A stretch of DNA of 64,000 bases from an uncultured Verrucomicrobiae bacterium (GTDB lineage: Bacteria; Verrucomicrobiota; Verrucomicrobiia; Palsa-1439), in contig CAWEWF010000010.1 in NCBI GenBank assembly GCA_963812605.1, positions 128,001 through 192,000 on the forward strand, in the 5' to 3' direction. The number at the start of each line of letters is the position of its first letter. Within the stretch, counting starts at the first letter, position 1. A program made the position numbers and the translations under genes. Under the pieces are notes generated by a model that was not told the DNA's origin, did not search any database, and saw only the letters and a program-made list of their open reading frames with translations. Shown piece by piece: positions 1 through 64,000 of this stretch.

Positions 1-902
1 AGTCCGTATGCGGCTCGGGGACTCGATCGGGGATTCGCTTCGAGTTCGCGGACACCATTGAGCGCACCTCCGCCGGCAAATTTCGCTTTGTCGTTTCCGA
101 ACTCCTGCCTAACCAACGCGCTACCCAAGATGGCCTATGTCTGCCACCCCCGACGGGAGACGGAAGGACTCGTGCGATCTTCTCCAATGGCCGGCTCCAC
201 GATTCGTCCCAGTCCGAGCGCGTACGTGACCTGTTCAACAAACGGGCGAACGCGTGGAGCGAGCTGTATCGGGAGAACCAGAAACTGGTGTGGCGCTTGG
301 AGGAGTTTTATACCAGCCTAGCGAAACACATCCCGCCGCCAGCGAACGTGCTAGATTTCGGCTGCGGCGCAGGCAATCTGGCAATGTGCCTGTACGAGCA
401 CGGGTACCAGGTCACTGCCTGTGACATTGCCGAGAAGATGATCGCCGAAGCGCGCCAGACTTTCGCCGGAACAGCCATTGAATGGGTGAACCTGCCGACC
501 GAGTGGCAGCGTCTCCCTTTCCCGGACAACGCCTTCGATGGTGTCATCGCCTCCAGCGTCTTTGAGTACCTCGAGGACTTGAATCTCGCCTTTGGCGAAC
601 TGGCGCGCGTATTGCGACCCGGCGGAGTTCTGGTGTTCAGCGTGCCGAACATGAGACACTTGGAACGCAAATTGGAGCAGTGGATCGGCCGCCTGACTGT
701 CGGACGCTGGATTCATGGGCCGGCCCGTTCCATTCCTCAAATCCGCAACTATTTAGACTACTTGCGATTGTCGCGAAACCGTTTCGCGCCCGCCGCCTGG
801 GAGCAACACGCCGCTGAGCATAAATTCCGCAGTTGCAGCGCCGTAAGCGACTTGTCACTCGAGCGGCCGTTATTGTTGCTCTCGCTTCAAAAGGAGCTTT
901 AG
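1..902 (+). CDS. 5'-partial CDS: phenylacetate-CoA-ligase/CapK-like C-terminus in frame with a class I SAM methyltransferase
   Basis: The frame from nt 33 reads IRFEFADTIERTSAGKFRFVVS (PaaK/CapK-type C-terminus) and runs without a stop into ORF 288..902 (VLDFGCGAG, LPFPDNAFD, LRPGG). Confidence 0.7.
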   Translation, partial: SVCGSGTRSGIRFEFADTIERTSAGKFRFVVSELLPNQRATQDGLCLPPPTGDGRTRAIFSNGRLHDSSQSERVRDLFNKRANAWSELYRENQKLVWRLEEFYTSLAKHIPPPANVLDFGCGAGNLAMCLYEHGYQVTACDIAEKMIAEARQTFAGTAIEWVNLPTEWQRLPFPDNAFDGVIASSVFEYLEDLNLAFGELARVLRPGGVLVFSVPNMRHLERKLEQWIGRLTVGRWIHGPARSIPQIRNYLDYLRLSRNRFAPAAWEQHAAEHKFRSCSAVSDLSLERPLLLLSLQKEL

Positions 903-913
903 AATCTGGTGCC

Positions 914-2981
914 ATGAAACAACTCGTCCAGGACTTCAAATCGGGTGACATCAAACTCGTTGACGTGCCGCCGCCGGTGATTGCGCCCGGCTGCGTCCTG
1001 GTGCGCAATGCGTTTTCCCTTGTCAGCGCGGGCACGGAGAAGGCGACGGTGGCCGATGGCGCAGGCATCGTTCGTGGGCAAGGCGCGGCTGCGTCCCGAT
1101 CTCGCGAAGCAGGTGCTGGACACGCTCAAGCGCGAAGGGATCGGCGCGACGATGCGCAAGGTGCAGTCGCGCCTCGACCAGTGGAAACAACTCGGCTACT
1201 CCTCGGCGGGCACGGTTTTCGAAGTCGGCGAAGGCGTGACCGGTTTTGCGGTGGGCGACCGGGTGGCCTGCGCGGGACAGGATTACGCGAGCCACGCGGA
1301 AGTGGTGTTGATCCCCCAGAATCTATGCACCCGGCTTCCCGAAGGCGTCGCCCTGGAACAGGCGGCGTTTGCGACGCTGGGCGCGATCGCGCTGCAAGGG
1401 GTGCGCCAGGCGGACGCGCGCGTGGGCGAAGTGGTTGCGGTCATCGGGCTGGGATTGGTGGGTCAATTGACGGTGCAGATTCTCAAGGCGGCCGGCTGCG
1501 TGGTGCTGGGGATCGACGTGAGCGAGGCAGCGTGTGAACTGGCGAAGACTTGCGGTTGTGATGCCGTGGCCGTGCGCACGCGCGACGACGTGGAGCGCGT
1601 TGCCGCGAAATTGAGCCATGATTTTGGCGTGGACGCAGTCATTATCACCGCCTCGGCCCCGACAAATGATCCAGTCGAATTGGCGGGCAGGATTTGCCGC
1701 GAGCGCGGACGCGTGGTGATGGTGGGCGTGACCGGCATGGAAGTGCCGCGCGACATTTATTATCGCAAGGAACTGGATTTCCGGCTTTCCCGAAGTTACG
1801 GGCCTGGACGTTACGATCCGCTCTACGAAGAACAGGGGATCGATTATCCCATCGGTTATGTGCGCTGGACGGAAGGCCGCAACATGGAGGCCTTCGCGCA
1901 ACTGCTCGCGACCAAGCGCATCGACGTGGGGGCTTTGACCACGCATACATTTTCCGTCGACGACGGGCCGAAGGCGTACGAATTGATCACCGGTAAGACC
2001 GGCGAGCGGGTTGTCGGCGTGCTCATCCAATATCCGCCAACGGCAGAACGGGCGAGCGTCACTGTCGTCAAATCAACTGGCGCCACGCCAGCCAAAGCGG
2101 TGGTGCTCGGCGTCATTGGCGCGGGCAATTACGCGCAGGGTGTCCTGTTGCCGCAGTTCAAGGCGAACGCGGACGTGACATTACGCACCGTCTGTACGGC
2201 GACCGGGGTGAAGGCGCAGAAGGCCAAGGAGAAATTTGGTTTCGAAACGTGTGTTACCGACTGGCGCGCGGTGATTGCCGATGGGGCGATCAATACGGTG
2301 CTCATGGCGACGCGCCACGACCTGCACGCGTCGATTGTTTGCGAGGCGTTGAAGGCCGGCAAAGCAGTGTTCGTCGAGAAGCCGCTGTGCCTGCACGCCG
2401 AGCAGTTGGATGAGATCGTGACAGTAATCAACCAGGCGGGCAACGCCCGCTTGCTGGTCGGTTTCAATCGTCGTTTTGCGCCGTTCGCCACGGAAGCGCG
2501 AAAGCTAAGCGGCCCATTGGTGATGCGCTACCGCGTCAGCGTGACACCGCTGCCGCGCGAGCATTGGATCAACAATCCCGATATCGGTGGCGGGCGAATC
2601 CTCGGCGAGGTGTGTCACTTCGTGGATTTCCTGCAATTCGCCGCACAATCGCGGCCCGTGACTGTCTACGCCCAGGGGTTCGGCGTCGACAACGTGCAGG
2701 TGTCGTTGCGGTTCGCCGATGGGTCGGTCGGCGCGGTGGATTATTTTTCCGTGGCCGATGCAGCGCTGGAGAAGGAACACTTCGAGGCGTTCGGCGGCGG
2801 ACGGCATTTGGTAGTGACTGATTTTCGTGACAAAGGGCAGGCGGCGGAAGTCCGCGAGTTCATTGCGGCGGTGAAAACCGGCAGCCCGATGCCGATGGGG
2901 CTGGAAGAGATCATCGACAGCACGCGGGCGACCCTGGCCGTGCTGCAAGCGTTGCGCACAAGCCAGACGGTGACGCTCTAG
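914..2981 (+). CDS. Bi-domain oxidoreductase (Zn-binding dehydrogenase + Gfo/Idh/MocA), frameshift near 1050
   Basis: MKQLVQDFKSG...SAGTEK at 914 joins ORF 981..2981 (LGYSSAG, GLGLVG, SRSYGPGRYD, GVIGAG, VEKP, VGFNRRF). This family is typical of polysaccharide loci. Confidence 0.85.
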
Positions 2982-3054
2982 ATGTGAGTATTTTTGGCCC
3001 TTGTAGGGCACGAGCTAAAACGATACAATAAAAAACTTGTCTTCGAATGAAACC

Positions 3055-4157
3055 GTGTTGAAGAAACTGTCATTGTCATTGGTGGTCTTGCTGATCGGCC
3101 TGATGGGGGCCGAATGGGTGGCGCGACTTTTGTATCGAAGCAGCACGCCGATATTTCCCCGGTTTTCCGACAGTGACGCGCATTTTACGGGGAGTTCACC
3201 ATTCGCCGGATACGCCCGAATACGCGCTTCTGGCACACCAGCCTTGATGGCCGCTGGGAATTTCGCATCAACGCGCAGGGCTTTCGGGCTGACAAGAATT
3301 ACGAATATGAAAAGCCGCCGGGTTGCCAGCGCGTAATTTGCCTGGGGGATTCGTACACAGAAGGTTTTGAATGCCGGCAGGAGCGGACTTTTTCCGCCAT
3401 CGTCGAGCGCTATTTCGCGGCGCGGGGAAAGTGCGTCGAGGTCATCAACACCGGGGTGTCGGGTTTCGGGACGGCGGAGGAGTTGGTCCTGCTCGAGAAC
3501 GAAGGGATAAAGTTCCATCCGGATTTTGTGGTACTGGCATATTTCGAGAATGACCCCGAGGACAATATCCGGGCCAATCTTTTTGGCCTCAAGAACGGAG
3601 AGTTGGTCACCAACTCAACCACGTACATTCCCGGGGTGAAGATCCTGAACCGGATCGATAGTTTCGCCATACTCCGCTGGCTGAGCCAGAACTCGTACCT
3701 GTACTCCGTCGGCGTCAACGGTGTCTGGGAATACGAGAAGCGCCAATTGGGGGCCCACAATGCCTCGCAGTTGACCTCGGAAATGGCGGTCCGCACCACC
3801 AACAGCACGGCTTATGTCGAACAATATCAAAAGGACCTGACCGGGGCCCTCGTGAAACGGATGTACGCGTTTTGCAAGGCGCACGACGTGAAGTTGATCA
3901 CCGTGGAGATACCCGGAATGGGAGATCCCAATCCCACGGATTTCAAACCATCCATTACTCCGGATTTACGCGATACATTTCGTGAGAATTGCGACGCATT
4001 CATTGAAACCGAAGCAACCCTGGCGGACTATCGCGGCCTGATCTACGCGCACGTGCCGCATGGTCATCACCACATGACAGAAGAAGGCCATTTGCTTTAT
4101 GGCATCCAGATCGCCAAGGCGATGGAACGTTTATCAGAAAAGAAACCAGGATCATGA
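3055..4157 (+). CDS. Membrane-anchored SGNH/GDSL hydrolase-family protein, frameshift near 3185
   Basis: N-terminal TM helix, then INAQGFR, LGDSYTEG (block I), NTGVSGFGT (block II), YFEND (block III) and HHHMT (block V). Confidence 0.8.
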
Positions 4158-4609
4158 GCACCTTGCCGCCTCGTCGACCGCCCGAACTGGCCTGGAAATG
4201 GCCGATTAACGGCCAGAGAAAAGAGACCACTGCCCCGGGCCTGGGGCATGTTGTCCTTCAAGCACTCATACCGGCGGCCATGGCGGGTTTGTTCTTTCTC
4301 CGGCACCATCGTGTTATGGGATGGATTGTCCTGGCGGTGAGCGGCTGGATGCTGGTCAGCGGCTTGTTGCTGCCGCGGGCATTTTTGGCGGTAGAACGGG
4401 TCTTGAAGGCGTTTGGTCGAATCGTCGCCCTCGGGCTGACGTGGGTGCTGTTGGTTGTTTTTTTCTTCCTGTTTTTTCTGCCGCTCGGCCTGTTCTTGCG
4501 CCGGCAAATGCGGGCGCTGCTCGCCCTCGAATTCGACAAGAACCAAACCAGTTACTGGCAGGACCGCGTGCCCGTCAGCAGCGCGGAACATTTTTCGAGG
4601 CAGTACTAG
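4154..4609 (+). CDS. SxtJ-like membrane protein
   Basis: About 3 TM segments and the C-terminal SYW...FSRQY signature; sits directly upstream of a carbamoyltransferase. Confidence 0.75.
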   Translation: MSTLPPRRPPELAWKWPINGQRKETTAPGLGHVVLQALIPAAMAGLFFLRHHRVMGWIVLAVSGWMLVSGLLLPRAFLAVERVLKAFGRIVALGLTWVLLVVFFFLFFLPLGLFLRRQMRALLALEFDKNQTSYWQDRVPVSSAEHFSRQY

Positions 4610-6455
4610 ATGAATATTCTCGGCATCAGTGCTTTTTACCATGATTCCGCCGCGGCGTTGGTGCGGGACGGCCGGATCATTGCCGCCGCGCAAGAGGAGC
4701 GGTTCACGCGCAAGAAACAGGATGCGGGCTTTCCATTCCATGCGGTCCGTTACTGCCTCGGGGAAGGCAAGGTCGGGCCCAAGGAACTCGATGTCGTGGC
4801 CTTTTACGACAAGCCGTTTAGCAAGTTCGGTCGCATCCTGCAAACCTACCTGGGCATCGCGCCCGATGGACTGGAATCGTTTCTCATGGCGATCCCGCTG
4901 TGGATGAGGGAGAAGCTCTGGACCTCGCTGCAAATCGAGCGATCGCTGCGCCAATGCGGCATGGACATGCCCAGGAATTTCTATTTCCCCGAGCATCATG
5001 AGTCACACGCCGCCAGCGCGTTCTACCCGTCACCTTTTGCGAGCGCGGCCATCCTGACGCTCGATGGGGTCGGCGAGTGGGCCACCAGCGTCCTCGGCCG
5101 CGGGGTTGACAACCGCCTCGAGTTGCTGAAGGAAATGCGTTTCCCGCACTCGCTCGGATTGCTGTACTCCGCTTTCACCTACTTCACCGGTTTCAAGGTC
5201 AATTCGGGGGAATACAAACTGATGGGTCTGGCGCCATACGGCGAACCGAAGTACGCCAAAGCTTATTTACGATCACCTGCTTGACCTGCGCCCGGACGGT
5301 TCCTTTCGCCTGAACATGGACTACTTCGGATACGTGAATCGACTGACCATGACGAATGACCGGTTTGCGGAACTCTTCGGCGGTCCCGCGCGGTCACCGG
5401 AATCCGACATCACCCAGCGGGAGATGGACATGGCGGCGTCGATCCAGAAAGTGACGGAGGAAATTGTGCTGCGCATGGCCCGGGAAACCCATCGGTTGAC
5501 GGGCGAGAAGAATCTTTGCCTGGCCGGCGGCGTGGCCCTGAACTGCGTTGCCAATGGCCGGCTCCTGCGCGAAGGGCCGTTCGAAAAACTGTGGATCCAA
5601 CCGGCGGCCGGCGATGCGGGCGGTTCGGTGGGGGCGGCCCTGCTGGTCTGGTATTGGATCCAGAAAAACCCGCGTAAGGTCGATGAAGTGCACGACCAGA
5701 TGAGCGGGGCGTTTCTCGGGCCCGAGTTTAGCGACGATGAGATCGAGGCGTTCCTCAAGGCGCACGGGTATCCCTACCGCAAACTGCCGCCGGAGACCTG
5801 GGGCGACGAGATCGCCGACGTGCTGGCGTCAGAACACGTCGTCGGTATCCTGCAAGGTCGCATGGAATTCGGCCCGCGCGCGCTGGGCGGACGGTCGATC
5901 ATTGGGGATGCGCGGTCGCCCAAGATGCAGTCCATTATGAATCTCAAGATCAAATATCGCGAGTCGTTCCGTCCCTTCGCGCCCGTCTGCCTGCGGGAAC
6001 GCATGGGCGATTACTTCGAGCTGCAACAGGAGTCCCCGTATATGCTGCTGGTCGCGGATGTGCGGCCCGAATTGCGTTGCCCGTTGTCGGACGAGGAACA
6101 GCGGATCATGAAAGACCCCGACTTGCGCAAGCGCGTCAACATCGTGCGCTCCACCATTCCCTCGGTGACCCACGTGGACATGTCGGCGCGGGTGCAGACG
6201 GTGGACGCGGAGCGCAACCCGCGTTTCCACGAACTGCTGAAGGCGTTCGAGCGGAAAACCGGTTACGGAATCCTGATCAATACATCCTTCAACGTGCGCG
6301 GCGAGCCGATCGTCTGCACTCCCGAAGACGCCTACCGTTGTTTCATGCGGACGGAAATGGATTACCTGGTGCTGGGTTCATGCCTGCTGGACAAGAAGCA
6401 GCAGCCGAAGCTGGCCGACGAGCAGGATTGGCGCAAAGATTTCGTGCTCGATTAG
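4610..6455 (+). CDS. NodU/CmcH-family O-carbamoyltransferase, frameshift near 5262
   Basis: ILGISAFYHDSAAAL, QEERFTRKK, HHESHAASAF, GEYKLMGLAPYG, GGVALNC, MEFGPRALG, KYRESFRPFAP, NTSFNVRGEPIV. Confidence 0.93.
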
Positions 6456-6467
6456 ACCCGGGACACG

Positions 6468-7208
6468 TCACTTGGTGACGTAATACGTGTTGGTGATCAG
6501 CTCCGTCATTTGGAACTCTTCGATCTTGAGCACTTTCGTCCCCGCCGATTCCAGCAGGCTGACGACCTCTGCTTTCGGCACGAAGTTCATTTTTATGGGC
6601 ACAAGCCCTTTGGTATAGAGATACTCCGCGCTGAACCCGAGGCCGTGGAGCAGCGCATAGAGTCTCCGCCGCAATTGGAGGCGGTGGCGCAAGGTAATCT
6701 GCGCCGGAACCTGAAACGCCAGCAGACCATCGGGCCGCAAAACCCGGCAGAACTCCGCGATGTAAGATTTGATCATCGTTTGGGTTGGCAGATGTTGCAG
6801 GACGATGGTGGTAAAAACGAAATCGAACTGATTATCGGGAAACATGCGCAAATGATCGGCGTAATTGACCGAAAACTGGCAATTCGGAAACGCCTGGTTC
6901 AACTCCTTCGCCTTGGCAATCATGCTTTCCGAAATATCGACGCCGTGGCATTGCTTGAAGTATTTCGACATCGCCCTCGTCAACCGTCCCACGCCGCACC
7001 CAAAGTCCAGAGCGGTCTCCCATCGCTTGGGATATCCGAGTCCCTTGGCCGTGGCCATCACGGCGGCGATATCCTTTTCACCCGTGGCAAAAAATTCGTC
7101 CACGTCCCATTTGCCAAACTTGCCCTTGGGATCGGTGAGAACAACCCAGAGCGGATCCAATTCCCCGAGTTTGTCCCACGATTGTTTGTGTCGGTCTAAA
7201 ATAGACAT
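6468..7208 (-). CDS. Class I SAM-dependent methyltransferase
   Basis: ALDFGCGVGRL, GVDISESM, VLQH, LRPDG. Probable start MSILDRHK at 7208; the longer ORF overlaps a + strand gene. Confidence 0.85.
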   Translation of the reverse strand: MSILDRHKQSWDKLGELDPLWVVLTDPKGKFGKWDVDEFFATGEKDIAAVMATAKGLGYPKRWETALDFGCGVGRLTRAMSKYFKQCHGVDISESMIAKAKELNQAFPNCQFSVNYADHLRMFPDNQFDFVFTTIVLQHLPTQTMIKSYIAEFCRVLRPDGLLAFQVPAQITLRHRLQLRRRLYALLHGLGFSAEYLYTKGLVPIKMNFVPKAEVVSLLESAGTKVLKIEEFQMTELITNTYYVTK

Positions 7209-7343
7209 GTAAGTTCTCCGCCGTTGGCAGGCCGAGAGGGTATCATATCTGAAAGTGCCACCAAGCCTTTTTTGCGGCTCCAAATGATGGGAGCGAGGAT
7301 TTCGTACTTGATTAGAGCGTTCGGAGTGTAGAACACTAGCGCC

Positions 7344-7508
7344 ATGCAATTCTTGAGACACCTGCTGTTGCTGTTCAAGAACTTGTTTGGGTTTGCCCGC
7401 CAGAACAAGGCCTGGTGGATCGTGCCGATTGTTGTGGTTCTGCTCGCACTGGCTGCGGTCATGATTGTCGGTCACGCCATTGCCCCGTTCATTTATACAC
7501 TGTTCTAA
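7344..7508 (+). CDS. DUF5989/SxtK-like small membrane protein (54 aa), not in the ORF track
   Basis: Translated by hand: MQFLRHLLLLFKNLFGFARQNKAWWIVPIVVVLLALAAVMIVGHAIAPFIYTLF*, with the K-x-WW-x-x-P and APFIYTLF signature. Confidence 0.85.
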   Translation: MQFLRHLLLLFKNLFGFARQNKAWWIVPIVVVLLALAAVMIVGHAIAPFIYTLF

Positions 7509-7566
7509 CAGTTTCGCATCCAGCACGAGCGTCGTGGCAGCCATTTCCAAATCGGGCATCAACACC

Positions 7567-8568
7567 ATGCGCCTGCGCGAGATTTGGCAGCGCTTGCATG
7601 ATTTTTGCGCTGCCCAGGACTGGCGCGGTTATGATCCGTACGACGGGTTGAATTCCCCGGTGGCGGCGATTTTGCCCGGAAAACGCGCGCGCCAGGCCTG
7701 GACGCAACTCCACAAGCGCAGCGTCATCAACCTTCGGCCTCTGTGCGGGATCCGTCCCCAATTGAATTCGATGGCAGTGGCTTTGTTTGCCATGGGCAGC
7801 GGCGACGAGCAACTACTTGATGTGCTCGACTCCCTGCGGACTGCGGAAGGGGGTTGGGGATATCCGTTTGGCTGGCAATCGCGCGCCTTTTACGCGCCAC
7901 CGAACACGGCCAATCTTATCTGCACGGCGCTGGCGGTGAAAGCCCATCGGCGGTTTGGTCGGAAGTGCGATACTGGTTTTGTGGAGGGACTCGTCACCGA
8001 ACGTGGCGGTGAAAAATGGCTTCGGTACATACCGCAGTCGGACACACAGGTGCACAATATCAATCTGATGGGCGCGGCACTGCTGGGGCGGAGGGATTGC
8101 GTGGAATTCTCGGTGAAGCGACAGCGGGCGGACGGTTCGTGGTGGTACGGCGAGGCCGAGAACCAGCGGTGGATCGACAATTTCCATACGGGCTACAATC
8201 TTGTTGCCCTGCGCGAATACGAGCAAGCGACCGGCGACACCAGCTTTGCGGATGCAGCCCAACGGGGATTTGCTTACTGGGACGAGGTCTTCTGGCAGGC
8301 AGACGGCTTGCCGCGCTACTATCATAATCGGACGCACCCCATCGATATTCACTGCTGTTCGCAGGGAATCTTGACCTACCTGGCGTTTGGCGACGTGGGA
8401 AAAGCCGACGGGGTGGCACGCTGGGCGCTGAAAAACATGTGGGATGAACGCGGCTTTTTCTGGTATCAACACGGTCGGCTGGCGGTCAACCGCATCCAGT
8501 ACCTGCGCTGGTCGCAGTCGTGGATGTATTACGCGTTGAGCGAATTGTTAAAAGTAAAAGGCGAATGA
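7567..8568 (+). CDS. (alpha/alpha)6-barrel protein of polysaccharide loci (often mis-annotated as ALA dehydratase)
   Basis: WRGYDPYDGLNSP, WGYPFGWQSR, QRADGSWWYGE, WIDNFHTGY, PIDIH, YLRWSQSW. Confidence 0.65.
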   Translation: MRLREIWQRLHDFCAAQDWRGYDPYDGLNSPVAAILPGKRARQAWTQLHKRSVINLRPLCGIRPQLNSMAVALFAMGSGDEQLLDVLDSLRTAEGGWGYPFGWQSRAFYAPPNTANLICTALAVKAHRRFGRKCDTGFVEGLVTERGGEKWLRYIPQSDTQVHNINLMGAALLGRRDCVEFSVKRQRADGSWWYGEAENQRWIDNFHTGYNLVALREYEQATGDTSFADAAQRGFAYWDEVFWQADGLPRYYHNRTHPIDIHCCSQGILTYLAFGDVGKADGVARWALKNMWDERGFFWYQHGRLAVNRIQYLRWSQSWMYYALSELLKVKGE

Positions 8569-9671
8569 AGCTGAAAATTGTTAATGTCGTCGGGGCCCGA
8601 CCGAATTTCATGAAGATGGCGCCGTTGATGATGGAATATCGGCGGCACCCGGACAAGTTTGACCCAAAACTTGTGCACACCGGTCAGCACTACGACGACA
8701 ACATGTCGACGCTTTTCTTCGAGCAACTGCATCTGCCCAAACCCGACGTCTATCTCGGGATCGGTTCCGGCTCGCACAGCGAACAGACGGCGAAGGTGAT
8801 GGTGGAGATGGAAAAGTTGCTGTCCGCCGAACCGCCCGATCTGCTGGTTGTGGTTGGGGACGTCAACTCGACCATGGCGGCGACGATCGTGGCTGCCAAG
8901 CTCTGCATCCCCGTGGCGCATGTCGAGGCGGGCCTGCGAAGCTTCGATCGAACGATGCCCGAGGAAATCAACCGTCTCGTGACGGATGCCTTGAGCGACT
9001 ACTGCTTCATCACGAGCCAGGATGCAGACGAGAATCTTCGCCGTGAAGGTGTGGCGCCAGAAAAGATATTCTTTGTCGGTAACGTGATGATTGACACACT
9101 GTTACAACTCAAAGACGCAAGTCTGAAGTCCGACATTCCGCGAAGGCTTGGCTTGGGTGGACCGTACGGGTTCGTTACGCTCCATCGCCCCAGCAACGTC
9201 GATGACAAAGAGGTATTCGCGGAGATTCTTGCGGCGCTGGACACCATACAAGAGGATTTACTGCTGGTGTTTCCCGTTCACCCACGCACCGTCAATCGGC
9301 TGAAGCAGTTTGGATTCTGGGGTAAGCTCCAAGGCAGGAAAAACCTGAAGTTGATCGATCCAGTTGGGTATCTGGATTCCCTGTGTCTGATGGCCAATGC
9401 AAAGCTGGTTCTGACTGATTCGGGTGGTGTGCAGGAGGAAACCACGGTCCTGGGAGTGCCCTGCCTGACGATTCGCAATAACACCGAGCGGCCCGTCACG
9501 ATCACGGAGGGTACGAACACATTAGTGGGTACCAGCCAATCAAAGATAGTCTTGGAAGCCAGAAAAATACTGGCTGGCAACGGCAAACGTGGGCGGGCCC
9601 CCAAATACTGGGATGGCAAGGCGGCGGGGCGAATCGTCGAATGCCTGATCGAGCACCCACCAAAGCGATGA
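8565..9671 (+). CDS. wecB: UDP-N-acetylglucosamine 2-epimerase (non-hydrolysing)
   Basis: VGARPNFMK, HTGQHYD, HVEAGLRS, MPEEINR, TLHRPSNVD, TDSGGVQEE, NTERP. Confidence 0.93.
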   Translation: MKLKIVNVVGARPNFMKMAPLMMEYRRHPDKFDPKLVHTGQHYDDNMSTLFFEQLHLPKPDVYLGIGSGSHSEQTAKVMVEMEKLLSAEPPDLLVVVGDVNSTMAATIVAAKLCIPVAHVEAGLRSFDRTMPEEINRLVTDALSDYCFITSQDADENLRREGVAPEKIFFVGNVMIDTLLQLKDASLKSDIPRRLGLGGPYGFVTLHRPSNVDDKEVFAEILAALDTIQEDLLLVFPVHPRTVNRLKQFGFWGKLQGRKNLKLIDPVGYLDSLCLMANAKLVLTDSGGVQEETTVLGVPCLTIRNNTERPVTITEGTNTLVGTSQSKIVLEARKILAGNGKRGRAPKYWDGKAAGRIVECLIEHPPKR

Positions 9672-10426
9672 ACCCGCCGACGGAAAACAAGGCGATGCTA
9701 TTTGGTGTGCCGATTGACAATTTGACCTTGGAGGAAACGGTGAGCCGGGTGGAATCCATGATTCGCGAAGGTGGGACCCACCAGCATGTGGTCGTCAATG
9801 TGGACAAAATTGTAAAGCTTCAGCATGATCCGGAATTGCGTAACGCGGTTTTAAGCTGCGACCTGATTAATGCTGATGGGCAGCCGATAGTCTGGGCGTC
9901 AAAACTACTGCAACACCCTATTAAAGAGAGGGTTACAGGCGTGGATTTGTTCGATAGCCTGGTGGCACGGTGCGCAGAGAAGGGGTATCGGCCGTATCTG
10001 CTTGGGGCTCGTCAAGAGGTTGTGGAAAAGGTAGTTGAAGTCCTGAAGCAACGCCATCCCGCCTTGCAAATTGCCGGATACCGGAATGGGTATTGGCAAC
10101 CAGCCGAAGAAGCGCAACTGGTGGAGCAGATCAAACGAACACAGCCGCAAATACTGTTTGTCGCGATGGGTTCGCCGAAGAAAGAGATTTTTTTGAACAA
10201 ATGGAAAGCTGAATTACAGACTCCCTTTGTGATGGGTGTGGGCGGGACCTTTGATGTCGTTGCCGGATTGGTAAAGCGCGCGCCGCTGTGGATGCAAAAA
10301 TGCGGCTTGGAATGGTTTTTCCGACTTATCCAGGAGCCGCGACGGATGTGGCGGCGGTATTTGGTCGATGACATGGCCTTTTTCGGCTTGGTATTGCGGG
10401 AATGGCGCGCCCAACGGCGGTTGTAG
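9668..10426 (+). CDS. WecB/TagA/CpsF (WecG-like) glycosyltransferase
   Basis: ADGQPIVWAS, ERVTGVDL, GYRNGY, VAMGSPKKE, GVGGTFD, GLEWFFRLIQEPRRMWRRY. Confidence 0.92.
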   Translation: MNPPTENKAMLFGVPIDNLTLEETVSRVESMIREGGTHQHVVVNVDKIVKLQHDPELRNAVLSCDLINADGQPIVWASKLLQHPIKERVTGVDLFDSLVARCAEKGYRPYLLGARQEVVEKVVEVLKQRHPALQIAGYRNGYWQPAEEAQLVEQIKRTQPQILFVAMGSPKKEIFLNKWKAELQTPFVMGVGGTFDVVAGLVKRAPLWMQKCGLEWFFRLIQEPRRMWRRYLVDDMAFFGLVLREWRAQRRL

Positions 10427-10501
10427 TGTTTGTTCGTTGTTTCCCGCTTGCCTTTTTGCTTCGTTTCACAAGAATAGCGCGACTGGAGTTGACGGAGAAC
10501 C

Positions 10502-11219
10502 ATGGCACAAGACACCCATAGCGATTTGCGCATAACCGACCAATTCGATCTTGAGGCTTTTTGGGCGGACTACGGGAAGAAGATCACCATTGGCGCCGTG
10601 GCGGTCATTGTCATCGTCGGGTTTTTAGTCTATCGGCAATACGAATCAAGCTCGCAGGCGGAACAAGCCGCATTCATGTTGGCAAATGCCCGGGACATCG
10701 GGAGCTCTGGAACAGATAGTCCGGGATTACCCAAATTCCTCGACTGCGGCAGAGGCGTTGTCGCGGCTTGCGGACGCCTATTATCGATCTGGCAAATATC
10801 CCGAAGCAGCAAGCACTTATGAAAGAATTGCGAGAGAGTTTCCGTCGCATGTGTTGGCGGAATCCTCGAAACTTGGGGTGGCAACTGTTCTGGAAACCCA
10901 GGGGAATATCGAGGGTGCCAAAACACAGTACACGCAGATAATCAATTCCAACCCAAACGGTTACGTAGCAAACGCGGCGAAAATGGGGTTGGCCCGATGC
11001 TTACAGCTCGGCGGTCAGAACAAGGAAGCACGGCAACTATATGAGGAACTCATCGCTCAAGGACAAAACTCTCCGTGGTTCACGCAGGCGTATTTGCAGT
11101 ACGTCGTTTTGACCCGTGATATTCCGCCCGAGAAGCCGAGTGACTCGGTGCCACAATCGACCACGCCCCCAGCGAAAAACGGCCTGCAACTGCCATCGCT
11201 GACGACGGTACCGCAGTAG
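10502..11219 (+). CDS. Membrane-anchored TPR protein (YfgM-like), frameshift near 10700
   Basis: N-terminal TM followed by TPR repeats (YPNS..AAEAL..LADAYY..GKYPEA); split between ORFs 10502 and 10686. Confidence 0.75.
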
Positions 11220-11246
11220 GCTGTTTCATGGGCAAAATTTCAGGTC

Positions 11247-11403
11247 TTGACACACGGAAGGCATTCCTATATTCAGTCGCCAGTCACGGGAAGGCAGGAG
11301 TCCGACGATTAACGGGTAGTTTTCCGTGGTGAAAGCGGCTGATTGTCGTTTGGTCTGGGGCGCAGATTTTGTGACTTGACACATTTTGGGTCGCGCCTAT
11401 ACT
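11247..11403 (+). promoter_or_regulatory. Two tandem sigma70-like promoters upstream of the porin
   Basis: TTGACA (11247) with TATATT (11268); TTGACA (11376)-16 nt-TATACT (11398). Confidence 0.55.
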
Positions 11404-11577
11404 ACGGCGCGTAAGTGGAGGATAGGGGATAAGGAGTACGGCCTGCTTCAAGACGGATATTCGCATCGATGTGATGGGAAGATTTGTCCTCAGAGCAGAC
11501 GGGGTCCCCAAAAAATGAGAATGGCAGTCTTGTGCTTTGCGCACAGTGAACGTAAACAAAACGAAGGAGGACACAGA

Positions 11578-12912
11578 GTGAAGAAACTATGGCTAGTAGT
11601 CGCACTGGTTTCCCTGGGGGGATTGACCAGTAAGACATTCGCCGATGTCCAGAATATCCGCCTAAGCGGCGATATCCGCATTCGCGGCTATTTCCTTGAT
11701 GCCGCGGACGACGCCAACAAGGGCAATGCTACATTCATCTCGCAACGGACACGGGTTTCGGTCGAAGCCGACCTCGAAGACCACGTGTTGGTGGTTGTCA
11801 CACTCCAGGCCGAAGGTGAATGGGGCGCCAATAATTCCACCAGTGGTTCAACAGGAGCGGGTACGGTTCCGGGGAACAAGCTCAGCCGCGGCTGGGATGT
11901 CGGTGTTTCTGAGGCCTACGTCCAGTTCAACGAACTGTTCTACACCCCGGCCACGCTGAAACTTGGCCGTCAGTACCTCCAATACGGTCGCGGGCTGATC
12001 ATCAGCAGCGTCGAGCAGGAATATAACTATGACGCCGCTCGCCTCGTGCTCGATTATTACCCGCTGACGATTGACCTCGTCGGTGCGCAGCTGGTGAACA
12101 ATCAAACCTTCGGTGCGACACCACAGAACAAGATAGGGGGCGTCGAGGGCGCCTCTGACCTGTTGTTCCTGAACGCGCGTTATGAAATGAGCGACTCCGC
12201 GCTGAAGGACGTCGAGGCGTATTTCGGCTGGGTTTCTCAAGGTCCCAGCGGCCCGGTCGTCTCAAGCCGCGTTCCGCCGACCGCCGGCGGTAGTTCGCCC
12301 CTGATCATTGGTCTGCGCGCTGACATCAACCCAATCGAAAGTCTTCAGACGTGGGTTGAAGGTGCGTATGAGTTTGGCGAAGGCGCCGCTGGCGGCAATG
12401 AACTCAGTGCGTTCCTCTTCAACTTGGGTGGCAAATACACGTTGAAGGATGTCCAGTGGGTGCCGGTATTGAACGGAGGCTACACCTTTGCGTCAGGTGG
12501 CGCGAAGAATGGTGATGGTACTTTCGTTCCCTGGTTTGACTACGTGGATGGGTACAACGGCTATCTGTTTGCCCCTTCGCTCTCAAACATCCAAATCTTC
12601 AACTTGGGCGCGTCGGTGAAGCCTTACGAGAACACCACGCTCGCGTTGCAGGTTTATTACTACCTGAAAGCGGATTTAAACGTCGCGTCTGGAAGCAACG
12701 CCAATGTTGATTTTGGCGGACTGGCGGCGCCTGCGGCCGCAACCAGCCAGGACATCGGCTGGGAAATTGACGGAATCCTTGGCTACGACTACAGCAAGGA
12801 CGTCCGGGCCCAACTCGTTTACGGTGCCTTCATACCGGAGGGCGCCTATCGCCACGAAGGCTTTACCGCTGTGGCCGAGGAAGTCCGCGCGGAAGTCAAC
12901 GTCAAGTTCTAA
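11578..12912 (+). CDS. Alginate-export-family outer-membrane beta-barrel
   Basis: AAGGAGG RBS, GTG start, signal peptide, SGDIRIR, EAYVQ, LKLGRQYLQYG, DIGWEID and a C-terminal Phe. Confidence 0.8.
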   Translation: MKKLWLVVALVSLGGLTSKTFADVQNIRLSGDIRIRGYFLDAADDANKGNATFISQRTRVSVEADLEDHVLVVVTLQAEGEWGANNSTSGSTGAGTVPGNKLSRGWDVGVSEAYVQFNELFYTPATLKLGRQYLQYGRGLIISSVEQEYNYDAARLVLDYYPLTIDLVGAQLVNNQTFGATPQNKIGGVEGASDLLFLNARYEMSDSALKDVEAYFGWVSQGPSGPVVSSRVPPTAGGSSPLIIGLRADINPIESLQTWVEGAYEFGEGAAGGNELSAFLFNLGGKYTLKDVQWVPVLNGGYTFASGGAKNGDGTFVPWFDYVDGYNGYLFAPSLSNIQIFNLGASVKPYENTTLALQVYYYLKADLNVASGSNANVDFGGLAAPAAATSQDIGWEIDGILGYDYSKDVRAQLVYGAFIPEGAYRHEGFTAVAEEVRAEVNVKF

Positions 12913-12934
12913 CCGGAACGGTTAAACTCTAACC

Positions 12935-12970
12935 GAAGACCCCCCGATTCGTCGGGGGGTCTTTTTTTTC
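12935..12970 (+). terminator. Rho-independent terminator
   Basis: AAGACCCCCCGA-TTCG-TCGGGGGGTCTT followed by a T run. Confidence 0.9.
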
Positions 12971-13006
12971 TCGGCCTCGGCTTCGGGGTGTGTTTTCATA
13001 CCCGAC

Positions 13007-13546
13007 ATGGCGAACCCGGCATCGTCGGACGAGATCTTCGATGTGGTCGATGAATTGGACCGCGTGATCGGTTCGGCCCCGCGCTCCGAGGTACACCGCC
13101 GAAAGCTGCGGCATCGGGCCGTCCACGTTTTCCTCTTCAACACGCGTTCCGATCTCTTTGTGCAGAAGCGTTCGGCCGCCAAGGACACTTTTCCCGGCTG
13201 TTTTGACTCCAGCGCCTCGGGCCACCTGAATAGCGGGGAGGATTACGACATTTGTGCGCGACGTGAGACGCAAGAGGAACTCGGGTTGGTGGTGCCCGTT
13301 GGACGGCTCTCCCGGCACTTCAAGGTCGAAGCCTCTGAGCAAACCGGGTGGGAGTTTGTGTGGGCTTACAGCGTGGTCAGCGACCAGCCGCTGCGGATCA
13401 ATCTCGATGAACTTGAATCCGGCGAGTTCTGGACACCCGAACACACGCGATCGCTGCTGGAGACGCATCCGCAACGGTTTGCGCCCGGTTTTGTGTTGGT
13501 GTTCAACGAGTTCGACAGTCGCAGCCTCTTTCCCCTAAAGCCGTAG
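13007..13546 (+). CDS. NUDIX hydrolase (YfcD/IPP-isomerase-like)
   Basis: HRAVHVFLFN, QKRS..KD..PG, Nudix box GHLNSGEDY..CARRETQEELG. Confidence 0.85.
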   Translation: MANPASSDEIFDVVDELDRVIGSAPRSEVHRRKLRHRAVHVFLFNTRSDLFVQKRSAAKDTFPGCFDSSASGHLNSGEDYDICARRETQEELGLVVPVGRLSRHFKVEASEQTGWEFVWAYSVVSDQPLRINLDELESGEFWTPEHTRSLLETHPQRFAPGFVLVFNEFDSRSLFPLKP

Positions 13547-13644
13547 CCACGCCGAAACCGTTGCAAAGGGCACTGCTTTTTCGTATACAGGTGCGGCCCC
13601 GTCCGGGTGGGCGCGGTGAGTTTCGACAATCGCAAAGGAGATCT

Positions 13645-13950
13645 ATGCCGACGGTTGAGTTTTTGAATGCTGGCAAGAAGGTGGATTGTGGGCAGTATGC
13701 CAACCTCCGCAAGACGGCGCTACTCCAGGGGATTCCCGTCTACAAGGGGATTGATGAAAAGCTTAACTGTCAGGGAAACGGTCTGTGCGGCACGTGCGTG
13801 ATGGAGATCGTCGAAGGCATTGAGAATCTTTCACCTTTGACGCGTCGCGAAAAACTGCGACTGAAGGATCCGACGGCGAATCGCCGCCTGAGCTGCCAGT
13901 GTCAGGTCATGGGCGATATTGTCTGTATCACCGCACCCGCTCTGGATTGA
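13645..13950 (+). CDS. 2Fe-2S ferredoxin
   Basis: NCQGNGLCGTC and RLSCQC; AAGGAG RBS. Confidence 0.9.
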   Translation: MPTVEFLNAGKKVDCGQYANLRKTALLQGIPVYKGIDEKLNCQGNGLCGTCVMEIVEGIENLSPLTRREKLRLKDPTANRRLSCQCQVMGDIVCITAPALD

Positions 13951-14066
13951 TCGCGCGAACATGACTTGCCTCCGACGCGCTTCCCACGGTACAATTGGCT
14001 CTCAGTCGGATGGGATCAGCGGTGGGGAAGTACGTCAGCGACGGGAATTGCCTTGAGGGGCGAGTT

Positions 14067-14702
14067 ATGGATTTGAAAGCGTCGGTCGAATTGCGGGAAA
14101 TCTCAAAGAATCTCCACGGTTGGGCAAGTTTTCATCCGCAATGGAAAGTGGATTTTAACAGTTTTGCGCTGAAGACGGCCGAAGGAGTTGTTTTCATCGA
14201 TCCGTTGAAGGTCGAACCTGCCGTACTCCAGAAAATCGAGGCCCTTGGCGAGCCGATCGGCATTTTTCTCACCAATGCCCATCATGACCGCGACTCGGAT
14301 TGGTTTCGCAAACAGTACGGGATCCAGGTCTACGCCCACGAAAAAGCCAGGGCCGACTGCGACACCAAGATCGATGTGCTGCTGATGGACGGCGAGCGGC
14401 TGCCGGGTGGCGTGAAGGCGGTGCATCTTCCCGGCTCTTCCGCGAGTGAGACCGCGTATTACGTCAAGTCGGGTGGCGGCATCGTTCTGGTGGGCGACAC
14501 TCTGCTCAATCAAGGAGACAAGGGACTGGCATTGCTGCCGGAAGCGTATATCGAGGACAAGAAACAGGCCCTGAAGTCGCTCCAGAGGCTGCTGGCCCTC
14601 GATTTCAAAATCATCACGTTCGCCCACGGCAACCCGATCGTGGAAAACGCGAAGAGCGAAATCACGAAATTCCTCAAGAAACCAAACAAGAAAAATTCAT
14701 GA
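14067..14702 (+). CDS. Metallo-beta-lactamase-fold protein
   Basis: FIDP, LTNAHHDRD, LVGD, FAHG. Confidence 0.7.
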   Translation: MDLKASVELREISKNLHGWASFHPQWKVDFNSFALKTAEGVVFIDPLKVEPAVLQKIEALGEPIGIFLTNAHHDRDSDWFRKQYGIQVYAHEKARADCDTKIDVLLMDGERLPGGVKAVHLPGSSASETAYYVKSGGGIVLVGDTLLNQGDKGLALLPEAYIEDKKQALKSLQRLLALDFKIITFAHGNPIVENAKSEITKFLKKPNKKNS

Positions 14703-14821
14703 GCCAACAATACAATAAAGTCGAGAAACGTCGCCGTCGCACCGCCTATCTGAGGCGTTTGAAAGTGAAACAAAAGAAAGCCAATCCCAAAGCCGCCAAG
14801 CCGGCTCCTGCTTCCGCCTAA
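14699..14821 (+). CDS. Small basic protein (40 aa), not in the ORF track
   Basis: Start overlaps the upstream stop (ATGA); MSQQYNKVEKRRRRTAYLRRLKVKQKKANPKAAKPAPASA*. Confidence 0.7.
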   Translation: MSQQYNKVEKRRRRTAYLRRLKVKQKKANPKAAKPAPASA

Positions 14822-14826
14822 TTCCG

Positions 14827-15861
14827 TCAGTTTCCCCCTTCTTCCGCCCAGGCGGCGGGAACGAGGCCGTAGTTTCGGGCGTGGAGTTCGGCCAGGCTGG
14901 TCAATTCCGCCGGGGTCAGGCTGGCCATATCCGATGCCGCCGCAAATTCGCGGAGCTGCTGCTCGTTATAGATATTGGGCAGCACCGAACCAATACTGGG
15001 CTCTGTGAGGATGAACTGGATCGCCGCCTGGCCCAGGGTGCGGCCGGTGGCCTGCGTGAGAAACGAGATCTGCTCGACTTTCTTCAATCCGTCCATCAAC
15101 CAGGCCTTCTTTTTTTCGTTGTCGGCCACGCGGAAGCTGCGATGGTCGTCCTTGCCGAAGGTCGTCTTCTCGGAATAATTCCCTTCCAGTAACCCCGACG
15201 AATGCGGCACGCGTGTAAAAACGTTCCGGTCGCACTCGCGGGCTGCGGGGAAGATGGATTCACCCAGCATCTGCTCGAACAAATTGTAAATGATCTGCAC
15301 ATGCGCGCCGCGCTCACGCAAGGCCGCGATGCCTTCCGCTATCTGGCGCTGATCGATCGCCGGGCCCAACGCCACGCCAAACGCAAGGATCTTGCCGTCT
15401 TCGCGCAGTTCCCGCAAGGTGTCGAATACGTCGTCGTTGCGGATCGTTTCGATGCGCGGGTTGTGAAGCTGGTAGAAATCGATGCGGTCGGTCTTCAGTC
15501 GTTGCAGGCTTTGGTCGCAGGCCTGGCGAATGAAATCCGACGACCAGTTGTGAGGACGTTCCCGTTGCCCGGGCTGCACGCCGGGATGATTATAAAAATC
15601 GTAGCCAAATTTCGTGGCGATGACGATCTCGTCGCGCCGCCCGTCAAAAGCCCGGGCCAGCAATACTTCTCCCTTGCCGTCACCATAGACATCCGCGGTG
15701 TCGAAGAAATTGATGCCACAGTCGAATGCCAGCCGCAGCAGACGGACGCCCGTGTCGTAATCTTCATCGGCTACGCCCCACATTTTCGTGCCGACCGTCC
15801 AAACGCCAAAGCCGACCTCGGAAACCTTGCGAGAAGTGCCTTTCAACATGCGGTATTTCAT
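14827..15861 (-). CDS. Aldo/keto reductase
   Basis: [43 protein letters not shown]. Confidence 0.92.
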
Positions 15862-15979
15862 GGTGAATCCTGTGACTTATCCGCCCCATCTTATCGGGGA
15901 GTGCGTCTTCCGGCGAGCCGAAAAGGCGGGATTTTCCGGGTGGACACACCGGGATAGATGCGCTAAGTAATAGTCGGCC

Positions 15980-16567
15980 ATGCAAGTGACTTCCAATATC
16001 GCGTTCAAGGAGTGGGCCGTCGCGGTGGATGCACTGGGACGGGGAGAGCAGGTCATCATTCTCCGCAAGGGAGGCATTCGCGAGCCAAGCGGTGAGTTCC
16101 AGGTCGATCACCATGAATTTTGGCTGTTCCCGACGCAGTACCACGAAGCCGAGCGTTCCGTCATCCCGTCAAAGCGTCCGCTGTTGCGCGAAATGGCTGT
16201 TGCCGCGCCCCGGGACTTCGTCGATATCGAGTATTACGCGGTGGCCGACCCGGCCTTGAAGATCAGGGACATCGAACGCTTGAAACGTTTGCAGGGGCGG
16301 CATATCTGGAGCGAGCCGGTTCTCCAGGAACGCTTCCAGTTCGGGCGCGAAGCGGGGTTGCACGTGTTGTTGACTCGCGTCTACCGGCGGCCCGCGCCGG
16401 AGCGATTCGCATTGCGCGAGTCCTATGGAGGCTGTAAGAGTTGGGTCGAACTCGAACGCGGGTTGTCCACTGAAGGCTTGACGCCAGTGCTCGGGGATGT
16501 TGAATATAGTGTTCAGCGGGAAGAGATTGTGGAACGGTTATCGGATCATGCCCTTGCTCATTCATAA
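15980..16567 (+). CDS. DUF1802-family protein
   Basis: AFKEWAV, LRKGGIRE, FWLFPT, YGGCKSWVEL. Confidence 0.8.
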   Translation: MQVTSNIAFKEWAVAVDALGRGEQVIILRKGGIREPSGEFQVDHHEFWLFPTQYHEAERSVIPSKRPLLREMAVAAPRDFVDIEYYAVADPALKIRDIERLKRLQGRHIWSEPVLQERFQFGREAGLHVLLTRVYRRPAPERFALRESYGGCKSWVELERGLSTEGLTPVLGDVEYSVQREEIVERLSDHALAHS

Positions 16568-16994
16568 ACGGCCCGACGGCACCGAGAAAAGTCTCGAGTT
16601 TGCCAGCAAACCCCTCATCGTCGGTCGTCTCCCGGAATCGGAGATCTCCGTCCGCGACGCGTTCATCTCCCGCGTGCATTGCGGCGTCAGTTACGTCAAC
16701 GGTCAATTCACCCTCAAGGATCTGGGTTCGACCAACGGCACCTACCGCAACGGCGCGCGGGTGTTCGAGTGCACGCTCGCCACGGGCGACAAAATTCAGG
16801 TCGGGAACACGACCATCGTCTTTGAGGTGGACACGAAGAGTGGCAACGCGATCTTGCGCCAAATCCCCCAGATGGTCGCCCCTCCGTCAACGCTCGGGGG
16901 TTCCACGCCGCCGCGTCCCGACCTCCGGCAGGTCACGGTGCCGGTCAAGGAACCGATGGTCAAACCCTCACCGTCAGCTCTCCGTCCCAAGTAA
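16548..16994 (+). CDS. FHA-domain protein
   Basis: IVGR, ISRVHC, DLGSTNGT, GDKIQVG and a Pro-rich tail. Confidence 0.9.
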   Translation: MPLLIHKRPDGTEKSLEFASKPLIVGRLPESEISVRDAFISRVHCGVSYVNGQFTLKDLGSTNGTYRNGARVFECTLATGDKIQVGNTTIVFEVDTKSGNAILRQIPQMVAPPSTLGGSTPPRPDLRQVTVPVKEPMVKPSPSALRPK

Positions 16995-17011
16995 TCCAAA
17001 CGGAGCGCCTT

Positions 17012-17467
17012 ATGAACGTGGCGCACAAATCCATCCTCTCAGTTCTCCTGGCGGCCTGTTTTGTCCTTGCGTCCGCGACCCGCGGCGAATCGCAGGAGGC
17101 AACAAACCAGGTCAAATCATCCGCGGAGACCGCCCGTGACGAGGCCCGGCAGCGGCGCGCCAAGATGCCCATCGCCAAGGGCGCCATCAAGGAGATCGAT
17201 TTGCTCCGCCACCAGGTCAAACTCACGACGGAGGATGGCCTGCGGACCTTCACCTACTCGAGCCGGACGTACATTTTCCGCGATAAGGAGAAGATCACCG
17301 CCGACAAGCTGAAAGTCGGCGAAATTGTTGCTTTGCGATTTAACACGGACAAGGATGGCAACGTGCTCGTGCAGCGCATCAAGGCCCGCACGCCGTCAGA
17401 ACTCATGGAACCGCCTTCCTCTGGTCCCGCTGATGCGACGAACGCTGCCGCGGCCAAGCAGCCGTAA
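17012..17467 (+). CDS. Secreted small beta-barrel (OB-fold/DUF5666-like) protein
   Basis: Signal peptide; G.I..ID, T.I, LKVGEIV pattern. Confidence 0.55.
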   Translation: MNVAHKSILSVLLAACFVLASATRGESQEATNQVKSSAETARDEARQRRAKMPIAKGAIKEIDLLRHQVKLTTEDGLRTFTYSSRTYIFRDKEKITADKLKVGEIVALRFNTDKDGNVLVQRIKARTPSELMEPPSSGPADATNAAAAKQP

Positions 17468-17536
17468 AAGAGGCCTGTAGATTCCCGCTGTGTTGCAATT
17501 CCCGACCCGGGCGGTAGAATCTCCACCGGTGACTGG

Positions 17537-18325
17537 GTGAACCGGAGAAGCTCAACCACAATCGCTCTCACTGTCGCTGGATCGGACAGCGGTGGCGGCG
17601 CCGGCATTCAGGCTGACCTCAAAACTTTCCAGGCGCATGGCGTCTTCGGCACGAGCGCGATCACCTGTATTACCGCGCAGAATCCGGATCGTGTCAGCGC
17701 CACGCAGGCTCTCGCGCCGCGGCTCGTTGCGGAACAGATGGACCGTATCTTTGAAGCGTTCCCCGTCGGCGCGGCGAAGACCGGGATGTTGTACGACGCG
17801 GCGATCATTACGGCCGTCGCGCGCGGTTTTGTCCGCCGCAAGTTCCGCCGAGTTGTTGTCGATCCGGTGATGGTGGCCAGCAGTGGCGCGCGGCTGCTCA
17901 AGAGCGACGCGATCACGACGTTGGCAAACAGCCTTTTCCCGCACGCGATGGTCGTGACTCCCAATCTCGCCGAGGCCGAGGTGCTGTTGTGCAGTCCCAT
18001 CCGTACGCTCGGCGAACTGCGCGCGGCGGCGCGATTTTTGGCGGAAAAATTCGGCGTACCGTTCCTCGTGAAAGGAGGGCACCTGCGCGACGGAAGATCA
18101 GCCGTCGATGTGCTCTTCGACGGCAAACAGCTTCACGAATACCGCGCGACGCGGGTGCCAAATATCAAAACCCACGGCACCGGCTGCGTCTTTTCCGCCG
18201 CCATTGCGGCCAATCTGGCCCTCGGTCACGGTTTGGCGGAGTCCATCGCCCGCGCAAAACGATTCGTGACCAGTGCCATTCGCGGCGCGCGAAAAGTAGG
18301 GCCACACTCCGTGCTGCGGATATGA
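17537..18325 (+). CDS. thiD: Hydroxymethylpyrimidine/phosphomethylpyrimidine kinase
   Basis: TVAGSDSGGGAGIQADLKT, KTGML, VDPVM, TPNLAEA, KGGH, THGTGC. Confidence 0.95.
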   Translation: MNRRSSTTIALTVAGSDSGGGAGIQADLKTFQAHGVFGTSAITCITAQNPDRVSATQALAPRLVAEQMDRIFEAFPVGAAKTGMLYDAAIITAVARGFVRRKFRRVVVDPVMVASSGARLLKSDAITTLANSLFPHAMVVTPNLAEAEVLLCSPIRTLGELRAAARFLAEKFGVPFLVKGGHLRDGRSAVDVLFDGKQLHEYRATRVPNIKTHGTGCVFSAAIAANLALGHGLAESIARAKRFVTSAIRGARKVGPHSVLRI

Positions 18326-20740
18326 AGCGTCCGCTCACGGGACTGGCAGTCGCGTACGCTGCAGGAATCTGGATTGGATCGCGGGTGGGTTGGCCGGCGA
18401 TGACAGCGTGCGTCGTAGCGGCGGGACTGCTCGCCGTTTTTTTATTTCTCCAGCGAACGCGCTGGGGTCTGGCGGCGCTGGTGGCGGCGGTTCTCGTGGC
18501 GGGAATCACCCGTTACCGGGAGGCCGCGACGATCTCTTCTCCCAACGACATCACGCGTTTGCTCGAACCGCGCGATCAGAATGTCCAGATGCAAGGCGTC
18601 ATTGTCAGTGATCCCGGGGATCACGCCGGGCCCTCGAATGAAGATGAACCGGAACGGCAGCGTTTCGAATTCGAACTGACCGGCGTGGAACACTACGGCC
18701 AATGGCAGCCGGCCGTCGGTCGCATTCTTATCTTCGTCAGCGAAACGCGGGATGCCGAGCCGCTGCGCTACGGTGATCAGCTCACGTTTTCGGCGCTTTT
18801 GCGCGTGCCGCCGCCCGCGCGGAATCCCGGCGCGTTCGACTGGCGGACCTGGCTGGAGCAGCGCGGGATTCATTTCACGGTGACAATTCGCAAAACCGAT
18901 GCGGTTCATGTCGAAGCCCACGACCAGGGCAATCCCGTGATCGCGGTATCGCTGCGGTTGAGCGAATATCTGGAGCACACGTTGCAGTTCGGGCTCGAAA
19001 ACGAACCGAAGCTCGCGGGCGCCCTGGCCGGGATGGTGCTCGGGAAACGATCGGAAATACCGACGGAAACCTACGCGGACTTCCAGCGGACCGGTGTGTT
19101 TCATGTCTTCGCAATTAACGGGCTGCACGTCGGGCTCGTGACGGCGGTGGTGCTGATCGTGTTGCGCCTGTTCAGAATTCCGCGCCGCTGGTGTGCGATA
19201 GTGGCCGTGCCGCTGCTGATTCTTTACGTGTTCGCGACCGGCGCTCATCCGGGCGCCGTGCGGGCGCTGGTGATGGCCTGCGTCATGTTGACCGGCTGGA
19301 TGCTGGTGCGACCTGGCGGATTTCCTGAACAGTCTGGCTGCGGCAGCGTTGATCATCCTTGTTTGTGCCCCCGCGCAACTCCTGGACGGCGGATTCATCC
19401 TGTCGTTTTCCGTGGTATTGGCGTTTGTGACATTGTCGCCACGTATCGAGGCGTTGCTACTGGTGCGGGTTCGGCCGGATCCATTCTTGCCCCGGCAATT
19501 TATCCCGGAGTGGCGGAGGAAGCTGACAGGTGGGTTGAACCGCATTATCCAATTGCTGAGTTACTCCATCGCGGCGTGGCTGGGGCTGCTGCCCCTGATG
19601 GCGACCTATTTTCACTTATTCACGCCAATCAGCATCGTAGCCAATCTGCTGGTCATCCCTTTGCTGGGCAGCATCCTTGCGCTGGGATTGTTGGCCGCGC
19701 TGGCACACGTCGCTTCGGTGTGGTTGACGGTGACGTTGAACAACGCGAACGGTTTTCTCCTCAGTATCCTGATTCATAGCGTCGACTGGCTTGGCCATTT
19801 GTCCTTCGGCCACCGTTTTGTGCAAGCCCCGCCCCTCTGGCTGGTCTGGGCCTATTACGGGCTCGGCATCTTCCTACTGAACATTCCCCCGTCACGGCGA
19901 AGACTGGCCGTCGCTTTGTCGGTAGCGACGATGGCAGCGGCGTTGTTCTTGAGCGGCGGTGGCGCCAACCAGGTGGAACTCACCGTCTTGTCATTGAACG
20001 ACGGTTCGTCCATCTTCATCGATGCGCCCGGCGAGCGCAACGACATGCTGGTCGACGGCGGTGGCGGTTGGAGCGGGGCGCACATCGTGATCCCGTTTCT
20101 CCGGGCGCAAGGAGTGAATCACCTCGCCGCGATCGTCCTCACTCGCGGTGACAAGGCCCATGCGGCCGGATTGGACGATGTCGTCGATGCGGTTCCCATC
20201 CACGAGGCGCTCTACAGCGGAATCGGCTCGCGCTCGAAATATTTTCCCCAATGGGTCGAAGAGATAAAGATGCACAAGATTCCTTTGCGCGCGGTCAAGG
20301 CGGGAGACGATCTGGGCGCCACGTCGAAGTTGCATATTCGCGTGTTGAATCCGCCGCCCGGTGTGACGGCCAGCCGCAGTGAAGATAATGCGCTGGTGCT
20401 CGCGATTGAGTTCGGTCCGACGCGTGTGCTGTTAATGTCCGATGTGGGCGAGACCGTGGAGAAGCGGCTCCTGAAAAACTTCAGCGATCTGCATGCCCAG
20501 GTTATCGTGAAAGGCCAGCACGGCACGGAATCGTCGTGCACCGCCGAATTTCTCGATGCCGTCCGCCCTGAAGCCGTCGTGCAAGTGGTCAACTTGAACG
20601 ACAGCCACCATTATCCCGAACCGGGTCTGCGCGGCCGGCTGGCGCAACGCAACATCACCCTCTTTCGTAGCGACGAAAGTGGCGCGGTCACCATTGGGCT
20701 GACCTCCGACAAGTACGAGATTCACACATTTCTCAAGTAA
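18322..20740 (+). CDS. comEC: ComEC/Rec2 DNA-uptake protein, frameshift near 19315
   Basis: RNPGAFD, TGVFHVFAINGLHVG, GFILSF, IVANLL and a C-terminal MBL-like domain; split between ORFs 17989 and 19349. Confidence 0.9.
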
Positions 20741-20838
20741 GTTTACCCGCCGCCGGAGCATTCTGACTTGTCTGGCTAACCGGGCCTCGCCATACTGCGC
20801 GGGGATGGACGGCTGGAATACGAGATAAAGACAGCAAG

Positions 20839-21735
20839 ATGATTATTATTACCGGAGCGACAGGATTTGTTGGGGAGGAAGTTGTCAAACAGGCGCGGGC
20901 CGCGGGTCATCCGGTTCGCGCCATCGTGCGCAATCCGCAACGCGCGTCGTGGCTGGCGGAGCGTTACGGGGCCGAGCTTTTTCACGGCAACGTCTTGTAC
21001 GCGCCGTCGATTGAAGGCGCGATGCAGGACGCGAAGTGTGTGATTCATCTGGTGGGCATTATCCGCGAATGGAAGGAAAACACGTTCGAACGAGTGCACG
21101 TCGAGGCGACGAAGCACGTGATTGATGAGGCGAAGAAAGCCGGCGTGAAACGGTTCCTGCACATGAGCGCGCTCGGCACGCGGGAGAATGCGCGGAGCCG
21201 TTACCAGCAGACGAAGTGGGCGGGGGAAGACTGCGTGCGCAGGAGCGGCCTGGCCTGGACAATCTTCCGTCCGTCGTTCATTTATGGCCCGCAAGACAAG
21301 GCGATCAACACCCTGGCGAAGCTCGTGCAACGCCTGCCGTTCGTGCCGGTCCTCGGCGGCGGCAATACGAGGATCCAGCCGATTTCGGTGGCGAATGTGG
21401 CCCGCGCATTTGTCGGGGCGATTCGCAATGACGAGAGCATCAGCCAGACCTACGATCTTTGCGGACCGGAGCCTTTTACCTGGAACGAACTGTACGACAA
21501 ATTGCAGACAATCCTCGGTACGCGAAAACCGAAGTGGCATTTGCCGCTGCCCATTGCGCGGGTGCAAGCGGCGCTTTTCGAGAAGATTCTGCCGAATCCG
21601 CCCTTTACGCGCGACCAACTTCTCATGTTGCAAGAGGACAACATTGGCGATCCAAAACCAGCGGAGCGGGACTTCGTGTTGGAGCAGGAGAGCTTCGAGG
21701 AAGGCGTGGCCCGCTATCTCAAGCGCAATGCCTAA
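20839..21735 (+). CDS. NDUFA9-like NAD(P)-binding SDR/epimerase
   Basis: ITGATGFVG, HLVGII, HMSALG, YQQTK, RPSFIYG. Confidence 0.88.
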   Translation: MIIITGATGFVGEEVVKQARAAGHPVRAIVRNPQRASWLAERYGAELFHGNVLYAPSIEGAMQDAKCVIHLVGIIREWKENTFERVHVEATKHVIDEAKKAGVKRFLHMSALGTRENARSRYQQTKWAGEDCVRRSGLAWTIFRPSFIYGPQDKAINTLAKLVQRLPFVPVLGGGNTRIQPISVANVARAFVGAIRNDESISQTYDLCGPEPFTWNELYDKLQTILGTRKPKWHLPLPIARVQAALFEKILPNPPFTRDQLLMLQEDNIGDPKPAERDFVLEQESFEEGVARYLKRNA

Positions 21736-21816
21736 GAAAAAAACAGGGAATCCAAAACGGATTCCCTGTCGCAATTTCGAGATTTAAGGAAGTGTAGCCA
21801 GTCCTTGCTTCTCTAC

Positions 21817-22194
21817 TTATTCCGTCTTCTTGGGGGCATCGGGCGGTCCGATCCTGTGGGCCGTCGCGACACCGTCTTCCTCGGTGTATCCGACCTTGAC
21901 CTTGTCACCCACCTTGATGTCAGCAGCTGTTGCGTCCTTCTTGTCGGCGGTGGCGTACCTGGTCTTCTCAACGATTTTGAACGTCTTGCTTTCTGTGCCC
22001 TTCTTGACGACAAGGCTGCCTGCCTTCGCGTCGATGGATTCGACCAGCCCCGTGAACGCTTGTCTCTTGGGCTTGGCCGGCGCCTGGGCGGGTGCCGGTG
22101 CGTTGGTGTCTTCAGCCCGTACCGGCGCCGTGAACGCAACCGCGACTGCCACAATACCCAATGCCATAGCTGCCCGTAGCAGATGTTTACTCAT
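21817..22194 (-). CDS. Secreted small beta-barrel (OB-fold-like) protein
   Basis: GGAGG RBS, signal peptide ending VRA, G.VESID, DIKVGDKVKVGY. Confidence 0.65.
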   Translation of the reverse strand: MSKHLLRAAMALGIVAVAVAFTAPVRAEDTNAPAPAQAPAKPKRQAFTGLVESIDAKAGSLVVKKGTESKTFKIVEKTRYATADKKDATAADIKVGDKVKVGYTEEDGVATAHRIGPPDAPKKTE

Positions 22195-22391
22195 GTCTTT
22201 CCTCCTGTTGTTGTGAGGGTTCTATCATTAATATCCCCGGAAGCCTCAGTCGGTGTTTAGAGTAAAATCCCCCGCCCGTCAAGGCTTTTTGCTTGATTCG
22301 CTGGGCCTTCGGGTACAATCTAAATCAGTCTCGCGCCGCGCGAGTCAGGCGGAGTCTTAAAGGTAAACCAGTTTTCGGGAGATTCTCCAAA

Positions 22392-24417
22392 ATGCCACTC
22401 GACACCTCGAAGATTCGTACCGTAGCCGTCGTCGGCCATGCTTCCAGCGGCAAAACGTCCCTGATCGATGCCGTGCTGTTCATCGCCAAGGCCGTGACCG
22501 CTCACGGCCGCGTCGCCAACGGGACCAGCGCCGCCGATTGTTTGCCCGACGAACTCGAACGCAAGATGACCATCCACGCCAAGTCCTTCCACTGCCAGTG
22601 GCAGGGCCACTCGATCACCTTGCTTGACACGCCGGGCTTCGCCGACCTTTTCGGCGATACGCTGGCGGCCATCCGCGCCGCCGATGCGGCCATTGTCGTC
22701 GTCGACGGCGTGGGCGGCATCGAAGTTGGCGCGCGCCGCATCTGGAAAATGCTCGACGAAATGCAGAAGCCGCGGCTGGTGTTCGTCAGCAAACTCGACA
22801 AGGAGAACAGCGATTTTTTCCGTTGCGTGGAACAGATTCGCGGCGCGTTTGGGAAGAATTGCATTCCGTTCGAGTTGCCGGTCGGCCAGGAAGCGGGTTT
22901 CTCGAAAGTGCTTGAACCTGCGCACGACGCCCGAGGCGGAAGTGCCCGCCGAACTGCGCGAGCAGTTCCACAAATGCCACGAAAGCCTGGAGGAAGCCGC
23001 CGCCGAGCAGGACGACAAGTTGCTCGAGGAATTTCTCGGCGGCCAGGCGCTCACGGTGGAAGAGATCACGAAGGGCACCCACGTCGGTGTCGCCCGCGGC
23101 ACGACCGTGCCGATCTATTGCGGTTGCGCGGAGAAGGAAATTGGCGTGCGCAATTTGCTGGAAGGCGTCACCGCGTTGTTGCCGTCGCCCGCGGACGTGG
23201 GCGCCGTCGCTACCGAGGACGGCGGAAGTGTCGAGCCCCTGGCGAACGCGCCGTTCAGCGCCTTCGTGTTCAAGGCGACCGTTGATCCATACGCGGGACA
23301 TCTGGCCTACGTGCGGGTGGTTTCCGGCACCTTGAAGGCCGATATGGACGTGTTGAATGCCACGCGCGGCGTGAAAGAGCGAATCCCGCAGTTGCTGAGC
23401 ATGCAGGGCAAAACGCAGACGACCGTGGCGGAGGCCGGCCCCGGCGAAATCGTGGCGCTGGCCAAGCTCAAGGACACCCACATCAATAACACCCTGTGCG
23501 ATCCGTCCCGGCCGGTAAAGTTCCCGCCGATCAAATTCCCGCGGCCCGTAATGAGCTATGCCATCCATCCCCACACGGCCAAGGACGAGGAAAAAATCAG
23601 CATGGCGCTGCATCGGTTGACCGAGGAGGACCCGACGTTCCACATGGAACGCAACCCAAACACCAAGGAGTTGATCATTTCGGGCATGGGCGACCAGCAT
23701 CTCGCGGTCGTGGTGGACAACCTCAAGAAACGACTCGGCGTCAATGTCGATCTCAGCACGCCGAAGGTCGATTACAAGGAAACCATCACCTCCCATGGCG
23801 ACGGCCATTACAAGCACAAGAAACAATCAGGTGGCCACGGCCAATACGGCGAAGCCTACGTCAAGATCGAGCCGCACCAGCGCGGCCGGGGTTTTGAATT
23901 CACCAGCGAAGTGGTCGGCGGCTCCATCCCGCGCAACTTCATCCCCGCCGTCGAGAAGGGCTGCGTCGAGGGAATGCAGGCGGGTGTCGTGGCGGGCTAT
24001 CCCGTCGTCGATGTCCACGCGATTGTGTACGACGGCTCGTACCACGACGTCGATTCCAACGAGATCAGTTTCAAGATCGCCGGCCTGCATGCTTTCAAGG
24101 AAGCGATGCAGAAAGCCCGGCCCGCGCTGCTCGAGCCGGTCATGAACATCACGGTCTATGTGCCCGACCAGTACATGGGCGACATCACCGGCGATCTCAA
24201 CCACCGCCGCGGTCACATTCTCACCGTCGAGTCCGTGGACGGCATGCAGGCCATCAAGGCGCAGGTGCCGCAGGCGGAGTTGTTCAAGTACGCCAGCGAG
24301 CTGCGCTCCATCACCGCCGGTCGCGCCTCATTCGAGATGGAGTTCTCCCACTACGAACAGGTCCCCCAACACGTCGCCCAGAAAGTCGTCACGGAAGCCG
24401 CCAAGAAGGCCGGGTAG
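22392..24417 (+). CDS. Elongation factor G paralog (EF-G II-like), frameshift near 22910
   Basis: GHASSGKT, DTPGF, SKLD, EEDPTF, GMGDQHL, KKQSGGHGQYG, DGSYHDVDS, LLEP, GDLNHRRG. Confidence 0.9.
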
Positions 24418-24502
24418 AAGGCTAATTCCGCGGATTTTCCCGTTTCTTTGAATAATCCCGCGTATTAGGCGTCAATCTGAACAGGCCGGGGTTCGATTGA
24501 CG

Positions 24503-27230
24503 ATGCGACGGTCTTTTGATACAATTTTAGGGCGCGGTCCAAGGCAAGGCGAGATCCTGGACCATGAGGAATTTGTGCCAACGTCCCAACTTATTATCGA
24601 CACGCTACCCGTAGAGTCCCTCGAAAAGGCGACGACGGAGGCAGTGCAGACCAAATCACCGCTCGTGGTTGCGCCGACGGAGCGGGTGGTGACGGAAGGC
24701 AAGTTTTTCCGGGTTGGCTCACAGAAGTTTCACCCGCGCGGCGTGACCTACGGGCCATTCAAGCCCGACGAAACCGGCGGCACCTTCCCGAAGCCCGAAC
24801 AGGTGGAACGTGACTTCGCATTGATGAAGCAACTCAACGCGAACTGTCTGCGCGTCTATCACGTGCCGCCGCGCTGGTTCCTCGACCTGGCGCAACAGCA
24901 TGGATTGAAGGTGCTGGTGGATTACTATTGGCCCAAGCACACCTGCTTCCTGGAAGACCGCGAGACGGTCCAGTTCGCGCGCAAGGCGACGCGCGAGGCG
25001 GCCAAAGCGCTGGTGGGCCATCCCGCCGTGTTCGCGCTCACCCTGGCCAACGAAATCCCGCCGGACATCGCCCGTTGGTACGGCGCAAAACGCCTGGCGC
25101 GTTTCATCGACGAGCTGGCTGCGATTGTCAAGGATGTGGACCCGCAGCGGTTGGTCACGTTCGTCAATTTTCCCACGACGGAATTCCTGCAACCGGCCAG
25201 TATCGATTTCGTCAGCTTCAACGTCTATCTCCATGAACCGCGTCCCTTTGCGAACTACCTCGACCGCCTGCAGAATATCGCGGGCGACAAACCGCTGCTG
25301 CTGGCCGAGTTTGGCGTCGACTCCATGCGGGAGGGCGAGGAGGCCAAGGCGCAGATCCTCAGCGGGCACATTGAGATCGCTTTTCGCGCCGGGCTGGCAG
25401 GCATGTTTCTCTTTGCGTTTACGGACGACTGGCATACCGGCGGCCATCAAATCGAGAACTGGTTTTTTGGGCTGACCACGCGCGACCGCGAACCGCGCGC
25501 GGCGTTCCATGCCGTGGCCGAGCAGTACAAGCGCGCGCCCTACTTTCCATTGCCACTGTACCCGAAGGTGAGCGTCGTGGTGGCGAGCTATAACGGGGCC
25601 CGCACTCTGCCGTCCTGCCTCGATTCCCTGACTCATCTCAATTATCCCAACTACGAAATCATCCTTGTGGACGATGGTTCAACGGACGACACGGCGCGCG
25701 TGGCGAGCCACTACCCGACGGTGCGCGCGATTCACCAGCAGAACATGGGCTTGAGCGCCGCGCGCAACACCGGCATCCAGGCCGCCGCGGGCGAGATCGT
25801 CGCGTTTACCGACAGCGATTGCCGCGCCGACGAAGACTGGCTCTACTACCTTGTCGGGGATTTGCTCAAGACCGACGCGTGCGCGATCGGCGGCCATAAT
25901 TTTGCGCCGCTGGAGGACAATCCCATCGCCGGGTGTGTCGCGGTTTCGCCGGGCGGCCCGGCGCACGTGATGCTTGACGACCGCAACGCGGAGCACATCC
26001 CCGGTTGCAACATGGCTTTTTGGAAATGGGCGCTCGAGGAGGCGCACGGGTTCGACGCGCAATTTCGCGCGGCGGGCGACGACGTGGACATTTGTTGGCG
26101 TTTGCTCCAGCGCGGCCGCAAGATCGCCTTTTCCCACGCGGGCTTTGTCTGGCATTACCGTCGCAACACCATCCATGCCTACCTGAAGCAGCAGCGTGGG
26201 TACGGAGTCGCGGAGTCGCTGTTGCGCCGCAAACACCCGGAATATTTCAACAGCCTCGGCGGGATGCGCTGGCGCGGGCGGATTTACAGCCCATCGAAGA
26301 TCGCCGGGTTCTTCGGCAAATTCGTGATTTATCACGGCACTTTCGGCAGCGCGCTTTTTCAAACGCTATACACTCCCGAACCCAGCGGATTGCTAACGGT
26401 GTTGACGAGCCTGGAGTGGCATGTCTTGTTTACGGTGGGCGCGCTGCTGCTCGCGACGGTGTGGCCGGCCTTGTGGCCGCTGCCTGTGTTGACGGTCCTT
26501 GCGAGCCTGGGCATGGCAACGGCCGCGGCGGCGCGCGTGGAACTGCCGCCCTGGCAGACACGCTGGTGGTCGCGTCCGCTGGTGGCGATCCTGTATCTGT
26601 TGCAGCCGATTGTGCGCGGGTGGCCGCGATACGGGCGGCGACTGCGCCGCTCCGAAACGCCGGTGGCGACACGCGAGACCGTGCGCAAACTGGCGGCGGA
26701 ATATGGCAGACTGGGTTCCGTGCATACGCTCAATTATTGGAACGAAAAGAGCATCGAGCGCTTCACGTTTTTGGAGGCGCTGCTGGAATTGCTCGACCGC
26801 GATCAATGGCAGTCGCGCGCCGACAGCGGTTGGGACGAGTTTGACGTGACGATTTACGGCGACCGCTTCAGCAAGGTGCACGTGAAGACCGTGTCGGAGA
26901 ACCATGGCGGCGAGAAGCGCCTGTTGCGGGCGCGCGTCGAAGGCGGCTGGACATTGCTCGGAAAAATGTCCTTCTTTGGGATCGTCGCCGCCATGTGTCT
27001 GGCCTCGCGATTATGGTGGACGCTGGCGTTGCCGGCCGACGCAAATTCCCCTGCCGATGCTGTGGGGGTTCACGGCCCTGCCGCTGGCGCTGATTGGCCT
27101 CTGGGTGGGGTACCTTCACCTGCGCACCCGCCGCACCGTGCGTCTGGCGACGGGGGTGCTGGATCTTTGCGCCAAGGAACTGAAATTGATCAAGCTCAGC
27201 GCCCCGAAGAAGTTTGTGAAACCCGATTAG
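24503..27230 (+). CDS. Clan GH-A TIM-barrel + GT2 glycosyltransferase fusion with C-terminal TM segments, frameshift near 27040
   Basis: RGVTYGPF, LANEIP, LAEFG; then VDDGSTD, GLSAARNTG, FTDSD, PGCNMAF, GDDVD. The probable C-terminus lies in ORF 26904..27230. Confidence 0.85.
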
Positions 27231-28397
27231 CGTGGCACCGTCAGGTCGCAGGCCCGCAGCATCGCCGCGCAACACTTTGTCCGAATCGAAATACTCTTCG
27301 GCAATCCGTCGCGCCGCCCGGCAATTGCGCTCGTAGTCCTTCCCGATTTCTTCCACGCGCCCATGACGTCGTCCGCCGTCTGGAAAGCGAAGAGGCCCTC
27401 ACCGCACGGCAGGAATTCGCTGAAACCGGTGTCCTGCACGATCACCGGCTTGCCCGAGGCGAGATACGCGACGGTACGGTCGCTGAACCAACCGCAACGT
27501 GTCTTCACGTATCCGTCCTTGGCCACGCTGAATTCGCCGCGTGAGTTGCCGAGGTAATCGAGATAGGCGTCCAGACTTCGCGTTGCGGCCAGCGCCTCGG
27601 TGATGATCCAGCCCGCTGTCTCGAGTTGTTGCGCGGGAGCGCCGACGCCCCCAAGCGCGATCTCGAATACCTTGCCCGCGCGCTGGGGAAGGTCGAGGAA
27701 CTTGAGCATCTCGACGTTCTTTTGTCCGTAGGTCACTCCCTGATAATCGACACTGCCATACGCGGCCCAACTCATGACGGTCGTGAACCGTCCGGCGTCA
27801 GGCGTGTAACGCGGCTGCATCAGTTCAAGGGCCAGCGGCTGGCGAAACGGCTGCCAGCGCAGTCCACGCATCGGGATTGGGCAATCCGGTTTGCCGATGC
27901 GTTCGCCGAAGGTGAAGTGGAAATTGAAATCGTACGGCGACGCATAGCCGGCGCAGGAAGCGTTGGGCGTCGGCGACATTTTGAATTGCGTGAACCCCCG
28001 GATCGATGTCGACGAAGATGCGCACGCGGCAATCGCGCAACTCCTCCAGCCACGTGGTCGAGGAAGCGCACAGGACGAAATCCGCCTGGCTGCACAGATT
28101 TTTCACCTCGTCACGCTGCAGGCCGTGCCATTTTCCCGTGGCGTCCACGTAACACCAGCGCTGGATGCCGATGCGCTCGAAAAACGGCAGGATCTGGCCG
28201 AGTCCGTACGTCGGGTCGTCGCTCATGGTATTGGTGCGCGGGTCGTAGCACGCTTGTTCCCAGCCATAATGCTCGAGGAAGACGACCTCGTAGCCGAGTT
28301 TCGCGAGGCCCGCGAGAAAATGATATTGCGACAACAAATGGCCGCCGAGCGGATACCGCGCCAGATAGCCCGCCACAATCGCGACGGGACGGCTCAT
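27227..28397 (-). CDS. GT-B-type glycosyltransferase-like protein (paralog B), frameshifted
   Basis: ARYPLGG, DIDP, FTTVMSW, GQKNVE, SRGEFSVAKDGYV..RCGWFSDRTVAYLASGKPVIVQDTG; split over ORFs 27825 and 27227. Confidence 0.75.
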
Positions 28398-29545
28398 GCG
28401 CCCGCCCGGGTGATGAGGTCCGCGAGAACGCGTCGCGCATCGAACATCCGCGCGGCCAATTCACGCGCCTCGCGAGAATGCGCGGTGTAATCGGCGTTAA
28501 TCGCTGCGATGCCCGCGAGCGCCTCGTCGAGGGTCTGGTAGGCGAAGAGCCCGCGGCCCGTCGGGTAGATATGGCTCCAGCCGGTGTCCTGCAGTACGCA
28601 CGGACGACCCAAAGCCAGGTAACAGGCGCTGCGACAACTGAACCAGCCGCTGCGGGACTTGACGTAGCCCTCCTTCGCGACGCTCCATTCGCCTTTCGAG
28701 CGGCGCAAGTAATCACGATAAGTCCAGGGATCCGGCAAATGCTCGGCGGGTTCGATGATCTGCCAGCCTTTCTGCCGCAGCATGTCGGTCGGGCGCTTCA
28801 TGCCCGGGCCCATGCCCATCGCAATCTCGAATTTTTGCGCCGTTCGTCCCGGCAGTTCGACGAACTTCAGGAACTCCACGTCCTTCTGTCCCCACGTTTC
28901 GCCATTGTACTCGCAACTCTTGTACGAAACCCAATTCATCACCGTCGTAAACACGTCCCGCGGCGGTTCCGCGCGAAGCTCCCACCAATCAAGGACGATG
29001 GGTTGGCGCGTGGGGATCCAATCGAAACCAGCGGCGGGGATGCGGCAATCCGCTCCGCCGATATTCTCGCCGAACGTAAAATGTTTGTCGTGCGCGCGGA
29101 TTCGGTCGATCACATCCTGTTTGCCCGAGGCGAGCGCCACCTGGGTGAACATCGGGTCGGAATCGAGAAAGATTTTACAGGGAATCGACAGATACTCGGG
29201 CCGCAGCCACCCGCAGCCCGAAACATTCAGATAGAGGTCCGCCGTCGCGCAAATCTCCTTGGCGGCCGCTTCCGTGTGGCCGTGATAGCTCGCGTCGGGC
29301 GCGCTGCGATAAATCCAGCGGTCGGCGAGCCCAAGTTTTTCCATGACGCCACGCAGATAGTTGACATTGTAACTGGCATCGGCGGAGACGGTATTCTGGA
29401 TCGGGTCATACGGCCACATCTCGGTATCTTCGAGGTAGAACACATCGTGTCCCAGTTGGCGGAAGCCCTCGACGTATTGTAAATAATCCCACGCCACGCC
29501 GCCGAAAGCGTATTGTCCGACCAGTCCCGTGACGACGATGCGCAT
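28394..29545 (-). CDS. GT-B-type glycosyltransferase-like protein (paralog A)
   Basis: GGVAWDYLQY, DSDPMFTQ, FTTVMNW, SKGEWSVAKEGYVKSRSGWFSCRSACYLALGRPCVLQDTG. Confidence 0.8.
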   Translation of the reverse strand: MRIVVTGLVGQYAFGGVAWDYLQYVEGFRQLGHDVFYLEDTEMWPYDPIQNTVSADASYNVNYLRGVMEKLGLADRWIYRSAPDASYHGHTEAAAKEICATADLYLNVSGCGWLRPEYLSIPCKIFLDSDPMFTQVALASGKQDVIDRIRAHDKHFTFGENIGGADCRIPAAGFDWIPTRQPIVLDWWELRAEPPRDVFTTVMNWVSYKSCEYNGETWGQKDVEFLKFVELPGRTAQKFEIAMGMGPGMKRPTDMLRQKGWQIIEPAEHLPDPWTYRDYLRRSKGEWSVAKEGYVKSRSGWFSCRSACYLALGRPCVLQDTGWSHIYPTGRGLFAYQTLDEALAGIAAINADYTAHSREARELAARMFDARRVLADLITRAGA

Positions 29546-29608
29546 CGCGGCATTTATAAACTGCTTTTGCACTCGACACAATCACGGGCGCATTTCACAG
29601 TACGCGGC

Positions 29609-31086
29609 ATGCGCAGCGACAAAGAGCGCGTCACGGCTACGCTGATCGTGGGCGTTTTCGCGTTCGCGGTTGTGCTGGCGTACCACCACGTCGTGGACGG
29701 AGATTTGTGGGCGCGGCTGGCGGTGGGCGCGCAGGCGTGGCGGACCGGCGGCCTGATGCGCCATGACGTGTTCGCGTTCACGCCGACGCTGCCCGAATGG
29801 ATCGATCACGAATGGGGCGCTGGCATGATTTTCTTCGGGTTGCTAAATGCCTTCGGTCCCGCCTCGCTCATGCTCCTGAAAATCGTCACGGCGTGCGCGG
29901 CAGTTCTTTTGTGCCTGTTTGCCGCGCGACGCGAGCGGAACCGGCTGGTCCACGCTGTTGCTCCTGGCGATTCCGTGCGCGCTGACGGTATTGCCGGGTT
30001 ATGTGACGGTCGTGCGCAGTCACGCGCTGACGTATGTGTTCTTTGCGCTGACGCTGTTGTGCCTTGAAGCAATGCGCGCCGGGCGACGTTGGCCCGCGTT
30101 CGTCATCCCGATGACCATGCTCGTGTGGGCGAACGTGCACGGCGGATTCGTGGTCGGACTCATTGCGATTGCCGTCTACGCGGCACTGATGCGGACGCGG
30201 ACCGATACTCGCCACGTTATTGGCCGCCGTCGTGGTCACGTGCATCAACCCGTACGGCCTCCATTACTGGACGTATCTCGTACCCGCGTGGCTGCATCCG
30301 CGCGCGGACATCACCGAGTGGGGCCCGATGTCCATCGGGGGCAGCGGGCCTTACTTCGGGTTCCTCATCCTGTTCGTTATCGCGATCGTAGTGATTGCCG
30401 CAGGATGGAAACAACGCACTGCGCTGGGATTGACGATGCTCGCGCTGACGGCAATCGCCGCGTGGCTGCATCGACGGCATGCGCCGTTCTTTGGGCTGGC
30501 GGCCCTCGTGTATCTCGGGCCGTATGCCGAGCGCTGGTGCCGGCGCATGCCACTGGTCGCCGTCCTGGCGGTCCACGTAGTCCTGGCGGGGTTCGTGGCA
30601 GTTGGAATTCCTGCCGCAGGCTTCGCTGGAACCCGTGGTGCCGCCGAGTTTCTATCCCGTCGGCGCGGTCGCGGCGCTCGACCAGGCCGGCGTCAAAGGA
30701 AACCTCGCGGTGCCATTCCGCTGGGGTAGCTACGCCTTGTGGCGGCTGGCGCCCAAGATCAAGGTGTCGATGGACGGGCGTTACGAGGAGACGTATCCGG
30801 ACGCGACGTTTGAGATGAACCGCGCATTTTTCGACCGATCGGCGCGGATTGGGATCGGCTCCTGCGAGAGTACCGCGTAGATTTCATCATACTGGAGTTA
30901 CGGGCAACACAACTTTCACCCCCTGATCTGCGCGAACACGGCTACGAAGTGATCCGGGCCGACGACACGTCGGTGCTGCTCGCGCGAAGTGAATTTGCGT
31001 CAGCATTGCGCGCGGCGGCTGCGAACCTTCCGTCAATGCCTTCCGACCAACTCGATCCGCACCTCGCGGATCGGTGGTTGCCGTAA
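29609..31086 (+). CDS. Polytopic membrane protein (GT-C-like), several frameshifts
   Basis: DGDLWARLAVG, WIDHEWG, LVWANVHGGF, INPYG, ITEW, WGSYALW, DGRYE found across successive frames. Confidence 0.7.
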
Positions 31087-31107
31087 AAAGATTTGGCAAG
31101 CCCGCTA

Positions 31108-33282
31108 CTAGAGTGCGTTCAAAATCTCCGGTGGCGCTTTTTCGATGCGGTCGATGCGGAATTTTTGCGGGCCGGTGTCGCCCTGCCAGTCGATGGTGTC
31201 GCCGGCGTGTTTGTTGAGCAGGGCCTGGGCGAGGGCGGCGGGGTAACTGATGATGCCGCGAGCGGGGTCGCTGTCCCACGCGCCGAGGATGTGATAAGTC
31301 TGCGATTGCTTCGCGCCGAGTTCAGTGACGGTGACGCTGGTGCCGATGCTGACGAGGTCGGTCTTGACGTCGGCGAAGTCGGTTGCTTGGGCGCGTGAGA
31401 GCAGGTTTTCGAGCTCGGCGCGGCGGCGCATCAGGAGTTTCTGCATGTCCTTGGCGGCTTTGAACTCAAAATTCTCGCGCAGGTCCCCATAACTGCGGGC
31501 GAGGCCGATTTCCTTGCTATTCTGCGGGATCTTTTTCACGATATCCTCAAGCTCCGCCTGGCGTTTGCGGTAGCTGCCCCAGGAGACGACGAGTGGTTGC
31601 TCCTTGACCGTCTTCGAGATGAGGAACTCCTGCACGAAGGGGTGTTCCTTGACGATGCGGGCCATCAGCGAACGACGGTCGAGTTCCTCGATCGCGCCGC
31701 TGGCCATGATCAAGCGCGTCAGGTTGCGCACGGTTTCCGGGTCGGCCTCCGCGAGGAGATCGGCCACCAATTCTCCCTCCTCGAAGAGCACGTCACGGAG
31801 CTTTTTATTGGCGGACTTGGTGGGCGCGGACTCGATGGCTTCCACGACGGCCAGCAGGAGCGCGGGGGTTTGAAAGTCGTCGAGCCAGGGCCAGGCCTTG
31901 CGGGAAGCCGGGGTGGAAACATTGCGGGCAAATCCAGCACAACAGCTCGGCGCCCGCAGTTTGGTTATGCACCCACTGCTTGATGGCGCCGGCGTTTTGG
32001 CCCAGCAAATCGGGAATCTCATCGAGGACTTTCGTGGAGAATCGATTGAACTCCTGGACCAGGCGGTCGGGCGCGGAAGTTTTGAGGAGCGCGAGCACTC
32101 GTTTCGCCGCGGAGGTACTCAGGTCGTCGAGCAACGCCGATAGATTGTAGATCCCCGCCAGCAAGTTGGTGAGAAAAGCCCCGGCGTCTTCGACGGCCGT
32201 CTGCCGGCGGCGGCCGAGTTGTTCGAGGATGACGGCGGCTTCGATGCGCTCGGGCTGGCGGCTGGTCGGCGTCTTGTTCAGGGCATCCAGCAACGCATCT
32301 TGAAACTCCTGGATCAGGAGATCGGCATTGTCCATTTCATCGATACGCTTGAGGAATTCCCGCGCGACATTGGTTTTCTGGATCAAGCCCTTGGCGCTGC
32401 GGAATGCTTCCAGAATTTCGTCCTGCTGCGAAACCGGCGCGGTGCGCAACACGATGGAGTCGGTCTTTTTCACGGGAAGGTCGAAATGCGGGTCCTTCTT
32501 CGCCAGCTTGCGGACATTGTCCCACCACTTTTTCCACTGGTCCGCGGGAACCACCGAGCCCGAGAGCATGGCTTCGATGCGGTCGGCCGTGGCGGAACGA
32601 TTGAGGCTGAGGAGCGCCTGGCGGAGCAATGCGACGGGATCTTCGGTGGCCAGGCGCTTGAGGCCGTCGAGGTCGGTGATCTTGCGGACTTCCACGTGGT
32701 CCTGGTTCACGGGCGTGAGGCTTTCCGCGGCGTACGCGAGCTGCATCGAGTGCGAAGGATTATGCGCGAAGGCGACGACGACCTGACCCAGCGTGGTATC
32801 AAAGGATTTGACGCGACCGAAGCCCCAGCTCTTGTGCTGGCAGAAGGCATTTGGTTGAAGCGCCAGCAGGGTTTCGATTCGGGCCAGCGCTAGTCGGAAG
32901 GGGCGTACGATTTTGATCGAGTTCAGAGGCTGCGAGGATGGTTTTCAGACGGGGGTCTTTTTCATAGATTTCGTTGACCGCCTCGATAATCTGGGCGCGA
33001 AGCTGTTTGTCGGTCGGATGCGCTTCCGTTTGCAGCTTAAGGGCATAGAGCCATTCATGATGTTTGCCGGCAGCCTTGATATTTTCGGCGATAAGCGAGG
33101 CCAGTTCGGCGGCCACTGCCGGCTGCGCCGGCGTCCGCAAATTCCTTCACGAGCTGGAGCAGGAACTCAGGTTGGTCAGGGAATTGCTCTGCTAATTCAA
33201 GCCACAGGGCTTGCGCATTGTCCCAGTCGCGTTGGGACAGGAGGGTTTTGAGTTGTTCGTGGTGGTTTTGTGTCGAACTCAT
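31108..33282 (-). CDS. greA: Long PVC-type GreA with extended N-terminal region, several frameshifts
   Basis: C-terminal GreA motifs NSKEIGLARSYGDLRENFEFKAAK, VSIGT, LGAWDSD, IISY; the N-terminal pieces are ORFs 33055, 32799 and 31805. Confidence 0.85.
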
Positions 33283-33388
33283 TTGGAATCAAGCAATTTT
33301 GGTTTTGTGAAGATGATGGTTGCCCACGAAATAGCTCGCGGCGCGCCAGCTTGACGGAGCCGGAGGCCATGGATATGATTCCAGGCCG

Positions 33389-34080
33389 ATGAGATGGATT
33401 TTCACGTTCGTTGCCCTTTGTCTTTTATTCGCCGGGTGCCAGTCTAACCAATCTGTACAGGTTTTGTCTCCTGAGAAATTCGTCGCTGCCACCGGGGGCG
33501 AAGCCTACAGCAGCACGGAAACGAATGCAACGACTGCGACGAATGCCAAACCGAGGGTGATTGTGCCCGGGGTCACCATCAGCGTGACGGTGGATGAAGA
33601 TCACAGCCTGAATCGCGCGTACTTGATTCCGAACAGCGGGGCGATTGACTATCCGCCGCTCGGACGGATTGCGGTGGAAGGCCTCACGCCGGACGAGGTG
33701 GCGCAGAAGATCCGGGAGAGTTTGGAGAAGGACTATTTTCAGAAGGCCACGGTGACCGTGGCGGTCGAGGCGGTGCCCATCGTCGGCGGCGCCGGAGCGG
33801 GGTGATCTATGTGACTGGCAATGTGAATCGGCCCGGGCCGCTGTTGTTGCCGAAGGACGAGAAGTTTACCGTGACGAAGGCGATCATCGCCGCGGGAAAT
33901 TTCGCGACCTTCGCCAATGGCGGCAAAGGTGCAACTGATCCGTTACAACGAAGCCGGCAAGAAATATGTCACCTATGTTGATGTGGATCGAATCATGAAG
34001 CGGGGCGAATTTGAAAAGGACATCCAGGTGCAAAACGGGGACTGGATCATCGTGCCCGAGAAATTGTGATCAACTTTTAG
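33389..34080 (+). CDS. Polysaccharide export lipoprotein (Poly_export + SLBB, Wza-like), frameshifted
   Basis: Lipobox FAGC, GAIDYPPLGRI.VEGLT, then IYVTGNVNRPG and a DIQVQNGDWIIVPE tail in shifted frames. Confidence 0.8.
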
Positions 34081-34104
34081 TCGCGGGGCGGAATTGTCCA
34101 TGCG

Positions 34105-35777
34105 CTATATCCCGGGTTTTGTTTCCCGGGCAGCGCCTCCCAGAAGCTGGCGCGCGCGCGAGAGGGCCGCGTCGATGTTGGCGCAGACGTTGTCCAGCCC
34201 GATTTTGTCCACGAACCCGGCGTTGTAGAGCACTTTCATCGGTTGCGGTTGGACGCCGCTCAGGATCAGTTGCGTGCCCTTGCGGTGGAACTTGTCGAGC
34301 ATGATTTCGAGGGCGTGCAGGCCCGTTGCATCGACGGCCGGCACGTTGCGCATGCGGAAAATGACGATGCGTGGCACGGTCGAATACCGGTCCAGGGCTG
34401 TTTCGAGTTTCTCCGCCGCGCCGAAAAAGAACGGACCCTCGATCCGATAGACCAGCACGCCTTCGGGAATTTCCTTGTCCCGAATCGAGCCCCCGCCAAC
34501 GTCCATTTCGCTGTCGGCGGTGACCAGACGGATCTGCGTGATTTCTTCCATCCGACGAACAAATAAAGCGCCCGCCATTGTCAGCCCCACTCCGACCGCG
34601 ATCGTGAGATCAAAAATCACTGTCAACCCGAACGTCACCACCAGCACGACGAAATCGCTCTTTGGTCCGCGCCACAACTCGAGAAAGTTTTCCCATTCGC
34701 CCATCCGGTAGGCAACGACCAAGAGGACCGCGCTCAGGGCGGCCAGCGGAATGGATTTCGCCAGCGGCGCGGCGACCAGGACGATTACCAGCAACGTGAT
34801 TGAATGGATTATGCCGGCCACTGGCGTCTTTGCGCCGCTGCGGATGTTCGTCGCGGTGCGCGCGATGGCGCCGGTCGCGGAAATGCCGCCGAAGAACGGG
34901 CAGAGGATGTTGGCGAGTCCCTGGCCTATCAATTCCTGGTTGGAATCGTGCCGCGACTCGATCATGCCGTCGGCCACAATCGCCGACAGGAGCGACTCAA
35001 TCGCGCCCAACATCGTGATCGTCAGCGCCGGGATCATCAGGTCCTGCACCTGCAGGAAGCTGATTCTGGGGAAGGAAATGCCCGGCAGGCCGCGCGGGAT
35101 GCCGCCGAACTTCGAGCCGATGGTCGGGACATCGATGTGAAAAACCGCCACCAGCACGGTCGTCACGATGACCGCCACAATCGACGCGGGCACACGCCGC
35201 CACGCTTTCGGCCAAGAATCAGGATCGCGACGGCCAGGAAACCAAGCCCGAGCGCGGGCCCTTGCGTCTGCGCGAGGTTTTGGGCGAGGGCTGCGATTTG
35301 CTAGGGCGTGTGCGCGGGCATCTTCACCGTCAGTCCGAAGAACTCCTTGAGTTGGCCGACGAAGATGATCACGGCGATCCCGCTGGTGAAGCCGGAGGTG
35401 ACGGGGTAGGGGATGAATTTGATCAGGTTGCCGAGCTTCAAAGCGCCCATGATCACGAGCATGATGCCCGCCATGATCGTCGCCACCACCAGCCCGTCAT
35501 AGCCGTACTTCACCACGATCACAAAAAGGATCGGCACAAACGCGCCCGTCGGTCCGCCAACCTGCACGAGGCTGCCGCCGCAAGCGGAAATGACAAAGCC
35601 GGCGATGATCGCTGTCCACAATCCGCGCGACGGTTCGACGCCGGAAGCGATTGCAAACCCAATAGCCAGCGGCAGCGCCACCACCCCGACGGTCACCCCC
35701 GCCGCAAGGTCGGACAAAAAGGTCATACGGTCATAGCCACGCAGCGCGTCGAGTAATTTGGGACGAAAAACGAACAT
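34105..35777 (-). CDS. SulP-family anion transporter with STAS domain, frameshifted
   Basis: DLAAGVTVGVVALPLAIGFA, GGPTGAF, IESLLSA, NQELIGQG, GAIART, GPFFFG. Confidence 0.92.
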
Positions 35778-36018
35778 TTGGCAAAGAGTAGTAACAGACG
35801 ACTGACGCGGCGCAAGAGAAAAGCGGGAGGGCTCGGGAATGAGGTGGCGATGCGCGAAAATTCACTGCGAAGGCGGCAACTGCGCTTTGCTTTCTTCTGG
35901 AAATCGAATTCCGATAATGCTATATTCCGAGGTATGGTCTTGGATTGGAAGTGGAATGGCGGGACAAGATGGCGCGATTGTGAAATTGTTCGGGGTCCAA
36001 GAGGGGCTATGCGTTTCT

Positions 36019-36135
36019 GCGAAACGAACCCACCGTTTTGTGGTGAAATTTATGACGCAACATCCATTGCATATGGTGGTAACGACGAAAAATCACTGGA
36101 AATTCGGTGGGTTCGTTTTGGAAAACGAACCCACA
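36019..36135. repeat. Inverted-repeat element (AAACGAACCCAC family)
   Basis: CGAAACGAACCCACC (about 36020), GGTGGGTTCGTTTTG (about 36106) and AAAACGAACCCAC (about 36122). Confidence 0.6.
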
Positions 36136-36248
36136 TTTGAGGGGTTTTTGGTCGGTCCGGTGGCGCGAAGACAGCATTTTGGCGGAAAACGAGCCATTTT
36201 CGGGGGAGTATTAGAGGTGTTTTCGGCTCAATCCTCTGATGAAAGAAT

Positions 36249-36272
36249 GACAAGCGGGCCGCTTGTCCTACA
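36249..36272 (-). repeat. GTAG-type REP palindrome
   Basis: Minus strand reads TGTAG-GACAAGCGG-C-CCGCTTGTC. Confidence 0.6.
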
Positions 36273-36375
36273 AATCCGGCTGCGACGAACGTACGACGGC
36301 AAGCGGAGCGTTGCGCCGTCAGCACGGACTCGGCGCATCTCGTCGGACTCGGTTTGCCCTACAAGTCCGAACCGC

Positions 36376-36756
36376 TCAGCCGCCGTTGGATTCGGCCCAC
36401 TGGGCCTTGCGCTCGGCGATCAGCTTGTCGAACTTCTCCTGTTGATCGGGACGGAGCAGGACGCGCAATTTGGCTTCGGAACGGCCGAGAAGGTCTTCCA
36501 CCTGCGGTTGGATTTGCTTGCGAATGGCTTTCATCTCTCCCTGGCCTTCCGCGACGATGACGCGCAACTGTTCGCGCTGCGCCCGGTCCAGTCGCAGTTC
36601 CCAACTCAGCCGGCGGACGATCAGGTCCGCCAGCATCTGGCTGCCGTGTCCGTGCACGAGTCGATGGCGGACCAGGCCGATGGTCGTGATGCTCCCGGCC
36701 ACGCCGCCCAGGATGAAGATGGCGATGACGCCGACGATCGCTTTCCAGTTTTTCAT
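36376..36756 (-). CDS. Periplasmic Spy/CpxP/heavy-metal-sensor-like helical protein
   Basis: N-terminal TM (IFILGGVAG), ELRLDRAQREQL, LRPDQQEKFD. Confidence 0.7.
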   Translation of the reverse strand: MKNWKAIVGVIAIFILGGVAGSITTIGLVRHRLVHGHGSQMLADLIVRRLSWELRLDRAQREQLRVIVAEGQGEMKAIRKQIQPQVEDLLGRSEAKLRVLLRPDQQEKFDKLIAERKAQWAESNGG

Positions 36757-37049
36757 TGTGTTCCTCCCGAGAAGAAGTTCACCAGTGTGTTTTCATCGCG
36801 GTCACCGGCAATCGCGCTTTGCAGGTCGGTCGCGCTCGAATCGGTGTACGTCCATATCCCGAGCGCCACGACGATGGCGGCGAAGGCGGGAACCAGTTTC
36901 CAGGCGAACGCGTACCACGGCATGGACTGTTCCCGTTCCGCGCGCAGGCGCGCCACCAAACGTGTCTCGAAGCCGTACTCGGCGCGTGATGTGTCGGGTT
37001 TGTTCCCGCGCGCGGCGGCGAACAGTTTGTCCAATCGTTCATCGTTCAT
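36753..37049 (-). CDS. Putative single-TM anti-sigma factor
   Basis: Overlaps the ECF sigma stop; LDKLF.AAR, GFETRL.ARL and one TM helix. Confidence 0.65.
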   Translation of the reverse strand: MNDERLDKLFAAARGNKPDTSRAEYGFETRLVARLRAEREQSMPWYAFAWKLVPAFAAIVVALGIWTYTDSSATDLQSAIAGDRDENTLVNFFSGGTQ

Positions 37050-37587
37050 GGCTTGTCTCCAATATCTTTTTCAGGGACTGGCGCGCGCGAAACGCGCGCA
37101 CCTTTACATTCGACTCGCTCCAGCCGGTCAACTCCGCCGTTTCGCGCACGGACTTTTCCTCCAACTCCAGCAACGTAATCACCAGCCGTTCGTCCGCCGA
37201 AAGCCGGGCCATCGCCCACTGCAATACCTCGGTTGCGTCCCGGGCGCTGACATTGTCCCGCACCCCGATCTCGATCCCATCGAGCGACACGTTCTGCCGG
37301 TCACGGCGGGTCTTGCGCAGGAAATCATAACAGGAGTGGACGGCGATGCGCGAGATCCAGTGTTCGAACGGCGCCTCGCCGCGAAAGCCGTTCAACTTCT
37401 GATACGCCTTCACGAAGATCTCCTGGCAAATATCGTCGAGTTCGTGGTCGTTGCGGGCAAAACGGGCCGCGATGCCGAACACCTTGCGCTTGTGCCGCCG
37501 CACCAACTCCGCGAACGCCTCATCGTCGCCCGCGAGGGTGGACTGAATGAGGCGTTCGTCAGTCGGTTCATCGATGGGCGCGCTCAT
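37039..37587 (-). CDS. ECF sigma-70 factor
   Basis: GDDEAFAELVRRH, DICQEIFVKAY, W..RIA, ETAELTGWSESNVKVRAFRAR. Confidence 0.92.
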   Translation of the reverse strand: MSAPIDEPTDERLIQSTLAGDDEAFAELVRRHKRKVFGIAARFARNDHELDDICQEIFVKAYQKLNGFRGEAPFEHWISRIAVHSCYDFLRKTRRDRQNVSLDGIEIGVRDNVSARDATEVLQWAMARLSADERLVITLLELEEKSVRETAELTGWSESNVKVRAFRARQSLKKILETSHER

Positions 37588-37600
37588 CGCGCGACCATTA

Positions 37601-38083
37601 TTAGTCTGCCGCGATGCGGTTGGCAACTCGATGAAGGAATCCATCAATGCGTGCGTCAACATCGATCTGCATGTCCTTGAGCTTCTGCAATTGGTCCGGC
37701 GTCAGCACGGCGCGGATGTCGTGCGCGACATACGCGCGCTGCACCGCGAGGTCGGACTCCAGCGAGGCGACCTTCGCGGCCTGCGCGCGGATGGCGGTCT
37801 CGTCGATGGTCTGGGCGCGGATGGTGTCACGCAATGCGCGCCGCTCGCTTACGACCTGTTTGATCAGCGGCCCGACCGTCGGCTGGTACTTGCGGAGGAT
37901 GGTCTTCACTTCCGCTTTCTGGTCGGCGGTCACACCGAGCTGGGCCAGTTTCTGCGCGAAGCGTCCTCTGCTGAAACCGACATCGTTGGTGCTATTCGCG
38001 TGCGCGAGGAACGCGAAGAAACCGCCCACGGTGAGGACGATGATGGCTCCGGCTGCGATCAATACCTTTGTATGTGTCTTCAT
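37601..38083 (-). CDS. Spy/CpxP-family (LTxxQ) periplasmic protein
   Basis: Signal peptide, LGVTADQK, VLTPDQ. Confidence 0.85.
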   Translation of the reverse strand: MKTHTKVLIAAGAIIVLTVGGFFAFLAHANSTNDVGFSRGRFAQKLAQLGVTADQKAEVKTILRKYQPTVGPLIKQVVSERRALRDTIRAQTIDETAIRAQAAKVASLESDLAVQRAYVAHDIRAVLTPDQLQKLKDMQIDVDARIDGFLHRVANRIAAD

Positions 38084-38191
38084 ATTGTTGTCCTTTCTCC
38101 AACACGAGACGCGGCGGGAAGAAAAAGGTTACATGAACGTGTGGAAAAGACGCGAGATCGGCAGTTCAACGGATCCGCAGGATCGACCGAA

Positions 38192-39280
38192 CTAGCCGTG
38201 ATGCTCGTTTTTGAGATCGGCTTTGGCGCCCGTCTCGTGCTGCAGCCGCAACTGGCCGCAGGCGGCGTTGATGTCGGTGCCTTTTTCCAGGCGCAGGGTG
38301 CTGGTGATGCCATGCGTCTGCAGCGTGTGCTGGAACATCTTGCAGCGGTCGCGGTCGGGGCGTTTCCAAAGGAGGCCCTCGACAGGGTTGCAGGGGATGA
38401 GGTTAACTTTCGCGCGCAAGCGCCGGGCCGCGGCCCCGAGCTTATGGGCCTGCTCCAACGAATCGTTCACGCCTTCGATGAGAATGTACTCAAATGTCAT
38501 CATCCGCTTCTTCGTATTCACATAGTAGTCGCAGGCGTCGAGGAGTTCCTTCAGCGGGTACTTCTTGTTCACGGGCATGATCTTTTCGCGCACTTCATCG
38601 GTCGCGCCATGCAACGAGACGGCGAGCCGAATCTGCATGGGCTCGTCGGCGAGTTGTTTGATCTGCGGCACGAGACCGACGGTGGACACCGTAATCTTTC
38701 GCGCGCCGATGCCAAGGCCCCACGGAGCATTGATGATCCGCAAGGCGCGCATCAGATTGTCATAATTGGCCAGGGGTTCGCCCATGCCCATGACGACGAT
38801 GTTATTGACCTTCTCGCCGCTGAGTTTTTGGACCTGCAAGACCTGATCGACGATCTCGGCCGCGGTGAGATTGCGCTTGATGCCGTCGAGACCGCTCGCG
38901 CAGAATTTGCAGCCATAGGCGCAGCCGACCTGGGTGGAAACGCAGACAGTGTGGCGATCGCTGCTGCTGGTCAGCCCGGGCGTCGCGGGAATCAGCACGG
39001 TCTCGATCAGCGAGTGGTCGCGGAGTTGAAAGAGGAATTTTTCCGTTGTGTCCGTGGCGTTTCGCGTCTTGAGCGCATGGACGGCGTCGAGAGTAAAGCT
39101 GTCCGCCAGTTTTTTTCGCAGGGAGGCGGACAGGTTGCTCATCCCTTCGAACGACTCCGCTTGCTTCCCATAGACCCATTGCAGAGTCTGATCGGCGCGA
39201 TACGCCGGCTCGTCGAGATCGCGAAGGCGCTGGCCCAGTTCCTCGCGACCAAGCGATTTGAAGTCCGTCTTGGTACTCAT
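38192..39280 (-). CDS. rlmN: 23S rRNA m2A2503 / tRNA radical-SAM methyltransferase
   Basis: CVSTQVGCAYGCKFCASG, MGMGEP, ITVSTVG, LAVSLH, INAACGQL. Confidence 0.96.
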   Translation of the reverse strand: MSTKTDFKSLGREELGQRLRDLDEPAYRADQTLQWVYGKQAESFEGMSNLSASLRKKLADSFTLDAVHALKTRNATDTTEKFLFQLRDHSLIETVLIPATPGLTSSSDRHTVCVSTQVGCAYGCKFCASGLDGIKRNLTAAEIVDQVLQVQKLSGEKVNNIVVMGMGEPLANYDNLMRALRIINAPWGLGIGARKITVSTVGLVPQIKQLADEPMQIRLAVSLHGATDEVREKIMPVNKKYPLKELLDACDYYVNTKKRMMTFEYILIEGVNDSLEQAHKLGAAARRLRAKVNLIPCNPVEGLLWKRPDRDRCKMFQHTLQTHGITSTLRLEKGTDINAACGQLRLQHETGAKADLKNEHHG

Positions 39281-40428
39281 ATTTTGTTGGCCTTAAGTTC
39301 CGGCAAGGAATAATGCGTGCCGCGCCAGTCGATGCCATCATTCACCAGCGTCTTCAGCGTGGCTCGCCAGATAATGTACTGAAACAATATTGCCGTAACG
39401 GGGAAGCCCACGCAATGCCAGCGCTTCGCCCCGTGACAATGCGCATTGTCCATGTACAGGATGGCGAGCGACCCGACAATGACGAGGTTCAGCCACCAAA
39501 TTGCGCCGTGCGTCAATGTCAGAGCCACGAGTGGCCAGATAAACACCACCAGTTGGGCAATGCTGGAAGCCACGACAATGCCGAGGTTGTACTCGACGCC
39601 TGCAAACGTATTTTTTTCCAGTCCACGAATCAATTCGCCCACGGAACTGTACCATTCAACCGTAATGAGCCCGTCGCCAAGGACGAGGTCCTGGTGAAAT
39701 CCGTGCATCTTGATCAGTTTGCCGAGTTTCATATCGTCGTCTGGTCGCATTGCAATCGCCCGATGGCCGCCGATGGCGCGGTACGCTCGGCGCGCACAAG
39801 GTTGAACGCGCCGATGCCGATATGGCGTGGGCTTTCGGGTCGCGCGCTTTCCACGGTTTGGCGTACAGGCCGAAGAACAGGGCAAACGCGCCGCCAAACA
39901 TGCCCAACACCAGACCGGGCATTCGCAGTTGTGGCGTGATGGCGAGGTGGTCGATTTCTTCCGATGCAAATAGGCGACAGCGCGGCTGATTACCGAATGC
40001 TCCATCACCACATCGGCGTCCGTAAAAAGAATCAGCTCACCGGCCGCGCGTACCGCGCCGAAATGTTGGGCGTAATTCTTGCCAAGCCAGCCCGGGGGCA
40101 GTTCCACGATGTGGACAACGTGTACGCGCGTGTCCTGGTTCGCCAGGCGATCAAGAATAGTTCCGGTTCCGTCTGTCGATCGGTCGTCGACGACGACAAA
40201 CTCGAGGTTCGGATAGTCCTGCGCGAGGATGGACTGCAGCGCCGCTTCGATCTTGCGCGCTTCATTGCGGGCGGCGACGATCACGGAAACCTTCGGCGCT
40301 TCGCGGCCCTGAAATGGCGCGATATTCCCCAGCCGGGACAACGAGCGATTGCCGATGGCAAATTCGACGGCTGTCGCCAGCACCAACAGGAGCGTCGCCA
40401 CGGCGAGCCAAAACAAGAACAATGACAT
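39277..40428 (-). CDS. GT2 glycosyltransferase (internal compensating frameshifts)
   Basis: VAARNE, VDDRSTDGT, GWLGK, FTDAD, IGGH, DDMKLG. Confidence 0.88.
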   Translation of the reverse strand: MSLFLFWLAVATLLLVLATAVEFAIGNRSLSRLGNIAPFQGREAPKVSVIVAARNEARKIEAALQSILAQDYPNLEFVVVDDRSTDGTGTILDRLANQDTRVHVVHIVELPPGWLGKNYAQHFGAVRAAGELILFTDADVVMEHSVISRAVAYLHRKKSTTSPSRHNCECPVWCWACLAARLPCSSACTPNRGKRATRKPTPYRHRRVQPCARRAYRAIGGHRAIAMRPDDDMKLGKLIKMHGFHQDLVLGDGLITVEWYSSVGELIRGLEKNTFAGVEYNLGIVVASSIAQLVVFIWPLVALTLTHGAIWWLNLVIVGSLAILYMDNAHCHGAKRWHCVGFPVTAILFQYIIWRATLKTLVNDGIDWRGTHYSLPELKANKI

Positions 40429-40648
40429 GGAAGGATACTACCAGAATTCCGTGAACCGGTTCCCGAATTCCGCGCCGGTCGCTATTTCGTATTTTGACGA
40501 AGGAACGCGATCGTTGCCGGCGACGCTTGTTTCGCTGCTTGCAGACACCACGAAAGACAAGATGGAAGCCAGTGAGAGAATTGTTGGCCTTGCGCAAAAG
40601 GCCAGTGGCCGGATGAACGAAATGAATTCTTTGGAGGGGGAGTTGGTC

Positions 40649-40702
40649 TTGCGGGCATCACCGGGGACGCCAGGTTTCGGCGCCACCAGTGAAGCCCGCA
40701 AA
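40649..40702. other. Long imperfect stem-loop downstream of the poly-Lys micro-ORF
   Basis: TTGCGGGCATCACCGG-GGACGCC...GGCGCC-ACCAGTGAAGCCCGCAA self-pairs. Confidence 0.55.
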
Positions 40703-40715
40703 TGTGGAACCAACA

Positions 40716-40769
40716 TTACTTCTTCTTCTTGCCACCCTTCTTCTTCTTGCCTTTTTTCTTCGCTGCCAT
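40716..40769 (-). CDS. Putative 17-aa Lys-rich micro-protein
   Basis: ATG GCA GCG AAG AAA AAA GGC AAG AAG AAG AAG GGT GGC AAG AAG AAG AAG TAA (MAAKKKGKKKKGGKKKK), preceded by GGGGGTGAGGTGGA. Confidence 0.6.
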   Translation of the reverse strand: MAAKKKGKKKKGGKKKK

Positions 40770-40914
40770 TCCACCTCACCCCCATTCCGCTCTCAAGAAG
40801 AGCTATTGCCCTCTACCATGAACCTGCGCGCGCAATTACACCAGCACAAAAAAAGGAAAACCAGAAAATTTTTTACAAAGTTTTTTGCGCAAGACGAAAA
40901 GAAAAATTGCGCGG

Positions 40915-42729
40915 TCACGGTTGATTCCGGTTTACCAGCAGGATGCCGAAGTTTTCATTTCGCAACGGCTGGTCTCCAATCAAAGCACCGGATGATAATT
41001 CTGTTGTACCCAGGCGAACAGTGTTCGCGCGTAATCACGTCCAAAAAACTGGAAACCATATTCGGAAGTGTCTTTGTGCACGAACGCGATGTAGTCGGGA
41101 GGATGGGCGCGAAACGATTCCAGCACATGGTCTTCTCCGTAAAGGGCGAACTCCAACGGCATGAAATTCATGAGCGGGACGGAACTGGCGCGTCGCGATA
41201 GATAATTCAACATGACCCCTTCGGGCAAAACAGCCAGCGTCTCATTGCCTCGAACCGCGAAGCAATGGTCGACAGCGCCGCCGTAACCATTTCTCCGCGT
41301 GGATCGGTCAGGATGCTGTCGGCTCCTGCAGAGACGCGATGGGTTTTCCAGCGGAAGTACGACTGCTGCACAGAAAGGTGTGCGAAGATGGCGATCGTCA
41401 AGACGGCGAGGGCAGTGGCGCGAAAAACCCCGCCATTTCCTCCGCGATGGTCGATGGCAGCGGGCACCCAGCAGAGGAGGGCGGCGACCGTGATCAGGGT
41501 TGCGGGCATCGCCAGCGCGAAACCATAGTGATAGACGTGGACATTGAGAATGATCTTTCCCAATAGGACGAAGGCGTACACAAGCATGGTCAGGCGTACA
41601 ATAAGGGAAGCGCCTTCAGAAGAAGCCCGTCCTCTCTTGATAAACTCAGCAACGGAAACGAGGCCAATCCCGATCAGCAGCATTGGTAACGGACGCATCG
41701 CAGAAAGCCAGGCGATTGAACGCCAGATCACTGCCAATCCTCCCGCCACGATTGCAAATACAATCGGCAAGAGCCACGACCAGTGCACGCTGCGTCGGGG
41801 CAGCGCGAACGCGACTGCGGCGGCCATACCAAACACGACAAGATATTGTCCGAGCCACTCAAGATGGCTTTCAAACTGATGGTGATATTCGATGTTCCCA
41901 TTAGATCGCGGTAGAACTTAATGAAATCACTTTTCCGTTGATTAGACTGGTCCACGAACCCAACACGCCGACGAGAGCATGGCTTGCTCGGCATCTTCAG
42001 GCAGAGTAGGGAGAAACCAATGGCCGGCGGGATAACGGCACAACCGACAAACAGGCCGACGTCGCGGATAACGCGAGCGGCGCCTGGTCGTTCCTGCCAG
42101 AGAGTCAAACCCAGGCCCGTCGTCATCGCAAGGCACGCCGCCAATGACATCTCAGCCGAGGTCAGGAATACCAGCCCGAGCAGGATTCCGGCGCCGGCAA
42201 TCGGCGGCAACCCGCGGCGCGACAAATAGATTCGCAAACACCAAATCCCTGACAAGGACAAGAGGATGCCGTGAGTGCATTCATGGGAATACGGGCAGAC
42301 GAAATTGTAGTTCCCGATGGCGATGAATTGGGAAAAAGCGAAAAGAGTGAGAAACACCACGCAGCCGATGGTTGCCGACAGGCGGTCACTGATCAACAGC
42401 AGGATTTGATAGAGGAGATAAACGATCATCCCCAGGATCACGAGATTGCAAACAATCAGCGTGGTCACGCTCACGCCGAACAGCCGGAACCAGAGGGCAT
42501 TCAGATAAGGAGAAAACGGCCCCTTGAACCAGGCCACATCGGTATAGAGCGTCTTGCCGGCGGACAACTGCCAGGCTGCGTAAAGCTCCCTGCCAAAGTC
42601 CACCAGTACATCGGGCCATTTCCGCCAACTCCACCACGCATCAACAATTCCCACCAAGAGAATAATAAACGGGCCCAACCATCGCGTTCTGAGATTGGCG
42701 TGATCGCTGCGCGGCTCTGGGGCAGTCAT
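40915..42729 (-). CDS. Polytopic GT-C-like membrane protein, several frameshifts
   Basis: WPDVLVDFGRELY..W....GK.LY.D, YNFVCPYSHE, many TM helices, PEGVMLNYL; spread over ORFs 41728, 41207 and 40980. Confidence 0.7.
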
Positions 42730-42743
42730 TGCCGGGCCGCTGG

Positions 42744-45218
42744 CTACTTCTTGTCGCCTTTTTCTTCTTCGGCGGTTTCTGCCGCGGCTTCTTGTTGCTC
42801 GCTGATGACGCGAGCGATAGCCACCAGTTTGTCGCCTTCGTTGAGGTCGATGAGTTTGACGCCCTGGGTATTTCTTCCCGCGATCCGGATGTCCTTGCAA
42901 CTGGTGCGGACGGTCTGGCCCTGGGAGGTCGAAAGCATGATTTCATCTGTGTCGGTGACACTCAGGGCGCCGACCACGCTGCCGACTTTGTCGGTGGTTT
43001 TCATGGTGATGATGCCCTTGCCGCCGCGGGACTGGACACGATATTCATCGAACGGGGTACGCTTGCCGATGCCGTGTTCGCCGGCGACGAGGAGCGTGGC
43101 ATTGGTGTCAACGATCTCAACGCCGATGACGTAGTCACCTTTGTCGGGGCGAATGCCCCAGTTGCCAACGGAGGCACGGCCCATGTCGCGCGCTTCTTCT
43201 TCATGGAACCGGATGCTCATACCGTCCTTGGTGACCAGTACGATTTCATTATTGCCGTTCGTCAGTTTCACGCCAATGAGGCGGTCACCCTGCTCGATCT
43301 TGATGCCAATGACGCCGCCTTTGCGGGGGTTGGCGTATTCACCGAGGTTGGTCTTCTTCACGATGCCGACCTTGGTCGCCATGAAGAGATACTGTTTGTC
43401 GGTAAACTCCTTGACACGGATGAGCGCGGAGACTTTCTCCTCCGGACGAAGCTGGAGGAAGTTTGCGAGGCTCTTGCCTTTTGCCGCGCGGCCCATCTCC
43501 GGCAATTCATACACTTTCTCCACATACACGCGTCCTTCCTCAGTGAAGAACATGATGTAATCGTGGGTGGAACAGGTGAATAGGTGCTCGATGAAGTCCT
43601 CTTCGCGCTGTTCCATGCCCATGACGCCCTTGCCGCCGCGACGTTGCGAGCGGTAGGCGCTGACGGCAGTGCGCTTGATGTAGCCCTGGTGGGAGATCGT
43701 GACGATACAGGCTTCGTTGACGATGAGGTCTTCAATGTTGATCTCGCCTTCATCGGCGACGATGTCCGTGCGGCGCGCGTCGCCGTACTTCTCTTTGACT
43801 TCGACCAACTCGGTCTTCACGACAGCCATCAGCTTTTTCTCGCTGGCCAGCAGGCTCTTCAGGTATTCGATGCGCTTGATGATTTCCAGGTATTCTTCCT
43901 CGATCTTGTCGCGTTCGAGGCCGGTGAGCTGATAGAGGCGCATCTCGAGGATTGCATTGCACTGGACCTCGGACAGCTTGAACTTGTCCATCAACTTCTT
44001 CTTCGCATCCTCGCGGTCGTCGGCGTTACGGATGATCTTGACGACGGCATCGATGTTGTCGAGCGCGATGCGGAAACCTTCGAGGACGTGGGCGCGCTCC
44101 TCGGCCTTCTGCAACTCGAACTTCGTGCGGCGAGTGATGACTTCGCGGCGGTGCGCGATGTAGCACTCGATCATCTGCTTGATGTTCATGATGCGCGGCC
44201 GACCGTGGTCGATCGCGAGCATGATGACGCCGAAGCTGTCCTCGAGTTGCGTGTGCTTGAAGAGATTGTTGATTACCACCTTCGGGATGGCGTCGCGCTT
44301 CAATTCGATGACGACGCGGATGCCGTCCTTGTTCGATTCGTCGCGGATGTCGCTGATGCCGTCGAGCTTCTTTTCGTTGACGAGTTGCGCCGTGCGCTCG
44401 ATGAGCGAGGCCTTGTTGACGTTGTACGGGATCTCGGAAATGATCAGGCGCTCTTTGCCGCCCTTGACCTCTTCCACGCCGATGCGGCCACGAATCTTAA
44501 GGCTGCCGCGGCCGGTGAGCAGGTAATCCTTGATGCCCTGTTTGCCGCAGATCTGGCCGCCGGTGGGGAAATCAGCGCCCTTGACGAATTTGGCGACTTT
44601 TTCGAGTTCCAGTTCCGGCTCATCGATCAACGCGCAGCAGGCGTCGATGATCTCGGTGAGGTTATGCGGCGGGATATTCGTGGCCATGCCGACCGCGATG
44701 CCCGTGCTGCCGTTGATCAGAAGATTGGGGATGCGCGCGGGCAGGACGACCGGCTCCACTTCCTTCTCGTCAAAATTGGGCTGGAAATTGACCGTGTCCT
44801 TGTCGAGGTCGGCGAGCAATTCCTCCGCGATCTCCTTGAGGCGGCATTCCGTGTAGCGGTAGGCCGCGGCGGGATCGCCATCGATCGAGCCGAAATTACC
44901 CTGGCCGTCAATGAGCGGATAGCGCATCGCGAAATCCTGCGCCATGCGCACGAGCGTGTCGTAAACGCTGGCGTCGCCGTGCGGATGGTACTTGCCGAGC
45001 ACTTCACCGACGACCTTGGCGCATTTGGAGTAGGAGCGGTTATGCAGCAACCCGATCTGGCGCATCGCGTAGAGCACGCGGCGGTTGGACGGTTTCAAGC
45101 CGTCGCGCGCGTCCGGCAGGGCGCGCCCGACGATGACCGACATCGAGTAATCGATGTAGGCCTGCTGCATCTGCTCGCTGATGTTGACCGGCGTGACCTT
45201 CTCGTTTTGTGCGTACAT
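42744..45218 (-). CDS. gyrA: DNA gyrase subunit A
   Basis: [26 protein letters not shown], GyrA-box QRRGGKG. Confidence 0.97.
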
Positions 45219-45231
45219 AATTTGATTCCTG

Positions 45232-45621
45232 CTATTTCCCCAAAAACAGCTTGGTGGTTGTTAAAAAGTTCTCAGCATCGGCCATCAATTCTTTCAATCG
45301 CTCACAGCCCGGCGGCGGTTTGGAGCCGAAGTCGGCGTCGTGGTGCAACTGCGTGGCGCGCTTGAAACGCTCCCCGAACTCCTGGGGGATCAAACCCGTC
45401 TTCACGAATTCGCGCTGGAATTTCGCGGCGACATTGCCGTCACGGGACGGGCCGAATTCCTTCGTCGCGAGCAACGCGCACGCGCAATAGAACATCGAGA
45501 AATACACGCGGTCCGTGGCGCCGCGGCGCATCTTTTGACCGATGAGCAGACGCGCCTCGTTCAGGCTCTCGTCGGCTTGTGTGAGCCGTAAATGAATCAA
45601 GTCTTGGGCCTCGGGCGTCAC
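45232..45621 (-). CDS. HEPN-domain protein, degenerate motifs
   Basis: A.ESL.EA..L, ATDRVYFSMFYCACALL, F..EFVKTG, HHDADF (the usual form is R..ADY). Confidence 0.75.
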   Translation of the reverse strand: MTPEAQDLIHLRLTQADESLNEARLLIGQKMRRGATDRVYFSMFYCACALLATKEFGPSRDGNVAAKFQREFVKTGLIPQEFGERFKRATQLHHDADFGSKPPPGCERLKELMADAENFLTTTKLFLGK

Positions 45622-45630
45622 GGCGTAAAT

Positions 45631-48253
<2,623 letters not shown>

Positions 48254-48399
48254 TTAAATTCCCCCTCCTTGAAACAACTCCAAAATAGTACCAAATCTCA
48301 GCCTTGGTCTGCAATCAGAATCATCACTTTTTTTTCAGTGTCTAACTAACGATGCGCGTGAATGTTCTAGCAAATTGATTGCTTTCGAAAAAGTGTGGG

Positions 48400-48427
48400 T
48401 TGACAAGGTGTGTTCTTGTGTTAAAAT
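48400..48427 (+). promoter_or_regulatory. Sigma70-like promoter of the Rrf2 gene
   Basis: TTGACA-16 nt-TAAAAT with TG just upstream of the -10. Confidence 0.65.
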
Positions 48428-48458
48428 AAAGCATCTTTAGCAAGATACTAATGATTGA

Positions 48459-48878
48459 ATGAAAGCATCTGTAAAAAGTGATTACGCGTGTCGCGCGGTG
48501 GAGGCCCTGGCCCTTCATCACCCGAACGCGCGTCCGCTGCGCATCGAGGAAATTGCGGAGCGAGAGGCGATTCCGGCGAACTATCTCGTGCAAATCCTCA
48601 TCGAGCTGAAAAGCAAGGGGCTCATCCAGAGCTGGCGGGGAAAAGCCGGTGGCTATGCCCTGGCCAAGACCCCCCGCGAAATCACGGTGGGCGATGTTTT
48701 GCGGGCGGTACAGGGCGATGTGCTGGAGATGCCGTTACTCCTGGAATCGCGCTGCCCCGAGGAGATCAAACGCGCCTGGCGACGGATCAAGGAGGCCGCC
48801 GAACAGGCAGCGGATGATGTTAATTTTGAGGAGATTTGCGCGGAGGCGAAGAATCGGCCGGAAATGTACTACATCTAG
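48459..48878 (+). CDS. Rrf2-family transcriptional regulator (CymR-like)
   Basis: KSDYACRA, EIA....IP.NYLVQIL..LK..GL..S.RG..GGY.LAK, C-terminal MYYI; lacks the IscR three-Cys set. Confidence 0.9.
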   Translation: MKASVKSDYACRAVEALALHHPNARPLRIEEIAEREAIPANYLVQILIELKSKGLIQSWRGKAGGYALAKTPREITVGDVLRAVQGDVLEMPLLLESRCPEEIKRAWRRIKEAAEQAADDVNFEEICAEAKNRPEMYYI

Positions 48879-48882
48879 GCCG

Positions 48883-48910
48883 TTGACAGGTGTTTGTTCT
48901 TTGATATAGT
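48883..48910 (+). promoter_or_regulatory. Sigma70-like promoter of the SAM-riboswitch operon
   Basis: TTGACA-16 nt-TATAGT with an extended TG. Confidence 0.7.
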
Positions 48911-48940
48911 CCCCTCGTTCCCTGAAAGGTTTCAGGGAAG

Positions 48941-49076
48941 AACTCATCAAGAGCGGTCGAGGGACTGGCCCGTAGAAGCCGCGGCAACCGTTCAGCCAGG
49001 CAGTCAATGGTTGAAGACAAGGTGCCAATTCCAGCTCCGAGGCCCGACGCAAGTCGGGAGCGGGGGAAGATGAGGG
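48941..49076 (+). ncRNA. SAM-I (S-box) riboswitch aptamer
   Basis: CTCATCAAGAG...GAGGGACTGGCCC..GAAGCC.CGGCAACC...GGTGCCAATTCC...AAGATGAG consensus. Confidence 0.95.
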
Positions 49077-49097
49077 AGAGAATCGAGTTGTCTTGAT

Positions 49098-49150
49098 GCC
49101 TCTTCATCGTCAACCCGCCGTTCGGGGACGCTGAAGGGGTTGTTTTTTTG
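49098..49150 (+). terminator. Riboswitch expression-platform terminator
   Basis: CCTCTTCA-TCGTC...GACG-C-TGAAGGGG followed by TTGTTTTTTT. Its 5' arm is also complementary to the P1 3' strand (GATGAGGGAG), as expected for an OFF switch. Confidence 0.75.
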
Positions 49151-49198
49151 CCCCGATGCGGTGGCGGTCGCTACTTGGTGAAGAAAGCGAGAGGGTAG

Positions 49199-50446
49199 AT
49201 GAAGGCAAAACATGGATTCTTCACCAGTCTAAAGTGTCGGGAGTGCGGGCGCCATTACCCGAAGGAGGCACTGCATGTCTGTGAGTTCTGCTTCGGTCCG
49301 CTGGAAGTCGATTACGACTACGACTTGATCAAAACCGTGCTGACACGGGACAAAATCCAGTCGCGGCCCACGAATATGTGGCGGTATCGCGAGTTGCTGC
49401 CGATTGAAGGCGAGCCGACCATCGGCTTCCAGGTCGGCTTCACGCCGCTGGTCAAGGCGGATCGCCTGGCGAAACGGCTGGGCCTGCGCGAGGTCTGGGT
49501 GAAGAACGACACGGTCAATTACCCGACATTGTCCTTTAAGGATCGTGTCGTCAGCGTGGCCTTGTCGCGCGCGCGGGAACTGGGCTTCGAAATTGTCGCG
49601 TGCGCGTCGACGGGTAATCTCGCGAATTCCGTGGCGGCCAACGCGGCGAGTGGGGGGCTGAAAAGTTACGTGTTCATCCCCGCAGACCTCGAAACGGGGA
49701 AGGTACTCGGGTCGCTGGTGTACGGAACGAACGTGATCGGCATCCGCGGCACGTACGACGCGGTGAATCGGCTCTGCAGCGAGATCGCGGGCAAGTACGG
49801 CTGGGCCTTTGTGAACGTAAACATCCGGCCCTACTACGCGGAAGGTTCGAAATCACTGGGCTATGAGGTCATCGAGCAACTGGGTTGGAGATTGCCGGAT
49901 CACGTGGTGGTCCCGATGGCAGGCGGTTCCCTCATCACGAAAATCCACAAGTCGTTCAAGGAATTCGTGAGACTCGGTTTGGTGGACGAGCGGGACTACT
50001 GCATTCATGGCGCCCAAGCCGAGGGTTGTGCGCCGATTGTGAACGCCATGAAGGCCGGCGCGGACATCATCAAGCCGGTGAGCAAGCCGCAGACAATCGT
50101 CAAATCGCTGGCCATCGGCAACCCGGCCGACGGGTTCTACTCGATCCAGACGATGAAGCAAACCGGCGGCTGGGCGGAGAACCCGGACGATACCGAGGTG
50201 GTCGAGGGAATCAAGCTGTTGGCGGAAACCGAGGGGATTTTCGCCGAGACGGCCGGTGGCGTGACCGTGGCGGCGACCAAGCGCCTCGTGGAAGATGGCC
50301 GGATCAAGCCGAACGAGTCGCTGGTGTTGTGTATCACGGGCCATGGACTGAAGACGCAGGAAGCCGTGGCCAACAAGTGCGGCGAGGCGCGGGTCATCGG
50401 GCCGCATCTGCATGAGTTTTCGGCGCTGCTCGACAGGAAGAATTGA
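49199..50446 (+). CDS. Threonine-synthase-like PLP enzyme (candidate sulfur-carrier-dependent O-phosphohomoserine sulfhydrylase)
   Basis: N-terminal CxxC...CxxC, PTLSFKDR, ASTGNLA, AIGNP, TEGIFAE, ITGHGLK; lies under a SAM riboswitch, next to a sulfur carrier. Confidence 0.85.
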   Translation: MKAKHGFFTSLKCRECGRHYPKEALHVCEFCFGPLEVDYDYDLIKTVLTRDKIQSRPTNMWRYRELLPIEGEPTIGFQVGFTPLVKADRLAKRLGLREVWVKNDTVNYPTLSFKDRVVSVALSRARELGFEIVACASTGNLANSVAANAASGGLKSYVFIPADLETGKVLGSLVYGTNVIGIRGTYDAVNRLCSEIAGKYGWAFVNVNIRPYYAEGSKSLGYEVIEQLGWRLPDHVVVPMAGGSLITKIHKSFKEFVRLGLVDERDYCIHGAQAEGCAPIVNAMKAGADIIKPVSKPQTIVKSLAIGNPADGFYSIQTMKQTGGWAENPDDTEVVEGIKLLAETEGIFAETAGGVTVAATKRLVEDGRIKPNESLVLCITGHGLKTQEAVANKCGEARVIGPHLHEFSALLDRKN

Positions 50447-50467
50447 GAGGAAGAAGGAGAAACGATT

Positions 50468-50746
50468 ATGCCAGTAAATGTAAGGATTCCGACACCATTG
50501 CGGAAACTGACGAAGGACAAGGACATCGTACAAGCGGCGGGCTCGACGATCCAGGACATCATCGACAACCTGGAGAAAGAGTACCCGGGCTTGAAGGAGC
50601 GGATTTGCGACGAGCGGGGCGAATTGCGCCGCTTCGTGAACGTGTACCTGAATGACGAGGACATTCGCTTTGCGCAAGGCAAGAGCACGCCGGTGAAGGA
50701 CGGCGACGAAATTTCGGTGATTCCCGCAATCGCGGGTGGACGGTGA
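50468..50746 (+). CDS. MoaD/ThiS/CysO-family ubiquitin-like sulfur carrier
   Basis: VRIPTPLR, LRRFVNVYLNDEDIRF, GDEISVIPAIAGG-R. Confidence 0.92.
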   Translation: MPVNVRIPTPLRKLTKDKDIVQAAGSTIQDIIDNLEKEYPGLKERICDERGELRRFVNVYLNDEDIRFAQGKSTPVKDGDEISVIPAIAGGR

Positions 50747-50755
50747 TAAATGATT

Positions 50756-50812
50756 TGTAGCCGCGAAACGTTTTCGCGGCAGAAGGGACCGCGAAGGAGA
50801 TTCGCGGCTACA
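50756..50812. repeat. Inverted pair of GTAG-type REP palindromes
   Basis: TGTAGCCGCGAA..TTCGCGGC ... CCGCGAA..TTCGCGGCTACA. Confidence 0.75.
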
Positions 50813-50820
50813 TGACAAGA

Positions 50821-51087
50821 ATGGCAAAGACAACGAAAGCAGCGAACGAGACCAAGCGTCTCTGGCTGACCTATCCGAAAAAGGCCATCCAGCGGCCGGT
50901 GATTTATGAGTTGGGTTACAAGTTCAAGGTCGTGACCAACATTCGTCAGGCCAGCGTGACGGAGGAAGTTGGCATTGTCTCGCTCGAATTGGTGGGTGAA
51001 CGCAGCGAGATCAAAAAAGCGATCAAATGGCTGGAAGGCCTCAGCATCAAGGTCGAGCCGGTCGAAATCAATGTGATCGAAGGGTAG
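50821..51087 (+). CDS. Stand-alone NIL-domain protein
   Basis: RLWLTYP, PVIYEL, VVTNIRQASV, G...LEL.G, AI.WL....IKVE. Confidence 0.85.
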   Translation: MAKTTKAANETKRLWLTYPKKAIQRPVIYELGYKFKVVTNIRQASVTEEVGIVSLELVGERSEIKKAIKWLEGLSIKVEPVEINVIEG

Positions 51088-51096
51088 AGAACGAAC

Positions 51097-51820
51097 GTGA
51101 AGTTCAGCGCGGAAGAAATCCATCAGTTGGCGGCGGAGTTTGAGACCCAAACCCCGCGCGACATTCTTCAATGGGCGGCGGACAGTTTTGGTTCGCGCGT
51201 CGCCATCTCTTCCGCGTTTGGCCCCGAAGGCCTGGTGGTGATCGACATCGCGATGCGCAAGGTCACGCCGCGGCTTCCCGTCTTCACCATCGACACCGGT
51301 TTCTTCTTCAAAGAGACCGATCGAACTCATCGGCAAGATCGAACAGGAATACGGCATCACGATCGAACGCCTCCATCCGGAGTTGACGCCCGAGCAACAG
51401 GCGGAGAAGCATGGGCCCGAACTTTATCGGCGCGAGCCGGACCGTTGCTGCTATATGCGCAAGACGCTGCCGCTGCAGAAAAAACTGGCGGATCTCGATG
51501 CGTACGTCTCCGGTCTGCGCCGGACGCAGGGCGAAACGCGCAAGGGCGCGAAGATTCTGCAATTGCAGGAGACATCGGATGGCCTGCGTTATTTGAAAAT
51601 CAATCCGCTCGCGGCCTGGAGCAAGGAAGAAGTCTGGTGGTATATCGTCAGCCACCAACTGCACTACAACCCGCTCCACGATCAGGGCTACCCGAGCATC
51701 GGTTGCTCGCCGGACTGCTGCACGCGTGCCGTGAAAGACGGAGAAGACGAGCGCGCGGGCCGCTGGGCCGGTTCCGAAAAGAAGGAGTGCGGACTCCACA
51801 CATTCGCCGCGAATATTTGA
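51097..51820 (+). CDS. cysH: APS/PAPS reductase (Fe-S type), frameshift near 51320
   Basis: SSAFG, IDTGFFFKET, DRCCYMRK, GLRR, KINPL, GYPSIGC..CC, RAGRW, ECGLH. Confidence 0.9.
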
Positions 51821-51830
51821 TCTTCATGAC

Positions 51831-51899
51831 TGTCATTCTGAGCGAAGCGAAGAATCTCTGTCGTTCGGTGGCAGACCCTTCGCTTTGCTCAGGGTGACA
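51831..51899. repeat. Palindromic interspersed repeat (GTCATTCTGAGCGAAGCGAAGAATCT family)
   Basis: TGTCATTCTGAGCGAAGCGAAG...CTTCGCTTTGCTCAGGGTGACA terminal inverted repeat. Confidence 0.8.
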
Positions 51900-51921
51900 A
51901 AGGAATAAAGTTACCGAATTT

Positions 51922-52722
51922 ATGGACCATCTCGACAAGCTGGAGAACCAAAGCGTTTTTATTATTCGCGAGGCGTTCAACAAGATTGAGCGGCTGGCGA
52001 TGTTGTGGAGCGTGGGCAAAGACTCTCAGACCATCATGTGGCTCGCGCGCAAGGCGTTTTTCGGGCACGTCCCATTTCCGTGCGTCTTCATGGAAACGAC
52101 TTTCGACATGCCGGAACTCGTCGAACTGCGCGACCGATTGACCAAGGAGTGGAAATTGAACCTCGTCATCGCCCGCAATGAGGAAGCGCTGGCGCAGGGT
52201 ATGAACCACACCCGCGGCCGCGTTAATTGCTGCTCGGCGTTATTGAAAGAGAACCTCAAGAAGATTGTCGACCGCGAAAAATACGGCGGACTTATTGTGG
52301 GCGTGCGTCGCGATGAAGACCCGACCCGAGCGAAAGAACGCTACTTCTCGCCGCGCGACAAGAACATGGAATGGAACGTCGAAGACCAGCCGCCCGAGCT
52401 CTGGGACCAATTCAACACGGACCTGGCGGGCGGCACGCATCTGCGTGTCCATCCGCTCCTGCACTGGACGGAGACAAACATTTGGGAATACGCCGAGCGC
52501 GAGCAGATTCCGAATGTGTCGCTGTACTTTGCCAAGAACGGGAAACGCTATCGCAGCCTTGGTTGTGTCCCCTGCACGTTCATGATCGACTCCAACGCCG
52601 ACACCTACGAAAAGATCCGCGAAGAATTGCGGACGACCAAGCGCAGCGAACGCAGCGTCCGCGCGCAAGACCAGGAAAGCGAAGACGCCTTCGAGAAGCT
52701 GCGGCGTGATGGGTATATGTAG
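51922..52722 (+). CDS. cysD: Sulfate adenylyltransferase subunit 2
   Basis: LWSVGKDS, GVRRDE..RAKERYFS, QPPELW, RVHPL..WTE, YRSLGC..CT. Confidence 0.93.
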   Translation: MDHLDKLENQSVFIIREAFNKIERLAMLWSVGKDSQTIMWLARKAFFGHVPFPCVFMETTFDMPELVELRDRLTKEWKLNLVIARNEEALAQGMNHTRGRVNCCSALLKENLKKIVDREKYGGLIVGVRRDEDPTRAKERYFSPRDKNMEWNVEDQPPELWDQFNTDLAGGTHLRVHPLLHWTETNIWEYAEREQIPNVSLYFAKNGKRYRSLGCVPCTFMIDSNADTYEKIREELRTTKRSERSVRAQDQESEDAFEKLRRDGYM

Positions 52723-52725
52723 GCG

Positions 52726-54621
52726 ATGAGCACGAACACTCTTCAATCCGAGCAGTTGAAAATCGTCATCGTCGGCCATGTGGATCATGGCAAGTCCACG
52801 CTGGTGGGGCGCTTGTTTTACGACACCGGCTCGCTGCCGGAAGGGAAGTACGAGAAGATCAAGACGGCCTGTGAGCGGCGCGGGATGCCGTTCGAGTGGG
52901 CGTTCCTGATGGATGGCTTGCAGGCGGAACGCGACCAGAACATTACCATCGATACCGCACAGATTTGGTTCCGCACGAAGCAACGCCAGTACGTGATTAT
53001 CGACGCGCCCGGCCACAAAGAGTTTCTCAAGAACATGGTCACGGGAGCGGCGAGCGCCGAGGCCGCGCTGCTGCTGATCGATGCGAGCGAGGGCGTGCAG
53101 GAACAATCGCGGCGGCACGGCTTCCTTCTTTCGCTGCTCGGGATTCGCCAGATTGCGGTGCTCGTGAACAAGATGGACTTGAAGGGCTACAGCGATAAGG
53201 CGTTCAAGTCGATTGAGGACGAGTATCGGGCTTTCCTGAAACAATTCGGCGTTGAACCGAAACTTTTCATACCGATTGCCGCGGCCAAGGGTGACAATGT
53301 CGCCAACAAGTCCGCGAACATGCCGTGGTACAGCGGCCCGACCGTTCTGGAAGCACTCGACCGGTTTCAAACTGCGGAACCGCCCCATAATTTGCCGCTG
53401 CGTTTCCCGATTCAGGACGTCTATCGGTTCGATCAACGCCGCATCCTGGCGGGCCGCGTCGAGTCCGGCACACTTCACGTGGGTGACAAGATTCTCTTCT
53501 CGCCACGAAACAAGGTGAGCACGGTCAAATCGATTGAGAGCTGGCCGCATAATTCCCGTGAGACCGCGAGCGCGGGTGAGTCCATCGGGATTACGCTGAC
53601 GGAGCAGATCTTCGTCGAGCGCGGGCAGATTGCATCCAATGAACAGGATGCGCCCATCGAGACGGATGTGTTCAATGCCAAGTTTTTCTGGCTCGGCCGC
53701 CAGAACCTCGAGGTCGGCCGCAAGATCAAACTGAAGCTGACCACTGAAGAGGTGGAGTGCCAGATCCAATCGATTGAGAAGCTGATCGATGCCTCGACGC
53801 TGGCGGAAATCGACACAAAATCGCGGCCTTACGTGGCGCGCAACGACGTGGCCGAGGTCACGATTCGCACCAAGACGCCCATTGCGTTCGACAACGCGGA
53901 CCGGATCGTCAATACCGGCCGTTTTGTATTCATCGACCGCTTCCAGGTGTGTGGCGGCGGTGTCATTTCCAAGGGGCAATATCCCGACCGCCGTCAGGTT
54001 TTGTCGGGAGTGAAGAGCCAGAACATTTTTTGGTCGGCGGGCAAGATCACGCGGGAGGCGCGCGAACAACGCAATCGGCACAAGGGAGCCATCCTCTGGC
54101 TCACGGGCTTATCCGGTGCCGGGAAATCCACGGTGGCCACGGAATTGGAGCGCGAACTTTTTGCGAAGGGATTGCATACGTATATTCTCGACGGCGACAA
54201 CATCCGCCATGGTCTGAGCGCCAACCTCGGGTTCTCGCCCGAAGATCGCACGGAGAACATTCGGCGGGTGGCAGAGGTCGCGCGGCTGCTCATGGATGCG
54301 GGTGTGCTGGTCATCACGGCGTTTATTTCGCCCTACCGGGACGACCGACGCCTGGCGCGTTCGCTGGTCAACGAGGGCGAGTTCGTGGAAGTCTATGTGA
54401 ACGCGCCGCTCGAAGTCTGCGAACAGCGCGATCCGAAGGGACTCTACAAGAAGGCGCGCGCCGGTCAGATCGCCAACTTCACCGGCATCTCCGCGCCATA
54501 CGAGCCGCCCGACCACCCGGAGTTGGTGGTCCATACGGACAAGCAGACCCCGGCGGAATGCGTTGCCCAGATCATTGACTTTTTGAAGCTGCAGTACATC
54601 GATGCGGACTGGAGCATCTGA
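52726..54621 (+). CDS. cysNC: Bifunctional sulfate adenylyltransferase subunit 1 / APS kinase
   Basis: [18 protein letters not shown]; then [29 protein letters not shown]. Confidence 0.95.
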
Positions 54622-54685
54622 ACCGCGAAGATTTACTTTCGCGTCGTTGAGTGCTGTGGTAGAATGAGATGCACAAGGAGAGAAC

Positions 54686-55156
54686 ATGGCGAAATCGGAA
54701 TCGAGGGTTCGCGACAAGCTGCAGTCGCCGTTGGTGAGGCAGTTCTCCGTCTTTCTTGAAAACAAGGTTGGCGCGCTGCTCGATCTCACCCGCACGTTGA
54801 GCGAGTCGAACGTCCACGTGTGCGGAATCTCGGTGGTGGATACCGCTGACGCATCGGTCGTGCGTATTGTGGTGGACGATCCGGAACGTTGTCACGAGGC
54901 GCTGGGGAAGGCAGGCATTCCCGTCAGCGGCTCGATCCTCGTGGTCGTAGAGATGCCGCGCGGCCCGGAAAAACTGGACACGGTGTTGCGGAGCCTGGTC
55001 GCCGCGGAGGTCAATATTCAGTACACCTATTCCCTGATGGTTCGTCCGCACGACAAGGCGCTTCTGGCCCTGCATTGCGAAGACCCTGAATTTGCCCGCG
55101 AGGTCCTGGTAAAAGCCGGCTACCGGGTCCTGGGCCAGAAGGACATTTCACGCTGA
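54686..55156 (+). CDS. Tandem ACT-domain protein
   Basis: QFSVFLENKVG, VNIQYTY. Confidence 0.82.
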   Translation: MAKSESRVRDKLQSPLVRQFSVFLENKVGALLDLTRTLSESNVHVCGISVVDTADASVVRIVVDDPERCHEALGKAGIPVSGSILVVVEMPRGPEKLDTVLRSLVAAEVNIQYTYSLMVRPHDKALLALHCEDPEFAREVLVKAGYRVLGQKDISR

Positions 55157-55578
55157 TGAGCGACCAGCCGACACCAATTGGCCTGGCGATCGTGATCTGT
55201 GACCTGATTATTGAGGACAAGCTCACGAACAAGAAATCCCTGATCGGGATTTTCAACCAGATTGGGACGCAAAACTTCCCCTGCCGTCATCCGCAAATTT
55301 GTGTGTTCGTCTCGCTCACCGAGGGGCGCGGGCAATGTGTTGCGCGCTTGCGGATCGTCCATGATGAGAGCGATCACGTCGTGGCCGAGGTCAACGGCGG
55401 CATCGAGTTTCCGGATGTAAACGCCGTGGTCGAATTGAATTTCAACCTGGTGGGGCTCGTCTTTCCCGAACCCGGCACGTATTCGATCGAGTTCTATTGC
55501 GATGACGCACTGGTCCTGGAGCGGCGCTTCAACGTCACGCAGGTCAAGCCCGCGCAGGGCCCGGCGCCCGAATCGTAG
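55156..55578 (+). CDS. DUF6941-like protein
   Basis: ICD..IED..T.KKSLIGIF, FPEPG.Y..E; translationally coupled to the upstream gene. Confidence 0.65.
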   Translation: MSDQPTPIGLAIVICDLIIEDKLTNKKSLIGIFNQIGTQNFPCRHPQICVFVSLTEGRGQCVARLRIVHDESDHVVAEVNGGIEFPDVNAVVELNFNLVGLVFPEPGTYSIEFYCDDALVLERRFNVTQVKPAQGPAPES

Positions 55579-55597
55579 CGGCAGAGCCGAAGCCCCC

Positions 55598-55909
55598 CTA
55601 CAACGTCTTGAGCAGTTCTGTCAGTTCTTCACGAGGGCCGTCGTGGTGCTGCCCTATGGCGAGTTGCAGGGCGCGTTCCAGAATCGGTTTGGCTTCTGTC
55701 GAACGATCGAGGGCGATCAATGATTTGCCGAGTTGAATGTGCGCGACCATCCATTCGGGTTTCTTCCCGCAGAGCGCGCGCAGGTGTTCAATGGCAGCGA
55801 CGTAGTCGTTCGTATCGACATACGCCTGCGCGAGATTGAAACGCGAGAGATCATTATCGGGGAATTGCCGCCACAGTGCGAGGGCTTTGGCGATTCGGTC
55901 GTGACTCAT
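55598..55909 (-). CDS. Small TPR protein
   Basis: PDNDLSRFNLA, A..QLGK.L helical repeats. Confidence 0.75.
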   Translation of the reverse strand: MSHDRIAKALALWRQFPDNDLSRFNLAQAYVDTNDYVAAIEHLRALCGKKPEWMVAHIQLGKSLIALDRSTEAKPILERALQLAIGQHHDGPREELTELLKTL

Positions 55910-55938
55910 GGCGTTCTTCTACGCTAGGCTCTCGCGGC

Positions 55939-56631
55939 GTGGAAAGTAAATTCTACCGGGCCGATGAGCACCGCGCGGAAAAGGTGCACGATTTATTTGC
56001 CACGATCGCGCGGCGTTACGACCTGCTCAATGACATCATGAGCGCGGGACTGCACCGGCGGTGGAAACGCCGGTTGGTCGAGTTGGCGGGCGAGCCGCGC
56101 GAGGTGCTGGATCTCTGTTGCGGAACGGGCGACATCGCGCTGCGGTTTCGGGGGCGGGTGGTTGGAGTGGACTTTACCGGGGAGATGCTGCGCGTGGCGG
56201 CGACGCGCGAGAACTCCGAAGTCTCGTGGATTCAAGCGGACGCGTTGCGATTGCCATTCGCCGACAATTCATTCGACGCTGTCAGCGTGGGCTATGGCCT
56301 GCGAAACCTCGCGGACATCGAACAGGGGTTGCGCGAAGTCTTCCGCGTGCTGCGGCCGGGCGGAAAATTTGTGTCGCTTGATTTTGGGAAGCCCGAATCG
56401 CCGACCTTCCGGGCCTTGTATTTCGGCTATTTGCGCGTTGTCTCGCCGATCCTGGGGCGGCTCTTCTGCGGCGATCCCGACACATACGGGTATATCCTGG
56501 CGTCGTTGCAGAGTTATCCGGCGCAACGCGGGATCAAGGGACTGATGGAGTCGCAAGGCTATCGCGAGTGCGGCATCGAGGAATTCTGGTTCGGGTCCAT
56601 GGCCATCAACTACGGCTCCAAGCCGCACTGA
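55939..56631 (+). CDS. ubiE: UbiE/MenG quinone methyltransferase
   Basis: F..IA.RYDL.N..MS.GLH..W, LDLCCGTGD, DAL.LPF.DNSFD, YGLRN. Confidence 0.85.
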   Translation: MESKFYRADEHRAEKVHDLFATIARRYDLLNDIMSAGLHRRWKRRLVELAGEPREVLDLCCGTGDIALRFRGRVVGVDFTGEMLRVAATRENSEVSWIQADALRLPFADNSFDAVSVGYGLRNLADIEQGLREVFRVLRPGGKFVSLDFGKPESPTFRALYFGYLRVVSPILGRLFCGDPDTYGYILASLQSYPAQRGIKGLMESQGYRECGIEEFWFGSMAINYGSKPH

Positions 56632-56646
56632 TTCCTTCTTTGGAGA

Positions 56647-57885
56647 TCATAGGCCTTCCAGGACCTTCACCCCCGCCACCATTTTGCAGACGTGGACCGC
56701 GTACTTGTCGGCAAGTTGCGGGTAACGGCGCGGGTAACCGACATCCACCGCTTTTTTCAATGCTGCGACGCTTTCCGCGCGCGCCAGCGCACCAGCCGCG
56801 CCCTTGTCGCCGCCGCCGAGCATGCGTTCGCCGAGAACGCCGGGAACGGAGCGGGCGATATCGCACATCGTTTCCAGTTCCGGACCCGATATTTGGTAAT
56901 CATCGCGCAAACTGATCCCATCCCGGCGGAAGACCGCGCCCACGGCCTCGATATCTCCAGATTTCCAGGCCTCCAGCATTTGTGGGAAGCGCTGCTGGGC
57001 ATGGAAGATGTATTTGAGGCGGGCGCAAAGCTGTGGATGCGACCTTCCGTAACGGGCGACCACGCGGTGGTAGAGCGCCTGGTCCCGAATGTCGGCGAGG
57101 CAGGAGAAGCCGAATTCCTTTCCCGCGAGGGCCACAAGCTCCTCGCACTCAGCGCGGCGAATCTTGTAGGTGGATTTTTCGAGGCCGGGCCTCACGGTGC
57201 CGGTGTCGAGACCAACAATCCGAAAGTCGATGGCCTGTTTGCCCAGTGGCACGTAGCGAACGGCGCGGGTTTTTGGATCATAATGCGTCCCCATGCCCTC
57301 ACGGGCGAAGTAAATCATGATTTGATCGAGGTTGCCGCAGGGGGAGCCGATGTAATCGTTCTCGACGGCCTGGGCCATGTCGATGATCTTCATTTCGTCC
57401 GACACCGTGATGCGGTTCACTTCCAGGAATGTGAGAATCAAGTTCAGGCAGAGCGATGCCGAGCGCGACATCCCGCCGCCGGGGATGTTACTGTAGAGGA
57501 CGGCGTCGAATCCACGGACCGGTTGCAATCCGTCCCGCCGCAAAACATGGTCGACGCCATAGGGGAATCGCACCCACCTGTTCGCAGCGCCCAATGATCT
57601 TGGTGGCGGCACTTCACCGAGTTTGAAACCGACAAGGCCCTCGTCCGGGAAATTCGCGCTGCACAGGCGTACACGGTCGGTATGATTGGGCTGGTAAGCC
57701 AGCCAAAGAAACCGATCCGTGCCGACGCCGAAAAGTTCCGTGCCGTTGTAGTCGCCATGCTCGACTCCCAGGCAGAATCGGGATGAAGTGCGGCGAATTT
57801 TGCCCCCTTGAACCCGGAGTCCGGTCGCCGCAGCCAGACGCCCGAGAGTTTCCCGTGCTTGAGTGTCTGAGGTGGTGTCTTTCAT
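56647..57885 (-). CDS. Galactokinase-like GHMP kinase (divergent)
   Basis: SRFCLGVEHGDYNG, NIPGGGMSRSA, ENDYIGSPCGNLDQ, GERMLGGG. Confidence 0.8.
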   Translation of the reverse strand: MKDTTSDTQARETLGRLAAATGLRVQGGKIRRTSSRFCLGVEHGDYNGTELFGVGTDRFLWLAYQPNHTDRVRLCSANFPDEGLVGFKLGEVPPPRSLGAANRWVRFPYGVDHVLRRDGLQPVRGFDAVLYSNIPGGGMSRSASLCLNLILTFLEVNRITVSDEMKIIDMAQAVENDYIGSPCGNLDQIMIYFAREGMGTHYDPKTRAVRYVPLGKQAIDFRIVGLDTGTVRPGLEKSTYKIRRAECEELVALAGKEFGFSCLADIRDQALYHRVVARYGRSHPQLCARLKYIFHAQQRFPQMLEAWKSGDIEAVGAVFRRDGISLRDDYQISGPELETMCDIARSVPGVLGERMLGGGDKGAAGALARAESVAALKKAVDVGYPRRYPQLADKYAVHVCKMVAGVKVLEGL

Positions 57886-58784
57886 CGCGTGGCGAGAATC
57901 GTCGCGATAAGAATCTGCGTGACGCTTCGCAAGAAATCGTAGTCGAGTGTGTCCGGCGTGTCGGTGGATTGATGGTAGTGCGGGTTGCGAAACTCGGCAG
58001 TATCGGTCCAAAGGATTGCGGGAATGCCGGCCCTCCAGAAGGGCATGTGGTCGCTCCGTTGCAGGACCGGCAGAAGTTTTTCCACGCCGGCGTATACTTT
58101 CAAGCTCAGCACCGGAAAATCCGGCCAGTAGGTCTTGGCTGTTTGCAGAACGGTGTTTGCCATGGCGGTGGAATCCTTGTTTGCCAGGATCCCCAGGAAA
58201 TCACCGCGGTCTGGCACCTGGATCGGCAGGCCCGGCGGGATCGTCTGCGAGCCGGGACGATGATCACAGTAGCCGATCATCTCCAGGATATGCGCTTCGC
58301 GAACGGACATTTGCCCTTCCGCGGTAATGGTTCTCACAAAGTCGGCGCTACCCAACAGTCCGTCCTCTTCGCGGTTGAAGGAAACGAAACAAACCGGACT
58401 TTCTGAAGCATGTTCGGCCAACGCCTTGGCGCAGGCCAACAGTGCCGCGACCGCGCTCGCATTGTCGTCGGCGCCCGGGGTGCCCGGCACAGTGTCGTAG
58501 TGCGCGCCAACGAGGACACAGGCGGCGTCCGAAGAGTGCCGGGAGCGAGCGACAACATTGGCGTATTCACCCTGCAACTTTGTTTCGTAACCGTACGAAT
58601 GCAACTGGCGCGCAATCGAATGCGCTGTCAGTCGGTTGTTCTCCGATTGCAATTCGTAATGACGGGGAACCGCAAGAGTCTCGACAGTTGCGCAGAGAAA
58701 GGACGCCGAGACACCAGCCATTGCCGCCAGTATCCGGGTATCAGGCGTGGTGGGTTGCGCGTTGGCGGAATGTTGAAGATGCAT
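57882..58784 (-). CDS. M28-family metallopeptidase
   Basis: VGAHYDT, PGADDNASA, EEDGLLGS, RSDH, YHQSTDT. Confidence 0.9.
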   Translation of the reverse strand: MHLQHSANAQPTTPDTRILAAMAGVSASFLCATVETLAVPRHYELQSENNRLTAHSIARQLHSYGYETKLQGEYANVVARSRHSSDAACVLVGAHYDTVPGTPGADDNASAVAALLACAKALAEHASESPVCFVSFNREEDGLLGSADFVRTITAEGQMSVREAHILEMIGYCDHRPGSQTIPPGLPIQVPDRGDFLGILANKDSTAMANTVLQTAKTYWPDFPVLSLKVYAGVEKLLPVLQRSDHMPFWRAGIPAILWTDTAEFRNPHYHQSTDTPDTLDYDFLRSVTQILIATILATR

Positions 58785-58867
58785 GGTCAACGCGAAATCA
58801 TAGGACAGAGCGGGGAACAGTCCAAGCGTTTCGTCGAAGAGGTTATGCCTCTATTTCGAGTGACCAC

Positions 58868-58949
58868 AACCCGCATAAATGTGAATAATTTAGAAAAAGC
58901 CCGTAAACATTGACGTTTCTGCGATGCGATACAAATCAGGATTCGAGGA
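58868..58949. repeat. Repeat A, copy 1 (82 nt)
   Basis: AACCCGCATAAATGTGAATAA...ACAAATCAGGATTCGAGGA, nearly identical to 59300-59381. Confidence 0.9.
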
Positions 58950-58996
58950 CGAAAATGCTCTCGCATGGCTACATTGTAGCAAAACTGCTAAAGAGA

Positions 58997-59170
58997 TTAT
59001 TTTATAAAAAGGATTATTTCATGTAGATTGCTCAAATAATAGCTCTGTATTTTATAATCAGCATCATACTCAAAGGCAAAATACCAACCAGCAAACTCTG
59101 TGGGTATACTATCGCTTCCAGAGGGGATCGGCTTCCTAAAATGAATATTGTAAGGCAACTGTTCAACAGG
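58997..59170 (-). pseudogene. 5'-truncated AT-rich coding fragment (cargo 1)
   Basis: Open 57-codon frame PVEQLPYNIHFRKPIPSGSDSIPTEFAGWYFAFEYDADYKIQSYYLSNLHEIILFIK*, preceded by an in-frame stop next to repeat B and lacking an ATG. Confidence 0.45.
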
Positions 59171-59203
59171 CTAACCAAATTCTGCTCCCGATCCGCCAGC
59201 GAA

Positions 59204-59292
59204 GCAAGCCAAACGAGCCGACCGCCTGAATCTTCAAAAAGCCCAATAAAACCGCTATGCCGATGCGTACAAATGCTTACCTACATTTCCAG
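59204..59292. repeat. Repeat B, copy 1
   Basis: GCAAGCCAAACGAGCCGACCGCCTGAATCTTCAAAAA (37 nt identical to 59811)...CTACATTTCCAG. Confidence 0.9.
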
Positions 59293-59299
59293 TGATCCG

Positions 59300-59381
59300 A
59301 ACCCGCATAAATGTGAATAACTCAAGAAAAAGCCCGCAAACATTGACGATTCTGCGATGCGCACAAATCAGGATTCGAGGA
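59300..59381. repeat. Repeat A, copy 2
   Basis: Direct repeat of 58868-58949. Confidence 0.9.
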
Positions 59382-59420
59382 AAGGAAATGGCTGGTTAGG
59401 TCACATCGTGCTCAATCTAA

Positions 59421-59714
59421 TCACCAATATGGGTCGAAAAATGGCATAGAAAAATACCACAATAAAAAAATGGCTACGAAATTCATGAGTGCGCAAGCGA
59501 AAGCCACCTCCAGTGCTTTGGCAATCGGCTTACGCAATGCCAAGAGCGAAGCTGTAAACGAACTGGTAAAAAACATGGCAATCCATGACCAAGGCGCACC
59601 CATGTCAATGACGTGCATCCAATATTCACTCATAAACCATCCCCAAAGCCAAATCCCATAAAAGACGATGAGGACTATCGCATTGTATGTCAGGAGACGT
59701 TTCATGTGGCTCAT
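59421..59714 (-). CDS. Small 3-TM AT-rich membrane protein (cargo 2)
   Basis: MSHMKRLLTYNAIVLIVFYGIWLWGWF...PFFDPYW; GAGGAAG RBS; its start overlaps the stop of an upstream remnant (ATGA). Confidence 0.65.
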   Translation of the reverse strand: MSHMKRLLTYNAIVLIVFYGIWLWGWFMSEYWMHVIDMGAPWSWIAMFFTSSFTASLLALRKPIAKALEVAFACALMNFVAIFLLWYFSMPFFDPYW

Positions 59715-59810
59715 GGCTTCCTCTTGGCAGCACCTATTATTCCATAATATAGCACGGTTTTGCTCCAACCTCTCTCTTCCTCTCTCAAACGCTCCTGCTC
59801 CGCCCGTTTC

Positions 59811-59897
59811 GCAAGCCAAACGAGCCGACCGCCTGAATCTTCAAAAACCCCTGCAAAACCGCTAATCGATGCGGACAAAGCTTGCCTACATTTCCAG
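59811..59897. repeat. Repeat B, copy 2
   Basis: Direct repeat of 59204-59292. Confidence 0.9.
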
Positions 59898-60003
59898 GTT
59901 GGAAGGGCACGCCTCGCAGAGGCGTGGCTACACCGCTGGACAAATGCTTATCGACATTTCCAAGTTGGAGAGGCACGCCTCGCAGAGGCGTGGCTACACC
60001 GCT
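59873..60003. repeat. Tandem 65-nt duplication: tail of repeat B + GTAG-type REP
   Basis: GGACAAA..CTT...ACATTTCCA.GTTGGA..GGCACGCCTCGCAGAGGCGTGGCTACACCGCT occurs twice. Confidence 0.85.
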
Positions 60004-60096
60004 GGCGTCAACGATCCCGAACGGCCACGACCCTTCGACTTCGTTCAGGACAGGCTCCGCGTGGCCCTCCACATTTAAGATACTACTACCGCCGGC

Positions 60097-61210
60097 TTAC
60101 TGTATGACTTGTGCGCGGTAGAAACGCTTGGGTTGCGTCGTGGCGTTGGTGTCGATGACGGTGACGATGCCACCGGTACCGACGAAGATTGCTGCTAAGG
60201 GTCGTCCACACGCCGGTCACGAGGTCAGTGGCGCTCTGGACGAGATAAAGCCGATTCGAAGCGGTGCATAGGCCGATGTGGATATCCGCGCCTACCGGGG
60301 CGATATTGGTGATCCTCAGGTCAGGTCCAAGCTCGAAGTTGATAACGCTATTGATCCAGGCGGCGTGGGACGAAACACGTGAGCTATAAAAACCGGTGGG
60401 AATATCGGCAGATTGATTCGGGAAGAACTGCCAACCCCCTGCGCCGTTGGCGATATAAAGTCCGCTCACGTCCATGATGGCACCTTGGAATTGCGTGTTG
60501 GTTGTCCCATCGAGGCTGAATGGTCCATCCACCGCATAATGGATCCCCGCCAATTTCCACGTGGAACCGTCTTGGATAAACATCGCGCCACTGGAATCTC
60601 CGACGGAGAGGTCGCACTCATTGGTGATCCCGTTGCGATCAAAGTTGGGCTTTAGAAACTGGCCGAGCGATGCGTCCGTGTAAATCGTGGAGACGATGTT
60701 TTCCCCCCAGCGGACGACTCCATCTGGCGTTCCCCATTCCCAACCCTTGAGCCGAGGGGGGCTGCCTGCGGTGACAGAATTGCCCCGTTGGGTGCCCCGC
60801 CCGATGACGACGCAGAGTTTGTTCACTTCGTTCGAGTTCGTATAGAGCGGAGCGTACCGTGGAAAGGTGTTGGCCACCTGCCAGACGCGCAGGTCGGAAT
60901 TGGGACAATCCCAAAACGCAACCGTTTGGTAGAGGAACGGAACAGCATTCATTTGAAAGGGATCGCCGACGTTACCGCCGACATGCTGTGCCGCGAGGAA
61001 AAAAGTCGGGGCGATGGTGGTCCCCATGTAGCTTCCCTGCCAGATCCCTTCATACTGCCAGCCGCTATTGGTCAGCGCACCTGTCGGAGCCGTGGTGTTG
61101 AATGTCACGTTGCTGGTGGACTCCAAAATGACCGCTTCGCTTCGTGTCGCAAAGGATCCGAGTGCCAAAAGGCAGAACAACGCCCACGCCCTGCTAACCC
61201 ATGAGTTCAT
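60097..61210 (-). CDS. Secreted trypsin-like serine protease with a C-terminal Verrucomicrobia-type domain, frameshift near 60180
   Basis: Signal peptide; triad motifs LAAQH, DLRV, GDSSG; tail Y.VQSATDL...W and KRFYR in the shifted frame. Confidence 0.8.
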
Positions 61211-61560
61211 GCCGCGTTTAGGGTAACAAAAATCAGGTCAGATGACAAGTGCGACGGGCGAAGAACGCTGAAGTTATGTTGTTCTGGAACAGATTGCCGA
61301 GGAACACAGCCAGCGATTCGCGTATGTTGGCTGATAGCAACGGAGTACAGCTCCCGCCCTGCCCTCAAATCAGCCCCATTTCCCAAACGACAGCCCCTTA
61401 GTAACCCGTGAGGGCAGGGCGAAAGATTCTGTGTGAAGCAGACTCCCACGAAATTGTGACGAATCAAGCCAGCAACGGTTACGATTTGGTGAAGGGAAGG
61501 AGCGTGGTGTATCTTGACCTCCATGGGAGGGGGAACTACTATCAGGTCGCGAGCAGCGAT

Positions 61561-61650
61561 GGAGAGGTGGCAGAGTGGTCGATTGCGGCGGTCTTGAAAA
61601 CCGTTAGGCGCGCAAGCGTCTCGGGGGTTCGAATCCCTCCCTCTCCGCCA
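61561..61650 (+). tRNA. tRNA-Ser(TGA)
   Basis: GGAGAGG acceptor stem, anticodon loop CT-TGA-AA, long variable arm, GGTTCGAATCC, encoded CCA. Confidence 0.95.
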
Positions 61651-61797
61651 GTCTTCGCTGGCAGCAGCTACGACTCGGCACGCCAGTCTTCGCTGGCAGC
61701 TTTGGTGACAGCGAAGACTGTCTCGCCGTAGCGCAAGCGTAGGCGGACAAAGAGAGGTTACCGTTGGCTGCCAGCTACGACTCGGCACGCCAGTCTT
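61646..61797. repeat. Repeat cluster between tRNA-Ser and the GIY-YIG gene
   Basis: CGCCAGTCTTCGCTGGCAGC twice, AGCTACGACTCGGCACGCCAGTCTT twice, and the hairpin CAGTCTTCGCTG...CAGCGAAGACTG. Confidence 0.8.
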
Positions 61798-61799
61798 TG

Positions 61800-62063
61800 A
61801 TGGGAGAAGCTTTGGTCGGGCAATTCTATTACGTTTACATCCTTCAGAGCTGCAAGAATTCGAATCGCTTCTACACCGGGTTTACGGAGAACTTCAAGGA
61901 GCGACTTGCCGAGCACAACGCGGGGAAGTCACTTCACACGAAAGCACTTCGTCCCTGGCGCATCAAGACTTGCATTGCCTTTACTGATCGCAAATCGGCC
62001 CTGGACTTCGAGCGTTATCTCAAGACCGCATCGGGACGAGCATTCGCCAAAAAGCGTTTGTAG
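61800..62063 (+). CDS. Stand-alone GIY-YIG nuclease
   Basis: YYVYILQS, FYTG.T, RL.EHN.G, RPW, A..FERYLK..SGR. Confidence 0.9.
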   Translation: MGEALVGQFYYVYILQSCKNSNRFYTGFTENFKERLAEHNAGKSLHTKALRPWRIKTCIAFTDRKSALDFERYLKTASGRAFAKKRL

Positions 62064-62478
62064 AAGCACGTGAGTGCCAGCGATAATTGTCGGGGAGGTA
62101 GATCAACAAGTCGGTCTGTTCAGCGGGATTGAGGCAAAAGTGCATTCAGCTTCACCTACAGGGCAAGAGAGAGTCTTACCGTCAGCTTGCATTGCGTTAA
62201 ACACGCCCGCTGAGAGACAAAACGCTGACCGAAAAGGCGTGCCGGAACGACCTTGACAGGACGGGTAAGGGTTTGGTACAGAAGGCCCAGTATCCAAGGG
62301 TTGTATGCACAGGATCTGTGAGCCGTTTGTGATGAAATCTGGAGGAATGCAGTCGGATGCGTGAGTGGCACCGTGCCTGCCCGATGGGGCGGCGCGGTTT
62401 TTAATTCTGGCCCCCAAAAACCTTTTTTCCCAAAGTGAATTTCCGAGCAAGCAACATCCCCGATGGAGGTAACAAGAC

Positions 62479-62679
62479 ATGGCACGCGGCACTGTGAAGT
62501 GGTTCAATGAAAAGAAGGGTTTCGGTTTCATTCAGCAGGAGGGTGGAGCGGACGTATTCGTCCACTTTTCGGCCATTCAGGGTGACGGATTCAAGACCCT
62601 GGCCGAGGGGCAAGCCGTGGAGTTCGAGATCATCGAGGACGCGAAGGGCGCCAAGGCCCAGAACGTCACCCGGGTCTAG
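62479..62679 (+). CDS. cspA: Cold-shock protein
   Basis: [31 protein letters not shown]. Confidence 0.95.
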
Positions 62680-62859
62680 GCTGCTGGAGCGCCGCGGGAA
62701 TGCGGCCAGTTTTTTTGAGCCGGGGTGGGTGGGAGGGCAACGACTGTGCGCAAAACGCGGAAGCGCTGGCGTTTGCAGCGCGTTCGCGCATGGAAATGGC
62801 TTCACGTAGTGCTGCGATGCCCATAAAATCTTGCTCCGGGAGCAAATTGAAAATAGTTC

Positions 62860-63174
62860 TTGCATCCGCGCGGGGCGGTCTGTAGTTTGGCCGTCCTTTG
62901 ACAGGGAAACGGCCGCGGGATCGCGGTAAAAATTTTTGTTTGATGGGCTTGACAGGCATGGGGAGTGCGAGTACATAGAGGGTGCCTGCAAGGGGACGTT
63001 TCGGACGGTTCTTTAGGAGCGCGACAAACTCTAATCCCGAGAGCGGGTTTGCTGTCGCCTGAAAACAGAAGTGATCAGCGGTTAGACATGAGCGTTCAGC
63101 CCGACGGCTGAGAGTTCATTATCTGAAAGTTGATTACACGCGCCGCCAATGGCGTCGCGTCGCGTTCTTTGAAA
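62860..63174 (+). promoter_or_regulatory. rRNA operon promoters and boxA
   Basis: TTGCAT-17-TAGTTT (62860), TTGACA-17-TACATA (62949), boxA-like GTTCTTTGAAA (63164). Confidence 0.6.
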
Positions 63175-63361
63175 ATTGAAAGTGCGATACGTGAGAGCCC
63201 ACGTTTGTCTCGGCGCAAGTCGGGATGGACAAATTGAGTAGTAACAGACCAGTTGGTTAGCCCTAACTGGTCGCTCAACGTGGAATCGGTCGGATCAGCA
63301 ATGGCCCCGAAAGGGGGCATTGACGCTTCGGAGCAATTCGGGGCAGGTCTGGTTGATTTTT

Positions 63362-64000
<639 letters not shown>

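Follow-up and report, generated by a model that had tools for sequence, protein, structure and literature searches.

Conserved, dissimilar direct flanks around unrelated small genes define a family of cassettes in an uncultured Verrucomicrobiae bacterium

In the genome of an uncultured Verrucomicrobiae bacterium (assembly GCA_963812605.1) we observed a family of cassettes in which unrelated cargos are flanked by the same two sequences, named here A and B, and whose units occur at several loci. The array that we describe lies on contig CAWEWF010000010.1, in a stretch of 64,000 nucleotides (positions 128,001 to 192,000, the whole of which is called the window hereafter), and is inserted relative to close relatives. 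We read these units, with a probability of about one half, as lineage-specific single-gene cassettes which would carry their own 5' expression module, be inserted behind co-directional host genes and be exchanged by recombination in their conserved flanks.

The array occupies positions 58846-59901 of the window in the order A1-cargo1-B1-A2-cargo2-B2, with repeats of about 110 nt for A and about 120 nt for B, each present in two copies. By BLAST, A1 (58868-58949) and A2 (59300-59381) share 91.6% identity across 83 nt (E 1e-25), and a profile search with nhmmer widens the two copies to 58846-58957 and 59278-59386. B1 (59184-59292) and B2 (59791-59897) share 84.4% identity across 109 nt (E 4e-26) and have in common a 37-nt core, fully identical, that starts at 59204 in B1 and at 59811 in B2. 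A first, sequence-only reading of this DNA had described two A and two B repeats around two unrelated inserts, and the self-alignment and the BLAST figures bear this out. The degenerate B tail that it had placed before the first A is also there, since the stretches 58848-58898 and 59280-59330 align at 80%. Thirteen nucleotides from the B tail, CCTACATTTCCAG, recur at the B1/A2 junction and at the end of B2, and degenerate copies of this piece are found at 58848 (before A1), 59951 and 60066. The short junction motifs have no copies in the genome outside the A-cargo-B units.

Along the plus strand, the left junction of the insertion is marked by the core-like sequence CCTCTATTTCGAG (58848-58860), a degenerate copy of the B-tail end. 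A1 (58846-58957, plus strand; nhmmer E 3e-29, model R2 E 3e-28) is the 3' module of cassette 1 and lies downstream of cargo 1 (58958-59149, minus strand; insert of about 234 nt, 58950-59183). The 5' module of this cassette, B1 (59150-59299, plus strand), is made of a leader, B-head, B-mid and B-tail and includes the invariant core at 59204-59240; on the minus strand it contains a -10-like hexamer, CAGAAT (59179-59184), and a -35-like hexamer, TTGCTT (59202-59207), with a spacing of 17 nt. The core CCTACATTTCCAG of the B1/A2 junction (59280-59292, plus strand) leads into A2 (59278-59390, plus strand; model R2 E 1.5e-30), the 3' module of cassette 2, whose cargo is a gene for a 98-aa protein (59421-59717, minus strand) in an insert of about 409 nt (59382-59790). 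B2 (59782-59901, plus strand), the 5' module of cassette 2, has its invariant core at 59811-59847 and its junction core at 59885-59897.

B2 is followed by two tandem units of 66 nt (59877-60005, plus strand, 89%), each formed by a B-tail-like piece and a REP-like hairpin (CACGCC..GGCGTG), with a second core-like copy at 59951-59964 on the plus strand; the REP-like hairpins (59908-59992) are outside A and B, and the core is absent from REP hairpins elsewhere in the genome. A REP-like dispersed repeat comes next and then the right junction, CCTCCACATTTAAG (60066-60079), the two together spanning 60006-60079 on the plus strand; copies of this repeat were found on contigs C2, C4, C8, C12 and C14 at 85-92%. 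Both flanking genes are on the minus strand: an M28-family peptidase gene (57882-58790; Peptidase_M28, E 2e-30) downstream in the gene direction and, upstream, a gene for a 374-aa protein without family match (60086-61210), the stop codon of which lies some 10 nt away from the right junction; a tRNA-Ser gene is also upstream of the array.

The two inserts have a GC content of 0.36-0.47 (200-nt windows) versus 0.57-0.63 in the flanks, and by BLAST cargo 1 and cargo 2 match neither each other nor anything elsewhere in the genome. Both had been thought to code on the minus strand. For cargo 2 this view stands: the gene (GC 0.45) is preceded by a purine-rich stretch (GAGGAA) ahead of its ATG and encodes a protein with two hydrophobic segments, for which only 6 homologues were found among 5.8 billion proteins, the best at 90% identity. 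It does not hold in the same way for cargo 1, which is AT-rich with weak minus-strand ORFs of 53 aa (58997-59158, TTG start) and 48 aa (59032-59178) for which no homologue was found; cargo 1 may be a remnant.

Comparison with three close relatives revealed an insertion of about 1.26 kb at the array. The gap between the M28 peptidase gene and the 374-aa gene measures 18-72 nt in them (G004, G006 and G012) and about 1,280 nt in the target genome. The empty site of G004 is the closest, and homology with it stops at about 58845-58857 and restarts at about 60066-60095; with the relatives, homology restarts at about 60095-60116. A single core-like copy, CCGGACCTTTAGG, is present in the empty site of G004; in the occupied site, core-like copies are found at both ends of the insert and between the units, and those at the insert ends, 13 nt long, are degenerate and similar to the element's own B tail. 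The absence of the array from the equivalent site in these three relatives is one of the points in support of the sequence-only interpretation. A third A-cargo-B unit, which brings the number in this genome to three, is located on contig C6 between the trpE gene and a TPR gene, and its cargo is a 181-aa protein. The trpE-to-TPR gap is 42-154 nt in G002, G005 and G017 versus 1,024 nt at the unit, where the intergenic sequences are too diverged for the exact unit ends to be fixed.

We then found the same flanks around other cargos. In a set of 41 genomes, BLAST with the B/A junction gave matches in five, namely the target genome and four of the 17 others of its genus, and in none of the 23 outside the genus. 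A 21-mer scan of metagenome contigs returned five loci, four of them with clear units: one complete unit in L028, two in tandem in L029 and one each in L027 and L026. The 13 stretches found by a 19-mer scan of a genome collection include a single full-length B match (L022) and 11 that match B around the seed only; L021 and the similar L030, the fifth of the metagenome loci, are doubtful copies that match over 46 nt. Searches of viral contigs gave one chance match in one case and none in the other, and the plasmid and phage collections gave no match. On contig C1 of the target genome, a diverged B lies ahead of a methyltransferase gene, beside a tRNA fragment. All the units that we read by eye (seven sites) stand behind a co-directional gene, and in four of the seven the B end is within about 10 nt of the stop codon of that gene. 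Partial B copies and B copies without cargo also exist. Against the cassette reading, the units do not end uniformly, since B is truncated at three different points among the copies and some left ends keep a longer remnant of the B tail, and the copy number of the units is low.

Whether A and B flank other, unrelated cargo was a check proposed in the sequence-only reading, and they do so on a second contig of this genome as well as in relatives and metagenomes. It had counted against itself the outcomes that A and B are confined to this array, occur singly with no consistent cargo or match a known IS or MITE end or attC, and largely we found otherwise. As the same flanks surround unrelated small genes elsewhere, the family suggests a type of mobile gene cassette about which little is known.

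Twelve cargos, from the target genome, four genomes of the same genus and four soil metagenome contigs, were compared with each other. Among 11 of them no pair reached a BLASTP E below 0.09, and for the twelfth the best E was 1.8. The GC content of 11 cargos is 0.34-0.52, versus 0.583 for the genome, and nine of 11 have at least one hydrophobic segment of 19 residues; most cargos look like membrane or secreted proteins. Ten small cargos, with that of L027 left out, were scanned in Pfam, PHROGs and NCBIfam, and apart from the methyltransferase none of the scanned cargos gave a match at the cut-off. No match that would indicate a cargo function came from Pfam, PHROGs, NCBIfam or a protein atlas.

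Module B is composite, and its cargo-proximal half is an older two-block motif distributed family-wide. A model of B that uses sequence alone, run against 41 genomes of the family, detected the cargo-proximal 45-65 nt, just ahead of different small genes, in 10 of the 41, two other genera included, with up to six copies per genome. In 26 aligned B heads there are two conserved blocks, TTTGGCTTGC followed by AGCAG(A/G)AT, and in the copies counted (B1 and those of G015, G022 and L081) the hexamers TTGCnn and CAG(A/G)AT are 17 nt apart; B2 is without the CAGAAT block. In 23 of 28 copies the B head is followed, after 25-110 nt, by the start of an ORF of 60 aa or more, versus 14 of 28 in the opposite direction. 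The cargo-proximal half of B, a two-block motif found across the family 25-110 nt ahead of start codons, is better understood as a putative promoter or leader than as a recombination site. We infer that the B head could be a promoter or leader for some sigma factor; against this stand the block missing from B2 and the hexamers, which fail a sigma-70 consensus scan.

A role of B as a structured RNA or as coding sequence was also considered. No conserved RNA structure appeared in the B heads (-1 kcal/mol for the alignment of 26 sequences), and the alignments of B and A contain zero and one compensatory pair, respectively, and no long conserved stem. A comparison with Rfam, which had been suggested from the sequence, did not turn up a known RNA family between 58.8 and 60.1 kb, with E values up to 1. 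One reading frame is open across the core of B, without a conserved start; coding was ruled out, because the stops and shifts of the frame vary by copy and the core is invariant at the nucleotide level.

The near-identical sequence upstream of non-homologous genes is the mark by which reused or mobile promoters are recognised, and the whole family could be explained by promoter reuse without dedicated mobility. According to this explanation, B would be the conserved promoter and leader of a small regulon whose genes encode envelope proteins, with A and the B tail as passengers, and the copies would have spread by segmental duplication, strain transfer and homologous recombination, with no site-specific enzyme and no recombination site. 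The family-wide, two-block B head at a fixed short distance from start codons is in line with it, as are the lack of a linked recombinase and the genome G022, from another genus, in which two tandem genes have a common 58-nt upstream module and no 3' module. The change of cargo behind a fixed junction between B and a GNAT gene (see below) would fit homologous exchange, and near-identical promoters before unrelated genes have been described, as that source outlines them (PMC3575422). However, a regulon motif explains neither the invariant core of 37 nt nor the identity of 82-85% over about 120 nt between loci, accompanied by a conserved 3' module, and it leaves unexplained how whole units were cleanly inserted between genes at unrelated places where relatives have none. 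Homologous recombination requires prior homology at the new site, which is missing at the empty sites. We regard promoter reuse alone as possible, though not probable.

The 3' module is more restricted. In the 41 family genomes a model of A found it only in the target genome and in G006, and BLAST extends it to G004 and to the metagenome contig L028. A2 is equally close to the copy of L028 (85%) and to its neighbour A1 (84%), and for A3, the A of the C6 unit, the nearest copy is that of G004 (76%), although it stands at another locus; the A copies are thus as similar across genomes and loci as within the window array. A and B have in common a 14-nt motif, CGATGCG(N)ACAAAT, present once in each and on the same strand, with a score that is reached by 0-6 of 500 shuffles. 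An extended paralogy between A and the B tail was rejected, as only this motif holds. The alignment of A displays a 7-bp stem before a T run, but an intrinsic terminator was also rejected: the hairpin is no better than shuffles in four of five copies, and the terminator scan gave no match.

Coming back to the single-gene cassettes with their own 5' module, we propose that, in the cargo direction, which is the minus strand of the window, a unit would consist of B at the 5' side, a low-GC gene usually for a small membrane or secreted protein, and A at the 3' side. Such units would follow immediately after host genes of the same orientation, alone or in a head-to-tail row. Whole units would enter new sites by recombination at the B-tail end, that is at the core CCTACATTTCCAG, by means of an enzyme encoded elsewhere, and entry could be site-specific, with a circular unit recombining at a secondary site; in a unit already in place, recombination inside the conserved A and B may then replace the cargo. 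The B/A junction is, in this proposal, a plausible recombination site that might be acted on in trans. Site-specific entry is a step that we infer, the core repeats being short and degenerate.

Several junctions bear on these steps. Four unrelated cargos (in G006, L029, L027 and G004) are found behind one identical junction between B and the GNAT gene, of which G012 keeps a remnant; one junction with four cargos suggests that exchange within the flanks takes place as well as, or instead of, insertion of whole units. A contig from another sequencing run (X4) has A1 and cargo 1 in other flanks, the match beginning at 58857, inside the core. Another contig (X2) is 100% identical to B1 from 59150 on with a different sequence to its left, and in two further runs the contigs break off at 59147-59150. 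The low-depth run contigs, none of which covers the left junction (58762-58838), showed neither a circle junction nor one left by excision. The locus had been taken for one of cassette capture or exchange; the cassettes with swapped cargo agree with this, while neither a circle junction nor a matched recombinase nor a consistent recombinase neighbour was found.

Profile searches of the target genome gave 12 matches to Phage_integrase (PF00589), five to Y1_Tnp (four above the cut-off) and two to Resolvase. For none of these three families is there a match in the range of the window (C10:128001-192000) or near the C6 unit, and between 42.7 and 64 kb the ORFs belong to housekeeping genes; the earlier remark that there is no integrase or transposase nearby is upheld by these searches. 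The same reading had proposed looking for a recombinase beside other copies of the repeats. Among 23 more loci that contain B copies, which amount to 21 distinct sites, an integrase neighbour occurs once, beside a B-head copy in G015, and the homologue of this integrase in the target genome has no B nearby, so that no consistent recombinase neighbour emerges. A scan for a Xer/dif-like site in the A head, by means of two half-sites, gave nothing useful.

With these data the units can also be considered as non-autonomous derivatives of a transposable element, such as a mobile insertion cassette or elements with ends of the IS200/IS605 or IS110 type, in which A and B would be the two ends and the transposase would be encoded elsewhere. 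Ends that differ, are in direct orientation and contain the common 14-nt motif would agree with such an origin, as would units at several loci, the five Y1_Tnp matches and the REP-like hairpins beside the array. But A and B are not joined by terminal inverted repeats, as none of nine inverted pairs links an A end to a B end, and the subterminal hairpins that characterise IS200/IS605, PATE and REP/RAYT elements are absent from A and B; the junction folds worse than shuffles and the alignments are without conserved structure. With regard to a short target-site duplication of fixed length, the 13-nt core-like copies at the two ends are degenerate and look like the B tail of the element itself. 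Moreover, an element with A and B ends carrying a recombinase or transposase was present in none of the genomes searched (41+41) and at none of the metagenome loci, and the plasmid and phage collections are, again, without match. A derivation from transposable elements is therefore unlikely.

The array could still be an integron-type array without neighbouring integrase (CALIN), with B+A as a long attC: its genes are co-oriented, low in GC, promoter-proximal and separated by a repeated spacer, and there is a single exact RYYYAAC after the stop codon of cargo 2 and a match to GTTRRRY at six of seven positions in the B core. These two sequences are unpaired and at about chance level, given that by our own estimate about 0.5 core-site matches are expected by chance per spacer. 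The spacer contains no imperfect palindrome. For the 207-nt B+A junction we obtained minimum free energies of -13.3 and -17.1 kcal/mol on the two strands, with z of +1.41 and +1.70 versus shuffles; the fold is weaker than that of shuffles on both strands, so the junction is not an attC, in line with the first reading, which had seen no attC boundaries. The spacer of about 250 nt is also far above the usual length range of attC sites, and the window contains no integron-type integrase, which together make this origin highly improbable. That the tandem arrangement is an assembly artefact is barely credible: the assembly is metagenomic, with 15 contigs and about 90% completeness, and repeats are prone to misjoins, but a separately built contig of a public run (X1, record 2) spans cargo1-B1-A2 (59061-59336) with 0 mismatches and another contig extends from the REP region into the 374-aa gene (59914-60133), although these runs may be the assembly's own source, and the tandem design recurs in the unrelated metagenome contig L029.

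Among known systems, integrons, themselves defined by attC hairpins, are the best-known setting of gene cassettes that move with no recombinase of their own. Integron cassettes and CALINs resemble the present units by their single-gene, co-oriented tandem arrangement, their unrelated and often unknown cargo and their conserved inter-cassette element. The array described here, however, has neither attC hairpin nor IntI. Integron cassettes are mostly promoterless, whereas these units seem to carry a promoter-like module; in addition, they are scattered behind different host genes instead of being gathered at one attI. A further-reaching proposal, which we consider rather doubtful, is a gene-capture system distinct from integrons, in which single-gene cassettes with their own promoter would enter head to tail behind host genes via the short core of B tail and A head, using a recombinase encoded elsewhere, and would provide soil Verrucomicrobiota with a stock of small envelope proteins that can be exchanged quickly, such as immunity or surface-masking factors. 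If true, a second cassette design, which has direct flanks that differ from each other, includes a promoter-like module and lacks a hairpin, would add to the known means by which bacteria shuffle small accessory genes. It would also explain how small orphan genes for envelope proteins come to lie between the housekeeping genes of soil bacteria that are not in culture. For a phylum in which genetic tools are few, the conserved B head offers a candidate promoter as well.

Mobile insertion cassettes and Xer-dependent dif modules are passenger units without their own recombinase, which are moved in trans and have at their ends either inverted repeats or Xer sites in inverted orientation. The present units share with them the small passenger genes, the lack of an own recombinase and the conserved boundaries, but their flanks are direct and dissimilar and no Xer-type site was recognised in them. 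In promoter reuse, or putative mobile promoters, highly similar upstream sequences have been reported before non-homologous genes, within and between genomes, and the B head is likewise similar before non-homologous genes; in contrast to that phenomenon as the source presents it, the 3' module and the junction are conserved here too, and the insertions, at places where relatives have none, are of whole gene-bearing units (PMC3575422).

As far as the published outline of these clusters goes, the design is closest to that of the recombinase-associated acquired interbacterial defence (rAID-1) clusters of gut Bacteroidales, which are defined by a gene for a XerD-like recombinase at the 5' end and by immunity-type cargo and comprise up to 31 genes (bioRxiv 10.1101/471110). 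The array here is unlike them in having no adjacent recombinase and in its units, which number one or two, and its cargos match no immunity family among the general profiles of Pfam, PHROGs and NCBIfam. The phylum is also different, and the likeness is one of layout: in both cases, co-directional low-GC genes are separated by repetitive intergenic sequence, in a layout that suggests an ongoing acquisition of genes.

A hotspot for the cassettes (A-cargo-B) is the gap that separates an ECF-type sigma operon from a GNAT acetyltransferase gene, a setting seen at six loci (L034, L003, L004, L005, L027 and L029, the last two on metagenome contigs). Across the relatives and metagenomes, we observed that this gap contains from zero to two cassettes. 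In the genome of the window, the same gap (L034, G000:C1:503853-507191) is occupied by an unrelated small plus-strand ORF, with neither A nor B.

We also observed copies of B, the 5' module of the cassette, or of its cargo-proximal head at other places. On contig C1 of the window's genome, a diverged B including a core-like piece lies upstream of a gene for a 241-aa SAM-methyltransferase, which adjoins the 3' fragment of a tRNA (L035, 3200-4300); ARAGORN does not recognise this fragment as a whole tRNA. The arrangement resembles the border of an integrated island close to the end of the contig. In another genus, positions 313-1547 of L077 (G022:C29) contain a tandem pair of small membrane-protein genes, and upstream of each there is a 58-nt module, 91% identical between the two, which contains the B-head motif; a 3' module common to both genes was not found. 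The tandem pair sits behind two genes whose products, read by eye, end in a PEP-CTERM-like tail.

In a further genome, a B head is the putative driver of a 139-aa membrane ORF, which is convergent with the gene of a 449-aa tyrosine recombinase (L092, G015:C16:121000-135000). This stretch is rich in mobile elements: besides the recombinase, it encodes a transposase of the IS1595 type, and also a DNA methylase that contains a restriction-endonuclease domain.

Beside the array in the window, the gene for a 374-aa protein (60086-61210) is kept in three close relatives and missing from two more distant ones. The protein has a signal-peptide-like start and had no match in Pfam or NCBIfam. Further on comes a tRNA-Ser (61561-61650). 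After it, 35-nt direct repeats and inverted repeats form a cluster (61630-61806), and the next feature is a stand-alone GIY-YIG nuclease-domain ORF of 99 aa (61764-62063). Since the tRNA comes directly after the M28 peptidase gene in two more distant relatives, the stretch 61561-62063 is variable. Elsewhere in the window, a 129-aa HEPN-domain ORF (45232-45621), flanked by gyrA and gyrB, may belong to a small pair of the toxin-antitoxin type.

In the segment 59877-60079, a 66-nt unit that carries a REP-like hairpin occurs as two tandem copies, and there is another repeat of about 50 nt, copies of which (85-92%) are present on contigs C2, C4, C8, C12 and C14. The genome has five Y1_Tnp matches, four of them over the cut-off, and these could be REP-associated transposases.
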